Source: Promethearchaeota archaeon
GTDB taxonomy: Archaea; Asgardarchaeota; Heimdallarchaeia; Hodarchaeales; Hodarchaeaceae
Reading direction: 5' to 3'
NCBI GenBank assembly: GCA_048938105.1
Contig: JBHLMN010000013.1
Location: forward strand, 64,001 to 128,000
Length of the DNA stretch: 64,000 nucleotides
Position numbers and translations under genes: made by a program. Below, piece after piece: positions 1 to 64,000 of the stretch. Within the stretch, counting starts at the first letter, position 1; each line of letters begins with the position of its first letter. The notes below the pieces were generated by a model. The model was not told the origin of the DNA, searched no databases, and saw nothing but the letters and a program-made list of their open reading frames with translations.

Positions 1-263
1 GTGAGTTTCCCTTCCCTCACAAGACGACGATAATTCTTTCTTCTCTCCTTTTGAGCTTCATCAATGTTATAAGATATATTATGTTCCTTAAAAACAGTCT
101 CCCATATTACTTCAGATTTTTCACCAAGATATTTATTGGTCCAATCAATCCAAGAAATCTGGATATTAAATTGTTTTAAGAAATTATTGAAGGCAGCCCA
201 CTGAACTTCGTGAGAGTTAACAATTGTGCCATCTAGATCAAAGATAACTGCTTCTAGAACCAT
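1..263 (-). CDS. HAD-family hydrolase/phosphatase, N-terminal part (runs off the window start)
   Basis: Manual translation from ATG at 263 gives MVLEAVIFDLDGTIVNSHEVQWAAF, which contains HAD motif I (DxDGT). Not in the ORF track. Confidence 0.85.
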   Translation of the reverse strand, partial: MVLEAVIFDLDGTIVNSHEVQWAAFNNFLKQFNIQISWIDWTNKYLGEKSEVIWETVFKEHNISYNIDEAQKERRKNYRRLVREGKL

Positions 264-271
264 TTCAAGGA

Positions 272-1231
272 TCACGCCTTTTTAGAAAATTCAGACTTAT
301 TTTCTTTATCTCGATAAATAAACCTCGAATCACGATATTCAAGAATTCGTAACATCTGTTTAGAAATTAGCATGTTCAAATATGCTTCTGGATTTTCTAT
401 ATTGAATTGATGGATGATTTCGAGCGCTTGGTTGTATCTTAGAGGGTGCCTTTTGGTAATAGAGAAAATTGCTTCTATTGGCGTCTTAAAAAGACCTGGG
501 TCAAATATTCCTACTTCGTTTAAAGGTAAGATTTGTGTTGATTGAAGAATAAGCTTTCCTAAATTCAATGCCTTATTATCAGGAATTTCTACCCAGGATT
601 CTGTGGGTGGTCTTGAGGGTATGTTAATCTGGATTTGGTCTGGTTGAAATTTATCTAAAAATCCTTTAATCTCTTCTAGAAGATCATTGGAATCATTAAT
701 ACCCTTGAGAAGCATTACTTCAATCCATATTTCATTGTTAAACTCCTGTCTTAATTTTTTAAGTCCAGTCACTAAATTATTGAAACGAATCTCTTTATGA
801 GGTCGATTGATATATCTAAACAGTTTGGAGTTTCCTGCATCAAATGTGGGAATGATTAGATCAACTTTCCTCACTTCTTCCCTAATTACCTTTGAAGAAA
901 AAAGACTCCCATTAGTGATCACTGCAATAGGAAGACTTGTAAGTTCTTTAGTGCTTTCAATTAAGAAACCTAGATCCTTCGAAAGAGTTGGTTCTCCCTC
1001 CCCTACAAATGTGATGTAATCTATTTCTCCTTCCTGCTTAAGAGCTTCTGATATCTCATTTATTATGTTCTTAGGATTATAAAATCGCTTTCTATGGTTT
1101 GTGAAGTTTGTGGTTTTTCCTAATTGACAATAAATACAGCTGTAATTACAGGTTTTTTCAGGAATAGGTGATACGCCAAGAGATTGACCTAATCTTCTAG
1201 AGGGAACTGGTCCATATACATAACTAGCCAT
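272..1231 (-). CDS. Radical SAM protein (COG0731-like Fe-S oxidoreductase)
   Basis: CNYSCIYC (CxxxCxxC), N-terminal YGPVPSRRLG, GEGEPTL and ITNG motifs. Confidence 0.85.
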   Translation of the reverse strand: MASYVYGPVPSRRLGQSLGVSPIPEKTCNYSCIYCQLGKTTNFTNHRKRFYNPKNIINEISEALKQEGEIDYITFVGEGEPTLSKDLGFLIESTKELTSLPIAVITNGSLFSSKVIREEVRKVDLIIPTFDAGNSKLFRYINRPHKEIRFNNLVTGLKKLRQEFNNEIWIEVMLLKGINDSNDLLEEIKGFLDKFQPDQIQINIPSRPPTESWVEIPDNKALNLGKLILQSTQILPLNEVGIFDPGLFKTPIEAIFSITKRHPLRYNQALEIIHQFNIENPEAYLNMLISKQMLRILEYRDSRFIYRDKENKSEFSKKA

Positions 1232-1492
1232 TCATCTCTCTCCTGAAACTGTTTTAACATTAGAAATATAGCTCTGCCTTTTAGTTAAAAAAATTATCTT
1301 TCTTAAATGATTCTTCAAAATTTGGTGCATATTTTGTTCCTATTAGGCAATTTGTACTAGCCCTAACTTATGTTGTCATCTGTTTGTAATTTATGATAAA
1401 TGTTTTGCATAATTATTCATAATCTTTTAATTATAAATGAGATTTTTCTTACTATTTAAATATTATAACTGAATTAAATTGGTTATTACTTT

Positions 1493-2755
1493 TTAAGGGA
1501 AAATTCCTCTAAGCTGGATAGCCCTAGCAACTCTATGAACTGCTAAAGCCATTGCTGCTGTACGAAAGTCCTGTACGTTATATTTCTCTCTCATTTGATC
1601 GACCTCTGCAAATGCTCTGACCAGAATTTTCTGTAGAGCTTCATTAACCTGATTTTCATCCCAAAAAAAATATTGAAGACCTTGTACCCACTCGAAGTAA
1701 GAAACGGTTACTCCACCAGCATTGGCTAGGATATCTGGTACGATAATAATACCTTTCTCATTGAGAATAGAATCCGCTAGTGGAGTGGTGGGGCCATTAG
1801 CTCCCTCTACTATAAGTTTTGCTTCAATTTCATCAGCATTTTCCCTAGTAATTTGATTTTGTGTTGCACATGGAGCAAGAATATCAACATCTAATGTTAA
1901 TAATTCTTTATTGGTAATTATTTCAGCGTTTGGGTATCCTTTAACTGTTCGATTAGAATTTTTTGCAATATAATCTAATATTTCTGGAATATTTAGTCCT
2001 TCAGGATTATAGCAACCACTAAAAGCATCATTCACGGCAATAATCTTTGCGCCATTTTGATATGCAATTTGAGCAAAATTAGATCCAACATTTCCAAATC
2101 CTTGAATAGCAACGGTAGCATTTTTAGATCTTTGCTTTTGTTGTTTAAGAGCTTCTTCCATTACAATATGAACACCTCTACCAGTAGCCTCTAGTCTACC
2201 TAGACTTCCTCCAAGTTCCAATGGTTTTCCTGTGACTATACCTAATTCAGTTTGACCTTGAATCATACTATAGGTATCCATTATCCACCCCATTATTTCG
2301 GGTGTTGTATTAATATCAGGAGCGGGAATATCTTTATCTGGGCCAATCATATCAATAACTGAATAAGTAAATCGACGAGTAACACGTTTTAACTCATTCA
2401 CACTAAGTTTGTACGGATCAACAACTACTCCACCTTTAGCCCCTCCATATGGAATATTTACGATAGCAGTTTTGTACGTCATCCATGAAGCTAATGCCTT
2501 TACTTCATCTAGATTAACATCTGCTGCATAACGAATGCCACCTTTGCAGGGACCACGACTAGCATTATGCTGAACACGGTATCCCTCAAAAACTTCAATA
2601 CTTTCATCGTCCATTGTAACTGGAAAAGTTGTAATTAAAGTCTTTGCAGGGTTTTCAAGGATTTTCTGAATATTCTTATCAAGATCAATTTTTTCTGCAG
2701 TATTTCGCAATTGTGTCAATGCATTTTTCCAAGGATTTGATTCATTTTCTTTCAA
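1493..2755 (-). CDS. gdhA: Glutamate dehydrogenase (intact catalytic motifs)
   Basis: GPCKGGIR, MTYK, GGAKGG, PAPD, GKPLELGGS-GR-EATG, GFGNVG, EGANGP and GGVTVSYFEW; TTG start. Confidence 0.93.
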   Translation of the reverse strand: MKENESNPWKNALTQLRNTAEKIDLDKNIQKILENPAKTLITTFPVTMDDESIEVFEGYRVQHNASRGPCKGGIRYAADVNLDEVKALASWMTYKTAIVNIPYGGAKGGVVVDPYKLSVNELKRVTRRFTYSVIDMIGPDKDIPAPDINTTPEIMGWIMDTYSMIQGQTELGIVTGKPLELGGSLGRLEATGRGVHIVMEEALKQQKQRSKNATVAIQGFGNVGSNFAQIAYQNGAKIIAVNDAFSGCYNPEGLNIPEILDYIAKNSNRTVKGYPNAEIITNKELLTLDVDILAPCATQNQITRENADEIEAKLIVEGANGPTTPLADSILNEKGIIIVPDILANAGGVTVSYFEWVQGLQYFFWDENQVNEALQKILVRAFAEVDQMREKYNVQDFRTAAMALAVHRVARAIQLRGIFP

Positions 2756-2965
2756 TTCTAATCCTATTCCTTTTCTGATAATTTAAAGAGCTCTTATATT
2801 ATTAATTACATTCACATTTGTTTTAATTCAATATTATAGCTTGCTGTTTTCATCATGCAATGCGTGATATGATTTATTGAGATTTAGATTTATCACGCGA
2901 ACATCCTTTAATTTTGAGAAGGATAATATCTTTAATGGAGTATTTTCAAAATCTTTTTTTTGAAA

Positions 2966-3733
2966 CTAAGAGAATAATGCTTGTATTTGAGTTAAAATTG
3001 ACTCTACTGCTTTCGTCCACAGTGTATATTCATGATAAGATAATTTATATCTCCATCCTACAAGGTTTGATTCCTCCCATTTGTCTTGAACTGAGCATCC
3101 TAAGCATGGGGGAATACTATAAATTGAAAAAAGGGGATTCTCCCAATTTGGAGGCATTTTTGAAAACTTTTTCATTTTGATAAGGGCTTTTCTAAAATTC
3201 ATTATCTCAGAAACCTGAAGATACCATTCAGGGGTAATACAATCGTCTAGTGGACCTTCAAACCAATCTAATTCAAGTATTCTCGCTTTTTGGTTCACCC
3301 ATATTAATAAAACAGTTACATACTGCCCTTCTCTCCCATCAGAATTTTGCCCGGCGATATTTACCCCAAGAGCAATACAGGGAATTTCTTCGGGGATTAA
3401 TGCTCTTTCCCATTGTTGAATGATTGACTTCAGACATCCAGGATCTACATCTTTATCATTTTCATAATTAGGGAGAGGAACTATTCTCCGAGGAAGCCAT
3501 CCAAGAGTCTTATCAATATAATTTTGGGAAAAGTTTCTACGACCCGATATGCTGAATTTTTTAAGTGATTTTGGTACTTCAAGAAATATTGGATGAAAAT
3601 TGTTTACTGGAAATTCACCTGGGGTCGTACTTATTAAACTTAAATCACTTGGAACTGTTATAGAGTTAAAATCAATTAAATTTCTTAGATTACCCCAAAT
3701 AAGAGAAGTCTCAATAGCTGAAAGACTAAACAT
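2966..3733 (-). CDS. Hypothetical protein
   Basis: 255-aa ORF co-oriented with the cluster; no confident family. Confidence 0.6.
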   Translation of the reverse strand: MFSLSAIETSLIWGNLRNLIDFNSITVPSDLSLISTTPGEFPVNNFHPIFLEVPKSLKKFSISGRRNFSQNYIDKTLGWLPRRIVPLPNYENDKDVDPGCLKSIIQQWERALIPEEIPCIALGVNIAGQNSDGREGQYVTVLLIWVNQKARILELDWFEGPLDDCITPEWYLQVSEIMNFRKALIKMKKFSKMPPNWENPLFSIYSIPPCLGCSVQDKWEESNLVGWRYKLSYHEYTLWTKAVESILTQIQALFS

Positions 3734-3975
3734 AAAATTCGCCTTTATATTTTTATGAATAATTTTTTAGGAAATTGGAAGCTTAACCTCACGTTGTTTG
3801 ATTATTTAGTCAAATGTCTTAATTCCACATGTTTATGTCTATTTAATTAAATGTTAGAACGTTGAGGCCTATTGTTCTTCGTTTTTTGATTATTTTTTCA
3901 CTCAAGGACCTTCTTCTTGAAATATTTTTTCGAATGGTCTCAATAGACACCCTGTTTGTTGTTTCAATTGGAATA

Positions 3976-5517
3976 CTAATGATATTCCTCCCATGTCCGA
4001 GGATAGGGATGATCTAATCCTGCAAGCTTGACACCTGTAATTGCCGCAGCATTAGTAGTTAAAGCCCTCAAATCTTCTCTTGAAAGATCTTTGATACTTT
4101 TATGCCCGGAAAGCATGGTAAATATTTTAATCTCATCTGTCATTGCCTTTAGGAAATTAGCTAGACGTTGTCCTGTTTTCTCAGGATCCAAACGAGCCCG
4201 AAGCTCAGGTTTGTTTGTCGTGATACCATACGGACAGATACCCTGATGACATGCCATACAAGCTCTACATCCCATGGCAATTTCTGCGGCTGTACCAATA
4301 CCAACAGCGTCAGCACCAAGCGCTAATGCTTTGAAAGCATCGACACCGCTGCGGATACCACCTAATGCAATAAGTTTGACTTTTCGATAGAGTCCCATAT
4401 CTTTTAGAGCCTGAACTGCAGGAGGAATACATGCAATAGTAGGAATTCCAGCATGTTGTGTTACAGACTCCGGAGATGCACCAGTTCCACCAACCATTCC
4501 GTCAATAGATATAGCGTCGACTCCTAGTTCTGCAGCTATCTTTACATCCTGATAGGGCCGACTAGGACCTAATTTTATCATAATCGGTACTTTATAATCA
4601 GTAATGTCTTTGATGATCTCTATTTGCTTTTTAAGATCTTCTGGGCCTATTGCATCATAATATCTTGGGGGAGAAAGGGCATCTGTACCAATAGGAATCC
4701 CCCTCACTCTAGCAACTTCTTCTACAACCTTTTTCCCAAGAAGGTGCCCACCCATTCCAGGTTTAGCACCTTGACCGATTTTAACTTCGATAGCATCTGC
4801 ATTATGTAAAAAATCAAGATTAACTCCCCAACGTCCAGTTGACCACTGTACAGTCAAATATCCACCGTTACATAAATGAGGATTACTTTTCCCAGAAGTT
4901 CTAAGTTCTTCAAGTGTATTAAATCCGTGGACAAGAGGATATTCTTCATGAATAGCTCCACCTTCACCTGTATTAGCAATAGTTCCCATTTTATAAGCTG
5001 CTATCGCTAAAGACATCTTTGCTTCTTTTGACAAAGCACCAAAGGACATTGCACCAAAAACTATAGGGATTTTTAATTTAATGGGATGTTTTACTGTCTC
5101 TTCACCAATTATTACACTGACATCACAATCCTCACGATATTTATCAAGAGGAGGTGGAGAGGCTAATTGAGAGGGAATAATAACAAGATCATCAAAGTGT
5201 GGGATAATTCGAGCAGTTCCAAAACCCCTTAACAGATATTTACCAGTCTGGGCCTGGTGATGAATATGTTCAATTGTTTGAAAAGTCCACAGAGATCGTG
5301 AGAAATATTCCGGCTCAGCAGGTTTAATGTGAGTTGCATTATTTGGACAAAACTCCATGCAGATCCTGCAACCAACACACGCCATATCATTAACTATTTG
5401 AACCCTATTATCATCATCTTTTTCATATACTTTATGTGGACATACTTCTACACAAGTACCACAATGAGTACATCTCTCATAATCGATATTTACGCAATAT
5501 GCTCCAAGAATTGGCAA
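3976..5517 (-). CDS. gltB2: Archaeal split glutamate synthase FMN subunit (GltB2) with N-terminal 2x[4Fe-4S] ferredoxin
   Basis: Two CxxCxxCxxxCP motifs; AMSFGALS, NTGEGG, EVKIGQGAKPGMGG and GGTGAS; [3Fe-4S] motif CRACMACHQGICP. Confidence 0.9.
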   Translation of the reverse strand: MPILGAYCVNIDYERCTHCGTCVEVCPHKVYEKDDDNRVQIVNDMACVGCRICMEFCPNNATHIKPAEPEYFSRSLWTFQTIEHIHHQAQTGKYLLRGFGTARIIPHFDDLVIIPSQLASPPPLDKYREDCDVSVIIGEETVKHPIKLKIPIVFGAMSFGALSKEAKMSLAIAAYKMGTIANTGEGGAIHEEYPLVHGFNTLEELRTSGKSNPHLCNGGYLTVQWSTGRWGVNLDFLHNADAIEVKIGQGAKPGMGGHLLGKKVVEEVARVRGIPIGTDALSPPRYYDAIGPEDLKKQIEIIKDITDYKVPIMIKLGPSRPYQDVKIAAELGVDAISIDGMVGGTGASPESVTQHAGIPTIACIPPAVQALKDMGLYRKVKLIALGGIRSGVDAFKALALGADAVGIGTAAEIAMGCRACMACHQGICPYGITTNKPELRARLDPEKTGQRLANFLKAMTDEIKIFTMLSGHKSIKDLSREDLRALTTNAAAITGVKLAGLDHPYPRTWEEYH

Positions 5518-5538
5518 GATATCTTACCCTCGTTTTTT

Positions 5539-6225
5539 TTAGCTCTTTTCGGAATAAAATGGTTTATCTGTTTCTGCAATGATTTTTGTAAATTCTTCTG
5601 GTTTTGCATCGACTTTATAGGTAGAGAAGAATTGCTGAAGAAAATCCATATCATCAGATGAAAGATCTTCGATCTTAGTATTGTTTCCAAGGCTTTTCCA
5701 AGAACCTCTGGTGAAAATTCGACCTGAAATCAGAAAATTACCTACTCTTTCACCAGCGTTTCCTAATAAAATGATATTCCCCGCAAGCATATAGGTTCCA
5801 AGATCATTTCCTACGTCTTTTTCTACAAAAATTGAAGCACCTTTATTCATTGTCCCTAGAAAATCTCCACAAGTTCCCATAATGACTACTTTTCCTCCAT
5901 AGCAATAAGGGGCTGCACAATAACCAGCATTACCTTTGACAATAATTTCTCCATCAATCATGTTATCTCCAATGTATTTCCCAACACTTCCTTCAATGAT
6001 TAATTTAGCTCCCGAATTCAGCATACCAACGTAATCACCTACAGAAGTCTTAATAATAACTGTACCTTCTCTTAATCCCGAAGCAATACCATTTAATAGA
6101 TCACAATTAGTAACAGTTACTGTACCATTCTCCTTAAGTATACTCTTTATTTCTTGATTGATATTTTTTAATTTTAATCCTATTAAATCGGTTGGACTAA
6201 CAGCTACTACATCCATTACATTCAC
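5539..6225 (-). CDS. gltB3: Glutamate synthase GXGXG beta-helix subunit (GltB3/FwdC-like)
   Basis: Repeated G-x-x-G-x-x-x-G-x-x-M-x-x-G units; adjacent to gltB2. Confidence 0.85.
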   Translation of the reverse strand: MNVMDVVAVSPTDLIGLKLKNINQEIKSILKENGTVTVTNCDLLNGIASGLREGTVIIKTSVGDYVGMLNSGAKLIIEGSVGKYIGDNMIDGEIIVKGNAGYCAAPYCYGGKVVIMGTCGDFLGTMNKGASIFVEKDVGNDLGTYMLAGNIILLGNAGERVGNFLISGRIFTRGSWKSLGNNTKIEDLSSDDMDFLQQFFSTYKVDAKPEEFTKIIAETDKPFYSEKS

Positions 6226-7378
6226 CTCGTATTTTTATTGTTCCCTCCTTCTTTTTTTGGTTAAATAAACCCATAAACCGACTTTTAGTTTCCTCAAGTC
6301 TATTTTCATCAGTGAGTGATTCGAGTGAATAGATTAACAGTGAATCAAAGGCTTGCGTCCGTTTTCTACGTTGCTTTTCAGAACAGGCAGCTGAAATTGC
6401 TACAAAATCGGCTTCCTCAGTACTTTCAATCAATCCCAAATTTAAGCAATTATTTAGGAAGCTGCGTCCCCTTGCATTCCAAGCAATTAAACTTGCAAAT
6501 CCTGCTTGGGAACCAGTCTGACCAATTGAAATATCAGCCATATTAGCAACGTAATCTGTACACCGTGCACAACCTTTTCTTAGATACTTTTGTTCTTCCT
6601 CTAGTGGGAATTTTTCATTTTTTCCTGTGTTAAGCTTGATTTCAAGGTATTCACCTTTAGTTGAACTGATGATACTTATAATTTCAGCAGGCGATACACC
6701 CAGATGGTTTGATAAATCTTCAAGAAGAGCAGTTTCATAATATCCTGAGCAGAATAACCCAATCACAATACCAATAGACTTTCGTAGAATCGATAAACCT
6801 TCTATTTCTGATTCAGTAACTCTTCTGATGGCCTGAGCGACACACGGAGGTCCAACAATAGCAATTTGATGAAAGTCATTTTTTAAAACCTCGTGATATA
6901 AGTTTGATAAAATAGGATTCCACAATTTCTGATTACCAGAAACCTCGTAAAGTTCTTCAATTGATCTAACAACTTTTGAATATGGTTTTCCATCCCATCT
7001 ATTCACATCCATAATTAGAGCAGCATCAATAAACCCACTCATTAAACCTGCTGAAAGGAGATCAATAATGATTTCATTTATGTGGTTACCTGTGATATTA
7101 CGTGTTGTTTTTACTGATATAACATCATATATTTTTCTTTCTTCCCACTCCTTTAGACGAGGACAACTTTCCACACACATACCCTCGCAAAATGAACAAG
7201 TATCAATGTCAACAACCGACAAACCAACAGTTTTTATCTTGGGAATAAAAACAGGATGTTGCATTTCTGGTTTAAACTCTAATCGTCCACGGGAGCAAGC
7301 AGCGACACACATGCCACAACCAGCACATCGATCAACATTCCAAACTTCATTTTCTAATTTCAGTTGTTTAGACAACAT
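6197..7378 (-). CDS. Coenzyme F420 hydrogenase/dehydrogenase beta subunit (FrhB/FdhB family) with N-terminal ferredoxin
   Basis: CAGCGMCVAAC, VGPPC, IGLFC, GCARCTD and ADISIG motifs. Confidence 0.85.
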   Translation of the reverse strand: MLSKQLKLENEVWNVDRCAGCGMCVAACSRGRLEFKPEMQHPVFIPKIKTVGLSVVDIDTCSFCEGMCVESCPRLKEWEERKIYDVISVKTTRNITGNHINEIIIDLLSAGLMSGFIDAALIMDVNRWDGKPYSKVVRSIEELYEVSGNQKLWNPILSNLYHEVLKNDFHQIAIVGPPCVAQAIRRVTESEIEGLSILRKSIGIVIGLFCSGYYETALLEDLSNHLGVSPAEIISIISSTKGEYLEIKLNTGKNEKFPLEEEQKYLRKGCARCTDYVANMADISIGQTGSQAGFASLIAWNARGRSFLNNCLNLGLIESTEEADFVAISAACSEKQRRKRTQAFDSLLIYSLESLTDENRLEETKSRFMGLFNQKKKEGTIKIRGECNGCSSC

Positions 7379-10300
7379 GAATTTTACCTCTCACACGTCT
7401 TGTTTCTACATATAAGGATTCAAGAGGGCCTAGAGATTTGATTAATTCTGTAAATTCTGTTATTAGTTGAGCAAAACGATTTCCTTCACTAGCTGATATC
7501 CATTCAAGAGTCAGACGCCGCGAATCAATTCCTATTGAAGAGAGAGCTTTCTTCATTTTCTCAATGCGATCTTTTGCGTATAAATTACCTGAGATATAGT
7601 GACAATCCCCAGGGTGACAACCACTGACAAAAACACCATCAGCACCTTCCAGAAAAGCCCATAATAAGAAGAAGGGATCTATTCGTCCACTACACAATAC
7701 TCTGATAATGCGAATGTTGGAAGGGTATTGAAAACGTGAAATTCCAGCAAGGTCAGCTCCAGCATAAGAACACCAATTACAACAAAAACCGACAATTTTG
7801 GGTTCATCATTAGGAAAGGATCCATGGAGGGCTTCAGAAATTTGGTTTAAAATCTGGAGATCAGTGAAACCTTGCATTGTTATTGCTTTTGCAGGACAAG
7901 AAACGGCGCACACTCCACATCCTTTACAAATGGCTTCATTTACATGAGAAATCAGATCTATTGGATGAAAGCTTATTGCACCATATGGACATACGCTACC
8001 ACAGGTACCACATCCTACACAAAGTGCTGGATCAACTGTAGCAATATTAGTTTCTGCAACAATTTGCCCTAATCGCATAGGAATTGAAGCACGAGCAGCA
8101 GCTCCAGAAGCTTGACTGATTGTATCACTCACATTCTTCGGTGAATGGGCAATCCCACAAACATAAATCCCATCAGTGGCAAAGTCTAGTGGACGGAGTT
8201 TTACATGAGCTTCTTGAAAGAATCCATCTGTTCCCAAGGGAACTTTGAATAATTGGCTTAATTCCTTAGCACCAGATGAATTCACAAGTGGAGTAGCTAA
8301 TAATATTAAATCAGCTGAATAAGAATAATCTTCTCCTGTAAATATGTTATGGAATGATATAGTGATTCCAGTTTCACTAATATTCACATTGGGTTTGTTT
8401 TCCTCATTATAGCGAATGAAATATACTTGTTGAAGTTTACGTACCTCACTATAATATTCTTCAGCACTTTTTTCTACTAATCGAATATCTTGATGTAAAA
8501 TACGAATGTGAGCATTAGGATATCTTTTACTTAATTTTTTCACAGTTTTTAAAATAGCTGCGCATCCAATTCTGCAACAATACGTACGGTTGCTTCCTGC
8601 TTTCTCTTTCGATCCCACGCAGCTAATTAGAAATATATTGACAACATCTTTCGGTAATTTCTTCTTCTTAAGTGCTTGTTCAAATTCTAGTAAAGTCATT
8701 ATGCTTTTGTGGCGAGAATAGCCATAATATCCTACTGGTTTGAATTCTTCACCACCAGTTGCAATAATAACGGTTCCAACCTTGATTTTTTTGCTATCAT
8801 CACCTGAGAGGGTAATTTCAAAATTACCGACATATCCCCCAACATTTTCAACAGTTGTACTAAGATATACATGAATTTTTGGATTATTGGATATATTATT
8901 AATCTTTTCTTTCAGAATATCTCCAGTGAATTGATCTGTAGGAAATAATGTCGTCATTGTACGTAAAAGGCCTCCCAAGTACTTCTCCTTTTCCACTAAA
9001 TGAACATCAAACCCCATATTTGCAAGATCGTCAGCAGCAGTTAGTCCTGCAATTCCTCCACCGATAATTAGTGTTTCTGGAATCACTTTGAGTTGTTTTC
9101 TTACAGATGGTTCCAATAAACGGGCTTTTGCCACTGCCATAGCTGTAAGATCTTTAGCTTTATCTGTAGCATTTTCCCACTCGTGTGAATGAACCCAGGA
9201 ACATTGATCGCGGATATTTGCCATCTCAAAGAGAGATTCATTCAATCCTGCTTCTTTGCAGGTTGTTCGAAATAGGGATTCATGCGTTCTCGGAGAACAT
9301 GATGCAACAACAATTCGGTTTAGATTATAATCCTGAATAGCCTTTTTTATCAGAGTTTGAGTAGCTTCTGAACAGGTAAAAAGGTTATTTGTGGCGAATT
9401 CAACTTTGGGCAGTCTTTGTGCAAATTTGGTAACACTCTCCACATCAAGATAACCACCAATATTGTGACCACAGTGACACACAAAAACTCCAATTCGAGG
9501 TTCCTGATCAATTATATCTTGTAATTTGTTAGATATATCTTCAGCTACTTCTTTATAAACTTTAAATTTATTTTTATTTATTACAGCCAAAGCCTTCGCA
9601 GCAGCTCCACTTGCCTGAGAAACCGAATCTGGAATGTCTCTTGGACCCGCACTACAACCACAAAGATAGATGCCATCAACTGTGGTTTCTAATGGTGCGG
9701 AGACGGGATCTTTTTCCCTAAAGAAGCCATATTCATCAAGTTCTACTCCTAGAATTTCCGATAATTTCTTATTGCCTGTTGGGGCTTTAATGGCTGAGGA
9801 TAAAACCACTAAATCCGCCTCTAACTCCGCAGCCTTCCTTGAGATAATGTCTTCATAGAATATGATTAAATTATTATTATTTGTTTCATTGATTTCTGCT
9901 GGACGACTTCTTATGAAGTTGATCCCAATTTCATGTTTTCCTCGCTGATAGTATTCCTCAAATCCTTTTCCATATGCTCGCAAATCCATATAGAAGATAT
10001 AGGGTGTTATTTCAGGATGATGCTCTTTAGCAATCATTGCTTGTTTTGTTGCCCACATACAGCATACACGAGAACAATACGGTTGATTTATTGTAATATC
10101 GCGAGAACCTACACATTGAATCCATGCAATGGTTCTAGGGATTTTCTTATCTGAAAGGCGGCGAACTTGACTCTCTGTCGGTCCTGAGGCTGATAATAAG
10201 CGTTCAAATTGCATTCCTGTTAAAATATTAGGATAAATACCATATCCTAAATTATATTTCACAGTTGGGTCAAATTCTTCAAAACCTGTGGCTAATATAA

Positions 10301-10892
10301 TTGCAGATACAATAATTTCAAGCATTTCAGGCTTCTGATCACGATTGATAGCTCCAGGAGCACAAACTTTCTCGCATTTACCACAATTTTTGCAAAGATC
10401 TTTATCAATCGTTGCAACATTAGGTACAGCTTGAGCAAAATATCTATAGATAGCTCTACGGGTACCTAAATTATGATCAAATTCATTAGGAACTTTTACT
10501 GGACATACCTCAAAACAAGCTCCACATCCTGTACACTTTTCAGTATCAACATAACGAGGGTGCTTTTTTATAGTAACTTCAAAGTATCCTTTAGATCCAT
10601 TAACTTTTTCGATTGTAGAATATGTTATAAGTTCAATGTTTTGATTACGAACAACTTCGACCATTTTGGGAGCTTCAATGCATATCGCACAATCATTGGT
10701 AGGGAGAGTTTTATCAAGTTTTGCCATCGCTCCTCCAATTGACGGTGCATGGTCTACTAGGTAGACTTGGATCATCTGATTAGCAATATCGAGTGCTGCC
10801 TGCATACCAGCTATCCCCCCTCCAATAACTAGAACCCCGTTAACCGTCTCTATTTTCTCTAAGCTTGAGACAGAATTTAATTTCTCTTGCAT
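7368..10892 (-). CDS. hdrA: Heterodisulfide reductase A-like flavoprotein: two HdrA modules, ferredoxins and a C-terminal MvhD
   Basis: Two GGGIAG FAD motifs; QCVGSR..YCSRVCC; GVFVCHCG, SCSPRTHE and NIRDQCSW; C-terminal MvhD motifs FCCNWCSY, RVLCSGR and GCHPGDCHY. Confidence 0.9.
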   Translation of the reverse strand: MQEKLNSVSSLEKIETVNGVLVIGGGIAGMQAALDIANQMIQVYLVDHAPSIGGAMAKLDKTLPTNDCAICIEAPKMVEVVRNQNIELITYSTIEKVNGSKGYFEVTIKKHPRYVDTEKCTGCGACFEVCPVKVPNEFDHNLGTRRAIYRYFAQAVPNVATIDKDLCKNCGKCEKVCAPGAINRDQKPEMLEIIVSAIILATGFEEFDPTVKYNLGYGIYPNILTGMQFERLLSASGPTESQVRRLSDKKIPRTIAWIQCVGSRDITINQPYCSRVCCMWATKQAMIAKEHHPEITPYIFYMDLRAYGKGFEEYYQRGKHEIGINFIRSRPAEINETNNNNLIIFYEDIISRKAAELEADLVVLSSAIKAPTGNKKLSEILGVELDEYGFFREKDPVSAPLETTVDGIYLCGCSAGPRDIPDSVSQASGAAAKALAVINKNKFKVYKEVAEDISNKLQDIIDQEPRIGVFVCHCGHNIGGYLDVESVTKFAQRLPKVEFATNNLFTCSEATQTLIKKAIQDYNLNRIVVASCSPRTHESLFRTTCKEAGLNESLFEMANIRDQCSWVHSHEWENATDKAKDLTAMAVAKARLLEPSVRKQLKVIPETLIIGGGIAGLTAADDLANMGFDVHLVEKEKYLGGLLRTMTTLFPTDQFTGDILKEKINNISNNPKIHVYLSTTVENVGGYVGNFEITLSGDDSKKIKVGTVIIATGGEEFKPVGYYGYSRHKSIMTLLEFEQALKKKKLPKDVVNIFLISCVGSKEKAGSNRTYCCRIGCAAILKTVKKLSKRYPNAHIRILHQDIRLVEKSAEEYYSEVRKLQQVYFIRYNEENKPNVNISETGITISFHNIFTGEDYSYSADLILLATPLVNSSGAKELSQLFKVPLGTDGFFQEAHVKLRPLDFATDGIYVCGIAHSPKNVSDTISQASGAAARASIPMRLGQIVAETNIATVDPALCVGCGTCGSVCPYGAISFHPIDLISHVNEAICKGCGVCAVSCPAKAITMQGFTDLQILNQISEALHGSFPNDEPKIVGFCCNWCSYAGADLAGISRFQYPSNIRIIRVLCSGRIDPFFLLWAFLEGADGVFVSGCHPGDCHYISGNLYAKDRIEKMKKALSSIGIDSRRLTLEWISASEGNRFAQLITEFTELIKSLGPLESLYVETRRVRGKIHVV

Positions 10893-10947
10893 TTTAATAC
10901 ATCAACTTGAAAAATGCATAGTAATACTCATAGATAAATTTAATTGG

Positions 10948-11355
10948 TTAATCCACCTTTTTTCCGTCTCTTATGATGTCAATGACATGTTTTACCACAT
11001 CTCGGGGTTCAAAACTGTTTTCGGTTATTTTCACTCCCCTTTTATGCCGTATGATAGGAAAAACATTTGAAAAATTCTGATAAATGGGTATAATCTCTAA
11101 TCCTGAATTAAAAGCTAAATTGACTTCTTCACACATGTCTAAGATGTTTCGTGCTTCTTTTGAACAAAAAAATATACAGACATCAATCAGGTTATTTGAG
11201 AAATTTAGACACCTACAAAGGCTGTCTTTACTCCTATCAGTCTCACACAAAACAATTCTGTCAAAATCTGAATATTTTTTGATTTCTTCAATGAAATCAG
11301 AAACTCTCAAAGATTGCTTATCATGTTCATTATAACTAATAAATAGATTTAACAT
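10948..11355 (-). CDS. Stand-alone TIR-domain protein
   Basis: LFISY, CIFFCS, the helix C CEEVNLA (candidate catalytic Glu) and IIPIY. Confidence 0.7.
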   Translation of the reverse strand: MLNLFISYNEHDKQSLRVSDFIEEIKKYSDFDRIVLCETDRSKDSLCRCLNFSNNLIDVCIFFCSKEARNILDMCEEVNLAFNSGLEIIPIYQNFSNVFPIIRHKRGVKITENSFEPRDVVKHVIDIIRDGKKVD

Positions 11356-11367
11356 AATCTTTACTTC

Positions 11368-12630
11368 CTAAGATTCATCCTCTAAAGCGTCTAAGACTCT
11401 CTGTTGAGCAATTTCCTTGGCTATTATTCGTGGAATAAGGCCAGAATCGATTGTTCTTTCACTAATTAATTTAGCGTTCTTCTTGATTTTTGACTCAATT
11501 AATACAAAAGCTTCTGCTGCATCCATTTTTCTATATTCGGCAAAAGAGCCAATAATCCCTCCAGCATTGACTAGAATATCAGGGAGGATGATTACACCTT
11601 TTTCAAACAATTTTCTTTCAGCGATAGTGGTTGAACTATTATTAGCTCCTTCAACAATGAGCTTTGTTTTAAGTTGAGTAATTGTATCTTCATTTATTAC
11701 ACAATCATACGCGCAGGGAATAAATACATCACATTCTATTTCATAGATCTCGTCTCTAGGTAAGATCATACCCTCTCTCGAACGTTTTAATGAACGTTCT
11801 TTATTCATGGCATGTGCAAATTTTCTAATCTTTTTAATATCTATACCATCTGAATTATAGAGAGTTCCCCAGTTATCATTTACAGCGATTATATTCGCTC
11901 CTTTGCTATTCAAATATTTTGCCGTTCCATAACCTACCTTACCAAAACCTTGGATTACTACGCGTGTCTCCGATAAACAATTAGGGCATTGAATTGAATC
12001 ATGTAAAACTTGAAGACTTGTTTCAAGAGCCACTCCAATTCCGAATCCAGTCATATCATTCTTATAAGATATTCCTCCAAGGCTAGTTGGTTTTCCAGTG
12101 GCTCCTAGTAGATCACCAACGGTTTCTACAAAAGCTGCAATTTCTTTTTCACCAACATTTATATCTGGACCAGCTATATATTTATTAGGAATAAAAGGTG
12201 CTATTTTATCAGCAAAAGCTTTGATATACTTGATTGTATCAATTTCAAACGGATCTGCACGAATACCAGCTTGAGCTCCCCCGAACGGAATTTCTGCCAG
12301 AGCGCATTTCCAAGTCATTAATCTAGCAAGTTTAAAAATCCCTAAAGGAGTAATTGTAGGAGAAATTCTAATTCCCCCTTTCCCTGGCCCTAATGTAGTG
12401 TTATCAATTATTAAATACCCTTGCATTTGTATATCAGGGTCATAAACTTGAACCACTCTTTCAGGCCCCCACTTATCTAGAAAAGCTGAAATATTAACAT
12501 GATTTAAGGCTTCAAGAATATTTTCACTGCTTAGTACTGTTTTTTCATCCTGAGAAGACATTCTTGACATATCCATAAAATATAAGCCATCTAGATACAA
12601 GAATAATGAAAAAACAGAAATATAAAACAT
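11368..12630 (-). CDS. Glutamate dehydrogenase paralogue with catalytic Lys replaced by Gln (probable pseudoenzyme or regulatory subunit); likely start near 12576
   Basis: GKGGIR, MTWK, GFGKVG and EGAN are retained, but GGAKGG reads GGAQAG (codon CAA). Confidence 0.85.
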   Translation of the reverse strand: MFYISVFSLFLYLDGLYFMDMSRMSSQDEKTVLSSENILEALNHVNISAFLDKWGPERVVQVYDPDIQMQGYLIIDNTTLGPGKGGIRISPTITPLGIFKLARLMTWKCALAEIPFGGAQAGIRADPFEIDTIKYIKAFADKIAPFIPNKYIAGPDINVGEKEIAAFVETVGDLLGATGKPTSLGGISYKNDMTGFGIGVALETSLQVLHDSIQCPNCLSETRVVIQGFGKVGYGTAKYLNSKGANIIAVNDNWGTLYNSDGIDIKKIRKFAHAMNKERSLKRSREGMILPRDEIYEIECDVFIPCAYDCVINEDTITQLKTKLIVEGANNSSTTIAERKLFEKGVIILPDILVNAGGIIGSFAEYRKMDAAEAFVLIESKIKKNAKLISERTIDSGLIPRIIAKEIAQQRVLDALEDES

Positions 12631-12727
12631 TGATGTACAAAATTAAGAAAAAAACACTAATAACTGAGAACAAAAAAAGAAATAATGTATTAAAAACGAC
12701 ATTTTCTTTTTATTTTTGTATTCAATG

Positions 12728-12745
12728 TGTTATAATATTATAACA
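12728..12745. promoter_or_regulatory. Perfect 18-bp palindrome TGTTATAATATTATAACA, candidate operator
   Basis: Self-complementary sequence in the divergent intergenic region between the glutamate cluster and the Lrp-like regulator. Confidence 0.5.
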
Positions 12746-12876
12746 GAAAAAATACTTCTATTCGTAATTTTGACATATTTGATATTATAAAAAGAAATTT
12801 GATAACAAAATGATTACATTTATATTTATCAATTTTTACATAAGGAGTTGAAAAAATTAGGATAGTATTTTATTTC

Positions 12877-13944
12877 ATGAAAAAGATTCTTGAAGATAAT
12901 TTGAACTTAAAAATTTTAGAACTAATATGTGCAGGTGAGGGGGTCTCTGTCAATACTACTGAACTATCAAAAGTTCTAGGTAAGCATCGAAATACCATAA
13001 AAAATAATATTGCTAAGCTATTCGAACACGAAATCATAGAAAAGCCCTTTTATCCTTTCTCTTATCTTTTTAAGGAATGGCCTCTTCTTGTCATTGAAAA
13101 AGCAAATTTTCAAAGAAACTTGAAAACAAATGTTTTTATTGAAAAGGATCCAGTTATATGGGCAGCTTTTTTTGTTAAGGAAAATGAATACAACACATTT
13201 CTAATTGAATTTCATAAGGATTTATATTCTTATCAAAATTGGAAAGAAAGTATAATCAAAGAGGCAAAGATTACTCTTAAGGAGGAAACCTATCCATCTG
13301 AGGCAATTTTTTTAACAATGAGAAATTTAATTAAGTATGAGCCAACAATCGCAGTGCAAATATTAGAAACTAATTATAAAAACCATCATCATCAAGAGCT
13401 AAATGGCTTAAAGCTTAGTGATTTCAGGCTTGAACTTATTAAACTTCTTTTAACTGGGAAATGTATTAGAACTAATGAGTATCACATTAGTGATATGCTT
13501 GATGTCCATCGTCGCACTGTTAAACGTCGAATTGAAAAATTATTAGAACATAGAATAATTGATAGTCCAGTTTGTTGCTTCCCAAGAGTTTGGGTGCCAC
13601 CAAAATATTTTCTGGTCTTTTCTTTATTTGAAATAAAGAATAAAAATGAGTTGGTATTGAGAACATTAAGGAATGATCCCCATGTTCCAATTCTTTTCAG
13701 AGCTGTTGTAGATAAATTTAATCTTGCTCTCTTTAGCAATTTTTATAAAATGGAAGATTTTTTGGAATGGGCGGAAGAATATGATCAAAGATTTCCTGGA
13801 TGCATTGGAGCAGTCAGGAATACATTTCTTTCTCCCTCCATGACTTTCTCTATTGCCCATAATTATGTTACTCTCACATTTATTCAAAATATTGCTAATC
13901 GTTTACGAGGTAAGGTATTTGTTGAAATGATGAAAGAAAGCTAA
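12877..13944 (+). CDS. Tandem-duplicated Lrp/AsnC-type transcriptional regulator
   Basis: Two wHTH units (ELSKVLGKHRNTIKNNIAKL and HISDMLDVHRRTVKRRIEKL), each followed by an alpha/beta RAM-like domain. Confidence 0.7.
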   Translation: MKKILEDNLNLKILELICAGEGVSVNTTELSKVLGKHRNTIKNNIAKLFEHEIIEKPFYPFSYLFKEWPLLVIEKANFQRNLKTNVFIEKDPVIWAAFFVKENEYNTFLIEFHKDLYSYQNWKESIIKEAKITLKEETYPSEAIFLTMRNLIKYEPTIAVQILETNYKNHHHQELNGLKLSDFRLELIKLLLTGKCIRTNEYHISDMLDVHRRTVKRRIEKLLEHRIIDSPVCCFPRVWVPPKYFLVFSLFEIKNKNELVLRTLRNDPHVPILFRAVVDKFNLALFSNFYKMEDFLEWAEEYDQRFPGCIGAVRNTFLSPSMTFSIAHNYVTLTFIQNIANRLRGKVFVEMMKES

Positions 13945-14031
13945 TAATTTATTCTACAAAAAGCTGGCTATCTAGCTTTAATGGATTTTCATCTCCGAGT
14001 ACCAATATTTCAAGCTAGAGATTAACACCAA

Positions 14032-17000
14032 TCATTTTTGAATTGTAATTGTAATTTCTCTTATATTCTCATGAGGATCTTGAATTTTCCACTCTTTTGT
14101 AAATCCTTCTTGTGTTGTTAGAAACTCTAATTTTTGTGCCAATACTTCTTCTTTAATCAATGAAGAATACTTATTGATGATTTCCATGATTTCCAGATCA
14201 GTATTGGAAATGTATACTGTTATCTCTGCATCATATTCAAGTTCCATATCCTTTCTCATTGATTGGATTCGTCGAATCAAGTCACGTACGAACCCTTCAT
14301 GAATTAAATCCTCAGTTAATTCTAAGTTTAAGAAGAGATCACCGTGACTAAAAGATGTTCCACTAAATCCCTCTCGTTCTGTAATTCTGATTTCAAGGTC
14401 ATCTTTATGAATTTCAAAAACATTACCATCAATAGCTATCTGATAGTTTCCGTCTTGTGCTATTTTATCTGCGATTTCTTTTGCAGTTTGCCCCTTTTGG
14501 TTTCTCATCCAGTTTGCGATAGCATTAGCGCTCTTTTTGAATTTTGGGCCTAATTGTTTATAATTAGGAGAGAAAATAATTTCTTGGAATTCCAAGGGGT
14601 CATCAGTAAAGTTAATATCCTTAACATTGAGCTCTTGCAGTATTAGATCTTTTAGCGTGTTAATAGCTTCATTTCCTTCCGCATTAGTAACAAAAATTAC
14701 TTGTGGTAACGGCCAACGAGCTTTTAAACCTTTTTGAGCACGAATGGCCCGACCATTCGTAATTGCATCCCGAGTAATTTTGACTAAACTCTCAATTTTT
14801 GGATCAATCAAGGTCTCATTTGGTTCTGGTAAACTTTCTAGATGAACACTCTCTAATCCAAGCCCTTGACTAGTAACAAGGATTTGATACATTTTTTCAC
14901 TAAAAAAAGGCAGAATTGGAGCAAGAGTCTTCGTTAATGAGTGGAGGATTTCATAGAGGGTGGAGTAAGCGGATTTCTTGGATAAACTTAGTTCTTTCTC
15001 CCAAAATCGGCGACGAGACTGTCGAATCCACAAATTTGAGAGATCACTATTGAGAAAGGTTTGGAGTGTTTTGGTTACAAGATGAATTGATAAATCATCA
15101 AAACCTTGGTGAACGTCTTTAAGTACACTATTGTATCGTGAAAGAATCCACTGATCTAAAATAGGGCGATCTACTGGAGAAATATGATATTTCTTGTCTT
15201 CTGGTGAATATTGATCAAGGTTTGCATAAGTTACAAAGAATAATAATACATTCCATAAGGGCAGGATGAATTCTTTCATGCTCTCCTCTACAAGATTAAG
15301 TCCAAATCGAACATCATTCCATGTGGGAGTACTGAACAGCATCCAGCGAGCTGAATCAGCTCCAAATCTTTCAAAAACATTCTTCGGTGCAATAACATTG
15401 CCTTTTGACTTTGACATCTTCTTTCCCTCCTCATCTTGGGTATGACCCATCGTTAAACATGTTTTAAATGAAATGCTATCAAAAACAACGGTTGAAATAG
15501 CATGAAGCGAATAGAACCATCCCCGTGTTTGGTCAATAGCCTCGGTAATGAAATCAACTGGAAAGTGACTATGAAATTCTTCCTTATTCTCAAATGGGTA
15601 ATGCCATTGAGCAAAAGGAGCAGCTCCAGAATCATACCAACAATCAATGACATATTCTTCACGAGTAGATATTGCATTGCAGGAAGGACATTTGACTACA
15701 ATTTGATCGACATAAGGTTTATGGAGAGAAAAATCGTCTGGTAAACCCCCCTGAGTTAAATTGTTAAGTTCTTCTCGACTACCAATAGCAAATTCATGTC
15801 CATTCTCACAGGTCCAAATTGGGAGAGGAGTACCCCAATATCGAGAACGGGAGAGTGCCCAATCTTTAAGTTCATCAAGAAAATTCCCAAACCGTCCATT
15901 TTTTAGATGTTTGGGCATCCAACGTATTTGTTGGTTTAATTCTTGGATACGTTCCCTTAGTTGACTCATTCCGATAAACCATGACTCCATCGCATAATAT
16001 AGTAATGGAGAATCACATCTCCAACAAAAAGGATAAGTGTGTGTAATGGTTTTCTCACGTAAGAGCTTATTTTCCTGGCGTAATTTTTCCATGATGTGAG
16101 GATCTGCTTCTTTAACATGCATACCTCCGAAGTCAGGCATGTCCTTTACAAAAGTACCATCCTCTAAGACTGGATGGAACATCTCGACTCCAATCTCTTG
16201 ACAGAGTTCATAATCTTCAACACCAAAAGCAGGGGCACAATGAACAATGCCTGTACCTTCATCCATTGAAACAAAGTCTGCATCAGTTACAAAGTGAGCT
16301 TTTCCAGTTTTCTTTTCGGCCGTATATGAAAAGAGAGCTTCATATTCCATTCCAATGAGCTCTTCTCCCTTAAATTCTCGAATAATTGGTTTTCCCTCTG
16401 GAAAAACTGGATATAATAATTTTTTAGCAAAAATTAGGAATTCTTTTTCATGTTCTACCTCAATGTAGGTTTCCTCCTTGGCTATTGCTAAAACCAAGTT
16501 CGATAACAGTGTCCAAGGAGTGGTTGTCCAGGCCAAAAAATAGCGATTTTCTTCTCCCTTGACTTTGAATTTGATGTATATACTCGGGTCTTGGGTTTCT
16601 TGATATCCTTGAGCAACTTCATGAGACGAGATCGGAGTACCACATCTAGTACAGTAAGGAATAACTTTATAGCCTTTGAATAAGAGTTTTTTCTCATATA
16701 TTTGCTTTAATGACCACCATACTGATTCAATATACTCCTCTGACATGGTAATATAAGATCTTGGCATATCAAGATGAAATCCAATTCTAGTAGACATTTC
16801 TTCCCATTCATTAACATATCTTAAGACAGATTCACGACATTTTTCATTAAATTCCTCAATGCCATAGGCTTCAATGTCCTCTTTTCCCTCCAATCCTAAC
16901 TCCTTCTCTACTTCAATTTCGACAGGTAACCCATGACAATCCCAACCTCCGATTCGAGGAGTAATATGATGGCCTGTCATTGATTTATAACGCAAAAAAA

Positions 17001-17202
17001 CATCCTTTATAGCGCGGGTTAAAGCATGCCCCATGTGTGGATGCCCATTGGCTGTTGGTGGGCCTTCAACAAAAACATAAGGAGTTCTTCCTCGAGATGC
17101 TTTTTGAACCTTATTTTCGATATCATTTTTTTCCCAATAGTTAAAGATAGCCTCTTCTTGGATTGGAAGATCAGGTGTTGCAGGTAAAGTAGGAAATTTC
17201 AC
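14032..17202 (-). CDS. ileS: Isoleucyl-tRNA synthetase (archaeal/eukaryotic type)
   Basis: GPPTANG-PHMGH, GWDCHGLP, WTTTPWT, SRSRYWGTP, DQTRGWF and KMSKS. Confidence 0.97.
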   Translation of the reverse strand: MKFPTLPATPDLPIQEEAIFNYWEKNDIENKVQKASRGRTPYVFVEGPPTANGHPHMGHALTRAIKDVFLRYKSMTGHHITPRIGGWDCHGLPVEIEVEKELGLEGKEDIEAYGIEEFNEKCRESVLRYVNEWEEMSTRIGFHLDMPRSYITMSEEYIESVWWSLKQIYEKKLLFKGYKVIPYCTRCGTPISSHEVAQGYQETQDPSIYIKFKVKGEENRYFLAWTTTPWTLLSNLVLAIAKEETYIEVEHEKEFLIFAKKLLYPVFPEGKPIIREFKGEELIGMEYEALFSYTAEKKTGKAHFVTDADFVSMDEGTGIVHCAPAFGVEDYELCQEIGVEMFHPVLEDGTFVKDMPDFGGMHVKEADPHIMEKLRQENKLLREKTITHTYPFCWRCDSPLLYYAMESWFIGMSQLRERIQELNQQIRWMPKHLKNGRFGNFLDELKDWALSRSRYWGTPLPIWTCENGHEFAIGSREELNNLTQGGLPDDFSLHKPYVDQIVVKCPSCNAISTREEYVIDCWYDSGAAPFAQWHYPFENKEEFHSHFPVDFITEAIDQTRGWFYSLHAISTVVFDSISFKTCLTMGHTQDEEGKKMSKSKGNVIAPKNVFERFGADSARWMLFSTPTWNDVRFGLNLVEESMKEFILPLWNVLLFFVTYANLDQYSPEDKKYHISPVDRPILDQWILSRYNSVLKDVHQGFDDLSIHLVTKTLQTFLNSDLSNLWIRQSRRRFWEKELSLSKKSAYSTLYEILHSLTKTLAPILPFFSEKMYQILVTSQGLGLESVHLESLPEPNETLIDPKIESLVKITRDAITNGRAIRAQKGLKARWPLPQVIFVTNAEGNEAINTLKDLILQELNVKDINFTDDPLEFQEIIFSPNYKQLGPKFKKSANAIANWMRNQKGQTAKEIADKIAQDGNYQIAIDGNVFEIHKDDLEIRITEREGFSGTSFSHGDLFLNLELTEDLIHEGFVRDLIRRIQSMRKDMELEYDAEITVYISNTDLEIMEIINKYSSLIKEEVLAQKLEFLTTQEGFTKEWKIQDPHENIREITITIQK

Positions 17203-17508
17203 ACTTCATGCCTCGATACGGCGAAAGTAGGTAAATTGATTGTACATTTGCCCCTGAAAAAATGGTAAAAAAACTTTAGGTAATTATCCAAATCTTTATC
17301 ATTTGAGCTTTTCTTTGAGAATAAAATCGGTACCCTCATAATCCTAGGCTCGAATAGCAAATATTTTTCAAGTATCAAAGACCTTCCGTCTTTGAGTCAA
17401 ATTAACTTTGTCAGAAAGTCTGATTAAAGGGTTTCATCTCCTTCAGAATGAAAACGGAGATTTTACATACCTTGTTTCTAGTCTGAGTTCTCCTTTGAGC
17501 TGATTGTT

Positions 17509-17898
17509 ATGTCTGAAAGTGCCCAAAAAGCAATAAGTGTCGTTGAAAAGGTCTTCGATAGTAAATATGTGGAAATTCCCCTGTGTATTTCCATTATTAC
17601 TGGTGATGGACTCGAATTATACTCTACGGCCACATGTGATCCCGCAGAGATGGAGTCAATCAATATTTTAGGTCTCGTTGCGTTCGAGGAACTAAAATCT
17701 TCCTTTAATGCCCGGACTGAGGAAGATATAAACATCTTAATCTTTCGTACTGCTACAAAAGAATGCTATATAGCACCTGTGGCAAGAGAAATTTTCATGG
17801 TTGCTGCAGCGGTACCTGGTGCCGTTGGTGATGTGATGCCGCTGTTGGATGGTTTAAGTGCACAAGTAAGATTTGAATTGGCTAAGTTGGAGAAGTGA
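17509..17898 (+). CDS. Roadblock/LC7 (LAMTOR-like) domain protein
   Basis: 129 aa; helix, then IITGDGL beta-hairpin, helix, three strands and a C-terminal helix, as in the roadblock fold. Confidence 0.65.
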   Translation: MSESAQKAISVVEKVFDSKYVEIPLCISIITGDGLELYSTATCDPAEMESINILGLVAFEELKSSFNARTEEDINILIFRTATKECYIAPVAREIFMVAAAVPGAVGDVMPLLDGLSAQVRFELAKLEK

Positions 17899-17908
17899 GG
17901 TAATCTAA

Positions 17909-18733
17909 ATGGAAGTTGAACACCTACAATTAGTTGCAGAGCAAGCTGCTAGAATGGCTGGGTCTTGCTTACGTTTATTATCCTTTGAAAAGCTGCAGAT
18001 CTTTCGAAAGGGTAAAAATGATGTTGTTACAAACTTTGATATGGAATCTGAACGATTAATTAAGAATCACATATTGATGCACTTTCCTGATCACATAATT
18101 CAAGCTGAAGAATCAAAAGTTGACCTCCAAAGCCTCCCTGAGAACGTAATTTGGTTCATCGACCCCTTAGATGGTACAAAGGCATTCTTGAGAGGAAATT
18201 TCGCTTTTGTGAGTATGTCTATAGCAGCATGGGATAAATCAGGGGTATTAGCAGGTGTTGTATATAATCCCTTTACTGATATGCTTTATTCTGCTGTAAA
18301 AGGGGGTATCGTACGCTTAAATAAAAATCCTCTTCCTAAACCTCGTACATGCCCTATCAATAAAGCTCGTCTTCTAATTGATTTTTCAAGCCGGTTATCT
18401 GCACCACTTAAGAGAGAATTAGCAATAGCTGATTTAAGGGGTAAGATTGGGAGGACGTACCGACTTGGTGGAGGGATTTCACAACATCTGATGTTGATTG
18501 CTCAGGGTACACTTGATGGGGGATTGTTTTGGGGAGCTGGGATGAAAGGTGAGTTTTGGGACATAGCCGCAGCTGCAATTATTCTCGAAAGACTCGGTTT
18601 AAAATTCACAAATCTAGAGGGAAAACCGATTCATCCACAAGATGAAGTGTTTGATCAATTGATTGTTGCTGCACCATCATTACACGAACAATTGTTAGAA
18701 TGGGTAATTACATTAAAATCGGAGTTGCCTTGA
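17909..18733 (+). CDS. suhB: Inositol monophosphatase family protein
   Basis: DVVTNFD, AEES, WFIDPLDGT and WDIAA motifs. Confidence 0.9.
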   Translation: MEVEHLQLVAEQAARMAGSCLRLLSFEKLQIFRKGKNDVVTNFDMESERLIKNHILMHFPDHIIQAEESKVDLQSLPENVIWFIDPLDGTKAFLRGNFAFVSMSIAAWDKSGVLAGVVYNPFTDMLYSAVKGGIVRLNKNPLPKPRTCPINKARLLIDFSSRLSAPLKRELAIADLRGKIGRTYRLGGGISQHLMLIAQGTLDGGLFWGAGMKGEFWDIAAAAIILERLGLKFTNLEGKPIHPQDEVFDQLIVAAPSLHEQLLEWVITLKSELP

Positions 18734-18856
18734 CCTTATCTGCTAATTTTAGCCTATTTCTTAAGGATACTTTCTCACTCACAATGTTCTATCTCCCTCC
18801 ACGAAATTATTAATATACTTACTTTTCCCTTTAATTTATCATAAACAGGGATAAAG

Positions 18857-19582
18857 TCAGATTCTTGAGTCTTTATGGGTTTTTATATATTCAGAGCGAA
18901 GAGTTATTCGTTGAGTAACTTGTCCATTTTCAGTATAGCTATAAGGGGTAAAATTTTGTGATTCCATTAATTTTTGAAAGATAGTTCCTCTCAATTTATC
19001 ATCTAACGCAAAATGTTGTCCAAATTCAAAGAAATTCAATTGTAAAGTGCCAGCTGAGTTCACAAATTCACCATAAATCCATTGTTGGAGATAATGTTCT
19101 AAATCTCGCTTTCTACTCAGATGTGCTTTAATTATCTCTGCTTGACGATCTGAAATATCAGGGAATCTTATTTGAAGTCTTTCTATAATTTCTGATGCTG
19201 ATATAGACTTCCCAAAGTCTTCTGTTATTATTCCTGCCCTACTCTTTTCATCCTCAAATAGAGCAATTATATAATCTTCTGGTAAAGCAATACTTTCCAT
19301 ATCTATATTTATTACAAATGTTTTATGTTTAACTTTCCAGTGTTTAACTTCTCGTTGGCCCCCAATTTTCTCCATAGAGAAGTATGCCAAATCAAGTTCC
19401 TCAAGGCTTTTAAGATGATGAAGGATAGTTGGTATTTTTTTTCGCAACATGTCCGCTAGATTTGATGCCGTAAGCCCCGTAGGATTTCTATACATAAGGA
19501 GCAACATCCTCCGCCGTGTAGGGTCTGCCAATGCTTCAATAACCTGAATAACTTGTCCAGGTTTGTCATAATAAGCTTCCAC
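18857..19582 (-). CDS. ArsR-family winged-helix regulator with C-terminal extension
   Basis: ALADPTRRRML and TILHHLKSLEE motifs. Confidence 0.75.
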   Translation of the reverse strand: MEAYYDKPGQVIQVIEALADPTRRRMLLLMYRNPTGLTASNLADMLRKKIPTILHHLKSLEELDLAYFSMEKIGGQREVKHWKVKHKTFVINIDMESIALPEDYIIALFEDEKSRAGIITEDFGKSISASEIIERLQIRFPDISDRQAEIIKAHLSRKRDLEHYLQQWIYGEFVNSAGTLQLNFFEFGQHFALDDKLRGTIFQKLMESQNFTPYSYTENGQVTQRITLRSEYIKTHKDSRI

Positions 19583-19785
19583 TGAATTCGGCTCCTAAAT
19601 AATCATTCTCGCATTCCTTTAAAAATGCCGACCTAATGGCATCTGATGCTTTCAGGGGTCAGCGGGAATTATACTTAGAGAGATCATTAGGCGATATTTT
19701 CGCAAATAACATAGATTTAATTATAGTTTTGGTTATTAATCTTTCTAATGTGATCTAAAAGGAGACAACCAATGGCCACCATAAG

Positions 19786-20106
19786 TTAATCAATTTGCTT
19801 ATTTTGATTTACACTGGAAGAATTGATCCTAATTGTCTTTTTTGATTCCTGATTCAGAATAATCAAACTTAATAATAGAATTAATCCACTTGATAAGAGT
19901 AATAACCCTAAAATAAAGCCATGAGGGAATAATAGAGTTGTTTGAGGTATTGAAACCGCGAGAATACTGAGTAAAATGAAAAATCCTAAAGTGGAAGCTG
20001 ATACTGAAATAAAAATGAAAATTCCGAAGATTTCTTTTGAAATGATTACTTCAGGTCTCAGTGGATCTTCTGTCTTATCGAATGATTCCGTTTTACTGTT
20101 TGGCAT
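19786..20106 (-). CDS. Small two-TM membrane protein
   Basis: Two hydrophobic segments. Confidence 0.55.
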   Translation of the reverse strand: MPNSKTESFDKTEDPLRPEVIISKEIFGIFIFISVSASTLGFFILLSILAVSIPQTTLLFPHGFILGLLLLSSGLILLLSLIILNQESKKTIRINSSSVNQNKQID

Positions 20107-20260
20107 AAAAAATCCACACTGAGAACGTCTTTTTAATAATCGTTCAAAACAGTTTAGGAATTTTTAATCTTCAAAACTTTTTTTATGATAGCTAACGAAA
20201 ATTAAGGTTCTTATGAAGATTACAAGCTAACTCTGTCGAGGTAAAGATAAATGTGGGACT

Positions 20261-21247
20261 ATGTTCCTATCTGATTCGACAACATGCTTAACTGGTATTG
20301 CCCTTAAAAGATCTCACTTTTCGATTTACGAAGATTTTTTAGAAGCAATCAGCTTTGCAGACCAATATCACAATTTTGTCTTTATTGATTATGAAGGGAT
20401 TCAGAATCTTCTTGATCCAACCCAATTAGAAACGATTATTGAACAGGTTCATCATAACTTGGTTTTCACTATTGCAGTTCGTGGTTGTGAATTCCATTTC
20501 CAGAGAAAGTTTCTACTTGAAAATTATATAAGGTTAACAAGGAAGTATTCCAATCTTCTTTTCTGTGTTGTTGCTGGTCATCCTGCTTATTCATCCATTG
20601 AAACTCGATTGCCTGTAATCAAGGCTTTCCATAATGTTTTCACCCGCATACGGAGTAAACAATCCTCTTTATTATTTTTAGGAATTGAAAATGTTACCTC
20701 AGACTTAGTTAATATACTAAAACAGGAATATTATCCAATAATGCCCCTCATACTTCACGGGGATCCTCGTGTAATTTGTACTACTAAAATTCTCCCTCCT
20801 TTTGCTGTTTACTCCCCATTAGCTCATTCTGTTCCTGATGAAGTGGCAATTAAATCACTACTAGGGTATTTACTACGTAGAAAAATAACTCAAGAAGCTC
20901 TTAAAAAGAAAGGATTTTGTTTTCTCACTCCTCCAATGAATAAACAGCTTTTCAATGAATTGATACCTGAAATTCAGTCTATTCTTTGGTCAAGCTTTGA
21001 TAGATTTGTGCTCACATCTCAAAACATTCGAAATCGAACAGAAACTTTCATTCAAAATGGAGTACAGCTAATAGTAGGAAATCCTGCAATTCCAGGGCAA
21101 TTATTTGAATTAATCAGAAGTTTCAAAACCATTATTGGGGAAAATTCTTCAGACTGGCTTGAAAGTAGTGAGATTTCTAATCCCTTGACTGGAGATAAAC
21201 CTCCTTTGAAAATAATGCATTCAACACAAAAACCGATAAATTTTTGA
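20261..21247 (+). CDS. Conserved archaeal hypothetical protein (possibly luciferase-like TIM barrel)
   Basis: IDYEG, VAGHPAY, AVYSP and GYLLRR resemble an uncharacterised euryarchaeal family (recalled, not searched). Confidence 0.5.
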   Translation: MFLSDSTTCLTGIALKRSHFSIYEDFLEAISFADQYHNFVFIDYEGIQNLLDPTQLETIIEQVHHNLVFTIAVRGCEFHFQRKFLLENYIRLTRKYSNLLFCVVAGHPAYSSIETRLPVIKAFHNVFTRIRSKQSSLLFLGIENVTSDLVNILKQEYYPIMPLILHGDPRVICTTKILPPFAVYSPLAHSVPDEVAIKSLLGYLLRRKITQEALKKKGFCFLTPPMNKQLFNELIPEIQSILWSSFDRFVLTSQNIRNRTETFIQNGVQLIVGNPAIPGQLFELIRSFKTIIGENSSDWLESSEISNPLTGDKPPLKIMHSTQKPINF

Positions 21248-21301
21248 TACAATTAATACATAATTTTCATTGCATTTGAACCTCCACATTGGGTTCTTAA
21301 G

Positions 21302-22078
21302 ATGAAATTTGAAGATGTAACTGCTTCCTTTGAAATGGGGAGTGGTCAAGTATACGTTTTACTCCTTCATGGCTACACAGGTAATCCCTATGAATTAAGC
21401 TTATTCGCAGAGTACCTAATTAATGAAGGCTTTCATGTAGTAGCCCCGTTATATCCTGGACACGCCAAAGATAAATTTAAACTAGCAAGAACCACTAAAA
21501 ATGACTGGATTGGTGCTGTGGAGAACGCTCTCAATGATATACGAAGTAAAGATCCTACACATATTTTTGTCAGCGGACTTTCAATGGGAGGCCTCCTAAC
21601 TCTTCATGTTGGTATTACTCAACCTGATATCACAGCAATTGCTCCAATTTGTGGCCCAGTGTTTTTGAAGAAGAGAATGTTAGTATTACTTCCGATTGTA
21701 AAGCGATTTATGACCTACTTTCCAATTATTGAAAAAGTAGATGCTCAAGATCCTGCTGTAAAGGCTGATCCAATTTTTCAAGAGAACATGAAGAGATATG
21801 ATAAGACTGTGGTATCAACAGTAATTGATTTGCTATCTCTTATGAAAGAGGCCAAAGAGAACTTGGATCAAATTAAACAACCAATAATGATAGTTCAAGC
21901 TAAAAAGGATAAAACTGTACATCCTAGTAATGCCACATATATTCTAGATCATGTGAATACAGAGTCATCAAAAAAACAAATTTTGTGGCTTGAGAATTCT
22001 GGTCATGTAGCCACATTGGATTATGATAGAAATTTACTCTTTTCAAAGGTTTCCCAGTTCTTTAAAGAAAACCTGTAA
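21302..22078 (+). CDS. Carboxylesterase/monoacylglycerol lipase (alpha/beta hydrolase)
   Basis: LLLHGYTG, GLSMGG nucleophile elbow, D..V and SGH. Confidence 0.9.
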   Translation: MKFEDVTASFEMGSGQVYVLLLHGYTGNPYELSLFAEYLINEGFHVVAPLYPGHAKDKFKLARTTKNDWIGAVENALNDIRSKDPTHIFVSGLSMGGLLTLHVGITQPDITAIAPICGPVFLKKRMLVLLPIVKRFMTYFPIIEKVDAQDPAVKADPIFQENMKRYDKTVVSTVIDLLSLMKEAKENLDQIKQPIMIVQAKKDKTVHPSNATYILDHVNTESSKKQILWLENSGHVATLDYDRNLLFSKVSQFFKENL

Positions 22079-22106
22079 GCAATAATAATGAAAATCTATT
22101 TTTAGA

Positions 22107-22964
22107 ATGAGGAGTTTTCCGAAGATGGTTAACAAAAAAACAATCGTAATAGTTTATCCACATCCAGATGACGGGGAATTCATGGCAGGGGGTTCATTGG
22201 CTAAATGGGCTAAGGAAGGTCATCAAGTATATGCGATTTGTGCAACAAATGGTGATTTAGGAGCAAAGATAACAGATATTACTCCTGATGAATTAGCAAA
22301 AACTCGAAAAAAGGAACTAGCAAATGCAATGAAAACTCTTGGAGGTAATCCACCCATTTTCCTTGACTTTCCTGATGGTTTCGTGCGAGATCATATCAGA
22401 GAGTTAAAAGAACGTCTTGTTTACTGGTTTAGAAAGCTCAGACCTCATCGTGTAATAACTTGGGATCCTTGGAAAAAGTATCAAATACATCCTGATCATA
22501 TAGAGGTGGGACGGATCGCATCCGAAGCAGCTGCTTTCTCTTGTTTTCCTTTGATGTATCCTGAACATGTGGAAGAGGGATTACAACCTTATCAACCAGA
22601 AGAAGTTTGGTATATGATTCCAATGGAACATAAACCAAATCGGCTTGTAGATATCACTAATTATATAGACAAAAAGATGGAAGCGCTTTTCTGCCATCAA
22701 TCACAATTAGAAATGATGGCAGACCTGCTTGTTTCTGGAGCTGACCCTGCTAATCTAACAGAAGATCAAAAGGCCAAGCTTCAAGAAGGAGCTAACACCA
22801 TGGTGAGGATGGTTGCACAAGCGTTTGGATCTTTGTCTGGAGGGAAAATAGAACTAGCCGAAGCTTATTATTCCATTAAATTGGGCCCTGGTATGTTTGA
22901 TAATTACCAGGAAATGATTCAAGAAATTATAGGCATGGAATCTGATTCTTTAGAGATTCTATAA
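22107..22964 (+). CDS. PIG-L/LmbE-family deacetylase
   Basis: PHPDD, TNGD, HPDH and HQSQ motifs. Confidence 0.9.
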   Translation: MRSFPKMVNKKTIVIVYPHPDDGEFMAGGSLAKWAKEGHQVYAICATNGDLGAKITDITPDELAKTRKKELANAMKTLGGNPPIFLDFPDGFVRDHIRELKERLVYWFRKLRPHRVITWDPWKKYQIHPDHIEVGRIASEAAAFSCFPLMYPEHVEEGLQPYQPEEVWYMIPMEHKPNRLVDITNYIDKKMEALFCHQSQLEMMADLLVSGADPANLTEDQKAKLQEGANTMVRMVAQAFGSLSGGKIELAEAYYSIKLGPGMFDNYQEMIQEIIGMESDSLEIL

Positions 22965-23081
22965 ATTCATTTGAGATCTTTTGTGTCTTCTTCTACTTTT
23001 CATCGGAATTAGTAATATCTTGATAATATTTCAATTTTAGAACTTAACTGAACTAGCTTCAAGAAAAGCTAGGGATATAAG

Positions 23082-23330
23082 GTGTCTCACCCAAATCAAA
23101 CTATGGTTATTCAAAATTATCGTGTCAGGAATTTTACAGACCAAAATGTCGAAGAAGAGGAGTTGACCTGCCTAATTCATTTTCTTTCTTCTCTAGATAT
23201 ATGTAAAACGTGTGTTAGAGAGATCCCAAAAATCCAATCAGCTTTTGGATCCGATCTCGACTATCAGATCGATTTTGAATCTCATACTTTAGATATTCAT
23301 TATAAAAAGAACATTGTATCTGGTTGGTAA
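23082..23330 (+). CDS. Small hypothetical protein
   Basis: 82-aa ORF filling the intergenic gap; GTG start. Confidence 0.45.
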   Translation: MSHPNQTMVIQNYRVRNFTDQNVEEEELTCLIHFLSSLDICKTCVREIPKIQSAFGSDLDYQIDFESHTLDIHYKKNIVSGW

Positions 23331-23358
23331 TAAGAAAGGACATCCTCACTTTTTTTGA

Positions 23359-24165
23359 CTATCCACCTACTGATTCAAATTTGGTTATTGCTCGAGTCCA
23401 AAAGAGCTTCGATAACAGACCAAAAACCCCGATCCAGAAAATTCCATAAACAATTGCTAGAAAAAGCTCGTTAGGGGTTATTCGTCCCAATATCCAAGCA
23501 GAAGGGATGTAATTTATTAGATAAAAAGGTAGAATATAAGCAACTTCACGTATGACAGGTGGAAGAATATCTACTGGGATTAATTCTCCTCCAACGACTT
23601 GCATGATCGCTAAAAACAAGGCCCGAGTCGGCCAGATATATCTGATATAAAAAGTTGTTAAACCAACGAGGATAAAACAGAAATAACTGAGTATATAGCT
23701 TATAACTAAACAAATCATGAAACCAAAGAGAATAAAGGCATTTAATTTGATTGGAATTTGCATAACATTAATTAAAAGGATAACAACTGGTAAAGAAAGA
23801 CTAAAACTTATCAATGAAAATGGTATTGTTTCCGCGAGGCTAAATGCTAAATAATCAATTGGTCGACAAAGGTAGATTGTTAATGTACCATTAAGGTTGT
23901 CATTCTGTAAGCGCCATGCGACTCTATACAGAAACAATGATTCAGAAATTAATGTGGAAAATAATGCATATCCTAAGATTGCAGATAAAGAATACCCAAA
24001 CTCTGATTCTGCTAAAGGATTTTGGTAAATAATTGTCCATATGAAGAAAAGCAAGATAAAATGAACAGGAGTCCAGATTAAGACTCCGATAAATTCCCCC
24101 ATATACGCTTTCATGTCAACAAAAGTAGTTCTGATAATTCCCGTATATTTCCTGAGATGAAACAT
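23359..24165 (-). CDS. ABC-2 type transporter permease
   Basis: About 6 TM segments; GTLTIYLCRP; in an operon with an ABC ATPase. Confidence 0.85.
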   Translation of the reverse strand: MFHLRKYTGIIRTTFVDMKAYMGEFIGVLIWTPVHFILLFFIWTIIYQNPLAESEFGYSLSAILGYALFSTLISESLFLYRVAWRLQNDNLNGTLTIYLCRPIDYLAFSLAETIPFSLISFSLSLPVVILLINVMQIPIKLNAFILFGFMICLVISYILSYFCFILVGLTTFYIRYIWPTRALFLAIMQVVGGELIPVDILPPVIREVAYILPFYLINYIPSAWILGRITPNELFLAIVYGIFWIGVFGLLSKLFWTRAITKFESVGG

Positions 24166-24180
24166 TTGATATTCACTCCA

Positions 24181-24984
24181 TCAGTTACTTGCACTCTCAT
24201 ATCGCTTTACTCCACGTCTCCAAACAGCCAAGAACATCACTAACCAGAATAAAAAAAGAGGAATTATAAGGAATAATATGATAACTGCCTCAGATATCTC
24301 GATACGGTTTAACAATATTTCTGCGGGGAATGCGCTGATAAAAGCGACAGGATATCCAAAGATCAGGATTCCTTTTAAACCTCCTGGTAGTGCTGTGGCA
24401 GGAATTCGCACAAAATTGTCTTCAAGAGAGTCAAACGCTTCTTGGATAAATTCAGCTCGACCAATTGTAAAACCAAGAAATGACGAGACTGTACCATAAA
24501 TAATGTATAGAGTAGTCATTCCAAGGATCAAAACTAGGAATGCCAGTAAAATATTCAGCAATTCATATTCTATACGATAAAAAGAACTTACAATGACAAG
24601 TAATACTGTTGAAACAACGAAAAAAGCTCCTCCTCCAACCCACACCTCTTCAAATAGAATTCCAAGTAAAGGATGACGAAGTGGTCTACAGAGCCACCTT
24701 TCAATTTCTCCCTCTATGATCTTGAATGGAAGCATCCAGACTCCAGTAAATAAAAATGAAGCTATTCCCCAACAAAGATACCCTAATGCTGAAAAAATCA
24801 ATATTTCATGTAAAGCCCAATTGCTAAACTCTTGGCCAGTAAGTACAACTTGCCAGAAAATGTAAAACGACAGGATTGTCACTGTTGCTTCAATAAATCC
24901 TCCTAAAATGATGGAAGGATACTGAAAAATCAGTTTATAAGACATAATAATAAATCGAGTTTGAATTCGAAAAATCTTCAGCAT
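24181..24984 (-). CDS. ABC-2 type transporter permease
   Basis: About 6 TM segments; GEIERWLCRP. Confidence 0.85.
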   Translation of the reverse strand: MLKIFRIQTRFIIMSYKLIFQYPSIILGGFIEATVTILSFYIFWQVVLTGQEFSNWALHEILIFSALGYLCWGIASFLFTGVWMLPFKIIEGEIERWLCRPLRHPLLGILFEEVWVGGGAFFVVSTVLLVIVSSFYRIEYELLNILLAFLVLILGMTTLYIIYGTVSSFLGFTIGRAEFIQEAFDSLEDNFVRIPATALPGGLKGILIFGYPVAFISAFPAEILLNRIEISEAVIILFLIIPLFLFWLVMFLAVWRRGVKRYESASN

Positions 24985-26045
24985 TATATGTCGCCTTTCT
25001 TTGCTCCATTAGTATAGAGTTCCTCGATAATATCCTCGAGGTCTGCATCTGAAATCTGAATGTCAAGAACTCGATCTACCATTTGCAATAGATTTTGAAT
25101 GAGAAAATCAAGATCAATAGCATCAGCGTTGTATTCAATTTTAATAGAGTTATCGTTCCCATTGAGAGTTTTTAGCGATTCTCCATCCTGATTGGTAATT
25201 TTAACATTTTCTTGTGCTGATAATCTCTGAAGAAAATGGATTAAGGTTACTATTGGTTTTTTTTCTGTTCTGAAAGTAAAATCTAATCTTTTCTCTTTTC
25301 GTAATAGACTCGCCAATTCCTTAGTAAGACCATCGTAATGAATTTTCCCCTTTAAAAGTAATATCGCCCTATCACAAATTTGTTCGATATCTTTTACATT
25401 GTGAGAGCATAGGATAACCGTGGTACCGTCCTCTTGATTACGCTCATTGATAAATTTTCGAATACGACGAGCAGCTACGATATCCAAACCAATTGTAGGT
25501 TCATCTAGAAAAACAACTGGAGGATTGTGAATGAGTGAAGCAGCAAGTTCACATCTCATACGTTCTCCTAGTGATAATCGACGGGGTTGTCGGTGTAGAA
25601 ATGGTTTGATTTCTAGAACAGAAATAAAATCAGCTAGTCTCTGCTTAAATGTCTGACTATCAAGTTCGTACACATCTCGGTATAATCGTAGTGATTCAAT
25701 GACAGGGATGTGCCTCCATAATAAGGATCTATGTCCAAATACGACCCCAAACTGATAAGCTGCATTGTATCGTTGTTTCTGTGGATCGTAACCATTTACA
25801 ATTGCTTTTCCATTGTCGAATTGAATGATTCCTGTTAGAATTTTAATTATAGTGCTTTTCCCTGCCCCATTAGGTCCAAGAATAGTTAATTTCTCACCAG
25901 GAGAAACACTAAAGGATACATTGTCGAGAGCTTTGACTGTCTGATAGTCACGTTTGATAAACGATCGAACCCGGGAAGCAAACGACGTTTGTTCCGCGGA
26001 TAATCGCTGGTAGGTCTTTTCTAGTTGATAAGCCTCGACTGACAA
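24984..26045 (-). CDS. ABC transporter ATP-binding protein (COG4586-like)
   Basis: GPNGAGKS, LSLGERMR, FLDEPTIGLD and SH motifs. Confidence 0.92.
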   Translation of the reverse strand: MSVEAYQLEKTYQRLSAEQTSFASRVRSFIKRDYQTVKALDNVSFSVSPGEKLTILGPNGAGKSTIIKILTGIIQFDNGKAIVNGYDPQKQRYNAAYQFGVVFGHRSLLWRHIPVIESLRLYRDVYELDSQTFKQRLADFISVLEIKPFLHRQPRRLSLGERMRCELAASLIHNPPVVFLDEPTIGLDIVAARRIRKFINERNQEDGTTVILCSHNVKDIEQICDRAILLLKGKIHYDGLTKELASLLRKEKRLDFTFRTEKKPIVTLIHFLQRLSAQENVKITNQDGESLKTLNGNDNSIKIEYNADAIDLDFLIQNLLQMVDRVLDIQISDADLEDIIEELYTNGAKKGDI

Positions 26046-26157
26046 TAATAATCCCTGCTATAAGTAACAAGTTTAGTCATTTCTTATGGAAAATCATTGA
26101 CTTATTAATAATCATTGAATTTGGCAATGGATTAAAAAATAGGTTTGGAAGTAGAAA

Positions 26158-26871
26158 TTGGGATCGATGCCACGAGAAAAAATAGTACAACATGTTGGGC
26201 GAGAATTTCATCGCTATACTGAAGATGAGTGGATCCTTTTCAAAGAATTACGCAAAAGAACCATAGATATTTTAGAAATTTTGGAAAGTACGGGAATCAA
26301 AGCATTCGTACATGGTTCAGTAGCGAGAGGAGATATTAATGATGCCTCAGATATCGATATTTATATTCCTGTTCAAATCCCTTCTTTTAAATTAGATCTA
26401 ATTGATCAGTTCCACTTTACAGACCGTCAAATAATGATGGGTACTCCAAATTCCACCATTCGTGCTGTTTTATCTTTGCAAGATGATATAGCTATCAGTT
26501 TTCCATTAAGTAACCCTGTTGAAAGAGAAAATGAGTTTTATCGTTTTTCTGGGTTTCTCTATCGCGAAGATCTTCTTATGGAACGAAGAATAGCAGGAGT
26601 AACTAAACAACTGTTACTCATTGAGCCGGAGGAGGAAGGTTATTGGTATTCATCAATTATTATGAAAAAGAATAGAGCGATCCAAATTTTAGCTCTCTCT
26701 CAACGTATGATTGATGAGAGAATACGCGTACTCTCACGAAGAGATAAAATTGGAAGAACTGGTTTGTTTTTAGACTATTCTCTAACTCCTGATGAGAACT
26801 TCGAGTCCGCCCTCAAAAATTTAGCTGATAGAAATGTAATAGTCCGAAGAATGTTGAAACGGAGATCGTGA
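26158..26871 (+). CDS. Archaeal predicted nucleotidyltransferase (Pol-beta superfamily, COG2413-like)
   Basis: HGSVARGD..SDID; ER..RRDKIGRTG. Confidence 0.8.
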   Translation: MGSMPREKIVQHVGREFHRYTEDEWILFKELRKRTIDILEILESTGIKAFVHGSVARGDINDASDIDIYIPVQIPSFKLDLIDQFHFTDRQIMMGTPNSTIRAVLSLQDDIAISFPLSNPVERENEFYRFSGFLYREDLLMERRIAGVTKQLLLIEPEEEGYWYSSIIMKKNRAIQILALSQRMIDERIRVLSRRDKIGRTGLFLDYSLTPDENFESALKNLADRNVIVRRMLKRRS

Positions 26872-26884
26872 CAAGGGGTAAAAC

Positions 26885-27721
26885 ATGTTTAAAGAAGAAG
26901 AAATAGATAGGCGTTATTTATTACGTAGGTACAATAACTCCAAGATACTTTTAGTTGCTGATCTTCATTTAGGGTTTGAAGCTGAATGGTCACGTAAAGG
27001 ATTAGAGATGAGAGACCCAAATTGGTCAATCGAGGTTATTAATCGTTTAAAAAAAGATATTGAAGATACAACCCCAGATCATCTGATTATACTAGGGGAC
27101 ATTGAACATAGTTTTGCACACTTCAAAGGGTGGAAAACCGATCAGAATGGAATATGGGTTTCAAATAGATGGCTGAGAGAGAAAGCTTTATCATATTTTG
27201 TGGAACAAATTGTTAAGATTAATGGGTTAAAAACCATTTTAATCCGAGGAAATCAAGACACTTCTATTGTAAAATCTTTATCTCAACAAGTTACTATTTA
27301 CCCCGAAAAAGAAGCTTCTCTATTTAGTCAACTAGGTGTTTTCCATGGTCATACAAAACCAAGTGAAACTGTGTTATTTTCTTCAGAAATAATGCTAGGT
27401 CATGTTCATCCTGCAATTGAGCTTGTTGATGAATTAAAAATACACCATAAGTTTCCTGTCTTTGCAAAGCTTACCATCACTCGTGAGGAAATATTCCGTC
27501 TCTTTGATTTTCAATTTGAACTCGAAGAGATTAATTCGATCGAGCAAGTTCCAATCACTATTCTCCCTGCTTATAATTTCTATTTGAATGGTTTCACCCT
27601 AAATCAACCCCATAGGAAAAAAACATTCCCTGTATTGTGGAATTTAATACAACACCCTAAATTAAGGATTCAATTAACTAATGGAATTGATCTAGGTAAA
27701 TTAGAGGATTTGACTCTATGA
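26885..27721 (+). CDS. Lhr-associated metallophosphoesterase (COG1407-like)
   Basis: DLHLG, GD, GNQD, HGH and GHVHP; adjacent to lhr. Confidence 0.8.
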   Translation: MFKEEEIDRRYLLRRYNNSKILLVADLHLGFEAEWSRKGLEMRDPNWSIEVINRLKKDIEDTTPDHLIILGDIEHSFAHFKGWKTDQNGIWVSNRWLREKALSYFVEQIVKINGLKTILIRGNQDTSIVKSLSQQVTIYPEKEASLFSQLGVFHGHTKPSETVLFSSEIMLGHVHPAIELVDELKIHHKFPVFAKLTITREEIFRLFDFQFELEEINSIEQVPITILPAYNFYLNGFTLNQPHRKKTFPVLWNLIQHPKLRIQLTNGIDLGKLEDLTL

Positions 27722-27736
27722 ATGTATTGATTCTTT

Positions 27737-30556
27737 TTAATCCCAATATTCTCGTGTACGAGCAAAATTAGCCTCATGTTTGTAAATTAATGCAAGGAGA
27801 TCCTCGTTATCTTTCTGAGGTGACCTAAGAATTCTAATTGCAGTAGTCGGGCCAATTCCACGTCCAGCTAGGACGAATGCGGCCTTTTTGCCAAAAGATA
27901 ATATCAAATCAGCCGATTTTTTTGCAGTGTTGAGTTCTTTTTTTTCCTCCCGCGATAATTTTCTCTCTTTTGATACAGATTTCTTTAATAAACCCTTTAT
28001 CCCTGTTTTATTCTGATGTACGACGGCAATGAAGCGAGAATTGCATTTAGGACATTGAATATCTTCCCCTAAACTCTCTACACGTTGAACTTTTTCAAAT
28101 TTACAATCGAGCCTCATACATACGAGTCTTATCCAGGTATTTCTAATTCTTTTTTCTACTTTTTCTAAAATGATGTGTGAGGGTCTTAATTTAAGAACAT
28201 TCAGGGAAATTGGTTGAGTCGCTGCAAATGAAAGTGGAGTTACAAATCGCTTTACAGTAATTTCTTCAATCTTCAGTGTTCCCCTATAAATACGTTCAAA
28301 GAAATCAACAACTGCTTTTATATCCATTTTTTCATAGATAATTTCATTAATTGTTTCTTCACCAATAATTGTATCTTTGTAGCGAGAAACAATCAATCTA
28401 GTCATCATTGGGGAACTTTCCATATCTTCTGAAACTACTCCAAATCTTTTGGCCACCTGACGGATTCTCCATCCAAACAAGTCGCTAGTACTAATTCGAT
28501 GTTTCAACAAAGGTGGGATGTGTTCAGGTTTGATAGTTTTGAGAATGGATTTCAGGTTCGTTGGTCTTGGTAATGAAAGAAAGATTGAATAAGGATCTGA
28601 ACGAAATTCAATAGAATAACCATGTTTAGCTCCAACTAGTGAAGAAACTAATAGCCCTAAGGTTTCATTGCCTTTTGATCCTAGGAAACTGTGAAGGACT
28701 TTTTGTCTTCCTGCTGACTCAATGAGAATCTTATTCTTCCTTGGAACAACTCCAAGGTTTTTGTGTTCATTAATAAAAGCTAACAATTCATCTCGGACTG
28801 GTGATGGTTTCATTTCATTTAGAAGATTGTTCTCGAATAATTCTTTTGCTGCCTCTGTCACCATCTGAGATACAGGTATTAATTCTCCCTCCCATGTGGG
28901 TATAGCTGCCTCTGTTAATCCCTTTACCTGACGAACTTCAATTCGATCTTCTTTTTGAGCTAGAAATTCCCAAGGAAGACCATTCAAGATGAAAATGGCC
29001 CCTTTTTCCCCTCTAGTTGAAACAAAAGCTTCGTCCAATTGTCCTACTCTGCGTTGTCTTCCTATATCAATAACGCTATAATTTCTTTTAGTTGGAATGC
29101 TACTGAGATTTGAATAATAATATTTGAAAGCTTTTCTTTTAGCTCTCAGAGAAATAATTCCTGAATTTGGCTCTTTGTTAATGTAGAAGAAATAATTTTC
29201 TTTGCCATATTCTAATAATGGTAAAAGATCCTGAGGAGTGAAATTCTTATATGGGTATGTATTTTTAATTATTTTCATTATTGTCTGTATTTTTGTTTCT
29301 CCAAAATCAAGTAAAATTCCTATTATACTATGAAAAAGAATATCAAAAGCAAATGAATGGATTGATGTTGGTTCAACTTCCTCCTTAGAAACACATTGCT
29401 TTATTGTAAAAGACTCTAAAAGATCTCGTGGTGTTTCTGTTATTATAATACCCTGACTAACACGATCTAATCCATGACCCGAGCGGCCTACTCTTTGAAT
29501 GAGAGTTTCTATTCTTCTTGGACTCATATACTGGATTACTAAGCTCACAGCACCAATATCTATTCCTAATTCGAGGGAAGAAGTAGCAATAATTAATTGT
29601 AAGTTTCCCTCTCTAACCTCTGTCTCTGCTTGCAATCGAGATTGTGCTGATAAACTGGAATGGTGAACTTCGAAGTTTATTCGCTCATTAATGTCAATAT
29701 TTTCGTTATAACGGTTAAACCGATAACCAAGAATTTCTGCTTGTTGTCTTGTATTAGTAAAAAGTAAGACTGTTCCAAACTCTTGCTTAATGATTTCAAC
29801 TATCCGAAAAAATCTTGCTGCTGCCTCTTCTGTAGTTTGTAATATTTTGGTGTATTCCTGAAGATTTGGAGATAATTGAGTTGGATATTCAATTGTAAGT
29901 TGTAGTTGTTTTAAAGAGGGGATTTCAACAACTTTATAATTAGTACTTTTTGGTGCAAGAAAAGTCATCACTTTATCAGGGTTTCCCAAAGTTGCGGAGA
30001 GCCCTATTCGCTGAACTTTTCTACCTGTGCGCATAGAGAGACGTTCTAAAGCAATAGAAAGTTGTAATCCTCGTTTCGTTTCAACTAATTCGTGGATTTC
30101 ATCAACAACCACTGTTTGAACATTCTTAAGCCATTCTCGCCCTAGGATTTTGGCTGGTAATAAAGCCTGAAATAATTCAGGAGTAGTGATTAAAATTTGT
30201 GGAGGATCTTTGGTTTGTCTTCTTCTTTCAGCATTGGTTGTGTCTCCATGACGAACTGCAATTGATACTCCTAGTTTTTCTCCTAATGATGGTAATACTC
30301 TTCGAAAAATATCCCGATTGAGGGCCTTAAGTGGTGTTATCACCACAGTTGCGATTGGGGTTGATTTTCCAGAAATAATTCGATGAAGACAAGCGATAAT
30401 TGTCCCAAAGGTCTTTCCAGAGCCAGTACTAGCGACAACCAAGACATCTTTTTTAGCAATGATAGCTTCAAGATATTCTAATTGTCCAGGCGTTGGAGAA
30501 AGCCCTAACTCTTCTAAAAGCTTTTGGATTTGAGGATTCAAAATTTCGAATGACAC
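27737..30556 (-). CDS. lhr: Lhr-family ATP-dependent helicase with C-terminal Zn finger
   Basis: TGSGKT, DEIH, LSAT, SSLELGID, QRVGRSGH, IPTWEGE and C-terminal CPKC. Confidence 0.92.
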   Translation of the reverse strand: MSFEILNPQIQKLLEELGLSPTPGQLEYLEAIIAKKDVLVVASTGSGKTFGTIIACLHRIISGKSTPIATVVITPLKALNRDIFRRVLPSLGEKLGVSIAVRHGDTTNAERRRQTKDPPQILITTPELFQALLPAKILGREWLKNVQTVVVDEIHELVETKRGLQLSIALERLSMRTGRKVQRIGLSATLGNPDKVMTFLAPKSTNYKVVEIPSLKQLQLTIEYPTQLSPNLQEYTKILQTTEEAAARFFRIVEIIKQEFGTVLLFTNTRQQAEILGYRFNRYNENIDINERINFEVHHSSLSAQSRLQAETEVREGNLQLIIATSSLELGIDIGAVSLVIQYMSPRRIETLIQRVGRSGHGLDRVSQGIIITETPRDLLESFTIKQCVSKEEVEPTSIHSFAFDILFHSIIGILLDFGETKIQTIMKIIKNTYPYKNFTPQDLLPLLEYGKENYFFYINKEPNSGIISLRAKRKAFKYYYSNLSSIPTKRNYSVIDIGRQRRVGQLDEAFVSTRGEKGAIFILNGLPWEFLAQKEDRIEVRQVKGLTEAAIPTWEGELIPVSQMVTEAAKELFENNLLNEMKPSPVRDELLAFINEHKNLGVVPRKNKILIESAGRQKVLHSFLGSKGNETLGLLVSSLVGAKHGYSIEFRSDPYSIFLSLPRPTNLKSILKTIKPEHIPPLLKHRISTSDLFGWRIRQVAKRFGVVSEDMESSPMMTRLIVSRYKDTIIGEETINEIIYEKMDIKAVVDFFERIYRGTLKIEEITVKRFVTPLSFAATQPISLNVLKLRPSHIILEKVEKRIRNTWIRLVCMRLDCKFEKVQRVESLGEDIQCPKCNSRFIAVVHQNKTGIKGLLKKSVSKERKLSREEKKELNTAKKSADLILSFGKKAAFVLAGRGIGPTTAIRILRSPQKDNEDLLALIYKHEANFARTREYWD

Positions 30557-30796
30557 GAATCAATATCTTCCATTTGTATTAAGATCAGAAAGAAACTGCC
30601 GGAAAAGCAGTCAATTAAATCTTATTTTAACAAAATAGAAGGACGATATACAATTCTTTCTAAGATGGCAACAGATAACAAGGTCATTGGTGATGAAGTT
30701 TTGTATTGATCACTGTCCATTCTTACATTCATTTTCTTGAAGAAAATTAATTTGCCTCCTAGTTTCCATTAAAAGCGACAATATTTTCATGAAAAA

Positions 30797-31897
30797 TTAA
30801 GCTGCTTCATGAATAAGGCAAGTTAATAGATAATCTACCAGAGGCGTGTTCCTGTCAAATTCTGAAATATTTTCTTGTACTATAAACGATATAGGCTTTT
30901 TCTGGACTAATCTTCCCCGAGGAGGTCTGGGAATTTTATTAATTACCATGACAATTTTTGTATCATCAATCATTTCCATATTATGCAGAGCTCTGATCTC
31001 TTTTGTTGTAACATGTGTATCTATAATGAGGATGTTGTAAGGGTTTGGATCCTGCCAAGTTTCAATAACCTCTTGGAGATATTCAAAGGTTGGACAGTGA
31101 ATAGCAAGGATTTCTTTAGCTAATAAGACTTTATACAACGACTCGAATGTACTATCGTCTTTACAAAGAAGTAAAAGTTTTCTGGATTCTTGTTTAAAGA
31201 TGTTATTTGTTAAATCTTTCAATAGGCGATGTAAAACCTCTTGAACCTTCGCTTCTAGCAATATATCATTGATTAATGAAGACACAACGTCTTTAAGATT
31301 TGAGATTAGTTCTAATGAGCTTAATAAAGCTTCGGGACTTGATTCAGCAAATAATTGAAGTCCTCTCCAATGAAGGAGATCCAAGGGCATATTTCCTGTG
31401 ATTGCTTCATTAAAAAGGTTTTGAAATTGCTCTCGTTTAATATCATCTATAAGTTCTTGATCCAGAAGAAAATTTTTGATTTCCTTAGTAAAAGGATCCT
31501 TTATTTCTATCCAATCATAAAACATGTGATCAATTTTTTTGTAATACATGTCAACGAATCTTGTACCAATGAACTGCAACATTATATGAACTGAAAATGG
31601 CTGCAACTTCTCATCTCCTCCAGTAACAATTGCAGTAACTATCGTATCATCAATAGTTTCAAAGTAAAGTTCATCCTCTCCCAGCTTTAAATATTCAATA
31701 GTTTTGTTTTCAGCGCTAAGAAATTCAGCAAAATTTGAGAGTCCAGCTACAAGACCAGAAAAAAGAGTTTCATCTATTTGATAATCAGAAAACGGAGCAC
31801 AATATTCATAGTAACATATTCCAACTTTAGACACAATCCACAGATTCTTGATGATCATTAGAATTTCCTTGAATAGCTTATAAAGACAAAGTAACAT
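30797..31897 (-). CDS. Longin-domain protein with C-terminal receiver-like domain; likely start at 31858
   Basis: N-terminal LWIVSKVGICYY..DETLFSGLVAGLSNFA (longin pattern); C-terminal LLLLCKDD..YNILIID (REC-like). Confidence 0.6.
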   Translation of the reverse strand: MLLCLYKLFKEILMIIKNLWIVSKVGICYYEYCAPFSDYQIDETLFSGLVAGLSNFAEFLSAENKTIEYLKLGEDELYFETIDDTIVTAIVTGGDEKLQPFSVHIMLQFIGTRFVDMYYKKIDHMFYDWIEIKDPFTKEIKNFLLDQELIDDIKREQFQNLFNEAITGNMPLDLLHWRGLQLFAESSPEALLSSLELISNLKDVVSSLINDILLEAKVQEVLHRLLKDLTNNIFKQESRKLLLLCKDDSTFESLYKVLLAKEILAIHCPTFEYLQEVIETWQDPNPYNILIIDTHVTTKEIRALHNMEMIDDTKIVMVINKIPRPPRGRLVQKKPISFIVQENISEFDRNTPLVDYLLTCLIHEAA

Positions 31898-32098
31898 GGA
31901 ATCGTAAAAATTTTCGAAAGGAGTCTATACATTAAATATGATATCCTGTTCATATATTAAAGTTAGTATTTCAGGAATGTTCCTTTAAAGGCAAATGAAA
32001 AAACATTATTGGATTACTGAAATTAATCATCAATACGAAGAGAGATGAAGATTTTTTAAAAATAAAGCCGAATATGAATCATGTTGAGAATATATGCG

Positions 32099-32485
32099 TT
32101 AAATAGACGTATAAAGCTCAATTATCACAGAAAGTATGATTATGACACTAAGAATCCAGAGAAGTACAATAGCAATAGCGGATTTTTTACCAATTGGAAT
32201 GTCTTTTTCCTCGTCTTCAGCTACTTTTTTCCGATATTCATTCAAAATTTCATTTGGGATCAGTCTTAAAGCAATAGAAACTCCTAGTGGAACTAATATA
32301 AGATCATCTAAATACCCAAGAATTGGAATAAAATCTGGGATTAAGTCAATTGGGCAAAAAGCATAACCAATGATAAGAGCTAGAAACAGGCGTCTCCACA
32401 AGGAGACTCTCTTATCCTTATACACTAAGTACAAAACGTATGTTTCTTTCTTTAAAGCACTGGCCTTTCGCTTTAGTTTTTCCAT
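32099..32485 (-). CDS. YkvA/DUF1232 family membrane protein
   Basis: YAFCPIDLIPDFIPILGYLDD. Confidence 0.9.
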   Translation of the reverse strand: MEKLKRKASALKKETYVLYLVYKDKRVSLWRRLFLALIIGYAFCPIDLIPDFIPILGYLDDLILVPLGVSIALRLIPNEILNEYRKKVAEDEEKDIPIGKKSAIAIVLLWILSVIIILSVIIELYTSI

Positions 32486-32568
32486 TTTAATTCACTTCAA
32501 GTTTGAAATTAAGCCAGCTAGTGTAAGTATAATACGTCTAGTTTAAAAAAAATAGCTTTCTGTTAACC

Positions 32569-33354
32569 TTATTTACAGGAAAATATAGATACTGGATTAT
32601 GATGCACAAAACCTAGCTTTTTATAGAGATTGATTGCAAGGAAGTTGTCTTGAGTAACAAATAAAGTAGTAAACAACTTTTTCCTAAGGATTTCGCTTGT
32701 AATAGTTGAAACCAAAGTTATACCAAGTGATTGTCCCCGAAAATCTGGTGACACAATAATATTACCTAAATGCCCCGCCTCAGGTGTTTCAAAGTGGGTT
32801 CCTCCACAAGCAATAATTCTATCACCATTCTCAGTGAAAAAATAGAAATCACTCTCAAGTTGGATAGGATTCCAAGGATAAGTATGAATCGATCTGTAAA
32901 ACTTATCTATACGTCTAAAATATTCTTTAGTTGCTTTCATCCATGTGTAATCTGAATTTCTAGGTTTAAATTGTGACTGGTTGGTGATCATACAATATTC
33001 GGAGCTTATATCTATTATATGGAAATAATTAATTAGATCTTCTTCTTTCAGGGTGAATGATACTAATGTAAACTCATTTTGAATGATTTCTTTTAAGTTA
33101 GAAAGAATAACTGTCTCATTTTCTGATAAATTACTTGGAAGGACAACAGATGGAGCTTTAAATCCTTTAAAAATAGTGAAAAATGAGATTAATTTCTTTT
33201 CATCAAAAACACCATAAATATTCGTGAGTTTGATACAGGGAGGATATAGATCCCCTATTAGGACTATATTGTTAAAATAATCGTCTTTAGCTAATTTGAT
33301 ACATCTATTAATCAATTCCTGATTTGTTTTTGGAATGAGACTGATTTTCAACAT
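32569..33354 (-). CDS. GNAT acetyltransferase
   Basis: VSPDFRGQSLG and N..AINLYKKLGF. Confidence 0.85.
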   Translation of the reverse strand: MLKISLIPKTNQELINRCIKLAKDDYFNNIVLIGDLYPPCIKLTNIYGVFDEKKLISFFTIFKGFKAPSVVLPSNLSENETVILSNLKEIIQNEFTLVSFTLKEEDLINYFHIIDISSEYCMITNQSQFKPRNSDYTWMKATKEYFRRIDKFYRSIHTYPWNPIQLESDFYFFTENGDRIIACGGTHFETPEAGHLGNIIVSPDFRGQSLGITLVSTITSEILRKKLFTTLFVTQDNFLAINLYKKLGFVHHNPVSIFSCK

Positions 33355-33457
33355 GATTCCTCAAGATTGTAATTACTTTGGGACTATTAAGGAATGAAAT
33401 CCGACTGATATGAAAATCCCCTCTTTTTAAAAGAATGCTACAAATAATGCCATTATT

Positions 33458-34570
33458 ATGATAGATCTACGAGATTTAGGATGGTCTTGTGGCAGCTATG
33501 AGATAGGGAGTAACAATGCAATAACTGACGTTCCTGGAGTTGCTATTGGCCACAAAACCATTAATAAAGGAGAAGGAGAGCTCATTCCAGGAAAAGGTCC
33601 TGTCCGAACTGGTGTGACTGTGATTCTTCCTCATAGTGGGAATATTTTTAAAGAAAAAGTACCTGCAGGTGTTTTTGTTGCTAATGGTTATGGGAAAGCT
33701 ACAGGAATTCCCCAAATCTTCGAAACAGGATGTCTCGAATCACCAATTGCAATAACCAACACATTAAATGTGGGTTTGGTTTTTGACGCTTTAGTAAGTT
33801 ATGCGATAAGAAATAATCCAGAAATCGGAATAAAAACTGGATCAGTGGCACCAATTGTCACAGAATGTTTTGATGGTTATTTGAACGATATCCAAGGTCG
33901 ACACGTTAGAGAACAACATGTCTTAGAGGCGATAACCCAAGCTGAGTCAGATAGAGTAGAACAGGGAAATGTTGGCGCAGGAACAGGGATGCAAGTTTTT
34001 GAATTAAAAAGTGGCATTGGTACTGCTTCGAGGGTTGTACTTAATGAACAAATTAGCCAAAATGAAGTCTATCACATAGGAACACTTGTTTTACCAAATT
34101 TTGGCCGTTTTAAAGACTTTCTTTTTTATGGTAACGAAATGGCATCATTGCTTGAACGGCGAAAATATTTACCAAAGGGGGACGATAAATGGGTTGCCAA
34201 GCTTGGAGGTGGGTCAATAATTGTCGTAATTGCTACAGACTTACCTTTTAATAGTCGTCAGCTGAATAGGTTAGCCCATAGAGGTGCACTGGGTATTGCA
34301 CGGACTGGGTCAATATTGAGTCATACAAGTGGAGATTTTGTAATAGCCTTCACTACTCAAAATAAAATTTCACATAATAATAAGGATCCATTTCTTAAAA
34401 GAATACTATTGAATGAAAATAGTCCCTTACTCTCAGAAATCTATCGAATGACTATTGATTTAGTTCAAGAAGCAATCTATAATGCAATGCTAGCCGCGGA
34501 AACTATGGTAGGCCGCGATAATAACATTCGAGTTACATTAGATCCTGCTGATCTTCCTAACCCTCCATAA
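33458..34570 (+). CDS. dmpA: DmpA/P1 (S58) aminopeptidase
   Basis: NAITDVPGV, RTGVT, EQGNVGAGTGM, G-SII autoprocessing site and SGDF. Confidence 0.9.
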   Translation: MIDLRDLGWSCGSYEIGSNNAITDVPGVAIGHKTINKGEGELIPGKGPVRTGVTVILPHSGNIFKEKVPAGVFVANGYGKATGIPQIFETGCLESPIAITNTLNVGLVFDALVSYAIRNNPEIGIKTGSVAPIVTECFDGYLNDIQGRHVREQHVLEAITQAESDRVEQGNVGAGTGMQVFELKSGIGTASRVVLNEQISQNEVYHIGTLVLPNFGRFKDFLFYGNEMASLLERRKYLPKGDDKWVAKLGGGSIIVVIATDLPFNSRQLNRLAHRGALGIARTGSILSHTSGDFVIAFTTQNKISHNNKDPFLKRILLNENSPLLSEIYRMTIDLVQEAIYNAMLAAETMVGRDNNIRVTLDPADLPNPP

Positions 34571-34605
34571 AATTATATATTCTTGGTTAGTATTAATTAT
34601 CTAAG

Positions 34606-35268
34606 TTATTCTGAAATAATCCTTTTAACTTCTCTTGGGGAGTCATTAGTTTCTTTAATTGACATACTGCTAAGATTAAGTTTGGTAAATACCTTTTTCT
34701 CTTGATTAATAAAAATTGAATTACTTTTTCGGATTGATTTAAATATCACGGGAATTATTTCCAACACACGTTTTGGTCGATCCTTAAAAACTAATGAAAC
34801 TAACTCTGTTGTCAATGCATAGTCTTCTAGCCGAACACAAGTTTCAAGGTGTATTTGTTGCTGAAGCTCAAACATATTCTCAAAATGGTCTGTTAATTCT
34901 TCGAGCTTTTTATAAAGAAAGGGAGTGTGTTGTGTTGTGACTAAAACAGCTAGTAAATTACTTCGTTCATCTATTAATACCTTTTTTTCACCCAGATCTA
35001 TCATGTTTAAGCAAGCAGAGCTATCAACGATTTCTTGCATCATTCGTGCAAGAGCTGTAAATCCCATTCCCACCAACTGGTTTTCGATCTGTGATATCAT
35101 TCCTAACTGGAAATGATGCGAAAATAAACAAATACCATCACTTTTACGAATGATATAAAGTGAAAGTAAATGTTGTTTCCAATTTTCTGAGGATCTGATG
35201 CTATTTTTCTCTAGGATTCGTTGTCTAAGCTGAACGAACCATTTTTTGTAATATTTCATGCTCTTCAA
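34606..35268 (-). CDS. Longin-domain protein
   Basis: LYIIRKSDGICLFSH..QLVGMGFTALARMMQEI..LAVLVT pattern. Confidence 0.6.
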   Translation of the reverse strand: MKSMKYYKKWFVQLRQRILEKNSIRSSENWKQHLLSLYIIRKSDGICLFSHHFQLGMISQIENQLVGMGFTALARMMQEIVDSSACLNMIDLGEKKVLIDERSNLLAVLVTTQHTPFLYKKLEELTDHFENMFELQQQIHLETCVRLEDYALTTELVSLVFKDRPKRVLEIIPVIFKSIRKSNSIFINQEKKVFTKLNLSSMSIKETNDSPREVKRIISE

Positions 35269-35351
35269 TTAGCTTTTAAATTTATTAATTTAAACTCCGA
35301 AGTTTTTTGTCTTAAAAAATAGTGGAGAAGATTTTTCCCTCCTTGAATTGT

Positions 35352-36608
35352 CTAATCAGAACTATCAACATCATAGACAAATTGAAGAGCAATTTCAGCT
35401 GCCTTAGCAATACTTGGGCCAGATAGCTTATCTGGTGTATCGTTCAGAGTGTGCCAATAGTTTGGAATACCTTTATTAGATAGCCCGAATAATGTTGTAG
35501 CATGAAAACCCTTACGTGAAAAATTTGCGGCATCAGATCCAGCAAACCGTAATGGTTCAACTTTAACGGGGATGTTTACTCTGTTGGCAGCCTGCGAAAC
35601 CTTCTCGAAGACTAAAGGTGAATGTTTAGCTAAAAACATGTTTTCTGCTGTGGCTACCAGGAATATATCAGCACTTAAACATTCGAGGTTGAGTAATAAC
35701 GCTTGTCGTTTTTTCAGCTCCTTATGATGAAGAGATACAAATCTTTTGGATCCTCTCATGTGTTCTTCACCAGCAAAGCTAATCAACCAAACTTCTGTCT
35801 GATCAGGTCTATTCTGAGAAAGAAATCTTCCACATTCAAGTGTAGCCGCAACTGCTGTTAAATTATCATTTGCTCCAAAAACAACTTTATTAGAACGAAG
35901 ATAAAGAGCTAAAATTATCACTAAGATAGTTCCAATTGGGAATATAATTATCTGGACTAAATCAATAACATAAAGAATAGTAAAGTTTTGTACCTCTCTT
36001 ATGAATGCAAATGGATCTACCTGAGAAAATTGTTGGTCAAGAAAAATTAGTACGAAAGTTTTGAGGACACCAAGGAGAGTACTTAAAACTGCTAAAATTA
36101 CAGCTAAAATAATTAAGATAGTTGATTTGCCTCCCAATTTACTCAATAAAGGAAATTCATAGGCTGAATCATGGTGACCTGATAAGAGAATCAATTTTCG
36201 CGGTTCCTTACGAGGTTTAATCTTTCCGATGATATGATATTCAGTTTTTTTAGGAAATAAAACGTCTATCACTTCATAGAGTAGGTTTTGTTGGATAAAA
36301 TATATCCCAAGGCCAATGAAGATGAGAAAACTTGATAATAACGGATGAATAACGAAATAAGCCACTACTCCAGCTATATAAAACAATGCTGTTATCCAAA
36401 TGAAATCTAAAAAGCCTCTAGGACGACATGTGAACTCTTCTTGGTTTATCTCATCACAAAACTCTTGGAGTTCTTCATAGATGATGTCACCTGCTTTCTT
36501 TTCTTCTTTCGAACCCGCTAGTCGAGGGCCTACTTCATTAAATATTTTCTGAATAAAATCAATCATTCTTTGCCCTGAAGGATCTATTCGGGGTTTGAAT
36601 TCAATCAT
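35352..36608 (-). CDS. Membrane-embedded M28-family metallopeptidase
   Basis: GPRLAGS, GHHDS, GANDN, GEE, SDA and YWH, with inserted TM helices. Confidence 0.85.
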   Translation of the reverse strand: MIEFKPRIDPSGQRMIDFIQKIFNEVGPRLAGSKEEKKAGDIIYEELQEFCDEINQEEFTCRPRGFLDFIWITALFYIAGVVAYFVIHPLLSSFLIFIGLGIYFIQQNLLYEVIDVLFPKKTEYHIIGKIKPRKEPRKLILLSGHHDSAYEFPLLSKLGGKSTILIILAVILAVLSTLLGVLKTFVLIFLDQQFSQVDPFAFIREVQNFTILYVIDLVQIIIFPIGTILVIILALYLRSNKVVFGANDNLTAVAATLECGRFLSQNRPDQTEVWLISFAGEEHMRGSKRFVSLHHKELKKRQALLLNLECLSADIFLVATAENMFLAKHSPLVFEKVSQAANRVNIPVKVEPLRFAGSDAANFSRKGFHATTLFGLSNKGIPNYWHTLNDTPDKLSGPSIAKAAEIALQFVYDVDSSD

Positions 36609-36689
36609 TATTTCTCACCTAAAAAAAAAGAAAACCTTCGTGAAATATTAGTAATTATAATGTTTTCAATGTATCGACAGAGGGAAAAA

Positions 36690-37565
36690 TTATTTTGATA
36701 AGAAAGAGAGAACAGCCTCGAAAAACTCATTGGGAGATTCGATCATAGGCCAATGACCACATTTTTCGATTACAACATGATTTGCGCCAGGTATTTGTTC
36801 GTGAAGAAGTTTAGACCCTAAAACAATATGAGGCATATCATCATCGCCATTGATAATTAATGTTGGAACATTTATATGGCGAATTACTTCTCTGAGATCA
36901 TAATTAGATGCTTCATAATTATTGAAGTATTGATGAGGTTTTGCTGAAACAATCATATTCATCAAATAAGTATTGACTTGTGAAGAAACCTTGTCAAAAT
37001 CATAGAAATGGATTACTGGCAGTAAGATCTTCAACAAAACTCTTTCTTTCTCATCCGTAGAAAGAGAATCATTGATTTGAAGCTTTTTAAGGGCAGATGC
37101 TGCCTCCTTATACCCTTTCCTATTTCTTAACCAACTATGATAATTTCCAAGGTTAATGTGAGGAGTAGTATCAATTAGAATTAAGCATTCGACCATTTTT
37201 ATATATTTAAGTGCATATTTCAGGGCAACAAATCCACCATGACTATGAGCAGCAATTGCGATTTGTGGAACCCCAAGATAAATTCTAAGGGATTCAATAT
37301 CTTCAACATATTCGTCCATACTATATGCACTAGGATCATTTATTCGCTGTGAACGGCCAATCCCACGAGGTTCAAGATAAACCACTGTTCTAATCTTCTC
37401 AAGTGGTTTAAGAGTTTCAATATAAGGAGTAGCATCTCCAGCCCAGCCAGCACCCCCTGGTTGTACTAGTAAGATTGGGCCGCTTCCCTGTACATAATAC
37501 CATATTTCTATTCCTCGAATATTTGCGAAATGCTCCCCTGGAGAAAGCATGTCATTATGACTCAT
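36690..37565 (-). CDS. Alpha/beta hydrolase (proline iminopeptidase-like)
   Basis: RGIGRS, AHSHGG nucleophile, GDDD and CGH. The start is re-assigned to ATG 37565, which is preceded by GAAAGGA; the ORF-track extension runs through non-coding structured DNA. Confidence 0.85.
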   Translation of the reverse strand: MSHNDMLSPGEHFANIRGIEIWYYVQGSGPILLVQPGGAGWAGDATPYIETLKPLEKIRTVVYLEPRGIGRSQRINDPSAYSMDEYVEDIESLRIYLGVPQIAIAAHSHGGFVALKYALKYIKMVECLILIDTTPHINLGNYHSWLRNRKGYKEAASALKKLQINDSLSTDEKERVLLKILLPVIHFYDFDKVSSQVNTYLMNMIVSAKPHQYFNNYEASNYDLREVIRHINVPTLIINGDDDMPHIVLGSKLLHEQIPGANHVVIEKCGHWPMIESPNEFFEAVLSFLSK

Positions 37566-37621
37566 TCTTCTACCGTTCCTTTCGTAATAGGCTTCTCTCG
37601 CCAAATATATGAAAATATTGC

Positions 37622-37860
37622 GAGTACCTATCCACCCGCTCAAGGGCGAATGGAGCCCCCGCCAGGATGGTTGGGCGGGATACCTGTCCCCGTATAGGAC
37701 ACAGGCGTTGGAGTCAGACCAGTTTGAACTACGTGGACCCAGAGGATTTGATGTCACTTTACTTGATAGAGTCTTTCGCTAGCGTGCTCATCACCCAGCA
37801 ATCATTAAAACCGAGGTGTAGACGTTACTAGTTCACATTCCAAACAGTTCAGTGACTAAA
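37622..37860 (+). ncRNA. GC-rich structured segment resembling an IS200/IS605 HEARO/IscB omega RNA (orphan, no nuclease ORF)
   Basis: Consecutive hairpins (TCCA/TGGA 37631-37654, CCCGCC/GGCGGG 37658-37679, CCTGT/ACAGG 37683-37705), followed by GACCAG (37717), ACTACGT (37728) and AAACAGTTC (37842). Confidence 0.35.
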
Positions 37861-38020
37861 TTCATCAGTTAAATGTTCCTTATTACACCTCCAGCGGATT
37901 TGGTGCTAAGATAGATTTCCTTTGAGGGGGACTAATCTAGTCATAAATTATTCTCCCTTAACCTTTATATACTCACAATTTTCCGGGATGCCTCTAATTG
38001 ATCTTGTCCCGTGGACATTT

Positions 38021-38050
38021 TCCTAGAAATTCCTAGATTCTCCTAGAAAT
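38021..38050 (+). repeat. 3 x 10-bp tandem repeat TCCTAGA(A/T)(A/T)(T/C)
   Basis: tcctagaaat tcctagattc tcctagaaat. Confidence 0.8.
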
Positions 38051-38162
38051 CATCAACAGATATATACCCTTTGATTAGTTGTATTCAATAACATCAATCA
38101 ACATTCTAAAACGTGAGATATTTAAAATCACTCTAGGAAGATGGTTTATGGATGGATTTGAA

Positions 38163-38234
38163 ATGAAAACAATACGAATCGAAGAAATGAACTGGCAAGC
38201 TATTAAGGAAGCCATTAACCAGGATTATAAATAA
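38163..38234 (+). pseudogene. 5' fragment of an interrupted creatininase-family gene
   Basis: MKTIRIEEMNWQAIKEAINQ(DYK*) is a typical creatininase N-terminus and joins in frame to GYLTVVFGIGSIEQHGPH at 46635. Confidence 0.9.
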
Positions 38235-38235
38235 C
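38208..38235 (+). other. Left junction (attL), dif/Xer-like site GAAGCCATTAA-CCAGGA-TTATAAATAAC
   Basis: 11-6-11 layout with TAA-N6-TTA; contains the core TAACCAGG (38216-38223), which is repeated at the right junction. Confidence 0.75.
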
Positions 38236-38343
38236 AGAATGATTTTATTTCCCTCTATTTCTAAAAAACTTGTTACACATGATACAAAATATAATAATCC
38301 CACGTATGAGAGCTTTATTGAATTAAATTTTGGGGATATATGC

Positions 38344-39363
38344 ATGATTAAACTTCAATTTAAAATAGTAAACGAGTTTGAAATATCTGAAAATGCAATC
38401 GTTGGGTGGTTAAAGTCAGTTAATGAGTATGAAAGATATTTCTTAGAGAGAAAACACCTAAATCGACGCAACCTCGGCAATTTCGGAGAATTTATTGGCA
38501 AATTCATTCTTGAAAAGGAGTTTATACTTTATCAAAGAAAAACAAGTGATAGAAAAATGATACCTTGGCTTATGTTTGAAAAAGAAAATGTCTTACTAGA
38601 TAGCTATTATCTTGCCAATTTATTTTCAAATATAGAGGATGTGAGTGTTAAATCGAATATCAAAGCATGGTTGGGTGATGAAAAATTTTTATCCTTAAGA
38701 GAACATACAGGAGAGTATTTAGGAGAAATTTCTTTTGAAAAGAGAGTAGAATTGGGATTGGACGCTAATAATCAAATGATCTGCTGGAAAGAATGGAAAA
38801 AAAAGACTCTTAGATATGGACCTTTCATATTCACGTTTAAAGACCATATATTAGAGGATGTAAGGAAATCATTCATTGATTATTGGAAAAGAGAGACTGG
38901 TGCAAAATTAACGCTTACGGATACATTGGGAGTTCCTTTTGAATATTTAATAAAATGGTTCTTCCCAGAGGGGGAGAAAATAGAATATCAAAAGTGGAGA
39001 GAATATTTATACAAACGAGTGCGTTATTTTGACATTTCTTCTTTTTTGGCAAAAAACACTCAAATTGATGTGAATGATTTTATTTGCACAAATAAGGTAT
39101 TTCTCGATTTAGACTTAGATGTTTGGGGGATTCCAAAGGAAAATTCAGATTTTTTTAATAAAAAGTACTTGTATGCAATTGATTATAAATCACATAGGAT
39201 AAAATGTGTTGATCATGGAAAATATCAGACACCAGCTTTATACTTTCAACAAAGGAATTATGTAAAATCTCTCATCTTAACACAGATTGGGGTATTAATT
39301 CTATCTCTTCAATTTTGCGATTGCGGAAGAATATTTTGTAAATATTTAGTCCCAATGGTGTAA
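38344..39363 (+). CDS. Hypothetical protein, possible PD-(D/E)xK nuclease (ORF track starts it at 38239)
   Basis: NLGNFGE resembles motif I; LDLDVWG...AIDYKS resembles D...(D/E)xK. Confidence 0.45.
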   Translation: MIKLQFKIVNEFEISENAIVGWLKSVNEYERYFLERKHLNRRNLGNFGEFIGKFILEKEFILYQRKTSDRKMIPWLMFEKENVLLDSYYLANLFSNIEDVSVKSNIKAWLGDEKFLSLREHTGEYLGEISFEKRVELGLDANNQMICWKEWKKKTLRYGPFIFTFKDHILEDVRKSFIDYWKRETGAKLTLTDTLGVPFEYLIKWFFPEGEKIEYQKWREYLYKRVRYFDISSFLAKNTQIDVNDFICTNKVFLDLDLDVWGIPKENSDFFNKKYLYAIDYKSHRIKCVDHGKYQTPALYFQQRNYVKSLILTQIGVLILSLQFCDCGRIFCKYLVPMV

Positions 39364-39874
39364 TGTATTCTTTTCAAAATTATAGCATGAGGATTAAATA
39401 GATGAACGTTACCTAATGGTTCATATTTAATGCTTATGGCTCCATTTGATATTGATGGAGAAAAAGCTAATGAATATATTATTAAACAATCTATTAAGTC
39501 TATTATTAGTCTTTTCGGGATTTTCATTAGGCCAATGCAACATCCATACACGAGTATTCTCAGTCTTGAGTAATGCGTTCTATGATCCTGAAATTTTCAA
39601 AGTATTACATAAACAAGGATTACTCGAAAAAACAAACAATATAGGTCAATGGAAGATTAAAGAGTCCTCCTACACCTTTTTACAAATATTTATTTGTAGA
39701 AAGGCTCTTTTATATCTGTTCTTTAAGAAACATATCGCAGTCACTTTTGTTCGGTATATTACTAATAGAAATTTTATAGAATCAATGTATACATTATGTA
39801 TTAGGTACGGGTACCTTACAGACGTAGTGCAAAATCTTAAATAGATGAAACGATTCTTTCTAGACTGATTAACA

Positions 39875-39997
39875 TTGATAGACTTAACGCCATTATATAA
39901 TGGACTTTGGACAATCCTTGGAGTCATTTTAGTCTTAGGACTCATAGCATACTTCGGTGATCTACTAGTATCATTTATAGATAAGATTAGTAAATAA
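39875..39997 (+). CDS. 40-aa single-TM small protein
   Basis: Manual translation from TTG: (M)IDLTPLYNGLWTILGVILVLGLIAYFGDLLVSFIDKISK*; below the ORF-track cutoff. Confidence 0.45.
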   Translation: MIDLTPLYNGLWTILGVILVLGLIAYFGDLLVSFIDKISK

Positions 39998-40109
39998 TCA
40001 GAATTCAAAATAAAGATGATTTCAAGAGTATGAGGGAAGACCACCTCCTCTCAGTCAGGAGTGGCATTATTTATTTTTTATAGGCATATTATAGGAATAA
40101 GAGGAGACG

Positions 40110-40373
40110 ATGAGAATGAGTAATCAAATTTGTATAAGCTGTGGCAATAAAGCCAAGTACAATTGCTTGAATTGTAACAGACCAATTTGTGGTAGATGTA
40201 GAAGTAAACAGAAGAAGATCAAGGATGAATCTCTCCTTAGTTTAATAGGAAGTACAGCAGATAGTCTATATTACCGTCCTGCTGGGTTATGTAAGGATTG
40301 TAGACCTATTGTATTAATGAAAAGAGGAATCGATACTTATTTTAAATTGATTGATATAATAAGAATTAACTAA
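40110..40373 (+). CDS. Small Cys-rich zinc-finger protein
   Basis: Four CxxC pairs; GAGGAG upstream. Confidence 0.65.
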   Translation: MRMSNQICISCGNKAKYNCLNCNRPICGRCRSKQKKIKDESLLSLIGSTADSLYYRPAGLCKDCRPIVLMKRGIDTYFKLIDIIRIN

Positions 40374-40390
40374 GGGAGGTTAGATGATTT

Positions 40391-41038
40391 ATGAAATGTC
40401 CGCATTGCACAGTTGAAATATTCGCAGATAAAAAATACGAACAAATTTACAATTTTTCTGATAGAAAAGGAGATTGGAGATTAGTTTTTTTCAAATGTCC
40501 TAGTTGTATGAATTTTACTTTTGATCTAGAGAATGGAAACCGTAGTAAAACTGCGTTTGATATAAAAGAAACAATTAGAGTATATCCTAAAGGCAGCTCA
40601 CGTCCTCCTTGTCCTCAAGAAGTTCCTCAACATGTAGCAGAAGACTATACAGAAGCTTGCTTGGTTCTTATTGATAGTCCAAAAGCCTCTGCTGCATTAA
40701 GTAGACGCTGTCTTCAAAATATTCTTCGAGAAGCTGCTGAAGTTAATCCTAGCAATCTTTCAACAGAAATTCAAGAGGTATTAGATGGTAAAACTTTACC
40801 TACTTACATTGCGGAATCTATAGATGCGGTAAGGAATATTGGTAATTTTGCAACTCATCCAAATAAAAGCAATAGTACAGGTGAGATATTACCCGTCGAA
40901 CCAGAAGAAGCAGAATGGAATTTAGATGTACTAGAAGCATTATTTGACTTTTATTATGTCCAACCAGCTAAGATACAAAAAAAGAAGGGTGCATTAAATA
41001 AAAAATTAAAAGAAGCAGGTAAGAAACCTATGAAGTGA
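40391..41038 (+). CDS. Zn-ribbon plus DUF4145 (HEPN-like) protein
   Basis: CPHC/CPSC; DYTEA..SPKASAALSRRCLQ; R-NIGN-xx-H; GGAGG RBS. Confidence 0.85.
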   Translation: MKCPHCTVEIFADKKYEQIYNFSDRKGDWRLVFFKCPSCMNFTFDLENGNRSKTAFDIKETIRVYPKGSSRPPCPQEVPQHVAEDYTEACLVLIDSPKASAALSRRCLQNILREAAEVNPSNLSTEIQEVLDGKTLPTYIAESIDAVRNIGNFATHPNKSNSTGEILPVEPEEAEWNLDVLEALFDFYYVQPAKIQKKKGALNKKLKEAGKKPMK

Positions 41039-41050
41039 GGAATTAATATA

Positions 41051-41755
41051 ATGACCAAAAAGATCTGTTTTTTAATTTGTCCTATTGGTAAGGAAGGTAG
41101 TCCAGAGAGAAAGAGAGCTGACCAGCTTTATAACCACATTGTGATTGAAATATTGAAAGAATATGATTTTGAAGTCATTAGAGCAGATAAAATCGGTAAA
41201 CCAGGAATAATTACTCTACAGATTATTGAACAGTTAAATAGTGCTGACTTGGTTATTGCTGATTTGAAAGGGCATAATCCTAACGTGTTTTATGAGCTCG
41301 GGATTCGTCATGTCATTGGAAAACCTATAATTCAGATATATCATCCTGATGAACGAATCCCTTTCGATGTATCTGGATTAAGAAGCATTACACTTGATAT
41401 ACAAGACTTAGATAGTGTAAAAAATTGCATAACAGAGCTAAAAGAGCAAGTAGAATCGATTTTGGAAAATCCTGAGGAATTAACATCACCTTATACTACT
41501 GCTATTGATTATCAAACACTAAGATCAAGTGAAAATCCGATTGGAACAGCTTTAGCGGATATCAAAGAAAGTATTGAGAGTCTAAGAACACAAATAGAAG
41601 AATTAGAACATTCTACAAGGTTTGTACCAATAACAAGAACGAGATTTGATTTAAGTAAATATTTTACTGATGACAAAGAACGAAAAGCTTACAAAACATT
41701 GCAAGAGGCTTTTGATGCACAACCAACTAATCAAAACAACAATGACGAGATTTAA
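41051..41755 (+). CDS. Nucleoside 2-deoxyribosyltransferase-like (NDT/TIR-like) protein with C-terminal coiled coil
   Basis: CFLICPIG, RAD, ADLVIADL and NPNVFYELG. Confidence 0.8.
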   Translation: MTKKICFLICPIGKEGSPERKRADQLYNHIVIEILKEYDFEVIRADKIGKPGIITLQIIEQLNSADLVIADLKGHNPNVFYELGIRHVIGKPIIQIYHPDERIPFDVSGLRSITLDIQDLDSVKNCITELKEQVESILENPEELTSPYTTAIDYQTLRSSENPIGTALADIKESIESLRTQIEELEHSTRFVPITRTRFDLSKYFTDDKERKAYKTLQEAFDAQPTNQNNNDEI

Positions 41756-41810
41756 AGCTTATTGCAATGATTACTTACTGAGTACATTAAGGATAGCGAA
41801 TCCTAATATC

Positions 41811-42371
41811 CTATTCCTCTTCTTCTACTTCATTAATTTCATTTAATTCTCTTGATTCTTCAATTAATGGTTGATGCTCGTTCTCCACACTTTTAGTTTC
41901 TTTAATCTCTCCTCTGTGGACATAAAACATAATAGTTAAAAGGAACATAAGGATTATGAAATATACCATAATTCCATTGGTAAATGAGGAGGAATAAGTA
42001 AATATTTCATCTAATGCATAATGCCCTTCCATAAAGTAAATGACCAGAGTAATAATACCTATCACTGATAAAATTATTGTCACAAGGATAATATGTCTTC
42101 CTATTATCTTATTTCTTTCATTTCCAAAGAAAGTATTTACTAGAAAAACGTACGAACTGAAAACACCAATTGTTAAGATCAACCAATTTTGCATTTCGGT
42201 TGGATCATAGGACAATCCATAATCGAGAAAGTATTGCAACATTATAAGACCACAGATAACGAAAGTAAAGCAGAGTGCTTCTTTGTAAGCCTCTTTTAAT
42301 CTTTGAGTATCAAACTTATTCCTAATTCCCTCTAACCTCATCTTGATCTTTTCTCCCATTAATATCAACAA
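41811..42371 (-). CDS. Four-TM membrane protein with acidic tail
   Basis: Four hydrophobic segments. Confidence 0.65.
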   Translation of the reverse strand: MLILMGEKIKMRLEGIRNKFDTQRLKEAYKEALCFTFVICGLIMLQYFLDYGLSYDPTEMQNWLILTIGVFSSYVFLVNTFFGNERNKIIGRHIILVTIILSVIGIITLVIYFMEGHYALDEIFTYSSSFTNGIMVYFIILMFLLTIMFYVHRGEIKETKSVENEHQPLIEESRELNEINEVEEEE

Positions 42372-42399
42372 GTGTTTAAGAAAAACTCAGTTATTCAGT

Positions 42400-42423
42400 T
42401 AAATAAGCCTTTCGAACGCAGAA
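42400..42423 (-). promoter_or_regulatory. BRE/TATA promoter module, copy 1 (TTCTGCGTTCGAAAGGCTTATTTA)
   Basis: 22/24 identical to 46491-46514; CGAAAG followed by an AT-rich box, upstream of the gene starting at 42371. Confidence 0.6.
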
Positions 42424-42528
42424 GAACTCTAAATGTTTTCTCCTGATTACGTACACCTCCCTCCTAATTGTTCATTGAAGTTTTGTTATATTCAATTCCT
42501 GAAATCAGGAGTTTTAATTTAGAACTTC

Positions 42529-43932
42529 TTAGAGAAATCCTCTCCTAATTTCTTTAGATATTTTCTCATAAGTCTTAGGGTTAATGTCAGCCCTTAGAAG
42601 AAGTAAATCAGAAATAGGCTGCCTAATCCCAAAATTATCGAATTTAGAGATGACCTTAATAGCGATCTTTGTGGTAATAATCTCTAAAATCTGATTTAAT
42701 TTTGGGTTTAATTCTTCAAGATTTTCAACGTATATAATTTCTGCTCCTGGCTTGACTCTGGCAAAATATTCTTGAACTTCAGGTGCAATCTTCTTTGTTG
42801 ATACTATTATCGCATAATCAGGTTTATAGAGACCAATTCGGCCTCCAAAAGGATACGCATGTCCCATTGAAAATTCGTTGTCCTTAAGTTCAAACATTAG
42901 CAATGTTCCCTCTAGATCAATAAAAGCATCTATTTCCTCGGTTCCTTCTAATAAATTAAGCAATATTTTATCTCTAGGAATACCGAGCTCGATTAATACT
43001 CTTACTAATTTAGCTGTCATCCAATAGCTATGATCTAACATTCTTTTTAAATCATCTGTCGGACTAAAAAGCGTTTCTATTCTTTCTTCAGATATTGGAT
43101 TACCACAAGAACACAAAACACCCATTTGGGTCATTTTTTCGATCGAATCTTTCGATTGAACTCTATTAATTTGGTTTGAAGTTTTATTACAAATCACAAC
43201 ATACTCTTGTGAAAGGAGATTAACCTTTGTCAATTCTTTAATGATTTCTTGAACTTCTTCTACTTCCCTACCTGCCTTTTTTTCGAGATCTGTGGCTAAT
43301 ATCCCACCTGATCTTTTTATTAAAAGAGCTAGATGTCTAATTGAAGGATTTTCTAGGTATATTGATAGCTCAAGATCATCTTCAGATATATTATTTGAGG
43401 GAATAAACCTTGTTTCTTCACTATTAGAGAGCCCTTCAAATTTTTGGTTTACTGTCTGAAGTTCTTCCCAAGCAAAAGTTAAATCAAGGTCATTTAATAT
43501 TATATTTAAACTGTTTAATAGGTTTTCAAGCTGATCAGGACTCTCATCAACTTTAAGACAACCTACCTCAAGAAAATATTTTCCCTTTTCATCTTTAGAA
43601 TCACCTTTTCTTTCTTCTTCTTCTTTATTTACTAGGATATATAGAAAACCATGTTCATTAGGAGTGTAATAAAGGTCTCCAATTATAGGATTCAAAGATT
43701 CTTTATAATATCTAAAAAGAGAGTAAGATCTATAGATAAAGTCTATCTCCAAATCTCTCATTTTCCTTGTTTTTAAATCTGATTCCTCAACACCGAATGT
43801 TTCAAAAAATCTCTTCTCAGCTTTCGATATTAACGGGTTGAATCCCTCTTCAGCTAGTTTATCTATAATAGAGTCGAAATATTCTATTTTATAATCAAAA
43901 GGAGTTATTTTCCTTTTTATTTTTATTGTCAT
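42529..43932 (-). CDS. wHTH/Zn-ribbon protein with C-terminal restriction-endonuclease-like (Mrr-type PD-(D/E)xK) domain
   Basis: EEIDAF..LLMFELKD and AIIVST; helix-turn-helix segment DLEKKAGREVEEVQEIIKEL; ICNK/LCSCG. Confidence 0.6.
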   Translation of the reverse strand: MTIKIKRKITPFDYKIEYFDSIIDKLAEEGFNPLISKAEKRFFETFGVEESDLKTRKMRDLEIDFIYRSYSLFRYYKESLNPIIGDLYYTPNEHGFLYILVNKEEEERKGDSKDEKGKYFLEVGCLKVDESPDQLENLLNSLNIILNDLDLTFAWEELQTVNQKFEGLSNSEETRFIPSNNISEDDLELSIYLENPSIRHLALLIKRSGGILATDLEKKAGREVEEVQEIIKELTKVNLLSQEYVVICNKTSNQINRVQSKDSIEKMTQMGVLCSCGNPISEERIETLFSPTDDLKRMLDHSYWMTAKLVRVLIELGIPRDKILLNLLEGTEEIDAFIDLEGTLLMFELKDNEFSMGHAYPFGGRIGLYKPDYAIIVSTKKIAPEVQEYFARVKPGAEIIYVENLEELNPKLNQILEIITTKIAIKVISKFDNFGIRQPISDLLLLRADINPKTYEKISKEIRRGFL

Positions 43933-44081
43933 TGTTAAACCCCTCTCTAAATGTACGGTTTTTCGGCTTTACTTAAAAAATCTCTTATTTAACCAAAGAT
44001 ATTTGTTCCCCTTGTTTTTATCTTTAGAATAATACTAATTCTTTAGTCTCATGATTATTTCTCTTAAATATCTTAATTAGA

Positions 44082-45157
44082 TTAGGTCGGAGTAACCTTA
44101 AGGAATCCAAAACCAATTAACTCTTTTATCAAGTCCATTGCTTTTGCTTTTAGCATATCTTTATCAAAAGAGATGTAACCTAAATCACTAAAATCACTGG
44201 CGAGACTTACTCCTGTTTCTTTAAGAATAACAATTTTTTTCCCGTATAAAACACCAGCTGCTCCTAATTCGAATACTGCATTATCACTCGGTCTAAAAAT
44301 CTCATTATCATTCTCATCAATGTACTTTTCATCAGCAGTGAATATTACAATCGCAGATGTACATTTATGCATCAAATCAGCTATTTTTTCTGATATGGGA
44401 CGTCCTATATGTGGTTCATCAACTGCAACGCTGTAAGGAACTTTAAATTCATCTAGTATGTTCTTAAGTTGCTCCAGTGGTTTTCTTTTTTTTCCATGAA
44501 TTATAAAAATCTTGTTAATATGTGGTTTTTCAATTAGAATAGCAGGGGGTGCTTCTACAGGCTCCTCTTCTTTCACCACTAATCCAAGATCTTCCATTTC
44601 TTCTAGTTCAGAGATCTCTTCATGCGTTGCTGGTACTCTAGTAGAAAGATTATCTAATCGTACATATGTGCTACCACTAATATCTTCCAAGATACCTAGT
44701 TCTGTTCCATTTTTAGTAATCATCTCATAACAAGTTGTGACATCATCCTCAGGAATTTTAAAGTCTCTAGTAAATGTATTCTGGATAGGTTCTAATTGGG
44801 GGAATTTATGAGTATCGTAACGCTCGAAAAATACTTTGAATACTTTAATAGAAAGCAAAGCCTCAAGAAGTGCATTATTTTTCTCTTCAATATTTTGTGA
44901 AGCAACTATTGATCTACCTCGTTCCGTTAGTGAAACACTCTTTGCAGCAAACTCCCTTTCGTAAGACCAAATTGACCTGAAGCAGTTATAAGGTTTCTGA
45001 ACCAGCTACTTGTTGGTGATTGCTCCAAAACCTTTGCAAGGTCTAAAATAGCATATGGTTCTCCTGCATTATAATCCTGGATCGCTTGTGCCACCCTTAC
45101 TGAATCCATTAAACTCTTTCTGGGAAATAGACTTTTTCTTCTCTTTTTCTTAGCCAA
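44082..45157 (-). pseudogene. Frameshifted gene for a wHTH plus CAP12/Pycsar-type TIR-like nucleotide-binding protein
   Basis: The 76-aa and 258-aa ORFs join if one base is restored near 44950 (GLTKGS-x-AAKSVSLTERGRSIV..LLEALLSIK). The C-terminus has KIFIIHGK, AIVIFTADE and RPSDNAVFELG. Confidence 0.8.
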
Positions 45158-45202
45158 TTCCTACTCACCTAATTCTTTAATGTTATTTTATGTTATTCTC
45201 CC

Positions 45203-45601
45203 TTAAATTCTACCAAAAATAATCATTAAAAGAAATATAATAAATGCAATCGTAAGAAAAAAGCTAGTAAACCCCGAACCACCACTCATTGTATATATGT
45301 CTCTTCCTAATTTGGTAGTTTTTTTAACACGATTATAATTTCTGGTTGGCGATACAACATCTGTGATGGCTTTTTTTGTTTCTTTTTTAACTCTTGAAGA
45401 TGCCAGTCTTTGTTTAGTAAAATCCGACCACGATTTATTTCTTTTAATTTTACCATATCTGTCAAAAGACATCGCTCTTGTTTTACCACGAACGTTTATC
45501 CTTCGCCAATCCTCTTCTTCACCACCTTTTATTGCTGCAAGCTTAATAATTATTAGAATTCCGATTATAGCAAATACTAATATAATTATTTCCTCAATCA
45601 T
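45203..45601 (-). CDS. Basic protein with N- and C-terminal TM helices
   Basis: Two terminal hydrophobic segments around a Lys/Arg-rich middle. Confidence 0.6.
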   Translation of the reverse strand: MIEEIIILVFAIIGILIIIKLAAIKGGEEEDWRRINVRGKTRAMSFDRYGKIKRNKSWSDFTKQRLASSRVKKETKKAITDVVSPTRNYNRVKKTTKLGRDIYTMSGGSGFTSFFLTIAFIIFLLMIIFGRI

Positions 45602-45893
45602 GGTGAGACCCCTATACTTTTACCAAATTAGTAAGAAATCTGATTGTAAGTTATTTACCTTACTCACATTACTCTAACCAATTTCTCGGTCATGTTCTCT
45701 AGGAAAATCATCTATTTAAGATTTGCCTTCTAAGAGCTATATTCTTGTAGTGCCTAACTTCTGTACCTAAGGCCACCATATTTAAAATAATACATTCTTT
45801 AAAAAAGAATTAAAAGCCATTAAATACTCTATTCATAATAAGAAAGGTGATTTGATAATGAAATAAAATACTGAGGCTATTTTGACATTATTT

Positions 45894-46385
45894 TCATATA
45901 CCATTTAATTTAAAGATCAAAGAGATTGTGAAAAACAGAAAAAATATAAGAAACAACGATTCACCAGTGAAATAAGCACGATTGCACCATTTTTCTTTGT
46001 TGAGAACAAATTCAACTAATAATTCCTTATTTTTGAGTTTTCTCCATTCACTGGCCTTAATCTTTAGATGTTCTAAATAAGATTGTTTTTTTCCATTTTT
46101 ATCCAAGGGAAAATGGCTTTTAAACAGATAAAAATTGCCAGTAATCTCGTCATGATTGCTTCTAATGTACATAATTACAATTAACCAGACAATAGTAATT
46201 AGTAGAAAGATAATCGTATAAAATCCTAGATCTGCTCTCCAAGCAAAATAAACCATTCCAATACTGAGAGTAAATAGATAGTGTGTAAACGATAATCTAG
46301 TTTGTAGTCTCTCTTTAACAGCGGAAACAAGATATTCAAAGATCTTATCATCTAAATCAACTTCGTTTTGTTTATTATTAGACAT
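45894..46385 (-). CDS. Three-TM membrane protein (possible defence effector)
   Basis: Hydrophobic segments; AGGTG RBS. Confidence 0.6.
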   Translation of the reverse strand: MSNNKQNEVDLDDKIFEYLVSAVKERLQTRLSFTHYLFTLSIGMVYFAWRADLGFYTIIFLLITIVWLIVIMYIRSNHDEITGNFYLFKSHFPLDKNGKKQSYLEHLKIKASEWRKLKNKELLVEFVLNKEKWCNRAYFTGESLFLIFFLFFTISLIFKLNGI

Positions 46386-46447
46386 ATCAACACCTAATTA
46401 CACTTTAATTTATCTGATTCCCTCTATCCTTCTATTTTTATAGCACA

Positions 46448-46475
46448 AGTGATTATAAAAGTACTTATAAGAAGG
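46448..46475 (+). other. Internal dif/Xer-like site AGTGATTATAA-AAGTAC-TTATAAGAAGG
   Basis: TTATAA-N6-TTATAA; left arm 9/11 identical to the attR left arm. Confidence 0.55.
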
Positions 46476-46490
46476 AATTACCTAAAGAAA

Positions 46491-46514
46491 TAAATAAACC
46501 TTTCGAACACAGAA
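46491..46514 (-). promoter_or_regulatory. BRE/TATA promoter module, copy 2 (TTCTGTGTTCGAAAGGTTTATTTA)
   Basis: Canonical CGAAAG-x-TTTATTTA pointing into the minus-strand cargo genes. Confidence 0.65.
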
Positions 46515-46597
46515 ATATACAATTTGTTGGCAAGATTTTGCGTGGTGTGTAGTTCACATATGCTGAAACAGCTGAATATACAGGTTTTTGTTTTTTT

Positions 46598-46617
46598 TGA
46601 CTTCACTTTTGAAGTCA
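46598..46617. other. Perfect hairpin TGACTTCA-CTTT-TGAAGTCA flanked by T runs, abutting attR (terminator or accessory site)
   Basis: 8-bp inverted repeat ending 2 bp before the attR left arm. Confidence 0.5.
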
Positions 46618-46619
46618 TT

Positions 46620-46647
46620 TTTGATTATAACCAGGGTTATTTAACAG
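46620..46647 (+). other. Right junction (attR), dif/Xer-like site TTTGATTATAA-CCAGGG-TTATTTAACAG
   Basis: 11-6-11 layout; spacer differs from attL by one base. Confidence 0.75.
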
Positions 46648-47324
46648 TAGTTTTTGGGATTGGATCTATTGAACAACATGGACCTCACTTACCAACCAAC
46701 ACGGATGCCTTAATTGGTGATGTTCTAGCTAATAAAGTAGCAGAAAGATTAAAGAATGCTTTACAAGCCCTTACAATGCGGGTAGGTTGTTCGCGTCATC
46801 ATATGGCTTTTCCTGGCACAATTTCGTATAAAGATTCAACTTTGAAAGCTGTTATCCACGATTATGTGCATAGCTTAGTACATCACGGTTTTAAGAACAT
46901 TATTTTAATCCCTAGTCATGGAGGGAATTTTAGACCAACACAAGAAGCGATTGATGAGCTCAAAGAAGAGTATCCCGATAGTAAAATTATTGGTTATACA
47001 GATCTTTTTGGGCTCTTGGATGCTTTACATAGATTTTCAGGGGAATTTGGCGTCACAAAAGAAGAATCTGGAGCACACGCAGGTGAATCTGAAGCTTCTC
47101 TTATGTTAGCTTTGGCAAAAGATCTTGTTAAAGAAGAATCTTTCGAACCTGGATATGTTGGAATAGTTGGACCAGAACAATCACAACTTATTTTTGAAAA
47201 GGGAATGACTGCATTAACAAAAAATGGTATTTTAGGAGATCCAACAAAGGCAACAAGTGATAAAGGCGAAGTATACCTTGAAAATCTAGTAAAACTTCTT
47301 GTTGACGAAATTAAAAGGAATTAA
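46629..47324 (+). pseudogene. 3' part of the interrupted creatininase/mycofactocin-peptidase-family gene
   Basis: GSIEQHGPHLP..D, HHMAFPGT, SHGGN, HAGESE and NGILGDP; the native start lies at 38163. Confidence 0.9.
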
Positions 47325-47432
47325 ATAATTAGTTTTTCTATCTCGCTCCTGAATTTTCCCTTAAAGAATTGAATGATCGGATATTAATGTGAGATTTTTG
47401 ATACAAGCTAAAGCTAAGAGGAATAAGCCAGA

Positions 47433-48518
47433 ATGAAGCAATTAAATTTTGCACTAGTAGGATGTGGACGAATCAGTGATTTGCATTATCGTGGTTATTT
47501 GCTGAATCCCAATGCAACTGTATATGCTATTTGTGATGTAGATATTACCAAAGCACGGGAAAAAGCAGTAGAGTGGAGTATTCCCAAAGAAAGAGTCTAT
47601 TCAGATTTCTCAAGGATGCTCAAAAATGATCAAATAGATGCGGTGGAGCTATTAGTTCCACACCAGCTCCATGCTCCTTTAACTATTGAAGCAGCAGAAG
47701 CAGGAAAACACATCTCTGTACAGAAACCTATGGCGAATTCCCTCAAAGAATGTGATGAGATGATAGCAGCAGCTAGAAAAGCAGGTGTCAAATTTAGAAT
47801 CTTTGAGAATTTTCGCTTTTATCCTCCTTATATTTTAGCAAAAAAGATGATTAATGAAGGAAAACTGGGACATCTCATTTCAATTCATATTAAATTGGGA
47901 GTAGGGACAGGTGGATGGGAAGTACCAAGTGAAGCTTGGATTTGGAGATTCGATCGAGATCAATGTGGAGGAGGGCCGTTGTGTTGGGACGACGGGTACC
48001 ATAAATGGAGTATTGCACGATGGCTTATAGAATCAGAAATTGAATCTGTATATGGACGGATTGACTTCACAGGTATTGTTGAAGATGATGGTGAGCCTAA
48101 AGTGGATTCCCCAGCAAAATTCATCTGGAAGTATAAAACACCAAGAACTTATGGCAGCATGGATGCCACTTATATGCGAAATTGTGAATTTCCTTCAAAA
48201 TATTACCCTGCAGATGAACGCGTTGAGATTACGGGGGATAATGGTTATATTTGGATCAATCAATGTACAGCGAACACCGTACGAAATGAAGCACCATTAA
48301 TCACTTATATCGGGGGAGAATTGGAGGAGTTTTTCGATATAGAGACTGATTGGCAGGCTAGTTTTACAAATGCTGTTAATCACTTCATTGAAGCGATAAT
48401 TGCTGGTACTAAACCAGAAATTAATCCCGAGGAAGGGAAAAAAATACAACAATTTGCGCAGGCAGCTCATTTATCTTGTAAAACCCATAGAGAAGAACAA
48501 CCAGATAAAATGGTATAA
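47433..48518 (+). CDS. Gfo/Idh/MocA-family oxidoreductase
   Basis: [24 protein letters not shown]. Confidence 0.9.
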
Positions 48519-48526
48519 CAATCAGA

Positions 48527-50203
48527 TTGAGGAGAATGAATCCTATTATGAGGAGTACGAGAATCAAAGAAGGTGTTCAACGAGCTGCAGCTCGAGCTTT
48601 ATTAAAAAGTACAGGGTTAACACAGGAAGAAATAGATAAACCATGGATTGCTGTAGTAAATTCTTTTACTGAAATTGTGCCTGGCCATGTACATCTTAAA
48701 AAGATAGCTAAAGCTGTCAAAGAAGGTATATTAATGTCTGGAGGTGTGCCTTTTGAGTTTAATACAATTTCTGTCTGTGATGGGATTGCTCAGGGAACAC
48801 TAGGAATGAGATATTCTTTACCTAGTAGGGATGTAATTGTCGATACTATTGAGATAATGATTGAAGCTCACGGATTTGACGGAATGGTTCTTATTCCTTC
48901 CTGTGATAAGACCGTCCCTGCTCATCTTATGTCTGCTGCTAGACTTAATATTCCTTCAATTGTAGTAACAGGAGGACCAATGCTTCCTGGGCAGTATAAT
49001 GGAGAAGAACTCAGTCTTGTAGAGATGAGAGAGTTCATTGGTAAAGTTCGTAAGGGAGAAATGACGGATCAAGAACTCCTTCGTATTGAAGAGCTAGCAT
49101 GTCCTTCTGCTGGTTCCTGTAGCATGTTAGGTACAGCAAATACAATGGCTGTGGTCACGGAGGCATTAGGAATGTCATTACCAGGTTGTGCCACCAGTCA
49201 TGGAGTAATGGCAGATAAATTGAGAATAGCTCGAAATAGTGGCAAACAAATCATGAAGTTATTGAGAATCCCTCTCTTACCTAAACAGATTATGACTGAA
49301 AAGGCTTTATATAACGCTATTTCTGTTGATATGGCTATGGGAGGTAGTTTAAACTCAGTACTTCATTTAACAGCATTAGCAGAAGAACTTGAATTAGATA
49401 TTAATCTGAGAAGTTTTGATGAGATTAGTAAAAAAACTCCTGTTTTATGTTCATTAAAACCAGCGGGATCACATTCTCTTTGGAGATTAGATAGCTCTGG
49501 AGGAATTCCTGCATTAATGTCCGAACTTACACAAAACCTTTTCACAGAGGTTATTACAGTAACAGGTAAAACTATCAAAGAAAATCTAAATCAAATACCC
49601 TCTAGAGAAATCAAAGATTCAATAATTCACAGTTTTCAAACACCAGTCAGAAAAGAAGGAGGGATTGCTATTCTATATGGTAATTTAGCTCCCAATGGAG
49701 CTGTAGTTAAACAAACAGCTGTAAAATCCGAGATGATGGAACATCAAGGGGTAGCAAGAGTGTTTGAGTCTCTAGAATCTGGATTAGATGCACTTTGGGA
49801 TGGTAATATCAATTCAGGAGACATTATGGTTGTCAGATATGAGGGGCCTGTTGGTGGACCAGGGATGAGAGAGCAACATTCTATAACCTCATTAATCTCA
49901 GGATTGGGGGTGGATGCTGCATTAGTCACTGATGGCAGATTTTCTGGTAGTTCTCGTGGAGCAGTAATTGGTCATGTTACTCCTGAGGCAGCTGTTGGTG
50001 GGCCAATAGGAATAATTCAAGAAGACGATATAATCTTCTATTCTATTCCTGATAGAAAACTAGAAGTATTACTTGAGGAAAACATATTAAGAAATAGATT
50101 ACGAAATTTCATCCCTACTCCTCAAAAGATCCACAAGTCTCGAAGCGTTTTGAAAAAATATCGCAATTTAGTTAAATCTACTGATAAAGGAGCAGTTTTT
50201 TAG
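48527..50203 (+). CDS. ilvD: Dihydroxy-acid dehydratase (IlvD/Edd family)
   Basis: [37 protein letters not shown] and TDGRFSG. Confidence 0.9.
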
Positions 50204-50228
50204 AATAATCATTAGAATTGGGAACAGA

Positions 50229-50477
50229 ATGGAAACCAAATGGATCATAATCTTCATTGTATCTATTATAATCTCTGTACTAAGTCTTATCTTGTTCATA
50301 TTTTTTGATTTTCCTTTTTTATTCTTATTCCTATTTTTACCTTTTGTTTTTGGAATTAGGAACTCCGTTAGAGAAGAACAAGAGTATCCTCGGGTTTTTT
50401 GTAGAAGATGTGGTTCCAAATTACCTCCAGATTCAGTTTATTGTCCAAAATGTGGAATTTTCATTAATTCAAAGTGA
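50229..50477 (+). CDS. Small membrane protein with C-terminal zinc ribbon
   Basis: Two TM segments plus CRRCG..CPKCG. Confidence 0.7.
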   Translation: METKWIIIFIVSIIISVLSLILFIFFDFPFLFLFLFLPFVFGIRNSVREEQEYPRVFCRRCGSKLPPDSVYCPKCGIFINSK

Positions 50478-50513
50478 TATAAAATACTCAAAGCTTTCTT
50501 AAAGTTTAAGGAA

Positions 50514-52322
50514 TTGGCTTTTTTCTACTTTTATCGTAGTTTAATTCTGGTGAAACAGATGACTGTAACAAAGCTCACTGGTGGAGAGGCAGTAGCTAAA
50601 TATATAAAAGCCCAAGAAGTATCTTATGCAGTTGGAATACCTGGTCATGGATGTTTAGGTCTTGTTGATGCCCTTTTAAAGAATGAAATTCCAATAGTCC
50701 AAGTGAGACATGAACAATCCGCGTGTCATTTGGCTGATGGTTATTTTCGTGCAACTGGAAAGCCTTTAGTAGTTTTTACAAGCATCAGTCCAGGGGGATG
50801 TAATACAGTTGTAGGTGTGGCAACAGCTTTTGTTGATTCCAGTGCAATGATTGTTATCACTGGAGGAGTTCATGTGCGTTGGCAAGGGGTCGGTGTTCTT
50901 CAGGAAATAGAACGAAAGCATTGGGCAGATTTCCCTTCAATAATGAAACCAATTGTCAAACGTAGTTACCAAGTAACGAGTCTTGATCAGTTACCTTGGG
51001 TATTACACAATGCGTTTAAAATAGCCGTATCAGGTCGTCCTGGTCCTGTACATATTGACCTCCCAATGGATATTCAATCAGAAGCAAAGGAAATCGAACT
51101 CATTAAAGACCCCCCCTTTATAATCAACCAACAACGAGCTTTTCCAGATCCAAAGGTAATTAAACAAGTCGTTGACCTCCTATTAGAATCAAAAAACCCT
51201 GTCATATTAGCTGGAGGAGGAGTACTATTATCAAATGCTTACTCTGAGTTAAAACAAGTTGCAGAACATTTGGGTATTCCTGTATGTACCACATTAGCTG
51301 GAAAAGGAGCATTTGTTGAGGATCATCCCTTGTTTGGGTTTTATCCTGGAACCAAAGGTTCACCCGTTGGAAATGAATTGACTCGTAAAGCTGATGTGCT
51401 TCTTGCCTTAGGATGTAGATTTGCAGATGAGACCACAAGTAGCTATGAAAAAGGGATTTCATTCTCAATTCCACCAACTAAGGTTATTCAAGTGGATATT
51501 GATCCTGGAGAACTTGGAAAAAATTATCCCGTTCATCTTCCTGTCCTTTCTGACATCAAATCAACATTAAATCAAATACTCTTGGAATTACAACACCGAA
51601 ATATAAAACCAATTGATTTAGCTAATCATCAGGTAATTAAATGGTTAGAAAAGGAACGTAAAGACTGGTTTGAACAACTTGAAGTCTTACGACAGCATAT
51701 CTCTCCTATGACAATCTCGAGACTATTGATGGAATTAAGAAAAGCTTTACCAAGAGATGTTTTTGTGGTGACAAGTGGTGGGCATACACAAGCAGCTCTA
51801 TTTCAGGAGTTTCAAATTTTCTCCGAAGGAACACATATATCATCGGGGGGTTTTAGTACTATGGGATTTGGTGTTCCTGCAGCAATAGGTGTAAAATTGG
51901 CTCATCCTAATCGAACTGTTGTTTCTGTGGAAGGAGATGGAAGTTTTTTAATGACCTGTCAAGAATTAGCTACAGCACAACAGTTGAAGGTTCCAATAAT
52001 AATAGTAGTTGCAGATAATTCAGGCTGGATATCAATTAGAGACTTGCAAATCAATGCTTATGGGCATAATCGCGTTTATGGAACCGAATTTCTAAGAGAT
52101 AACAAACCATACGGCCCAGATTTTGCTCAATTAGCTAAATCTTTCAGTTGTTGGGCAAAAAAAGTAAATAATCCTGAAGAGTTTCAAAAATATTTTAAAG
52201 AGGCCCTTAAATGGCACGAAGGGCCAGCTCTTCTTTGGGTTAACGTTGAAAGAAACCATCCTCTTAGTGAAAGCCCTGTATATGGAGCTTGGGATGTACC
52301 AAAACCCACATATCTTGAATAA
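50514..52322 (+). CDS. Thiamine-diphosphate enzyme (acetolactate synthase large subunit/IolD-like); likely start at MTVTK
   Basis: GIPGHG, RHEQ, GRPGPV, MGFGVPAAIG and GDGSF..N. Confidence 0.88.
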   Translation: MAFFYFYRSLILVKQMTVTKLTGGEAVAKYIKAQEVSYAVGIPGHGCLGLVDALLKNEIPIVQVRHEQSACHLADGYFRATGKPLVVFTSISPGGCNTVVGVATAFVDSSAMIVITGGVHVRWQGVGVLQEIERKHWADFPSIMKPIVKRSYQVTSLDQLPWVLHNAFKIAVSGRPGPVHIDLPMDIQSEAKEIELIKDPPFIINQQRAFPDPKVIKQVVDLLLESKNPVILAGGGVLLSNAYSELKQVAEHLGIPVCTTLAGKGAFVEDHPLFGFYPGTKGSPVGNELTRKADVLLALGCRFADETTSSYEKGISFSIPPTKVIQVDIDPGELGKNYPVHLPVLSDIKSTLNQILLELQHRNIKPIDLANHQVIKWLEKERKDWFEQLEVLRQHISPMTISRLLMELRKALPRDVFVVTSGGHTQAALFQEFQIFSEGTHISSGGFSTMGFGVPAAIGVKLAHPNRTVVSVEGDGSFLMTCQELATAQQLKVPIIIVVADNSGWISIRDLQINAYGHNRVYGTEFLRDNKPYGPDFAQLAKSFSCWAKKVNNPEEFQKYFKEALKWHEGPALLWVNVERNHPLSESPVYGAWDVPKPTYLE

Positions 52323-52326
52323 ATAG

Positions 52327-53757
52327 GTGAATTTCATGGAATTATGGAAAAAAGAAGAAACAGAATATATCCCTGGAAACCCTGTATTCTTCGCCCTTGC
52401 TACAATGGGTGATGCGATATCTTACCAAAATTTTACATTTCTGATATTTACATTCTATTACGCAGTCATTGGGCTTAATGTACTCTATATCGCATTAGGA
52501 TTTATAGCTTGGTCTTTATGGAATTCAATCAATGATCCTCTCATTGGATTGATTTCAGATAAAACAAAAACTCGTTGGGGTCGTCGAATACCATTCATTG
52601 TAGGATCATTCATTCCATTATCGGCAATTATGATTCTAATTTGGACACCACCATTTTGGAATGAATTTTGGAGTTACATTTACTTCCTAGGAATAATCGT
52701 GTTGTGGGATGCAATCTACACAACAAATTCACTAAATATGACAAGCCTTTTTCCTGAAATGTATCAAACTGAAGAGGAAAGAGCTAAAGCGAATAACTAT
52801 CGTCAAATTTTTCTGATTATAGGATTATTAATCTCATTTATTGTCCCCACATTAATAATCGCAGATTTAAAAGGAGAAACTGATCGAACAGCAACTATTG
52901 GCCAATATCAACTTGCTGGTGTTGTTATTGGGCTAATTGTCTTTCTGTGTTATTTTATCGGGATTCGTGGTGGTGCTTTTCGAGAACGGCCTGAATTTGA
53001 AGATGATGCGTTGAACGTCCCTGATTGGAAGAATGCTTTTCTCCATACCTTAAAGAATAGATATTTTCAAATTTTTGTGATTGCGAATACCTTTAACTGG
53101 TATATCTTTGGCATTTTAACAACCATTGCTCCATTGTATGCTACATCAGTATTACAGGACATTCCTACATTCCTAGTAGGAATCCTTTTGGGATTTACTT
53201 TTATTTCTGCTGCATTTTTCGTTAATTTATGGAAATATGTAGGAAATCGTTTAAGAGATTTAAGAAAAACATGGATGATTTCATTAGCTGTTTTGGTATT
53301 AGGATTACTACCCTTTTTTGTTATCGATGATTGGATTCTAGGAATTATATGTTTTTGCTTTCTTGGGATCGGTATAGCTGGCAGTCTGTATCTAAAAGAT
53401 CTTATAATGAGTGACATTATTGATGAAGATGAACTTCGAACTGGAGTCAGAAGGGAAGGCGCATATTATGGTGTAAATGCGTTTATAATGCGCTTGTCTA
53501 TCATTCTGGTATTTGTTTCTATTGCTTTAGTTTTCAGTGGGTTTGGATGGGAACAATATTTCGGGGCAAATGTCGATCCTCAAAAACTAGAAGACTTTCG
53601 GTTGGGGCTTCGTTTACTCTTTTCAATATTTCCAGTGGTTGCTTCGCTATTATCGATATTTATAATTAATTATTTTAGTCTTTATGGAGAAAAATTGCTA
53701 GATGTGAAGGATAAGCTCAAGGAAATCCATCAAGCGAAGATAGATAAAGCTGCATAA
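52327..53757 (+). CDS. MFS glycoside-pentoside-hexuronide (MelB/GPH) transporter
   Basis: NDPLIG..SDKTKTRWGRR and DIIDEDELRTGVRREG; about 12 TM segments. Confidence 0.9.
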   Translation: MNFMELWKKEETEYIPGNPVFFALATMGDAISYQNFTFLIFTFYYAVIGLNVLYIALGFIAWSLWNSINDPLIGLISDKTKTRWGRRIPFIVGSFIPLSAIMILIWTPPFWNEFWSYIYFLGIIVLWDAIYTTNSLNMTSLFPEMYQTEEERAKANNYRQIFLIIGLLISFIVPTLIIADLKGETDRTATIGQYQLAGVVIGLIVFLCYFIGIRGGAFRERPEFEDDALNVPDWKNAFLHTLKNRYFQIFVIANTFNWYIFGILTTIAPLYATSVLQDIPTFLVGILLGFTFISAAFFVNLWKYVGNRLRDLRKTWMISLAVLVLGLLPFFVIDDWILGIICFCFLGIGIAGSLYLKDLIMSDIIDEDELRTGVRREGAYYGVNAFIMRLSIILVFVSIALVFSGFGWEQYFGANVDPQKLEDFRLGLRLLFSIFPVVASLLSIFIINYFSLYGEKLLDVKDKLKEIHQAKIDKAA

Positions 53758-53792
53758 GTTTCATGTCTTAGATTCATCAAAGAAAGGAATAC

Positions 53793-54944
53793 ATGAAGAC
53801 AATGCATTTCAGAAAATTAGGAAAGACAGGAATCAAAGTCTCTGTTTTAGGATTTGGATGCATGAGGCTTCCAACACTTAAACCTGGAGAGCCTACGATT
53901 AATCGTGAGGAAGCAATTCGGTTAATCAGAAAGGGAATTGACTCTGGAATTACATATATTGACACTGCATATCCATATCACGGGAAAGAGAGTGAAATCG
54001 TTGTAGGACAGGCCCTAAAGGATGGATATCGCGAAAAAGTGACTCTCGTGACAAAATGTCCTGTAGGAATGCCTGATTTCACAGAATCAGCTCATTATGA
54101 CAAATATCTCAACGAGCAATTGACAAAACTCGATGTGGACTACTTAGATTTTTATCTTTTTCATGGCATCAATGGGAAAACACTTCACGAAAAAGTGTTA
54201 GAATTGAATCTTATCGAAAGGGCAAAAGCCGCAAAAGCAGCAGGAAAAATCAAACACATTGGCTTCTCATTCCATGATACACCAGAAGTTCTCAAGGAAA
54301 TCATTGATACAGGACACTTTGAATTGATGTTGGTTCAGTATAACATTATAGATCAAATCAACGAAGAAATGTTAGCATATGCAGCTGAAAAAGGATTAGG
54401 AATAGCAATTATGGGACCCGTGGGTGGTGGTAGATTAGCAGGTATTCCTCCAGAATCAATGCGACAATGGGTAACAGAGGATAGAAACAATTTCGTAGAT
54501 CTTGCTCTTAAATTTGTATTGAGTAATCCTAATGTCTCTGTTGCTCTTTCAGGGATGGGATCAGAAGAAATGCTAGACGATAATTTAAAGCTGGTTTCTA
54601 AAGAAAACTACAATTTGTTAACTAATGCTGAAAAAGAACGAATTCAAAACATTGCAAACAAATTCAAAGAACTCTCAGATGTTGTGTGCACAGGTTGTGG
54701 CTATTGTATGCCTTGTCCAAATGAAGTGAATATTAAAGAAATATTTAATTTCCTAATTCGATATCAAATATATGGGCAAAAAGAAGACACCAAAGTTATG
54801 TATGCTCAGATTGGGAAGGTTCGTTGGTTACCTGGGAAAGATGCAACAGCTTGTATTGAGTGTGAGGAATGTCTAGAAAAATGTCCTCAAAATATTCCCA
54901 TAATTGAACAGTTGAAGGAAGCTCATCGAATTCTGGGGGAATGA
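53793..54944 (+). CDS. Aldo/keto reductase with C-terminal 4Fe-4S dicluster
   Basis: LGFGCMRLP, IDTAYPY, IGFSFH, CTGCGYCMPCP and CIECEECLEKCP. Confidence 0.9.
   Translation: MKTMHFRKLGKTGIKVSVLGFGCMRLPTLKPGEPTINREEAIRLIRKGIDSGITYIDTAYPYHGKESEIVVGQALKDGYREKVTLVTKCPVGMPDFTESAHYDKYLNEQLTKLDVDYLDFYLFHGINGKTLHEKVLELNLIERAKAAKAAGKIKHIGFSFHDTPEVLKEIIDTGHFELMLVQYNIIDQINEEMLAYAAEKGLGIAIMGPVGGGRLAGIPPESMRQWVTEDRNNFVDLALKFVLSNPNVSVALSGMGSEEMLDDNLKLVSKENYNLLTNAEKERIQNIANKFKELSDVVCTGCGYCMPCPNEVNIKEIFNFLIRYQIYGQKEDTKVMYAQIGKVRWLPGKDATACIECEECLEKCPQNIPIIEQLKEAHRILGE
54706..54892 (+). repeat. 187-bp direct repeat, copy 1
   Basis: 186/187 identical to 56065-56251 (offset 1,359; mismatch at 54761 A vs 56120 G). 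Confidence 0.92.
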
Positions 54945-55172
54945 ATAGATATTAAAGAGTGTATTCTCTGAAGGGAAGGGTTTATCGGTTATTTGGCAGA
55001 ATGTGGAATTTTTCTAGATAGTTTAATACAGCCTATCATTGATGAAACGATTAAAATTGATGCTGAGTTAAATTATAACCTAAAAATCCCTACGGATTAT
55101 TCTACATGGGTCATTCTTTTGGTGAGGTTCAAAAACGAGAAAGAAAGAACAAAAAAATATCATGTAATAATA

Positions 55173-55898
55173 TTACTTCTTTTTCAGTCGAATATAAAGA
55201 GTAGTAAAAATTGCTAGGAAACCTATTGAGAAACTTTGTCCTGATATCAGTTCCTCAATCGTAGTTGTAGTGGAAGATTTTGTTGTACCATATTGCCATC
55301 CAATTCCAGGCATAATTACAAGTTGTAAACCTGAAGGAGATGTGGCGATCTTTCTTGCCAAAATTCCAGTGGTAGTATTCCACTCATATTTCACGTCAAG
55401 AATTTGATTGAATTTTAGGTTAGTCGTAGCTATTGTCTCAGTAATAGTCGAATTAATGTAGGTAGAGTGAGTCAAATTTTCCAAGAGGTTTTTTTCGTCA
55501 AATAATAATTGGAAGAAGTTTATACTATCAAATTTAATTGGTAGTATAAGTAAATGAAAATCAGAGCTATTTTTAGGGGGGGAAATCACCATATCACCCT
55601 CTATTACAACGAATATGTCAAGTCTACTACCATTTAAAAAATTGAAATCCAATGGTGGTTTAGAGCGAAGTGAAATCTTGTTATCCCCTCCTAGAGTGTT
55701 AATTCCTCCAATTAAAGTTGGTTCATTGTATTGTTCATTTGTTTTCAAATTATGCAATTCTGATTTTAATGCTTTCCAATGATAGCTCTTAACTTTTATA
55801 ACAGGAGACCATTCAGATTGTACACCCTCAACAAATACAATAGAAATAGATAGAAGAATGATGATGTTAGAACATAGAAAGATTTTTGCTAATTCCAT
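55173..55898 (-). CDS. Exported protein with signal peptide, Thr-rich linker and C-terminal anchor
   Basis: Hydrophobic N-terminus, TTKSSTTTT, and a C-terminal TM followed by KKK. Confidence 0.7.
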   Translation of the reverse strand: MELAKIFLCSNIIILLSISIVFVEGVQSEWSPVIKVKSYHWKALKSELHNLKTNEQYNEPTLIGGINTLGGDNKISLRSKPPLDFNFLNGSRLDIFVVIEGDMVISPPKNSSDFHLLILPIKFDSINFFQLLFDEKNLLENLTHSTYINSTITETIATTNLKFNQILDVKYEWNTTTGILARKIATSPSGLQLVIMPGIGWQYGTTKSSTTTTIEELISGQSFSIGFLAIFTTLYIRLKKK

Positions 55899-56064
55899 AT
55901 GTTTCTACTTCAATGAAGTGTCTCTTAATATTGTATATAATATGCATATAAATTTATTCGTTCACTTATACATTGATTGTTCTGTTTAATCTGGTTATAA
56001 ATAAACTTGGAGAGCTAGTTAGTTGATGTTGAGGTTTGATAATAACACCCTCTTTGTACAAAAA

Positions 56065-56306
56065 GTATGCCTTGTCCAAATGAAGTGAATATTAAAGAAA
56101 TATTTAATTTCCTAATTCGGTATCAAATATATGGGCAAAAAGAAGACACCAAAGTTATGTATGCTCAGATTGGGAAGGTTCGTTGGTTACCTGGGAAAGA
56201 TGCAACAGCTTGTATTGAGTGTGAGGAATGTCTAGAAAAATGTCCTCAAAAAATCCAAATAATAGAGCAATTGAAAGAAGCCCATCAAGTACTTGGAAGT
56301 GAATAA
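56065..56306 (+). pseudogene. Duplicated 3' end of the aldo/keto reductase gene (repeat copy 2 plus a diverged tail)
   Basis: Starts inside the Fe-S motif (MPCP); tail KIQIIEQLKEAHQVLGSE versus NIPIIEQLKEAHRILGE. Confidence 0.85.
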
Positions 56307-56382
56307 AACAAAAGTATCCGAATCTCATTTTTATGTGTGAAAAACCTTTATATGGAAAGAGACATTTATACTTTGAATTATT

Positions 56383-57036
56383 ATGACAAACTCTTTATCA
56401 TGTAAATATCATCCATCGAGAACAGCAATGGACAAATGTGAGCAATGTGGTGCTTTAATATGTTTAGAATGCAAAAAAATTCACAAAGTAACACACAGAA
56501 CTTCTTCTAGTTCATTTGATGATGATTTTCATCACTCTGATACATACACTACACGACATATCTTTTGTCCATTGTGTTACTACGATAATATCGAGAAAGC
56601 AGGGACTAAAGGTCGATTTTTTCTCATCTGTCCAGTTATATTTTTGATATTCTTTATTGGTTTTGCTTTATTTTTGTTGAGCTCTGTGCTCGATTTCATT
56701 GAATCCTGGAACCAGAGTGGTGGAGGAAATCTTCCTGGTCCTGGGCCAGAAATAATTCTATTTATTTTCCCTATATTTTTAATTGTTCCAATAGCAATGA
56801 TTATTTGCATGTTACGGAATTTCTTCATTACGGCTCCACGTGCAGCGCAACAAGCAAGAGCTGATCGTGAAGCGTTCTTACGAGAAATTGGCATGGAAAG
56901 AGAGTTTCCCCCAAGAGATGAATTTCGTACTGATTCTTTTAACCGTTCAAAGAAATCTCAATTTTGTAGAACCTGTGGGTCGAGAATATCAGCTGATGAA
57001 ATTTACTGTCCATTTTGTGGATCATCCGTAGAATGA
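56383..57036 (+). CDS. B-box-like Zn finger, two TM segments and a zinc ribbon
   Basis: CKYHP..CEQCG..CLEC, two TM segments, CRTCG..CPFCG. Confidence 0.75.
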   Translation: MTNSLSCKYHPSRTAMDKCEQCGALICLECKKIHKVTHRTSSSSFDDDFHHSDTYTTRHIFCPLCYYDNIEKAGTKGRFFLICPVIFLIFFIGFALFLLSSVLDFIESWNQSGGGNLPGPGPEIILFIFPIFLIVPIAMIICMLRNFFITAPRAAQQARADREAFLREIGMEREFPPRDEFRTDSFNRSKKSQFCRTCGSRISADEIYCPFCGSSVE

Positions 57037-57146
57037 TTCTCTCCCTGGAAAGGTAATTACTATAAGATTGTCAGCAACTCATTTCTCAAGCTATAGATTT
57101 GAAAAACCTTTCAATGGACTAGTGAACTAATCAGGGATCATGTAAG

Positions 57147-58313
57147 CTATTGTAATATGTCTATCAATACTTCTTTCTTTAATTCAATTGGATTATACCC
57201 CATACTCGATGATTTCTTTGCTTTTTCGACAATAATCTGCACAATAGAATCAGTTAAGGAAAACTCCGATAATGTTGGTACATTTAATTCTTTTGTTAAG
57301 CTTTTCAAATAGTCTACTAAAGCATCATGAGCATCAGTAATCGAGGGATATGTTTTTTCAGAGACGATTTCCCCTAGTTTTGCATATTTTACAAGGGTTT
57401 TATTCTTTGGATCCATCATCGTTAATTGCTTAATATTTGCTTCTATTGTAGGGGCAAGGAGAGCTGCACATATGACTCCATGAGGGATTTTTAATCCTCC
57501 CATTGGTGAAGCGAAACCATGTACAGCTCCTAAACCAGCGTTTGCTAAGCAGATTCCACTTAATAAAGATGCCAAGGCCATGTTCTCCCTTGCTTCTAGT
57601 GATTGACCATTTCTGTAACAGGTGAGAAGAAATTTTGAGGCCTTTTTAATTCCCAACAGAGCCCAACTATCAGTTAGGGGTTGGGATTTGTTTGATGTAT
57701 AAGCCTCAATCAATTGGGTTAAAGCATCCATTCCGCAAGTTGCAGTAACAGACTGGGGAACTGTCAACATTAACCTCGGATCAACAATTGCAATTTTAGG
57801 AATTAAAAATGGGCTACGAATGCTAGCTTTAAATTCCTCCTGTTCTGCTAGGATTACTGCGTTCTTTGTTACTTCACTTCCTGTTCCTGCAGTGGTTGGG
57901 ACTGCTATAATTGGTAATGGAGGTTTAATAATTGTTGCTCCTTTTCCAATTACTTCCATATAATCTCGTGCTGAACCCCCATTTGTGTATAATCCCGCTA
58001 TTGCTTTGCAAGCATCAATGGTACTACCTCCACCAATAGCTAAGAAGCAATCTGCCTTAAATTCTTTAGCTTTCTGTACACCTAAATCTATGGTTTCAAT
58101 AGTTGGTTCCCCTCTAATTAAATAGGTCTCAAAACGTATTTCTTGTTTTACTATTGAAACCGTGAAAGTTTCTCTTGTTTCAGGGGAGTTTAATGCACTT
58201 CCACTAGCAACCACAAATAATCGTGCTCCAAATTCTTTCACAAGAGTACCAATATTATGAAACTGCTTAGGACCAAAAAATATACGAGGAGTAGGAAGAA
58301 ACTCAAATTCCAT
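57147..58313 (-). CDS. Iron-containing alcohol dehydrogenase
   Basis: GGGSTID, PTTAGTGSE, DALTQ, GAVHG and PHG. Confidence 0.9.
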   Translation of the reverse strand: MEFEFLPTPRIFFGPKQFHNIGTLVKEFGARLFVVASGSALNSPETRETFTVSIVKQEIRFETYLIRGEPTIETIDLGVQKAKEFKADCFLAIGGGSTIDACKAIAGLYTNGGSARDYMEVIGKGATIIKPPLPIIAVPTTAGTGSEVTKNAVILAEQEEFKASIRSPFLIPKIAIVDPRLMLTVPQSVTATCGMDALTQLIEAYTSNKSQPLTDSWALLGIKKASKFLLTCYRNGQSLEARENMALASLLSGICLANAGLGAVHGFASPMGGLKIPHGVICAALLAPTIEANIKQLTMMDPKNKTLVKYAKLGEIVSEKTYPSITDAHDALVDYLKSLTKELNVPTLSEFSLTDSIVQIIVEKAKKSSSMGYNPIELKKEVLIDILQ

Positions 58314-58322
58314 GGTTTTCCC

Positions 58323-58640
58323 CTATTTTGAAAGAAAAGCTGCTTCGGTCTCTGGGAAGAGATTCTTATGTTTGATACCTTCACGAGGCTTGGCCATCAT
58401 TTCTTCAACAGTTTCTCGCCATTTTTGGTAATGAGTGGTGGTTTTATGATCATCCATACCACTTTCATCCCGATAGACCTCATACAAAAAGAAACGATCT
58501 GGATCATCTAAACCTTGTAAAACATCAAATCTTAAGTTCTTAGGTTCTTTCCTTGTATTTCTAGCATTCTCTAACGAAGCTTCTATGAACGCCTCTCGAT
58601 ATTCAGGCTTAACAAAGACACTAACACATGCAATAAACAC
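58323..58640 (-). CDS. ABM-domain (LsrG-like) protein
   Basis: EP.NLRFDVLQ..FFLYEVY..HK.T.HY..W. Confidence 0.8.
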   Translation of the reverse strand: MFIACVSVFVKPEYREAFIEASLENARNTRKEPKNLRFDVLQGLDDPDRFFLYEVYRDESGMDDHKTTTHYQKWRETVEEMMAKPREGIKHKNLFPETEAAFLSK

Positions 58641-58809
58641 ATTCTAAACCTCCTAGATGTATTAATGGAGAAAAGCTTAGGAGGTTTTTAAGAGGATTTC
58701 TGATCTTGAAGTTATTTTAAAATTATCCAAAATCTGAGTTTAGTGTGATCTCTCTCATCGCTATCTTTCTTATAGGAGTAGTAAAAAGGGAGAAAGCTTG
58801 TAAAAGCTG

Positions 58810-59946
58810 TTAATCTTTGATTAGGAATTCATCTAATCGGTTTCTTGCTTTTTCTCGTTTTTTCCTATGATTTTCAAGGAATACATTGATTTTATCTATT
58901 AAAATGGCTTTCAATTCACCAGTGAGTAAATCTCCATTTCGATAATCTTCTTCTAATGTCTTTAGCTTTTTATCGTCCTCTTCAAAGAGGATCTTTAACC
59001 ATTGAAAACTAACGTCAATGTCTGGATCGCCCCCTTTTTTCCGATGTTCCTCGATAGATACTTGACCCCCAGAAAACGCATATTTAACAATCTTCTTTTC
59101 AACTGTTTTAGGGTCATCCGTCACATACACAGTTTGAGTGGGGTCAGAAGCAGACATCTTACCTTCAGGCCCGCCAAGAGCAGGAAGGAACGAACATTGA
59201 ATACTGGCAGGTTTGTAAAATCCTAACCGTGGAAGAACATCTCGAGCCAATCTAAAATGTGGATCTTGGTCTATTGCGTGTGGGATGAGGCAGGGCACAT
59301 TTTTTCCCTGTCTGACGCTTTCCAAGACTGCAGGAACTGCTTGTATGCTTGTATAAAATACGCTTCCAATATTAATGGAGTTATCGAATCCGAACGAAGC
59401 TTTAACTGTTGAATAAGTAATTTTCTTGGCAATGGGAAGAGCGATGTTATAGAACGTTTGAGCATTGTCTGTATCAATAATGATTTCAGTATTTTTAGGA
59501 TCAAACCCTAAAGCAATCACATCACAAGCATTTTCGATTGCATAAGAGTAAGTATCTTCCTTACTCAATTTTTCTTCAAATAAAAACTTCTCATCATCAG
59601 TCAATTGGAAGATAAACTTAACATTGAATTTATCCTGTAACCATTTAGTAAAAATCCAAGGGACTAGATGCCCAATGTGAATACCTTCTGAGGGACCCCT
59701 ACCAGTGTAAAGATGGAATTTATTTCCCTTTTCCCATTCATCTAGGATGAAATTCATGTCTCGGTGGGTAAAAAAGGTTCCACGACGTAACATGTAGTGT
59801 AACTCTCCAGTATGCTTTTTAATTCTTTCAAGGAGAGATTCATCTATCGGTTCTGTTCCAAATCGTTCCATTAGTTTGGTGTAGTCTACTTTACCATGAA
59901 CTTCCCATGGTGTGACAACGAAATCATTTTCATTCTCTTTAGTCAT
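58810..59946 (-). CDS. trpS: Tryptophanyl-tRNA synthetase (archaeal/eukaryotic type)
   Basis: VTPWEV, YTGRGPS, HIGH, AIDQDPHFR and KMSAS. Confidence 0.96.
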   Translation of the reverse strand: MTKENENDFVVTPWEVHGKVDYTKLMERFGTEPIDESLLERIKKHTGELHYMLRRGTFFTHRDMNFILDEWEKGNKFHLYTGRGPSEGIHIGHLVPWIFTKWLQDKFNVKFIFQLTDDEKFLFEEKLSKEDTYSYAIENACDVIALGFDPKNTEIIIDTDNAQTFYNIALPIAKKITYSTVKASFGFDNSINIGSVFYTSIQAVPAVLESVRQGKNVPCLIPHAIDQDPHFRLARDVLPRLGFYKPASIQCSFLPALGGPEGKMSASDPTQTVYVTDDPKTVEKKIVKYAFSGGQVSIEEHRKKGGDPDIDVSFQWLKILFEEDDKKLKTLEEDYRNGDLLTGELKAILIDKINVFLENHRKKREKARNRLDEFLIKD

Positions 59947-60346
59947 CCTTTAGAAACTCCTGAGTTCTTGCATGGTTGATTTAGGGTAAAAAGGGCCCAT
60001 TTTTTTTAATTTAGTATTGCTCATAAACAATTTATGAATAAAGGGATCTACAATAAATGGTGTATTAATCTTCTTTGCACTTAAGCTGCAAAATCCTATC
60101 TTAGAAAAATGTCTTCGAAAGAAATAGTAAAACCTAAAGAGGATGCTCAACTTTATCCTTTTTGAATCAAGAAAAAGTGCTGGTGGTTGTCCACTAGCGA
60201 CAAATTCCATTGGTAGAGCATTCTCATCTCCAAGTGGTTGGTTTTATTTCGTATATTAAAATCTTGCCAATGGTGATAAATATGTTGATTGAAATGAAGG
60301 TGTGAGCTAGCAAATTGATGAGATTTGGGTATTTTGAGGGTATTTA

Positions 60347-60853
60347 ATGCCTCTAGGCCTTACTTTGTTACTGGATCCTGACGTTTCTCAATCAATGATC
60401 AAAGAACTTGACCAACATTTAATTGCTGTGTTTCCTATTAAAAACATTGAAGTTATTAAATCAGTTGAACTTCCTAGTTCGTGCTGGAATAGATCTCGAA
60501 AGCAGTTTGAAGCCAATTGCTTGTTAGCTTTTGCTAAATCTTTTAAAAGTATTGGAATTGTAGTACTAATAATATCTAAAGATGCTTATGTATCAGGCCT
60601 GAATTTTGTCTTTGGGGTTGCATCTAGAGGTATAGGAGCTGTTGTTTCAAGCTGTAGACTTGAGAATGATCCAGATTTTTTGAAAAAGGAAATAACTCAT
60701 GAATTAGGGCATGTATTTGGATTAAGTCATTGTACGCTTCCTTGTGTCATGACTTTTTCAAACAGTGTTTGGGAAGCTAGAATCAAGAGTAATACATTCT
60801 GTGAAAGATGTCAGAAACAGCTAAAACAAGAGGTTCAAGAAGGATTTAAATAG
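60347..60853 (+). CDS. amzA: Archaemetzincin (M54 zinc peptidase)
   Basis: LNFVFG, HELGHVFGLSHC..CVM..S and FCERC. Confidence 0.88.
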   Translation: MPLGLTLLLDPDVSQSMIKELDQHLIAVFPIKNIEVIKSVELPSSCWNRSRKQFEANCLLAFAKSFKSIGIVVLIISKDAYVSGLNFVFGVASRGIGAVVSSCRLENDPDFLKKEITHELGHVFGLSHCTLPCVMTFSNSVWEARIKSNTFCERCQKQLKQEVQEGFK

Positions 60854-60892
60854 ATACTATTTCTACAAGGAGAAAAAGAAAAGGGATATCCA

Positions 60893-61372
60893 ATGAAAGA
60901 TCAAGAAGTGTTTAATGAAGTCTTAACCCAGGCCTATAAAAGAATGCATCGGTATACTTGTGCAGAAGCATCCCTGCAAGCTTTACTGACCCTATGGAAT
61001 CTTCCTCTTGAAGATATTTCTTGGGCTACTGGAGGATATCTTGGAGCCATTCTCTCTGGAGAAACTACTTGTGGACTTCTAATTGGCAGTAGTATTGCTA
61101 TTGGCTTTCACTGTGGTCAAGGGAAAAGAGAAATACCTGAAAAATGTGAAGAGGAGAGAAATATGGCTATTCAAGCAATAGGCGAATTATATACGGACTT
61201 CTTGGAAGAATTTGGATCTACTAAATGTAAGAAATTATGTAATGTAGATTTTAGAAAAGGAGAAGAAATCGCTCATTATTTAGCAACGAAAGGGTGGAAA
61301 CAGACCTGTGATATATTTTTAGATTTTGTGATACGAAAATGTGTGTCAATGATGGAGGAAGGAAAAATCTAG
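60893..61372 (+). CDS. C_GCAxxG_C_C family redox protein
   Basis: CAEA, TCG..G, FGSTKC and TC. Confidence 0.75.
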   Translation: MKDQEVFNEVLTQAYKRMHRYTCAEASLQALLTLWNLPLEDISWATGGYLGAILSGETTCGLLIGSSIAIGFHCGQGKREIPEKCEEERNMAIQAIGELYTDFLEEFGSTKCKKLCNVDFRKGEEIAHYLATKGWKQTCDIFLDFVIRKCVSMMEEGKI

Positions 61373-62118
61373 AATTTCTTAATAGCCTCTTCCAATTGTT
61401 TACGGGCTTCTGTAGAAAACCAGTGTTTTAAAAAGGATTGTTCTTTTTCTGTTAAGTACTTCATTATTTGAGCTTCAACATTCTCAATCCTATTACGTTT
61501 GATCATCGTAAAAGCTTCTTGTGGTAATGAACCCAAGTATTTAGCTTTATCTACCGCTTCGTTTTGTACTTGCTTTAATGGAACTACTTTATCGACCATA
61601 CCCATTTGAAGTAATTTTGCAGATGGATAGAAGTTCCCAGTATATGTTATCTCCTGAGCATTCCGCGCTCCTACAATCTGACGTAAAATGCAATCACCAG
61701 GATATGGAACAGGAACTCCAAGCTTGATTTCATTGAGTCCCATGAGTTTACGCCCTTCACTTATGATTCGATAGTCACAACAAAGTGCTAAGATGCAACC
61801 ACCCGCTATCGCATGTCCTGTGATTGCTGCAATTGTGGGTTTGGGAAAAAAGTATAAATCTAAACAGAGACGATTGTATGATCGATAAAAAACCTTGAAA
61901 TCCTCTAGAGAAAGCTTAATTAACTCTGGAATATCAAAACCAATGGCAAAAAATTTCTCATTTGAACTAGTAAGCACGATACTACGAATATCTGGATTTT
62001 GTTCTATTTTTTGAAGATTTGTGGTTAATTCATTGACCAAATCAAGATTTATTGCATTCGTGATTCCTCTATTTAATTTTAGTATCCCAACAGATTCAGA
62101 GACTTCTATAGTAATCAT
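61369..62118 (-). CDS. Enoyl-CoA hydratase/isomerase
   Basis: GFDI, AAITGHAIAGG, CDYR and GLNEIKLG. Confidence 0.88.
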   Translation of the reverse strand: MITIEVSESVGILKLNRGITNAINLDLVNELTTNLQKIEQNPDIRSIVLTSSNEKFFAIGFDIPELIKLSLEDFKVFYRSYNRLCLDLYFFPKPTIAAITGHAIAGGCILALCCDYRIISEGRKLMGLNEIKLGVPVPYPGDCILRQIVGARNAQEITYTGNFYPSAKLLQMGMVDKVVPLKQVQNEAVDKAKYLGSLPQEAFTMIKRNRIENVEAQIMKYLTEKEQSFLKHWFSTEARKQLEEAIKKF

Positions 62119-62297
62119 TTTCAGCTACCAACTCCTAGATATAGAATTTAAAAATCCAAGATTGGAATAACCTAAAAGATTCAATTTGAAAAACTGTTCG
62201 GTATAGGCACTTTTGAATCACTCTTTTTTGGAAAGACTTCAAGCAATATCTCTTTGAAATAGAATTTCTGTTTCACCAAGGCTTTTAAAAAAACCAA

Positions 62298-63371
62298 TTA
62301 TAAAGCAAAAGATAACTTTTGCTTATACCACGGATTTTCTGAAATAAAATTACCAAATTTTTCCATTGACTCTGATAGTGAGACAGTATAATTGAAACCA
62401 GTACTTCTAATCTTACTATCATCTGCCCATATATCTTTTCCGAGTTTATCGAATAATACTGGGATCAGAATTGAATTTTCTTTTGCCTTCTTTATTTTTC
62501 TAACACAGCGAGCCAAATAATACATTGGTTTGAATATAAATAATGGAATCGAAATAATTGACAACTTTTGTTTTTGGAGAGCATGACCTAATTCTTGGAC
62601 AACCTCACGAAGTGTCGGAGTGCAGCTAACAAGGTTATATACTTCTCCATTACCTTTTCGGAAATCGGAAAGAAAAACAATGGCACGTGCGACATCTTTA
62701 GTATCAACAAGGCTTATTTTATCCTTACCACCACGAGGTAAGGGAACTAAACGACCAATGAACATTCTTGAGAACATATCTAATGTAGAACTAGAGCCAC
62801 CAATTATTCCAGATGGACGGAGAATAGTTATCAATTTTTGAGGGTGTTTAAATTGATATTCCCAAACAAGCTCTTCTCCAAGAGCTTTAGTGAGTTCATA
62901 ACTCTTTTTCATATGTAAATCAATTGGTTGATTTTCTGTAATTCCCTGCTCATTAGTCCCATTCATCTGGCCATAAACAGCAATGGAGGAGAGATAAATC
63001 AGTTTCTTTATTTCATTCTGATGAAAAGCTTGAAGAACTCTCTCTGTTCCATTCACATTAACATCATATAAGAGCTCATAGGGCTGCCATAAGTTGAATA
63101 TTGCCCCACAGTGTATCAATACAGACGACTCGGGATCTGGTACTTGAGTAAATGCCATTACATCTTGGTAGTTTCTCAAATCGCCAGAAAATATGTCAAT
63201 CTTTTTTTCTTTACACCTTGCTAGAAATTCTTGTCTATGGTGATTTCCTTTTTTTTCACGAATTAATAATCGTATTTTGGAAGGATTTTCAGCGTAAAAT
63301 GTTTCACTAAGTAAATAACGAACAAGTGCTTGCCCAACTAAACCTGTACTACCTGTAATCAATAATGTCAC
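62298..63371 (-). CDS. NAD-dependent epimerase/dehydratase (extended SDR)
   Basis: TGSTGLVG, NVNGT, SS.AVYG, YELTK and LRP. Confidence 0.88.
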   Translation of the reverse strand: MTLLITGSTGLVGQALVRYLLSETFYAENPSKIRLLIREKKGNHHRQEFLARCKEKKIDIFSGDLRNYQDVMAFTQVPDPESSVLIHCGAIFNLWQPYELLYDVNVNGTERVLQAFHQNEIKKLIYLSSIAVYGQMNGTNEQGITENQPIDLHMKKSYELTKALGEELVWEYQFKHPQKLITILRPSGIIGGSSSTLDMFSRMFIGRLVPLPRGGKDKISLVDTKDVARAIVFLSDFRKGNGEVYNLVSCTPTLREVVQELGHALQKQKLSIISIPLFIFKPMYYLARCVRKIKKAKENSILIPVLFDKLGKDIWADDSKIRSTGFNYTVSLSESMEKFGNFISENPWYKQKLSFAL

Positions 63372-63451
63372 TCATTAACCCTCACAATTCATATACATAA
63401 TTTGAAGAGAGATATCAATAAAATAACCCAAAAAATATCAAGATATAATAA

Positions 63452-63952
63452 ATGGATAAATTTTCAGAGGAAAATAAAATGCATGGATCAACACCTAAAG
63501 GGAATAATAGATTGGTACAAGAAAACAAACAACTAATTATTTCTGTTAGAAGTGATCCTCTGTTAAGTCTGGTTATCTTTCAGTTCTTAATTTTTGGAAT
63601 AATTGGGCTAGCAGGATTTGTGGGATGGTTGTTATCTCTAACTTATCAATTATCCGCCCCAGGTTATTTAAATTATATCGCAGATCATCTTGAACACTGG
63701 ACGGCCAATTTTTCTTTGTGGGGAGTGCTAAGCTTATGTGTTGGGTTTTTAAGTTTTGGAGCGGCTATTTTAATCAGAAAAAATGACCTAATAGGAGCAA
63801 GTCTAGAATTATTTGCCTTTCTATTAGGTTTTGCAACAAATATGATCATTGCTCGTAATCCCCCTGCTCATATTGCCGTAGGAGCCATCATTGGTTGGAT
63901 TTTAATAATTCCCACTCTATTCTACTTAATTAGACTTAATAGAACTAGTTAA
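63452..63952 (+). CDS. Four-TM membrane protein
   Basis: Hydrophobic segments. Confidence 0.6.
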   Translation: MDKFSEENKMHGSTPKGNNRLVQENKQLIISVRSDPLLSLVIFQFLIFGIIGLAGFVGWLLSLTYQLSAPGYLNYIADHLEHWTANFSLWGVLSLCVGFLSFGAAILIRKNDLIGASLELFAFLLGFATNMIIARNPPAHIAVGAIIGWILIIPTLFYLIRLNRTS

Positions 63953-64000
63953 AGCTCATAGTTTCTTAGAAAGAAATATCTTAAGAATTATCACATATAT

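Follow-up and report, generated by a model that had tools for sequence, protein, structure and literature searches.

What reaction would be catalysed by an operon that joins the synthase parts of a glutamate synthase to an HdrA-MvhD electron module and carries no glutamine amidotransferase (GltB1)? The question is raised by a 64,000-nt stretch of a Hodarchaeales genome, hereafter the window. Eight minus-strand ORFs are listed between its positions 1493 and 13944, at the coordinates and in the order given by an earlier sequence-only reading, and ORFs and domain calls agree on the succession GDH-like/TIR/HdrA-HdrA-MvhD/FrhB-like/GltB3/Fd-GltB2/hypothetical/gdhA. As that reading also stated, GltB1, HdrB and HdrC are missing from the genes of the cluster, whose features are as follows.

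12877-13944, plus strand: divergent double winged-HTH (Lrp-like) regulator (HTH matches), inside the stretch covered by the earlier reading and unnamed there
11368-12630, minus strand: GDH-like protein with GGAQAG instead of GGxKGG (Pfam ELFV_dehydrog)
10948-11355, minus strand: small TIR-like protein (TIR_2 E=0.088, below cut-off)
7368-10892, minus strand: type II HdrA fused to MvhD (NCBIfam HdrA2 1250 bits, above cut-off; FlpD/MvhD E=4.3e-54)
6197-7378, minus strand: putative FrhB-fold Fe-S adaptor with an N-terminal 2[4Fe-4S] domain (FrhB_FdhB_C 4.2e-28; predicted model)
5539-6225, minus strand: GltB3, the GXGXG beta-helix subunit (GXGXG, PF01493, E=4.7e-13)
3976-5517, minus strand: ferredoxin-fused GltB2, the FMN/[3Fe-4S] synthase subunit and catalytic head (Glu_synthase E=1.8e-112)
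3843-3968, minus strand: remnant of a second frhB, F420-type, of which the final 41 codons are left, within the 242-nt gap after gltB2 (blastn and translation)
2966-3733, minus strand: conserved hypothetical protein of 255 aa (neighbourhood conservation)
1493-2755, minus strand: intact gdhA (GdhA_Arch E=1.4e-157)

Followed from the GDH-like gene to gdhA, the intergenic gaps measure 12, 55, -11, -29, 21, 242 and 210 nt, and a bacterial promoter scan returned matches at chance levels only. The divergent gene probably encodes the regulator of the operon: it is found at the equivalent position in L021, L023, L024 and L025 and also in L102, a hydrogenase-type locus (45% identity), and a paralogue of it adjoins C4:48700. 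The 255-aa hypothetical protein, present in six other loci including L102, accompanies the regulator and the GDH-like gene; it matched nothing in Pfam or Atlas and gave a poor structure model (pLDDT 43), and is at most a candidate for taking the place of GltB1.

Linkage of hdrA-mvhD to gltB2/gltB3, set beforehand as the test of the proposed module, proved to be conserved across archaeal phyla and Chloroflexota. In the synteny survey, hdrA(-mvhD), frhB-like, gltB3 and gltB2 stand together at 29 of the 31 informative loci (at least 4.5 kb of upstream sequence) from Asgard archaea, other archaea and Anaerolineae, a count in which the Anaerolineae loci are close kin and non-independent. GltB2 proteins of these loci form one clade of 48 rows (SH-aLRT 100) inside a 61-row group, in a quick tree with SH-aLRT support only and a midpoint root. 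What did not hold up is an Asgard-specific module, since within the genus 5 of 20 further genomes carry the cluster, as do 9 of 350 Asgard genomes, yet also 24 of 301 Anaerolineae; the genomes are MAGs, 70-99% complete, and single absences are uncertain. The electron partner is swapped by lineage, with HdrBC at seven loci, a second FrhB at five and NuoEFG at about 14. One further arrangement, L036, where NuoEFG is seemingly joined straight to GltB2, appears to stem from a misassembly or an out-of-frame deletion and does not count among the variants. A 174-aa protein encoded after gltB2 in Anaerolineae gave a nucleotidyltransferase-like lead only.

Judged by alignment, the 2-oxoglutarate/FMN/[3Fe-4S] site of GltB2 is intact. 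Residues K252, R272 and T345, equivalent to K972, R992 and T1065 of Synechocystis GltS, are invariant in 48/48 clade rows, the [3Fe-4S] motif Cx5Cx4C is preserved, and all cofactor ligands are strictly conserved. GltB3 is 42-62% identical to other GltB3 of the clade and 28% to the GltB1-linked form. The glutaminase-coupling segment S1011-I1012-E1013 is near-fixed in GltB1-linked enzymes (S 23, I/V 23 and E 23 of 23); at the equivalent clade positions the first two residues are variable, in favour of glutamine independence, and the E1013 position is still Glu in 38/48, which counts against it.

The earlier reading had electrons passing to or from F420/ferredoxin through HdrA; a role of the FrhB-like subunit as the site for F420 is not borne out by the subunit itself. 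Its model (pLDDT 84; TM 0.73 to 8RJA_E) has the family fold and 12 Cys are invariant, and the FAD/F420 signatures checked in the FrhB family (helix start GG, K75-Y76 loop, S209-V210, GKGK turn) are lacking: QDGG is replaced by N-E/N-D-type residues in 38/38 core copies, and the GG of the FAD-helix start is found in 0/38 core copies and 5/5 second FrhB copies. The F420 marker cofD, searched as TIGR01819 after PF01933 was dropped for also matching YvcK in E. coli and Bacillus, turned up in this genome, in most of the Asgard carriers and in 1 of 23 Chloroflexota carriers. Because the FAD signature is lost in all 38 copies and cofD is missing in most bacterial carriers, the core subunit is, by its residues, probably an Fe-S adaptor and not an F420 site. 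Its predicted contact with GltB2 scored 0.49 against 0.00 for the best control, with at least 90% of contacts agreeing between runs and a partner pLDDT of 79; 7 of 80 solved complexes fall at such a level, as do both of the 2/110 mismatches that passed, so that a physical contact is weakly supported. On the assembled contig, the second, F420-type frhB of close relatives is deleted in this copy: approximately 1.0 kb is gone (blastn joins L022:4066 to L022:5078), the 41 codons left translate to the C-terminus of the relatives' FrhB2, and the missing part was not found anywhere in this genome.

HdrA comprises two FAD/thioredoxin-reductase domains with inserted and C-terminal ferredoxin domains. 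Both flavin domains retain the bifurcation-linked residues (E230/K283 and E738/K782, equivalent to E356/K409), and the cysteines of the MvhD [2Fe-2S] adaptor are retained; in several relatives the C-terminal HdrA domain is without the K409 equivalent, which counts against a bifurcation reading. Two hdrBC sets, both unlinked to the cluster, are present in this genome.

These genes lead us to suggest tentatively, at somewhat less than an even chance, that the operon encodes a soluble flavin/Fe-S complex that would interconvert L-glutamate with 2-oxoglutarate and free ammonium independently of glutamine, wired to HdrA and most likely oxidative, that is, amino-acid-degrading; both the direction and the bifurcation are what we infer. 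GltB2 would oxidise glutamate on FMN and release ammonium, and electrons would travel from its [3Fe-4S] and two [4Fe-4S] clusters through the three clusters of the FrhB-like adaptor to MvhD and the HdrA flavin. Peptide-fermenting anaerobes pass amino-acid nitrogen and electrons through glutamate as a hub, and oxidising it with NAD+ is energetically uphill. Since glutamate is a weak donor, HdrA would need either a disulfide exit, electrons leaving via HdrBC, or pairing with reduced-ferredoxin electrons to reach NAD+ (through the NuoEFG module in Anaerolineae) or F420 (through the second FrhB in relatives). With redox potentials that we take as given, confurcation with ferredoxin is computed to bring the glutamate-to-NAD+ reaction from +37 to between +2 and +12 kJ/mol at standard state. 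As HdrBC and the second FrhB are both gone from the cluster, the exit arm would have to be supplied in trans in this genome, unless this copy is partly degenerate. A more specific version, in which the operon would encode a flavin-based electron-confurcating glutamate dehydrogenase, with an amidotransferase-free head, electrons of glutamate and reduced ferredoxin paired on HdrA, and NAD+, F420 and disulfide as interchangeable exits, is suggested by the same genes and seems to us rather doubtful. A cycle in which the complex and GDH together would yield net reduction of ferredoxin by NADH was considered and rejected on thermodynamic grounds.

Against the oxidative reading, sequence cannot give direction and the same chemistry is downhill as amination; with GDH present in most carriers, a further deaminating enzyme would call for some particular energetic justification; and the copy here has no exit arm encoded in its cluster. 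The complex might run in reverse, as ATP-free ammonium assimilation or an electron sink, with NADH, F420H2, H2 or thiol plus ferredoxin reducing 2-oxoglutarate and NH4+ to glutamate, a high-potential step by which HdrA may then drive ferredoxin reduction. The synthase domain naturally runs this way, and the reaction is computed, again on assumed potentials, to be downhill from every donor considered. In 27 of the 36 other carriers no Glu_synthase gene besides the clade GltB2 was found, which speaks for glutamine independence in either direction, and in the sister locus L102 the electron partner coupled directly to the GltB2 head is a [NiFe] hydrogenase. GltS has ammonium-dependent activity, but without its tunnel its ammonium affinity is poor. 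Ordinary nitrogen assimilation appears to be covered, as GS is found in 36/37 carriers and a GDH-family gene in 33, and neither glnA nor amt adjoins any clade locus, in contrast to GltB1-linked enzymes (glnA adjoins 11/19 stand-alone-GltB1 loci and 0 clade loci). We regard the reverse direction as unlikely, if the most serious of the alternatives.

Because the nearest amidotransferase-linked relatives of the head are of the GlxBCD/MgsABC type, its substrate may be a compound related to glutamate, be it N-methylglutamate, a different N-substituted glutamate or some other pair of 2-oxo acid and amine. GlxB-linked GltB2 (e.g. L119, L120) branch as the sister (97) of the 61-row group, N-methylglutamate synthase MgsABC is made of GltB1/GltB3/GltB2 homologues and handles methylamine (PMC6237917), and clade members are labelled MgsC in some databases. 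However, MgsA/GlxB and gmaS are missing here and an external electron chain is present, the loci examined hold no gmaS, mgd or methylamine genes, the glutamate-site residues are invariant, and glutamate dehydrogenase linkage is recurrent: in ten genomes, spanning at least three phyla, gdh genes lie inside the cluster or no more than about 14 kb away. We consider such a substrate improbable.

The cluster was said to be flanked by two GDH genes, of which only gdhA (1493-2755) is normal, with three active-site lysines, the PAPD aspartate and GxGxxG all present. In the upstream one (11368-12630) Gln replaces the catalytic Lys, a residue gone in 6/6 genomes carrying the gene (Q, R or A instead), and the product is, by its residues, probably a regulatory pseudo-enzyme; its true start is probably near 12561-12576, the starts of relatives lying later. 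The neighbouring "TIR" gene is where the earlier reading placed it, with a weak domain call (TIR_2 E=0.088), and its DMCEEV could hold a catalytic Glu; it occurs in four genomes of the genus and is missing from L025 and all bacteria, the only copies being from Hodarchaeales. The pseudo-GDH may serve as a sensor or regulatory subunit, balancing gdhA against the GltB2-HdrA complex. Inactive GDH subunits regulate GDH in Thermus, where the GdhA/GdhB heterohexamer of T. thermophilus likewise pairs an inactive paralogue with the active one encoded with it (PMC9570180), and GDH and glutamate synthase parts are also brought together in the solved Bacillus GudB-GltAB complex (PDB 7MFM); here, by comparison, two gdh genes bracket a redox operon. 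Extended to the whole cluster, such precedents would give it a chiefly regulatory role, as a sensor of redox state and glutamate/2-oxoglutarate or as a counter-enzyme assembly (as GudB-GltAB of Bacillus subtilis) in which GltB2, pseudo-GDH and TIR-like protein control gdhA, and pseudo-GDH, regulator and hypothetical gene do co-occur even in L102. We give this little credence, since bacterial and several archaeal copies without pseudo-GDH or TIR retain the whole electron chain, and since every cofactor ligand is strictly conserved.

A module without amidotransferase, as proposed from the window, holds at clade level. No examined locus of the 61-row group has an adjacent amidotransferase, and GltB1 was not found in 29/36 carriers with a sensitive search (PF13522 and two custom profiles; PF00310 was discarded as too insensitive, having no match in this genome despite its GltB1). 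The seven genomes with GltB1 have it adjoining its own second GltB2. The genome search that the sequence-only reading had called for did return gltB1, 25 kb away, together with the hdrBC sets, but this gltB1 goes with another glutamate synthase that is complete in itself: it encodes a GltB1-GltB3 fusion with the catalytic Cys and has its own GltB2, a unit that occurs alone in other genomes. In five same-genus carriers (two 95-96% complete) the class II amidotransferases are only GlmS, PurF, AsnB-like or YafJ-like. No GlxB-type gene was found in this genome or the clade loci, save one beside a collapsed operon remnant (G065), rejected as an in-trans partner as its own collapsed gltB3/gltB2 remnant follows. 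An ordinary glutamine-dependent glutamate synthase with its amidotransferase in trans and HdrA as a new electron input is thus the least probable reading, despite that GltB1 fusion, the Glu mostly retained at the E1013 position and the glutamine made by 36/37 carriers.

We know of no described HdrA-MvhD-linked enzyme acting on an amino-acid amination couple, and a literature search, with most subscription papers outside its scope, found no published description of the cluster. BamEFGHI, the electron module of class II benzoyl-CoA reductase, likewise sets a flavo-/metalloenzyme on HdrA-MvhD, and NuoEFG-like subunits are found in the Anaerolineae version of the present operon. MetFV-HdrABC-MvhD of Moorella thermoacetica (cited in 10.1101/2021.09.25.461819) also joins a metabolic enzyme to HdrA-MvhD; both differ from the present operon in substrate and head. 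FdhAB-MvhD-HdrABC, Elp-Hdr and MvhAGD-HdrABC (PDB 7BKB, 8RVU, 5ODC) and the type II HdrA-Molybdop-FdhB clusters (PMC12054007) share the K409/E356 HdrA, MvhD and an FrhB-fold subunit in docking position, and the first three share HdrBC with seven loci related to the present operon; here a glutamate synthase domain takes the place of the hydrogenase or formate dehydrogenase as head, the hosts are non-methanogens and HdrBC is optional. The putative F420-dependent glutamate synthase of methanogens, FGltS (MTH193, FrhB-like subunit 4), is biochemically unproven and likewise has split GltB2 and GltB3 beside an FrhB-family gene, with the same FMN/[3Fe-4S] site (PMC3448663, PMC3087415). The present operon differs from FGltS, whose loci were compared by description only, in having no GltB1, a lost FAD-pyrophosphate helix start and an attached HdrA-MvhD, and in that cofD is missing from most of its bacterial carriers.

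The operon suggests that dozens of uncultured anaerobes, archaeal and bacterial, may oxidise or form glutamate with free ammonium by a route not yet described. With the clade so clearly delimited, its four-gene core is directly testable by expression, and genomes of the clade labelled 'glutamate synthase' or 'F420 hydrogenase beta subunit' may have neither. If the electron-confurcating version is true, it would be the first bifurcating enzyme for an amino-acid amination couple, common to sediment Chloroflexota and Asgard archaea, and would include the first FrhB-fold subunit serving as a flavin-free wire. An Hdr-wired glutamate enzyme would extend flavin-based bifurcation to a new class of substrates and would assign a definite function to one of the numerous orphan HdrA genes found in non-methanogenic archaea and in Chloroflexota.

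All eight minus-strand ORFs named by the sequence-only reading (GDH-like, TIR-like, HdrA-HdrA-MvhD, FrhB-like, GltB3, ferredoxin-GltB2, a 255-aa hypothetical protein and gdhA) lie at the coordinates it claimed, with intergenic gaps of 12, 55, -11, -29, 21, 242 and 210 nt and a divergent double-HTH regulator at the end of the block. In profile searches both flanking genes have the GDH fold, HdrA is type II and fused to MvhD, the FrhB-family protein carries an N-terminal ferredoxin, GltB3 is a GXGXG protein and GltB2 is ferredoxin-fused; the TIR ORF is present, its assignment weak (E=0.088). The genome, with 99% completeness and 7% contamination, falls in a genus that also includes MAGs named as Hodarchaeota or under other Asgard labels. 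A radical SAM gene and a HAD hydrolase (window:272-1231) follow on the gdhA strand after a 261-nt gap, a linkage not conserved in the loci compared. Elsewhere, a low-GC stretch with several unknown ORFs (window:40391-44858) may be an inserted island and contains:

window:41051-41755, nucleoside-triphosphate-hydrolase-like or TIR-like gene

The operon is real and conserved. Where 4.5 kb or more of sequence upstream of gltB2 is available (31 loci), both hdrA and the frhB-like gene occur in 29, bearing out the proposed linkage of hdrA-mvhD to gltB2/gltB3; one of the remaining two reflects an assembly gap, the other a probable deletion. Archaeal carriers of the core (hdrA(-mvhD), frhB-like, gltB3, gltB2) comprise five congeneric genomes besides this one, three further Asgard families, a Bathyarchaeota-labelled MAG, Geothermarchaeales and Thermoplasmatota, and about 35 loci are from Chloroflexota. 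Distribution is patchy in the genomes sampled (9/350 Asgard, 24/301 Anaerolineae). Most Anaerolineae loci and L101 encode a 174-aa protein directly 3′ of gltB2 (L037:6653-7177 and 23 other loci), for which Atlas gives a weak nucleotidyltransferase-like lead.

In a quick, midpoint-rooted tree of 106 GltB2 FMN domains, Hdr-linked proteins form a single 48-row clade (SH-aLRT 100) within a 61-row group (97), and no examined locus of that group has an amidotransferase next to GltB2. The sister of this group holds GlxB-linked proteins, and GltB1-linked Asgard enzymes are all far away on the tree. The clade member is the sole Glu_synthase gene in 27 of the 36 other carrier genomes. Seven carriers matched the GltB1 profile, each GltB1 adjoining its own second GltB2, and one matched the GlxB profile, its GlxB gene lying next to what is left of its own operon, a glxBCD that has collapsed or was misassembled:

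L128:9486-10758, GlxB-type amidotransferase, then a 120-aa fusion of gltB3 start and gltB2 end

Class II enzymes of two same-genus carriers, 95-96% complete, were only GlmS, PurF or YafJ-like. No variation is seen across the clade at K972, R992 and T1065 (Synechocystis numbering) or at the [3Fe-4S] cysteines; the S1011-I1012-E1013 segment, which couples synthase to glutaminase (Dossena 2007, cited in PMC7124931), is variable there and nearly fixed in 23 GltB1-linked rows. Within MAG completeness limits, the amidotransferase-free state of Hdr-linked GltB2 is well supported.

F420, the partner proposed for the core FrhB-like subunit, does not fit. That protein keeps an FrhB-like fold (model pLDDT 84, TM 0.73 to 8RJA_E) and 12 invariant cysteines for three clusters; its flavin signature is lost, and cofD, which this genome and most of the Asgard carriers have, occurs in only 1/23 Chloroflexota carriers. 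A second, F420-type FrhB of close relatives keeps AQNGG, and its window counterpart is shortened in the assembled sequence by about 1.0 kb to the last 41 codons (3843-3968). F420 would thus serve no more than some archaeal copies, as an optional arm, and not the window one. A predicted GltB2-FrhB-like contact scored 0.49 against 0.00 for the best control, with 90% or more of the contacts shared between runs and a partner pLDDT of 79. It weakly supports their association and shifts the odds little, since scores at or below 0.60 included only 7/80 solved complexes and both passing mismatches (2/110).

Electrons would run from glutamate through FMN, [3Fe-4S] and two [4Fe-4S] of GltB2, then three adaptor clusters and MvhD, to the HdrA flavin. 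The glutamate couple is at -0.13 V, or about -0.26 V at plausible concentrations. With assumed potentials (those for ferredoxin and heterodisulfide agreed on checking), standard-state costs are +37 kJ/mol to NAD+, about +2 kJ/mol to heterodisulfide and +2 to +12 kJ/mol for confurcation of glutamate and reduced ferredoxin to NAD+, and all three oxidations become feasible at cellular concentrations. Amination is exergonic with each of the donors, so the direction cannot be read from thermodynamics; that the same complex aminates is somewhat unlikely. Oxidation is favoured by the absence of glnA from clade loci, against 11/19 stand-alone-GltB1 loci adjoining it, by glutamine synthetase and a GDH-family enzyme already being in nearly all carriers, by Lrp/AsnC-type regulators and gdh genes as usual neighbours, and by the energy-metabolism nature of the attached modules. 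On this circumstantial evidence we tentatively prefer glutamate oxidation.

Support for glutamate as substrate comes from ten genomes of several phyla in which a normal gdh is part of the cluster or no more than about 14 kb away from it, the window's gdhA being intact; a head acting on another substrate is improbable. Separately, gltB3-gltB2 pairs or fusions lacking both amidotransferase and electron module occur at L103, L105, L106, L107, L108, L112 and L118, and altered 2-oxoglutarate residues in several of them suggest another substrate or activity loss.

A mainly regulatory role for the cluster looks very improbable. Of the two proposed flanking GDH genes, the upstream one lacks the catalytic lysine, as it does in all six genomes carrying it; this would be expected of a regulatory subunit such as GdhA of Thermus thermophilus (PMC9570180). 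Both window HdrA flavin domains retain the Lys and Glu (E230/K283, E738/K782) proposed to mark bifurcating HdrA (PMC12054007). Anaerolineae HdrA is a C-terminal half only, with MvhD, mostly keeping the Lys; some archaeal copies miss the second-domain Lys. A paralogue (45%) of the cluster regulator (L069:3672-4709, G000:C4:48672-49709) adjoins malic enzyme and an Mbh/Mbx-like membrane hydrogenase operon, with similar neighbours in L021 and L024.

GltB1 supplied in trans is the least probable alternative: a gltB1 does exist in the genome, but since it has its own partners it counts only half against the sequence-only reading. It belongs to a self-contained glutamate synthase on the same contig, about 25 kb from the cluster gltB2 (C4:37443-42799, L068:12443-17799). 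A profile search found no GlxB-type amidotransferase in the genome. The genes of this second glutamate synthase are:

GltB1-GltB3 fusion, 844 aa, catalytic Cys aligned with other GltB1 proteins
GltB2, 460 aa
divergent ferredoxin-GltB2 paralogue, 519 aa (E=1e-13 only), which may be a non-catalytic electron-input subunit

The trio recurs in relatives without the window cluster; L114-L116 carry it. A row of glutamate-cysteine ligase-like, gamma-glutamylcyclotransferase-like and YafJ/EgtC-like class II amidotransferase genes (L070:3053-5822) is also kept in two relatives and may serve to process a gamma-glutamyl conjugate.

The genome has two hdrBC sets outside the cluster, of which one belongs to an mvhGA-hdrACB operon (C50) and the other lies on C6. 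Their HdrB are only 38-45% identical to relatives' cluster-type HdrB (65-66% identical to one another), so the cluster's own hdrBC is absent. The ferredoxin site is the only exit encoded by the window copy, which therefore needs unlinked HdrBC or another partner, or is decaying. That the Hdr-wired complex oxidises glutamate by confurcation is possible but less likely than not. Two large Hdr clusters also occur in this genome: a membrane/CCG-HdrA-HdrA-MvhD block (L123:4266-13531), and hdrCB with three hdrA, two mvhD and Flx-like genes (L124:5409-20000). In many other Asgard genomes, an HdrB(-HdrC)-like gene (about 430-450 aa) stands at the head of split gltB1-gltB2-gltB3, often near glnA (L086, L087, L089-L100, L111), a second, separate Hdr-glutamate synthase link.

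No description of the operon was found in the literature searched, and it is apparently previously undescribed. A survey of 1,152 HdrA proteins names glutamate synthase only for GltD insertions, and ANME FrhB10 clusters are F420-type candidates, with no HdrA mentioned in the available part of that source. Lacking an amidotransferase, the complex differs from glutamate synthase proper and, its core subunit having lost the flavin signature, from putative F420-dependent glutamate synthases (PMC3448663, PMC3087415). Known here from its genes, it would work in the manner of MetFV-Hdr-Mvh and of the Fdh-, Elp- and Mvh-Hdr complexes, its head being a glutamate synthase domain.

Judged by its genes, the operon probably encodes a variant Hdr-linked oxidoreductase whose head is a glutamate synthase lacking the amidotransferase. 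Its accessory arms vary by lineage: hdrC-hdrB in 7 loci, the second frhB in 5 and nuoE-nuoF(-gltD)-nuoG in ~14 bacterial loci. A sister locus, sharing the regulator, GDH-like gene and hypothetical gene, is a candidate H2-linked version, gltB3 and gltB2 flanking the gene pair of a [NiFe] hydrogenase whose metal motifs are intact:

L102:2357-10038 (Thermoplasmatota-type genome), regulator, pseudo-GDH, 255-aa hypothetical protein, gltB3, [NiFe] hydrogenase small and large subunits, gltB2

This variation suggests that the glutamate synthase head is a unit plugged into different electron circuits.

Follow-up and report, generated by a model that had tools for sequence, protein, structure and literature searches.

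The interrupted creatininase gene and its insert

In the 64,000-nt window analysed here, to the + strand of which all coordinates without a genome or contig label refer (G000 is the genome analysed, C-numbers are its contigs and other G-numbers related genomes), a creatininase gene of a Hodarchaeales (Asgard) archaeon is interrupted after codon 20, and coding continues 8,412 bp downstream. The 5' reading frame opens at ATG 38163 and encodes the peptide MKTIRIEEMNWQAIKEAINQ before running into DYK-stop, while the 3' frame restarts at 46635 as GYLTVVFGIGSIEQHGPH and finishes at 47324. An in-frame ATG at 46560, within the island end, could yield a chimeric creatininase product. The sequence TAACCAGG is present at both joints, at 38216-38223 and 46628-46635, with a spacing of 8,412 bp. 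The features of the locus are collected in Table 1.

Table 1. Features of the interrupted gene, the island and its joints (positions in the 64,000-nt window).
Feature	Position	Strand	Remarks
Creatininase 5' fragment	38163..38222	+	20 codons, then DYK-stop from island DNA; N-terminus matches intact orthologues
attL	38208..38235	+	Target left arm GAAGCCATTAA, spacer CCAGGA, island left arm TTATAAATAAC; direct repeat 38216-38223
Inserted island	38224..46635	.	8,412 bp including one repeat copy
ORF1	38344..39363	+	339 aa as called; 374 aa from ATG 38239
Small ORF, 132 aa	39446..39844	+
B-box/HIT-like zinc-finger protein, 87 aa	40110..40373	+
DUF4145 protein	40391..41038	+	PD-T7-4 defence model, PDLC04109, E 1.9e-21
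TIR-like / nucleoside 2-deoxyribosyltransferase-like protein, coiled-coil tail	41051..41755	+	PADLOC TIR effector, E 2e-8
Membrane protein, 186 aa	41811..42371	-
467-aa protein, Card1/Mrr-like nuclease C-terminus	42529..43932	-
CAP12/Pycsar-type TIR gene	44082..45157	-	PDC-S35 model
Two small membrane proteins (132, 163 aa)	45203..46385	-
Conserved right-end module, ~140 bp	46492..46636	+
Inverted repeat GACTTC-ACTTTT-GAAGTC inside right end	46599..46616	+
attR	46620..46647	+	Island right arm TTTGATTATAA, spacer CCAGGG, target right arm TTATTTAACAG; direct repeat 46628-46635
Creatininase 3' fragment	46635..47324	+	229 codons, open; 74-82% identical to four closest orthologues

Uninterrupted orthologues, continuous through ...EAINQGYTTVVFGIGSIEQHGPH and 74-82% identical, are carried by four related species (G014, G009, G015 and G011), so that the empty site exists in relatives. 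Moreover, a 21.7-kb Logan contig, built separately from the assembly and probably from its source run, covers 37000-47222 with zero differences at a flat depth of 15.8; a single contig that crosses the two joints without a change in depth makes misassembly there unlikely. The insertion is confirmed as real and precise, a single clean event inside a protein-coding gene. The initial annotation had described the split gene, the 8,412-bp spacing and TAACCAGG at both junctions, and all three are borne out by the sequence and the intact orthologues; the intact gene, which it had suggested seeking in related genomes, was found there, and misassembly, which it had named as a refutation, is improbable at either joint in view of the independent contig. 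The one run that contains the organism is available as contigs, and two raw-read runs gave 1-2 reads; neither an excised or circular form nor an empty-site read turned up in them, a result that is uninformative on excision, since contigs are blind to rare forms and the raw reads hardly sample the organism. The locus offers one datable event, in which a gene intact in sister species has been cut cleanly by a defence island.

The GC content of the island is about 0.30-0.34, compared with 0.35-0.40 in the flanks. As judged from profile matches, its cargo appears to be mostly of antiviral or defence type, comprising the PD-T7-4/DUF4145 protein, two TIR-like genes and the Card1/Mrr-like nuclease. 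A frameshift between 44858 and 44927 probably accounts for the broken reading frame of the CAP12/Pycsar-type TIR gene, which would then be a single gene. Searches of the island ORFs against Pfam, PADLOC, NCBIfam and PHROGs recognised neither integrase nor transposase domains, so the island may still be called “integrase-free”, as it was at first, in the sense of having no recognisable integrase or transposase in these four profile libraries; ORF1 and several small ORFs received no assignment from the same libraries. Zero matches to PF00589 were obtained in the whole window, the three matches in G000 all lying on other contigs, and an Rfam scan of 37500-48000 gave no match. The 467-aa protein was considered as a recombinase and rejected, as no library supports this and the protein resembles a Card1/Mrr-type nuclease. 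It has 61 relatives in bacteria and archaea, the best of which is merely 54% identical, and no donor copy was therefore found. When the island DNA was searched in 20 genomes of the genus, only two short pieces were recovered, at about 39.5-40.0 kb; parts of the 132-aa small ORF are 76-87% DNA-identical to stretches in three genomes, namely G018, G019 and G009, in the last of which the stretch adjoins the cassette array.

Sites at the joints and across the genus

Both junctions had initially been read as two 11-bp arms around a 6-bp spacer, and this 11-6-11 layout is correct as written. Taken alone, the reading of the two joints in this way is weak. In the rebuilt element site, 8 of 11 arm positions are complementary (estimated chance ~0.002 at one fixed place), and in the empty target merely 4 of 11, which is the extent of dyad symmetry in its arms. 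The island site rises above chance because of the family evidence, namely the recurrence of its right end. Eight species of the genus share a conserved end sequence, of which ~28 copies were counted, this end among them: the right arm together with ~35 bp inward occurs 7 times in G000, and the right end is found as exact 23-mers in G003, G009, G011, G018 and G020, with zero matches in a reversed-pattern control. Every copy stops at the same base, always TATAA-CCA, and in about 27 of the 28 copies TATAA is followed by CCAACG (rarely one base off), regardless of the flank. The island spacer, CCAGGR, is found in no other of the ~28 copies.

A wider family of 28-bp sites shares the 11-6-11 structure, with arms ATGTCnnTnAA and TTnAnnGACAT and CCAACG as the usual spacer, a full example being C53:230098-230125 in G000. 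ATGTC-N18-GACAT occurs 15 times, against 0-6 times at other spacings, and two-arm sites scoring at least 14 number 18 at the 6-bp spacer, against 4-7 at spacers of 3-9 bp; the enrichment of sites is specific to the 6-bp spacing. The right arm of the island is typical of this family, whereas its spacer and left arm are atypical, the latter fitting 3 of the 8 specified consensus positions, and the left end is unique within G000. The creatininase target is a weak look-alike of a family site. The ~140-bp right-end module is 72-77% identical to C6:239885-240031 and C3:5800-5938 in G000 and to a stretch in G006, and no conserved fold was found in it. The 8-mer GAAGTCAT forms an inverted repeat inside the island end. 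Since some copies of the right end have it inverted like this and others have it as a direct repeat, it resembles a word bound by a protein more than a hairpin.

In every array seen, the family sites are all co-directional and lie between unrelated gene modules. Such arrays occur at 3074510-3086438 in G009 and on contigs C56, C53, C61 and C3 of G000, and their sites are located on chromosomal contigs, including the complete G009 chromosome. Neighbouring modules are separated by a single core copy, many modules are multi-gene with genes on both strands, and about half of the left ends read G-TTRRRY. The best G000 homologues of the G009 array genes are dispersed over at least 8 contigs, several of them a few kb from family sites. 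What is new here is that the island right end belongs to genus-wide conserved ends and to the 28-bp site family, and the ends of the island tie a single insertion to dozens of site-bounded modules across the genus. The lone island of the initial annotation is real, but it is not lone, being a member of a large family of site-bounded modules and arrays. The best explanation, to which a probability of roughly 0.6 is given, is that the island is an integrase-less mobile module of a family widespread in this Hodarchaeales genus, moved by a tyrosine recombinase acting in trans.

The perfect 8-bp direct repeat flanking the insert, with a weak similarity of inverted ends, could also be a target-site duplication left by a transposon, with the transposase acting in cis or in trans. 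This is very improbable: the island has no transposase domain, G000 has no Y1/HUH transposase, the constant CCAACG after TATAA in ~27 other copies is unexpected for duplication of varied targets, and array modules have one core copy between them. An integron gene cassette (CALIN), placed at a secondary site by an integron integrase, is likewise an improbable origin, even though unrelated cassettes stand in arrays in one direction, the G-TTRRRY left ends resemble the attC R' core, and 2-3 attC sites and one IntI have been listed for Hodarchaeum genomes (Ghaly et al. 2022, PMC9668308). The sites observed here are compact and of the 28-bp duplex type, not nested imperfect palindromes of 57-141 bp, and when ~25 joints were folded, no long hairpin shared by them emerged, their energies resembling those of shuffles (z mostly from -1.7 to +1.7). 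Furthermore, the two intact G000 recombinases score 173 and 64 bits against an integron-integrase cut-off of 265 (TIGR02249), and the many multi-gene, two-strand modules do not suit integron cassettes.

Proposed recombination and candidate enzymes

The joining of the island to the gene is almost certainly the product of conservative site-specific recombination by a tyrosine recombinase in trans, as suggested by the form of the sites: with no recognisable integrase in the island and a core site of tyrosine-recombinase type, an enzyme acting in trans is needed. Recombination between neighbouring co-directional sites would release a circle with one joined site. The circle site, TTTGATTATAA-CCAGGA-TTATAAATAAC, would then have recombined conservatively with the look-alike ATTAA-CCAGGG-TTAT in the creatininase frame, the outcome being 8 identical bases at each joint and a split gene. 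At the predicted circle joint, the right end ...GATTATAACCAGG is followed by A or G and then by TTATAAATAAC, and the predicted empty site reads ...GCCATTAACCAGGGTTATTTAAC. The single spacer mismatch is at the last position, with A at attL and G at attR, which fits exchange across a spacer differing at one base; each joint would retain one strand's version of that base. The trans-acting tyrosine recombinase postulated at the outset gains from the geometry of the site family and the lack of a recognisable integrase, and the mimicry of the host dif postulated with it is a candidate reading.

An enzyme supplied from within the island can be considered, the suspect being ORF1 as an unrecognised recombinase. 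Its start lies ~120 bp from attL (15 bp if ATG 38239 is used), it has no family match, and its frame is open across the joint that the circle would form. Yet no relative of ORF1 is carried by other family members in G000, and only two relatives were found among 5.8 billion proteins, neither of them beside a family site, with none in the genome collection searched. The AF2 model, at pLDDT 43, is unusable and neither shows nor rules out a recombinase fold. Self-encoded recombination is accordingly given very little credence.

For recombination in trans, host XerA would be the best candidate, because no other tyrosine recombinase is conserved genus-wide and the family sites are laid out like dif. 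XerA, which the initial annotation had proposed to identify, is encoded in G000 at C14:173949-174839, where it scores 283 bits with NF040815 (cut-off 220); its sequences in the different species of the genus are 79-91% identical, compared with 25-43% identity for the other tyrosine recombinases between site-rich genomes. The initial annotation gave TATAA/TTATA as the inner ends of characterised archaeal XerA sites. Taken on its own, the assignment to XerA has a chance somewhat below even. The genome scan for the true dif proposed earlier did not pinpoint it: no unique, conserved chromosomal site was identified in searches of G000 and its relatives. The best classical candidate, C63:53253 (AGCGAATATAA-TAATAT-TTATATACGCT), was rejected as it is not conserved in 39 relatives, and the subfamily ATGTCGYAAAA-N6-TTTGARGACAT, of which there are one to several per genome, was rejected as it is syntenic between very close relatives only. 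A tentative, more far-reaching proposal is that XerA of Hodarchaeales, the housekeeping resolvase of chromosome dimers, drives genus-wide cassette exchange at dif-like sites, and that the island may be a live, excisable switch of a catabolic gene carrying antiviral genes. If true, this would constitute an archaeal counterpart of integrons, in which a module can toggle a catabolic gene off and on.

The same site-specific recombination might instead be performed by a dedicated tyrosine recombinase, the modules being non-autonomous passengers of recombinase-carrying members. The candidates are the 289-aa protein at C56:201270-202139, which is in an operon with a NikA-like small protein, or a plasmid or virus enzyme absent from the assembly. 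A second tyrosine recombinase is located in or beside an array in both G000 and G009, which favours a dedicated enzyme. The C56 recombinase occupies a 2.65-kb stretch between two family sites, one of which is a full two-arm site with the family spacer, lies ~55 bp upstream of the recombinase operon and heads a co-directional array of at least 5 sites; in G009, two family sites lie 2.9 kb from the sole tyrosine recombinase other than XerA. However, identity between these enzymes is 25% for G000 versus G009 and 25-43% across the site-rich genomes, in contrast to a site end that does not vary by a single base. At seven of the nine non-XerA loci checked, one of them that of a 70% orthologue in G012, no family site lies within the ~1-7 kb over which the contigs extend, so that linkage of recombinase and site holds at two, and there is no clear co-occurrence with the sites across the genus. 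A dedicated enzyme is considered rather unlikely. Concrete attP, attB, attL and attR sequences, together with two candidate enzymes, are now available for bench tests.

Relation to known mobile elements

To our knowledge, only bacteria have been described as capturing genes through integrase-less modules at Xer-type sites (IMEX and pdif modules), and we know of no integron-like system in archaea other than classical integrons, reported by computer search only. A literature search found no paper describing this archaeal gene-shuffling system, which would help to explain how large accessory genomes and defence repertoires are assembled and exchanged in the closest archaeal relatives of eukaryotes.

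The pdif (dif) modules of Acinetobacter plasmids are attributed to XerC/XerD; their sites flank the module in inverted orientation and lie on plasmids. They resemble the modules described here in being small and integrase-less, lying between 28-bp Xer-type sites, being shuffled among replicons and species, and often carrying toxin-antitoxin or accessory genes. Bounding by two 28-bp Xer-type sites was found here at the level of the family, the island itself contributing a typical arm only on its right. The family sites differ from pdif sites in being co-directional, chromosomal and in long arrays, and here one clear integration into a gene has its empty site in relatives.

Integrative mobile elements exploiting Xer (IMEX) include the CTX, VGJ and TLC phages of Vibrio, the gonococcal genetic island and LME-1 of Legionella (PMC5357621, PMC9226527, PMC9765430). 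The island is like them in having no integrase of its own, two ~11-bp arms with a 6-bp spacer and one degenerate arm, related members in tandem arrays, and an imperfect spacer match, as with CTX. Unlike them, it is inserted at codon 20/21 of the creatininase gene rather than at the chromosomal dif, its cargo consists of cellular defence and metabolic genes rather than a phage, and dozens of family sites are present at many loci in an archaeal host with a single Xer. Of the earlier term “candidate archaeal IMEX”, the lack of a recognisable integrase and the 11-6-11 geometry are retained; because the insertion lies away from dif, XerA is a candidate enzyme only and searches gave no true dif, the island is not an IMEX in the strict sense. 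Nor is it an integron.

With integrons and CALINs, including those of archaea (Ghaly et al. 2022, PMC9668308), the family has in common its co-oriented, unrelated cassettes between tyrosine-recombinase sites and the fact that an integrase is missing next to most arrays; integron cassettes, too, can insert at secondary sites. It differs in that its sites are not folded ones of the attC type, G000 encodes no IntI bearing the extra domain, and one module may comprise several genes, using both strands and, apparently, promoters of their own. Archaeal integrative elements of the SSV and pTN3 types carry an integrase and insert chiefly into tRNA genes; in the SSV type, integration splits the integrase gene, in which the att site lies (PMC8371274, PMC7253208). 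The island shares with them site-specific integration in an archaeal chromosome that leaves short direct repeats, but it is without a whole or split integrase, and its target is a protein-coding frame.

The interrupted creatininase gene and its insert

The initial annotation held that an island of 8,412 bp splits a creatininase gene and that an octamer is shared by both joints, which is confirmed by the sequence and the reading frames. The reading frame of the creatininase-family gene opens at 38163; it specifies MKTIRIEEMNWQAIKEAINQ, followed by three foreign codons and a stop, and resumes at 46635 (GYLTVVFGIGSIEQHGPH...) to end at 47324. The octamer TAACCAGG is located at 38216-38223 and again at 46628-46635, the length of 8,412 bp being obtained with one copy counted. 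The intact gene, sought in related genomes, is present in G014, G009 (complete chromosome CP070695), G015 and G011, in which the C-terminal 230 residues have orthologues of 74-82% identity within open frames of 252-258 aa, and the N-terminus is directly joined to the remainder, e.g. ...KEAINQGYTTVVFGIGSIEQHGPH. The island is a true insertion into this gene. Misassembly at the joints is judged unlikely, since one Logan contig of 21.7 kb from the probable source run covers 37000-47222 with 0 differences and a flat depth of 15.8. No excised or circular form was observed in reads or contigs, data that would miss a rare form. The island end also contains an ATG, at 46560, from which an open frame runs through the joint into the 3' fragment (no stop in 46560-46635); translation from it could yield a chimeric protein without the 20 native residues of the N-terminus.

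Cargo assignments are listed in the table. No integrase, transposase or other recombinase was matched in any island ORF (Pfam, PADLOC, NCBIfam, PHROGs), upholding the earlier description of the island as integrase-free. The CAP12-type gene and its N-terminal part (44927-45157), which is DNA-binding-like, are probably separated by a single frameshift located in 44858-44927; the frames overlap in sense around 44900. For the 467-aa protein, 61 bacterial and archaeal relatives were found. ORF1, adjoining the left joint (attL), has only two relatives anywhere, neither near a related site, and the quality of its structure model was too low for use. Between ORF1 and the zinc-finger gene, the stretches 39533-39698 and 39933-40051 are 76-87% identical to DNA of G009, G018 and G019; a 132-aa ORF that resembles a small winged-helix protein overlaps them, and their G009 counterpart at 3088839 adjoins the array of that genome.

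Coordinates of the island genes (window), and of recombinases, repeats and arrays in the source genome (G000, contigs C) and G009
Feature	Location	Basis or content
DUF4145 protein	40391-41038	Pfam, PADLOC; PD-T7-4 defence model match
TIR-like protein	41051-41755	Pfam, PADLOC
467-aa protein	42529-43932	Card1/Mrr-type nuclease resemblance (ESM Atlas)
CAP12/Pycsar-type TIR protein, PDC-S35 kind	44082-44858	Pfam, PADLOC
B-box zinc-finger protein		Pfam, PADLOC
XerA	C14:173949-174839	NF040815, 283 bits (cut-off 220)
Second intact tyrosine recombinase, 289 aa	C56	
Broken tyrosine recombinase	C45	
TATACGTATCAATATACGTAT after left end	G009:3074480-3074510, 741395-741425; C56:197750-197780; C64:2441-2470	
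G009 array	3074510-3086438	UPF0175-family (putative antitoxin) gene pair, PadR and RDD, ABC ATPase, TPR proteins
G000 array	C56:188071-200752	MazE-PIN, MFS transporters, aldo-keto reductase, TPR and PKD proteins
Further G000 arrays	C53:221976-230125; C61:203356-206454; C3	

The right end, the 28-bp site family and the crossover

The window corresponds to C4:64001-128000 of the source genome, G000. In a BLAST search against its own genome (5.85 Mb, 65 contigs), the last 140 bp of the island recur at C6:239885-240031 and C3:5800-5938, and the last 30-45 bp also on C61, C34, C35 and C52. Exact matches to the 23-mer GAAGTCATTTTTGAnTATAACCA are present in the related genomes G003, G009 (5 copies), G011, G018 and G020 and absent from the 19 genomes searched from other genera; its reversed-pattern control gave 0 matches. 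In all of the approximately 28 distinct right ends gathered, the conserved part terminates at the same base as the island joint, followed by ACG in every copy except the island (rarely one base off), so that the usual joint reads TATAA-CCAACG. This constancy rules out the alternative that the octamer is an 8-bp target-site duplication made by a transposase. Near the right end the word GAAGTCAT is present twice, as an inverted pair in some copies and as a direct pair in others, a variation which disfavours a hairpin and suggests a candidate protein-binding word; when about 25 joints were folded, their energies resembled those of shuffled sequence. Approximately 100 bp just inside the right end is common, at 72-77% identity, to three G000 modules (window 46492-46600, C6:239885-239990, C3:5840-5938) and one in G006 (C32:316-423). 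It displays no conserved fold or ORF and could be a putative accessory binding region or outward promoter.

On the 3' side of CCAACG most copies read TTnAnnGACAT, the mirror image of which is located on the left at some sites. The best two-arm site, ATGTCGTATAA-CCAACG-TTTAACGACAT (C53:230098-230125), is symmetric at 9/11 arm positions. The genome has 15 occurrences of ATGTC-N18-GACAT; at each other spacing in the range 12-25 the count is 0-6, and the reversed control gives 2. Two-arm matches of >=14/16 show the same preference, with 18 for a 6-bp spacer and 4-7 for spacers of 3, 4, 5, 7, 8 and 9 bp. The 11-6-11 geometry of the family is thus statistically supported, the same build as in Xer, Cre and IntI-type core sites. 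TATACGTATCAATATACGTAT, in which the palindrome ATACGTAT is directly repeated, comes after several left ends, with a variant at C61:192987 and C6:238514; it may be a putative accessory protein site. On C3, near-identical two-arm sites at 5730-5757 and 13671-13698 (spacers CAAAGG/CAAAGA, the same 45 bp after each) flank 7.9 kb carrying BNR, TPR-nitrilase and luciferase-like genes. The first of these two-arm sites is only 43 bp away from a right-end site whose spacer is CCAACG, so that sites of different spacer are neighbours here.

The rebuilt element site, TTTGATTATAA-CCAGGA-TTATAAATAAC, and the empty target, GAAGCCATTAA-CCAGGG-TTATTTAACAG, share TAACCAGG and then TTAT, in all 12/15 positions around the core. 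Conservative exchange across a spacer with one differing base would account for the A/G at its sixth base. The spacer CCAGGR was found in no other right-end copy, the left arm of the island occurs nowhere else in the genome and agrees with the consensus at only 3/8 specified positions, and TAACCAGGnTTAT occurs three times in the genome, twice at the joints. The corresponding target sequence of relatives is ...AACCAGGGGTAT or ...AATCAGGGGTAT, implying that the G000 lineage happened to have a better look-alike.

Arrays and comparison with known systems

Family sites lie in a single orientation and separate unrelated gene sets. The best G000 homologues of the G009-array genes (47-86% identity) are spread over at least 8 contigs, several within a few kb of family sites, and many G000 family sites are 1-5 kb from contig ends. 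It follows that the family marks joints at which gene blocks exchange, the creatininase island being a member that settled outside an array.

The absence of recombinase matches in the island and the family geometry support the proposal that the element has no integrase, is mobilised in trans and uses Xer-type sites; mimicry of dif and dependence on XerA are possible further features of it. The island works like IMEXs (integrative mobile elements exploiting Xer) and pdif modules, which have Xer-type sites and no integrase. However, IMEXs integrate at dif, where the island does not lie, and pdif modules have inverted site pairs and are on plasmids, neither of which applies here. The arrays look similar to integrons and CALINs (attC clusters without an integrase), but the family sites are compact and duplex-type and do not show the attC fold, and the IntI cut-off is reached by none of the G000 recombinases. 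Hodarchaeum genomes have been listed with 2-3 attC sites and one IntI (Ghaly et al., PMC9668308). Literature searches on archaeal IMEX/Xer-type elements and on Asgard mobile elements brought up no account of such a system. What the island contributes is one polarised integration into a gene whose site is empty in four sister species, and explicit substrate sequences for recombination testing.

Candidate recombinases

The initial annotation had called for the identification of xerA or other integrases, and all three PF00589 matches in G000 are tyrosine recombinases, two intact and one broken (table). XerA is the favoured candidate for the enzyme acting on the family sites, at a probability of roughly 0.4, since it is conserved at 79-91% identity across the genus, whereas the second recombinases of site-rich genomes share only 25-43% while the site end stays identical to the base, and since at 7/9 of their loci the surrounding ~1-7 kb, to the extent covered by the contigs, is free of family sites. 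A dedicated or external tyrosine recombinase is somewhat unlikely; in its favour, the C56 recombinase, a NikA-like partner and an HNH gene lie between two family sites, one of them a full site ~55 bp upstream of that operon at the head of an array, and in G009 a pair of sites is found 2.9 kb from the sole recombinase other than XerA. Any other enzyme or explanation is improbable. G000 contains no Y1 transposase, and its 4 serine-recombinase matches are all on other contigs or far from mapped family sites.

Concerning XerA itself, the bacterial XerC model scores as high as the archaeal XerA model, and beyond the genus the nearest relatives in the genome collection are bacterial Xer-like (34-41% identity). 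The closest relatives of all are Candidatus Hodarchaeota or Heimdallarchaeota, so the Asgard assignment of G000 holds. A chromosomal dif was searched for in G000 and not found; a palindrome on C63 with a classical look proved not to be conserved, and the ATGTCGYAAAA-N6-TTTGARGACAT subfamily has several copies, with synteny confined to close relatives. The stretch between family sites that carries the NikA-like, tyrosine recombinase and HNH endonuclease genes (C56:200725-203402; L072:16725-19402) spans 2.65 kb and is a possible autonomous member of this family of modules.

Follow-up and report, generated by a model that had tools for sequence, protein, structure and literature searches.

Positions 46492–46630 of the window, a 64,000-nucleotide stretch of a Hodarchaeales genome, appear from sequence comparison to form a reusable module end that carries its own predicted inward promoter. 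This end seems to belong to a genus-wide, or Hodarchaeales-wide, gene-swapping system that works on short recombination sites. Hodarchaeales are close prokaryotic relatives of eukaryotes. An earlier note on this DNA had proposed an integron-like or pdif-like capture platform, with a dif-like inner site downstream of a resident promoter; what stands is an end reused with different cargo in a pdif-like, integron-like module system, what falls is the inner site as capture point, and a promoter-then-capture-site architecture is not supported. The preferred explanation combines (i) a mobile module end, (ii) a block of modules inserted off-target and (iii) an inner site that is a repeat in a promoter leader, and as a whole it is given a probability of about 0.72. 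A Xer-type tyrosine recombinase would act in trans on the sites and string modules into same-direction arrays, 46492–46630 being the right end of one mobile module.

Recombination sites and the inserted block

The sites of this family have an 11-6-11 geometry (two 11-nt arms around a 6-nt spacer, usually CCAACG) and bound gene modules in same-direction arrays. With an arm model trained on other genomes, 22 intergenic CCAACG sites are counted in this genome, against 0–2 for ten control hexamers; both the arm model and the control hexamers are needed, since the raw k-mer count does not exceed mononucleotide shuffles. Neighbouring CCAACG pairs are co-oriented in 6/6 cases, some inverted sites with variant spacers exist, and the arms are symmetric, with a single arm type on either side. 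The arm motif of the module end has seven genomic copies scoring 40–46 (the next match scores 17, shuffles at most 16) and occurs in 7 of 20 congeners versus 1 of 61 other genomes of the class, in records named Hodarchaeota, Hermodarchaeota or Heimdallarchaeota. Gene-less mini-modules of 177 and 193 bp carry the same end arm. Exact-boundary sharing is seen in a 1,744-bp module that is 99.4% identical in two species (G009 and G011) and ends exactly at the spacers; it rests on this block and not on the window's own cargo. Shared-block ends lie within 15 bp of the core on both sides in only 5 of 33 cases (null mean 0.9).

Two other identities for the family were rejected. Only 4 nt separate the conserved boxes, the geometry of a double-stranded site, and there is no IntI, which speaks against attC sites of an integron; with at least 22 copies, the sites are not a chromosomal dif, single-copy at a conserved locus. 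Searches for the chromosomal dif of the genus by palindromy, near xerA or by consensus pattern gave no convincing candidate: the closest matches to the consensus sit in unrelated surroundings and were not found in the complete genome G009.

The mobile block (38225–46630; 8,412 bp from spacer to spacer) was inserted off-target, into a pseudo-site within a creatininase gene. The first 18–20 codons of this gene (38163–38224, plus strand) are severed from its 3′ piece (46631–47324, plus strand), which matches Pfam PF02633. Genome comparison finds uninterrupted orthologues in G014, G009, G015 and G011, and both neighbours of the gene are retained in G014 and G009. The GC content of the block is 31.6% against 35.1% for the window; ORF and profile checks show that it has no integrase gene, and no phage or replication genes are recognised in it.

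At the right junction, attR (46620–46647, plus strand), a family arm (46620–46630) adjoins a host-derived spacer, CCAGGG, and a host right side; the arm has seven copies in this genome, and in a homologous copy on the metagenome contig L125 it is paired with canonical CCAACG. The left junction, attL (38208–38235, plus strand; spacer CCAGGA at 38219–38224), has an element-side arm that is not of the family type (arm score −7.8). No left end homologous to it was found among 23 genomes of the order, nor any left-end family, and the reconstituted attP of the block scores 0.8 with the arm model. The pseudo-site has only CCA in common with the family spacer, and the spacer of the target is retained at off-target junctions (attR here and the G006 copies). 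A block of at least two modules, with a likely joint at 42469, probably entered the pseudo-site; the CCA homology would suffice for the first strand exchange, and the host spacer would remain at attR.

The module end, its promoter and its cargo

The conserved end is about 140 bp long, is 76% identical to C6 and to L125, and consists of the recombinase arm, an adjoining accessory repeat (46598–46619; here an 8-bp pair in inverted orientation, whereas other copies have it direct) and, at the inner edge, a BRE/TATA promoter that points inward. This promoter 1 (46491–46514) had been correctly placed on the minus strand, 15 nt from the inner site; the BRE comes first, followed by the TATA box at 46498–46491. 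C6 and L125 have retained it, G019 has part of it, and in C3 and G006 it has decayed. The end module does recur in other genomes and contigs, as had been anticipated, and it does so with different genes; only a few long module ends could be compared (C6, C3, G006, L125 and partly G019), and a metagenome scan gave just two contigs. A sigma-70 promoter scan stayed at background level, the model being unsuited to archaea, and an Rfam search found nothing. The predicted inward promoter is part of the module end, and expression signals would move with the module rather than act from a fixed platform.

The five minus-strand genes described behind promoter 1 are present, with gaps of 292, 45, 149 and 157 nt between them and TATA-like boxes of their own in two of the five; they do not form one tight unit. 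The first (45894–46385) encodes a 163-aa predicted membrane protein with no match found in 81 other genomes of the class. It is followed by a 132-aa protein (45203–45601; no family match, own TATA-like boxes upstream), a TIR-domain gene in two frames of 76 and 258 aa with a frameshift near 44960 (44082–45157; Pfam PF10137, E=1e-17; PADLOC PDC-S35), a 467-aa protein (42529–43932; no family match) and, under promoter 2, a 186-aa predicted membrane protein (41811–42371), further homologues of which occur in 7 of 82 genomes.

Promoter 2 (42400–42423, minus strand) is, as the earlier note had observed, identical to promoter 1 at 22 of 24 positions, with TAAGAA at 17 nt in both. The pair is far beyond chance: 5.85 Mb hold three matches at ≤3 mismatches, namely promoters 1 and 2 and one in the homologous module end on C6. 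The in-register TAAGAA (p about 0.02 taken alone) belongs to a longer homology, promoter 2 being a paralogue of promoter 1 that includes about 85 nt of leader and the first codons (p=0.0015). Five codons followed by a stop (46410–46427, minus strand) are in register with 42318–42335 and with L125, and would represent the start of the 186-aa-type gene that promoter 1 first served. A shortened 186-aa homologue stands behind the same promoter and module end in L125 (alignment score 68; shuffle maximum 60 of 2000). The gene served by promoter 1 has demonstrably been exchanged. Both promoters probably descend from one module end that served the 186-aa membrane gene, the gene behind promoter 1 having later been replaced, with five codons left.

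A family-like 11-6-11 site that had been overlooked (42469–42496; spacer CAAAAC on the minus strand) lies 45 nt upstream of promoter 2 and is likely an internal module joint. It is intergenic, and its arm score of 14.4, at the 68th percentile of true sites, is reached at 24 genome positions; the homology comparisons show no DNA swap there. Since this better family-like site is upstream of promoter 2, the promoters would travel inside modules.

The inner site

The inner site (46448–46475; spacer AAGTAC) does lie 172 bp from attR. Paired sites 37–311 bp apart are common in the CCAACG family, which makes such a site plausible a priori. It had been said to have the same inner arms as attR; this holds for the left arm (9 nt), which resembles the attR arm and scores 3.1, while the right inner arm matches the left junction and not attR itself. 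A site whose left arm shares 9 nt with attR and whose right arm shares 6 nt with attL occurs just once in the genome. The arm score of the whole site, 6.4, is a background value reached once per 1,139 bp, and TTATAA-Nn-TTATAA has 1–11 genomic occurrences at every spacing n from 2 to 15, with 8 at n=6; the inner site does not exceed chance expectation. A low arm score alone does not exclude function: the real left junction also scores badly (−7.8; attP 0.8).

At the position of the inner site the homologous copies score −1.6 (promoter 2), −5.1 (L125), 0.1 (C6), −20.8 (G019) and −18.9 (C3), and the site is missing in all five. Homology crosses it in L125 (p=0.008) and at promoter 2 (p=0.0015) and continues to about 46413, the inner site itself being lost. 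A 12-nt tandem repeat (46447–46470, 10/12) runs across the predicted transcription start, and the inner site is probably a look-alike produced by this repeat in the promoter leader, where it may have arisen by chance or slippage. A 23/23 match in G002 that starts at the inner spacer was set aside: it coincides with the closing codons and stop codon of a conserved MoeB/ThiF-like gene and is absent from the orthologue here, and as the sole such match in 40 genomes it is taken as chance. Weak matches in G018 and G011 lie outside module contexts.

It is very improbable that the inner site serves for capture in the manner of an attI, with promoter 1 as a resident Pc whose transcription passes through it into the captured genes. 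The geometry is as described, other genes stand behind further copies of the end module and promoter, promoter 1 has changed the gene it serves, and the predicted transcription start (from the usual 25-nt TATA-to-start distance) falls on the site. The breakpoint map appears to refute this largely, however: homology of the module end breaks off at 46492 (C6), 46497 (C3) and 46527 (G006), all outside the inner site, or inside at about 46413, and the switch of cargo falls either on the TATA box or about 35 nt farther inward, in no case on the inner site. The earlier note had expected the genes to vary from the inner site on, and had itself named variation beginning elsewhere as decisive against it. 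The spacer shares 0/6 positions with CCAACG (1/6 inverted), and the genome has no second copy of the site at ≤6 mismatches. Between the cargo genes there are no attC-like or AAGTAC-type sites, six gaps contain no RYYYAAC..GTTRRRY pair, and between-gene folding is unremarkable (z +0.9 to −1.3). The IntI model TIGR02249 scores 173, 64 and 28 for the three recombinases of the genome (cut-off 265), and the single good internal site precedes promoter 2 instead of separating a promoter from its gene.

Less improbable, though still unlikely, is that the inner site is a junction of the same recombinase, decayed or off-target: it could be what an earlier insertion left behind, or an accessory site that is bound but not recombined (e.g. 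for control of promoter 1). The attR-like left arm, the retention of target spacers at off-target junctions and the similar length of the gene-less mini-modules would fit, but in L125 and promoter 2 both flanks have been inherited together, whereas a junction would be expected to separate them, and a palindromic hexamer in a 12-nt tandem repeat alone yields the pattern.

CTX phage is an IMEX element, integrase-free DNA inserted via a dif-like site, and the inner site and attR had alternatively been thought to fold into a single-stranded attP of this type. The element does lack an integrase, and folding of its plus strand is somewhat more favourable than that of shuffles (z=−2.1), but such an attP is scarcely credible here: the two sites are unpaired in minimum-energy and centroid structures of either strand, the target is a coding pseudo-site and not a chromosomal dif, and the end motif has no match in IMG/VR. 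The two sites match better in direct orientation, as first reported (identity 15/28, against 12/28 inverted).

Candidate recombinase and comparison with known systems

The host XerA has about an even chance of being the enzyme, an integrase linked to a ribbon-helix-helix (RHH) gene a slightly smaller one, and other enzymes a slim remainder. A profile search finds one XerA per genome; the XerA gene here lies at L001:1165–2055, that of the C56 integrase at L002:1090–1959. XerA scores best with the XerC model, and 10 of the 11 positions of the consensus arm agree with the commonest XerC arm of Acinetobacter (PMC10132070); both points count against the integrases. The competing idea, which falls somewhat short of even odds, is that the sites belong to small elements with an RHH-like gene and an integrase (L002 and L053/L055/L056 types), XerA being uninvolved. 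The modules would then, with the same degree of reserve, be non-autonomous passengers of those elements, which is compatible with the rest of the preferred explanation. Of the six tyrosine recombinases other than XerA, four have a CCAACG site within 350 bp, L002 stands at the head of a co-oriented site run on C56, and a family-type arm lies just upstream of the small gene in 2 of 7 L002 relatives. Against this, a CCAACG site is nearby in 0 of 7 L002 relatives, and the integrases are mutually only 25–43% identical, yet the sites hardly differ from one species to the next. XerA is 68–91% identical and present in all six genomes, and it is the sole recombinase found in G003 and G006 (83–91% complete), which have modules.

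The module system would be a concrete, testable route of gene gain and shuffling in Asgard archaea. A broader reading, offered tentatively at just under even odds, is that in Hodarchaeales a single homomeric Xer-type recombinase runs integron-like chromosomal cassettes without attC hairpins, that certain module ends act as portable expression heads (arm, accessory repeat, promoter, leader) and acquire new reading frames, and that 3-bp spacer homology admits blocks into ordinary genes. The off-target insertion points to how little spacer homology suffices. The predicted promoter belongs to the mobile end, unlike in the Pc-attI design, and the inner site offers a negative control, a dif look-alike expected not to recombine.

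No description of a CCAACG module system was found in the literature searched. Like integrons and CALINs, including archaeal ones (PMC9668308), the system has tandem same-direction arrays of unrelated genes, and like superintegrons (PMC11014356, PMC6557892) it has gene-less units. Unlike integrons, it has no IntI, attC hairpins or attI/Pc platform, with no conserved attI found downstream of a Pc where cargo variation starts, and its modules hold 1–4 genes in either orientation with their own predicted promoters. With IMEX elements such as CTX phage, and TLC (10.1101/2021.09.09.459576), it shares the lack of an integrase, a dif-like site and short homology at one spacer end; it differs in targeting a pseudo-site in a coding gene and in having neither a folded attP nor recognisable phage or replication genes. 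Archaeal XerA/dif (PMC2958812, PMC8371274) likewise has two 11-nt inverted arms, a 6-nt spacer and one XerA per genome, whereas dif is single-copy and at least 22 copies occur here in variable regions. Cargo-carrying mobile DNA in Asgard archaea is also represented by aloposons, described as cargo-bearing transposons (PMC8813620), and by the Atabeyarchaeia elements, which are described as having integration machinery of their own and are reported without mention of Xer (PMC11529989).

The closest known systems are the pdif (dif) modules that Acinetobacter carries on plasmids, together with chromosomal islands of dif modules (PMC6449649, PMC11705084, PMC12907356). Both there and here, 11-6-11 sites with a XerC-like arm bound accessory genes in arrays, a description that fits the CCAACG family and the attR arm and not the inner site; modules are near-identical across species, without a recombinase inside, and the G009/G011 block is one module in different contexts that ends at sites. 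Acinetobacter Xer sites whose central regions were not closely related failed to recombine (PMC11705084). The present system differs in being archaeal, in having two XerC-like arms with no XerD arm or XerC/XerD pair, in neighbours that are mostly direct with one shared spacer (there inverse, often with different spacers), and in conserved extensions of 25–140 bp behind the arm, one type of which carries a promoter.

The right end of the block and its site family

A block of 8,412 bp interrupts a creatininase gene, whose initial codons lie at 38163-38224 and which continues from 46631. Orthologues are uninterrupted in four congeners, two of which keep the same neighbours. The inserted block is bounded by attL (38208-38235) and attR (46620-46647), and its right half is the 41811-46647 stretch, with attR and an inner site. 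Six further copies of the 27-base sequence that ends at the attR spacer exist in the genome, every one with the spacer CCAACG or a one-base variant. This motif occurs in 7 of 20 congeners versus 1 of the 61 genomes from elsewhere in the class, and the named records carrying it are Hodarchaeota, Hermodarchaeota and Heimdallarchaeota MAGs.

Mapping of the motif copies reveals numerous intergenic 11-6-11 CCAACG sites, dividing variable regions into modules of no gene or one to four genes. An arm model trained on other genomes only finds 22 intergenic CCAACG sites in the genome, versus 0-2 for each of ten control hexamers, and neighbouring site pairs are co-oriented (6/6). The related genomes G009 and G011 share a 1,744-bp block at 99.4% identity, with identity ending at the spacer on each side; among the ends of all shared blocks, 5 of 33 lie no more than 15 bp from a core on both sides (null mean 0.9). 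The 11-6-11 arrangement is the archaeal dif layout (PMC2958812, PMC8371274). The arms are symmetric, and the consensus arm matches the commonest Acinetobacter XerC arm at 10 of 11 positions (PMC10132070).

At L036 16378 (G009:3941382), an attR-type arm occupies the opposite flank of the spacer, indicating that arms are interchangeable. A gene-less unit of ∼60 nt with TATA-like boxes, possibly a promoter cassette, recurs in the source genome (G000) on contigs C3 (5730-5816, 13671-13757), C11 (158587), C52 (2430) and C9 (100434); on C3 it is flanked by a CCAACG-type site on one side and a strong variant-spacer site on the other. Strong family-type arms with non-canonical spacers (C14 86371 and 250384, C64 2413, C6 238486, C56 216687, C7 12432) would belong either to off-target junctions or to a second class of spacer. 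Intergenic DNA at C8 36888-36933 holds a pair of overlapping, near-perfect 11-6-11 palindromes that bear no relation to the family arms.

The block's cargo includes, among others, a frameshifted TIR gene and a plus-strand pair (40391-41755) that is likely defence cargo: its first gene encodes a DUF4145 protein (PADLOC PD-T7-4, E=2e-21) and its second a nucleoside deoxyribosyltransferase-like protein. The stretch at 39533-39698 is non-coding or decayed and may be a gene remnant or belong to a further module-end family; it has 74-87% matches in G009, G018 (twice) and G005, often right after a gene end. The gap preceding the zinc-finger gene has two brief matches, 39933-40051 to G019:C20 (76%) and 40089-40136 to G018:C310 (85%). 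Upstream of the creatininase operon lies a GC-rich intergenic block (37600-37950) with no Rfam match.

Cargo boundaries and the inner site

The inner 11-6-11 site (46448-46475) lies 172 bp from attR, near a minus-strand BRE/TATA promoter (promoter 1, 46491-46514). An earlier note, which took this site as a gene-capture point next to a resident promoter, was accurate about these features, as about the five minus-strand genes and a promoter copy (promoter 2, 42400-42423) identical at 22 of 24 positions with TAAGAA at equal offset. The promoter-pair sequence has three genome matches at ≤3 mismatches, and the pair is significant. Across the genome, the inner arms do not reach significance: pairs of TTATAA number eight with spacing 6 and 1-11 for each other spacing from 2 to 15.

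As predicted, a conserved end of ∼140 bp including the promoter recurs with varied genes, on C6 (76%), C3, the related genome G006 and the metagenome contig L125 (76%), whose end has the same arm as attR and the canonical spacer. The change of cargo does not begin at the inner site, however; homology breaks elsewhere or crosses it. In a comparison of only four or five long module ends, homology breaks before the site on C6 (46492), C3 (46497, by BLAST) and G006 (46527), and continues in register across it to about 46413 in L125 (p=0.008), where the right arm is lost. The inner site has an arm score of 6.4, a value attained once in every 1,139 bp of the genome, and the corresponding position scores ≤0.1 in promoter 2, L125, C6, G019 and C3; the genome has no second copy of the inner site. 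Its spacer, AAGTAC, has no position in common with CCAACG, and Acinetobacter Xer sites lacking closely related centres did not recombine (PMC11705084). The gaps between the genes contain no attC pattern, and neither strand pairs the inner site with attR as a CTX-type folded attP. Of the capture-platform interpretation, the reused end in a pdif- or integron-like module system stands and capture at the inner site is very unlikely; the promoter-then-capture-site architecture is probably not real.

Promoters 1 and 2 and the origin of the inner site

Promoters 1, 2 and that of L125 share an alignable stretch of ∼110 nt (p=0.0015), which begins at the BRE and ends in a motif encoding the first residues of a 186-aa gene, a predicted membrane protein gene under promoter 2 (41811-42371). 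L125 has a truncated homologue behind its promoter, and promoter 1 retains five codons and a stop of such a gene (46410-46427), followed by an unrelated 163-aa gene. The recurring promoter plus TAAGAA thus reflects homology between paralogous promoters, not a repeated recombinase arm; C6 and L125 are without TAAGAA at the corresponding offset.

From its sequence, the inner site is interpretable as a tandem repeat of 12 nt (46447-46470, 10/12 identical) whose unit is single at promoter 2; the palindrome TTATAA repeated at period 12 yields a 6-6-6 pattern automatically. The usual distance from TATA box to transcription start is ∼25 nt, and the predicted start would lie near 46466-46470, within the inner site. 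Short gene-less modules, frequent in the CCAACG family, would fit a decayed junction at 46448, and the low arm score is no proof of inactivity because the real left junction also scores poorly (-7.8); such an origin nevertheless seems unlikely. A much better family-like site is present at 42469-42496 (score 14.4; 24 such genome positions). It lies upstream of promoter 2, so that the order is site, promoter, gene at both promoters. A 6-bp inverted repeat (42497-42510) adjoins it, resembling the hairpin beside attR.

Recombinases and comparison with known systems

An Xer-type recombinase acting in trans would join modules at CCAACG sites. The attL and attR spacers both start with CCA, and the block may have inserted at a pseudo-site within coding sequence that has CCA in common with the family spacer; this match would permit one strand exchange, leaving the host spacer at attR. 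No recombinase gene is carried by the block itself. Three tyrosine recombinases are encoded elsewhere in the genome; XerA is one of them (NCBIfam 283 bits, against a cut-off of 220), and IntI is not represented. XerA is 68-91% conserved and present in 6/6 genomes examined, and the sites are likewise conserved. Non-XerA recombinases lie within 350 bp of a site in four of six cases, with mutual identity of only 25-43%, and none of seven relatives of the integrase locus L002 has a CCAACG site nearby. Elsewhere, a tyrosine recombinase gene on the 5.9-kb contig C45 (377-844, L003) is interrupted by TAG, and on a Hermodarchaeota contig (L148, 2988-5611) the first of two convergently oriented tyrosine recombinase genes has a family-like arm upstream.

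The literature searched holds no description of the CCAACG module system, which appears undescribed. At L002 (C56 188087-202139), an operon of a small regulator and a tyrosine recombinase begins 68 bp away from a CCAACG site and stands at the head of a co-oriented series of sites (200741, 197796, 195400, 189427, 189247 and 188087); this series is similar to an integron in layout, but its enzyme is not IntI. The site-promoter-gene order at promoters 1 and 2 is opposite to that of integron Pc-attI. The right-end stretch works like the end of a pdif module or an integron array, and is a member of neither family.
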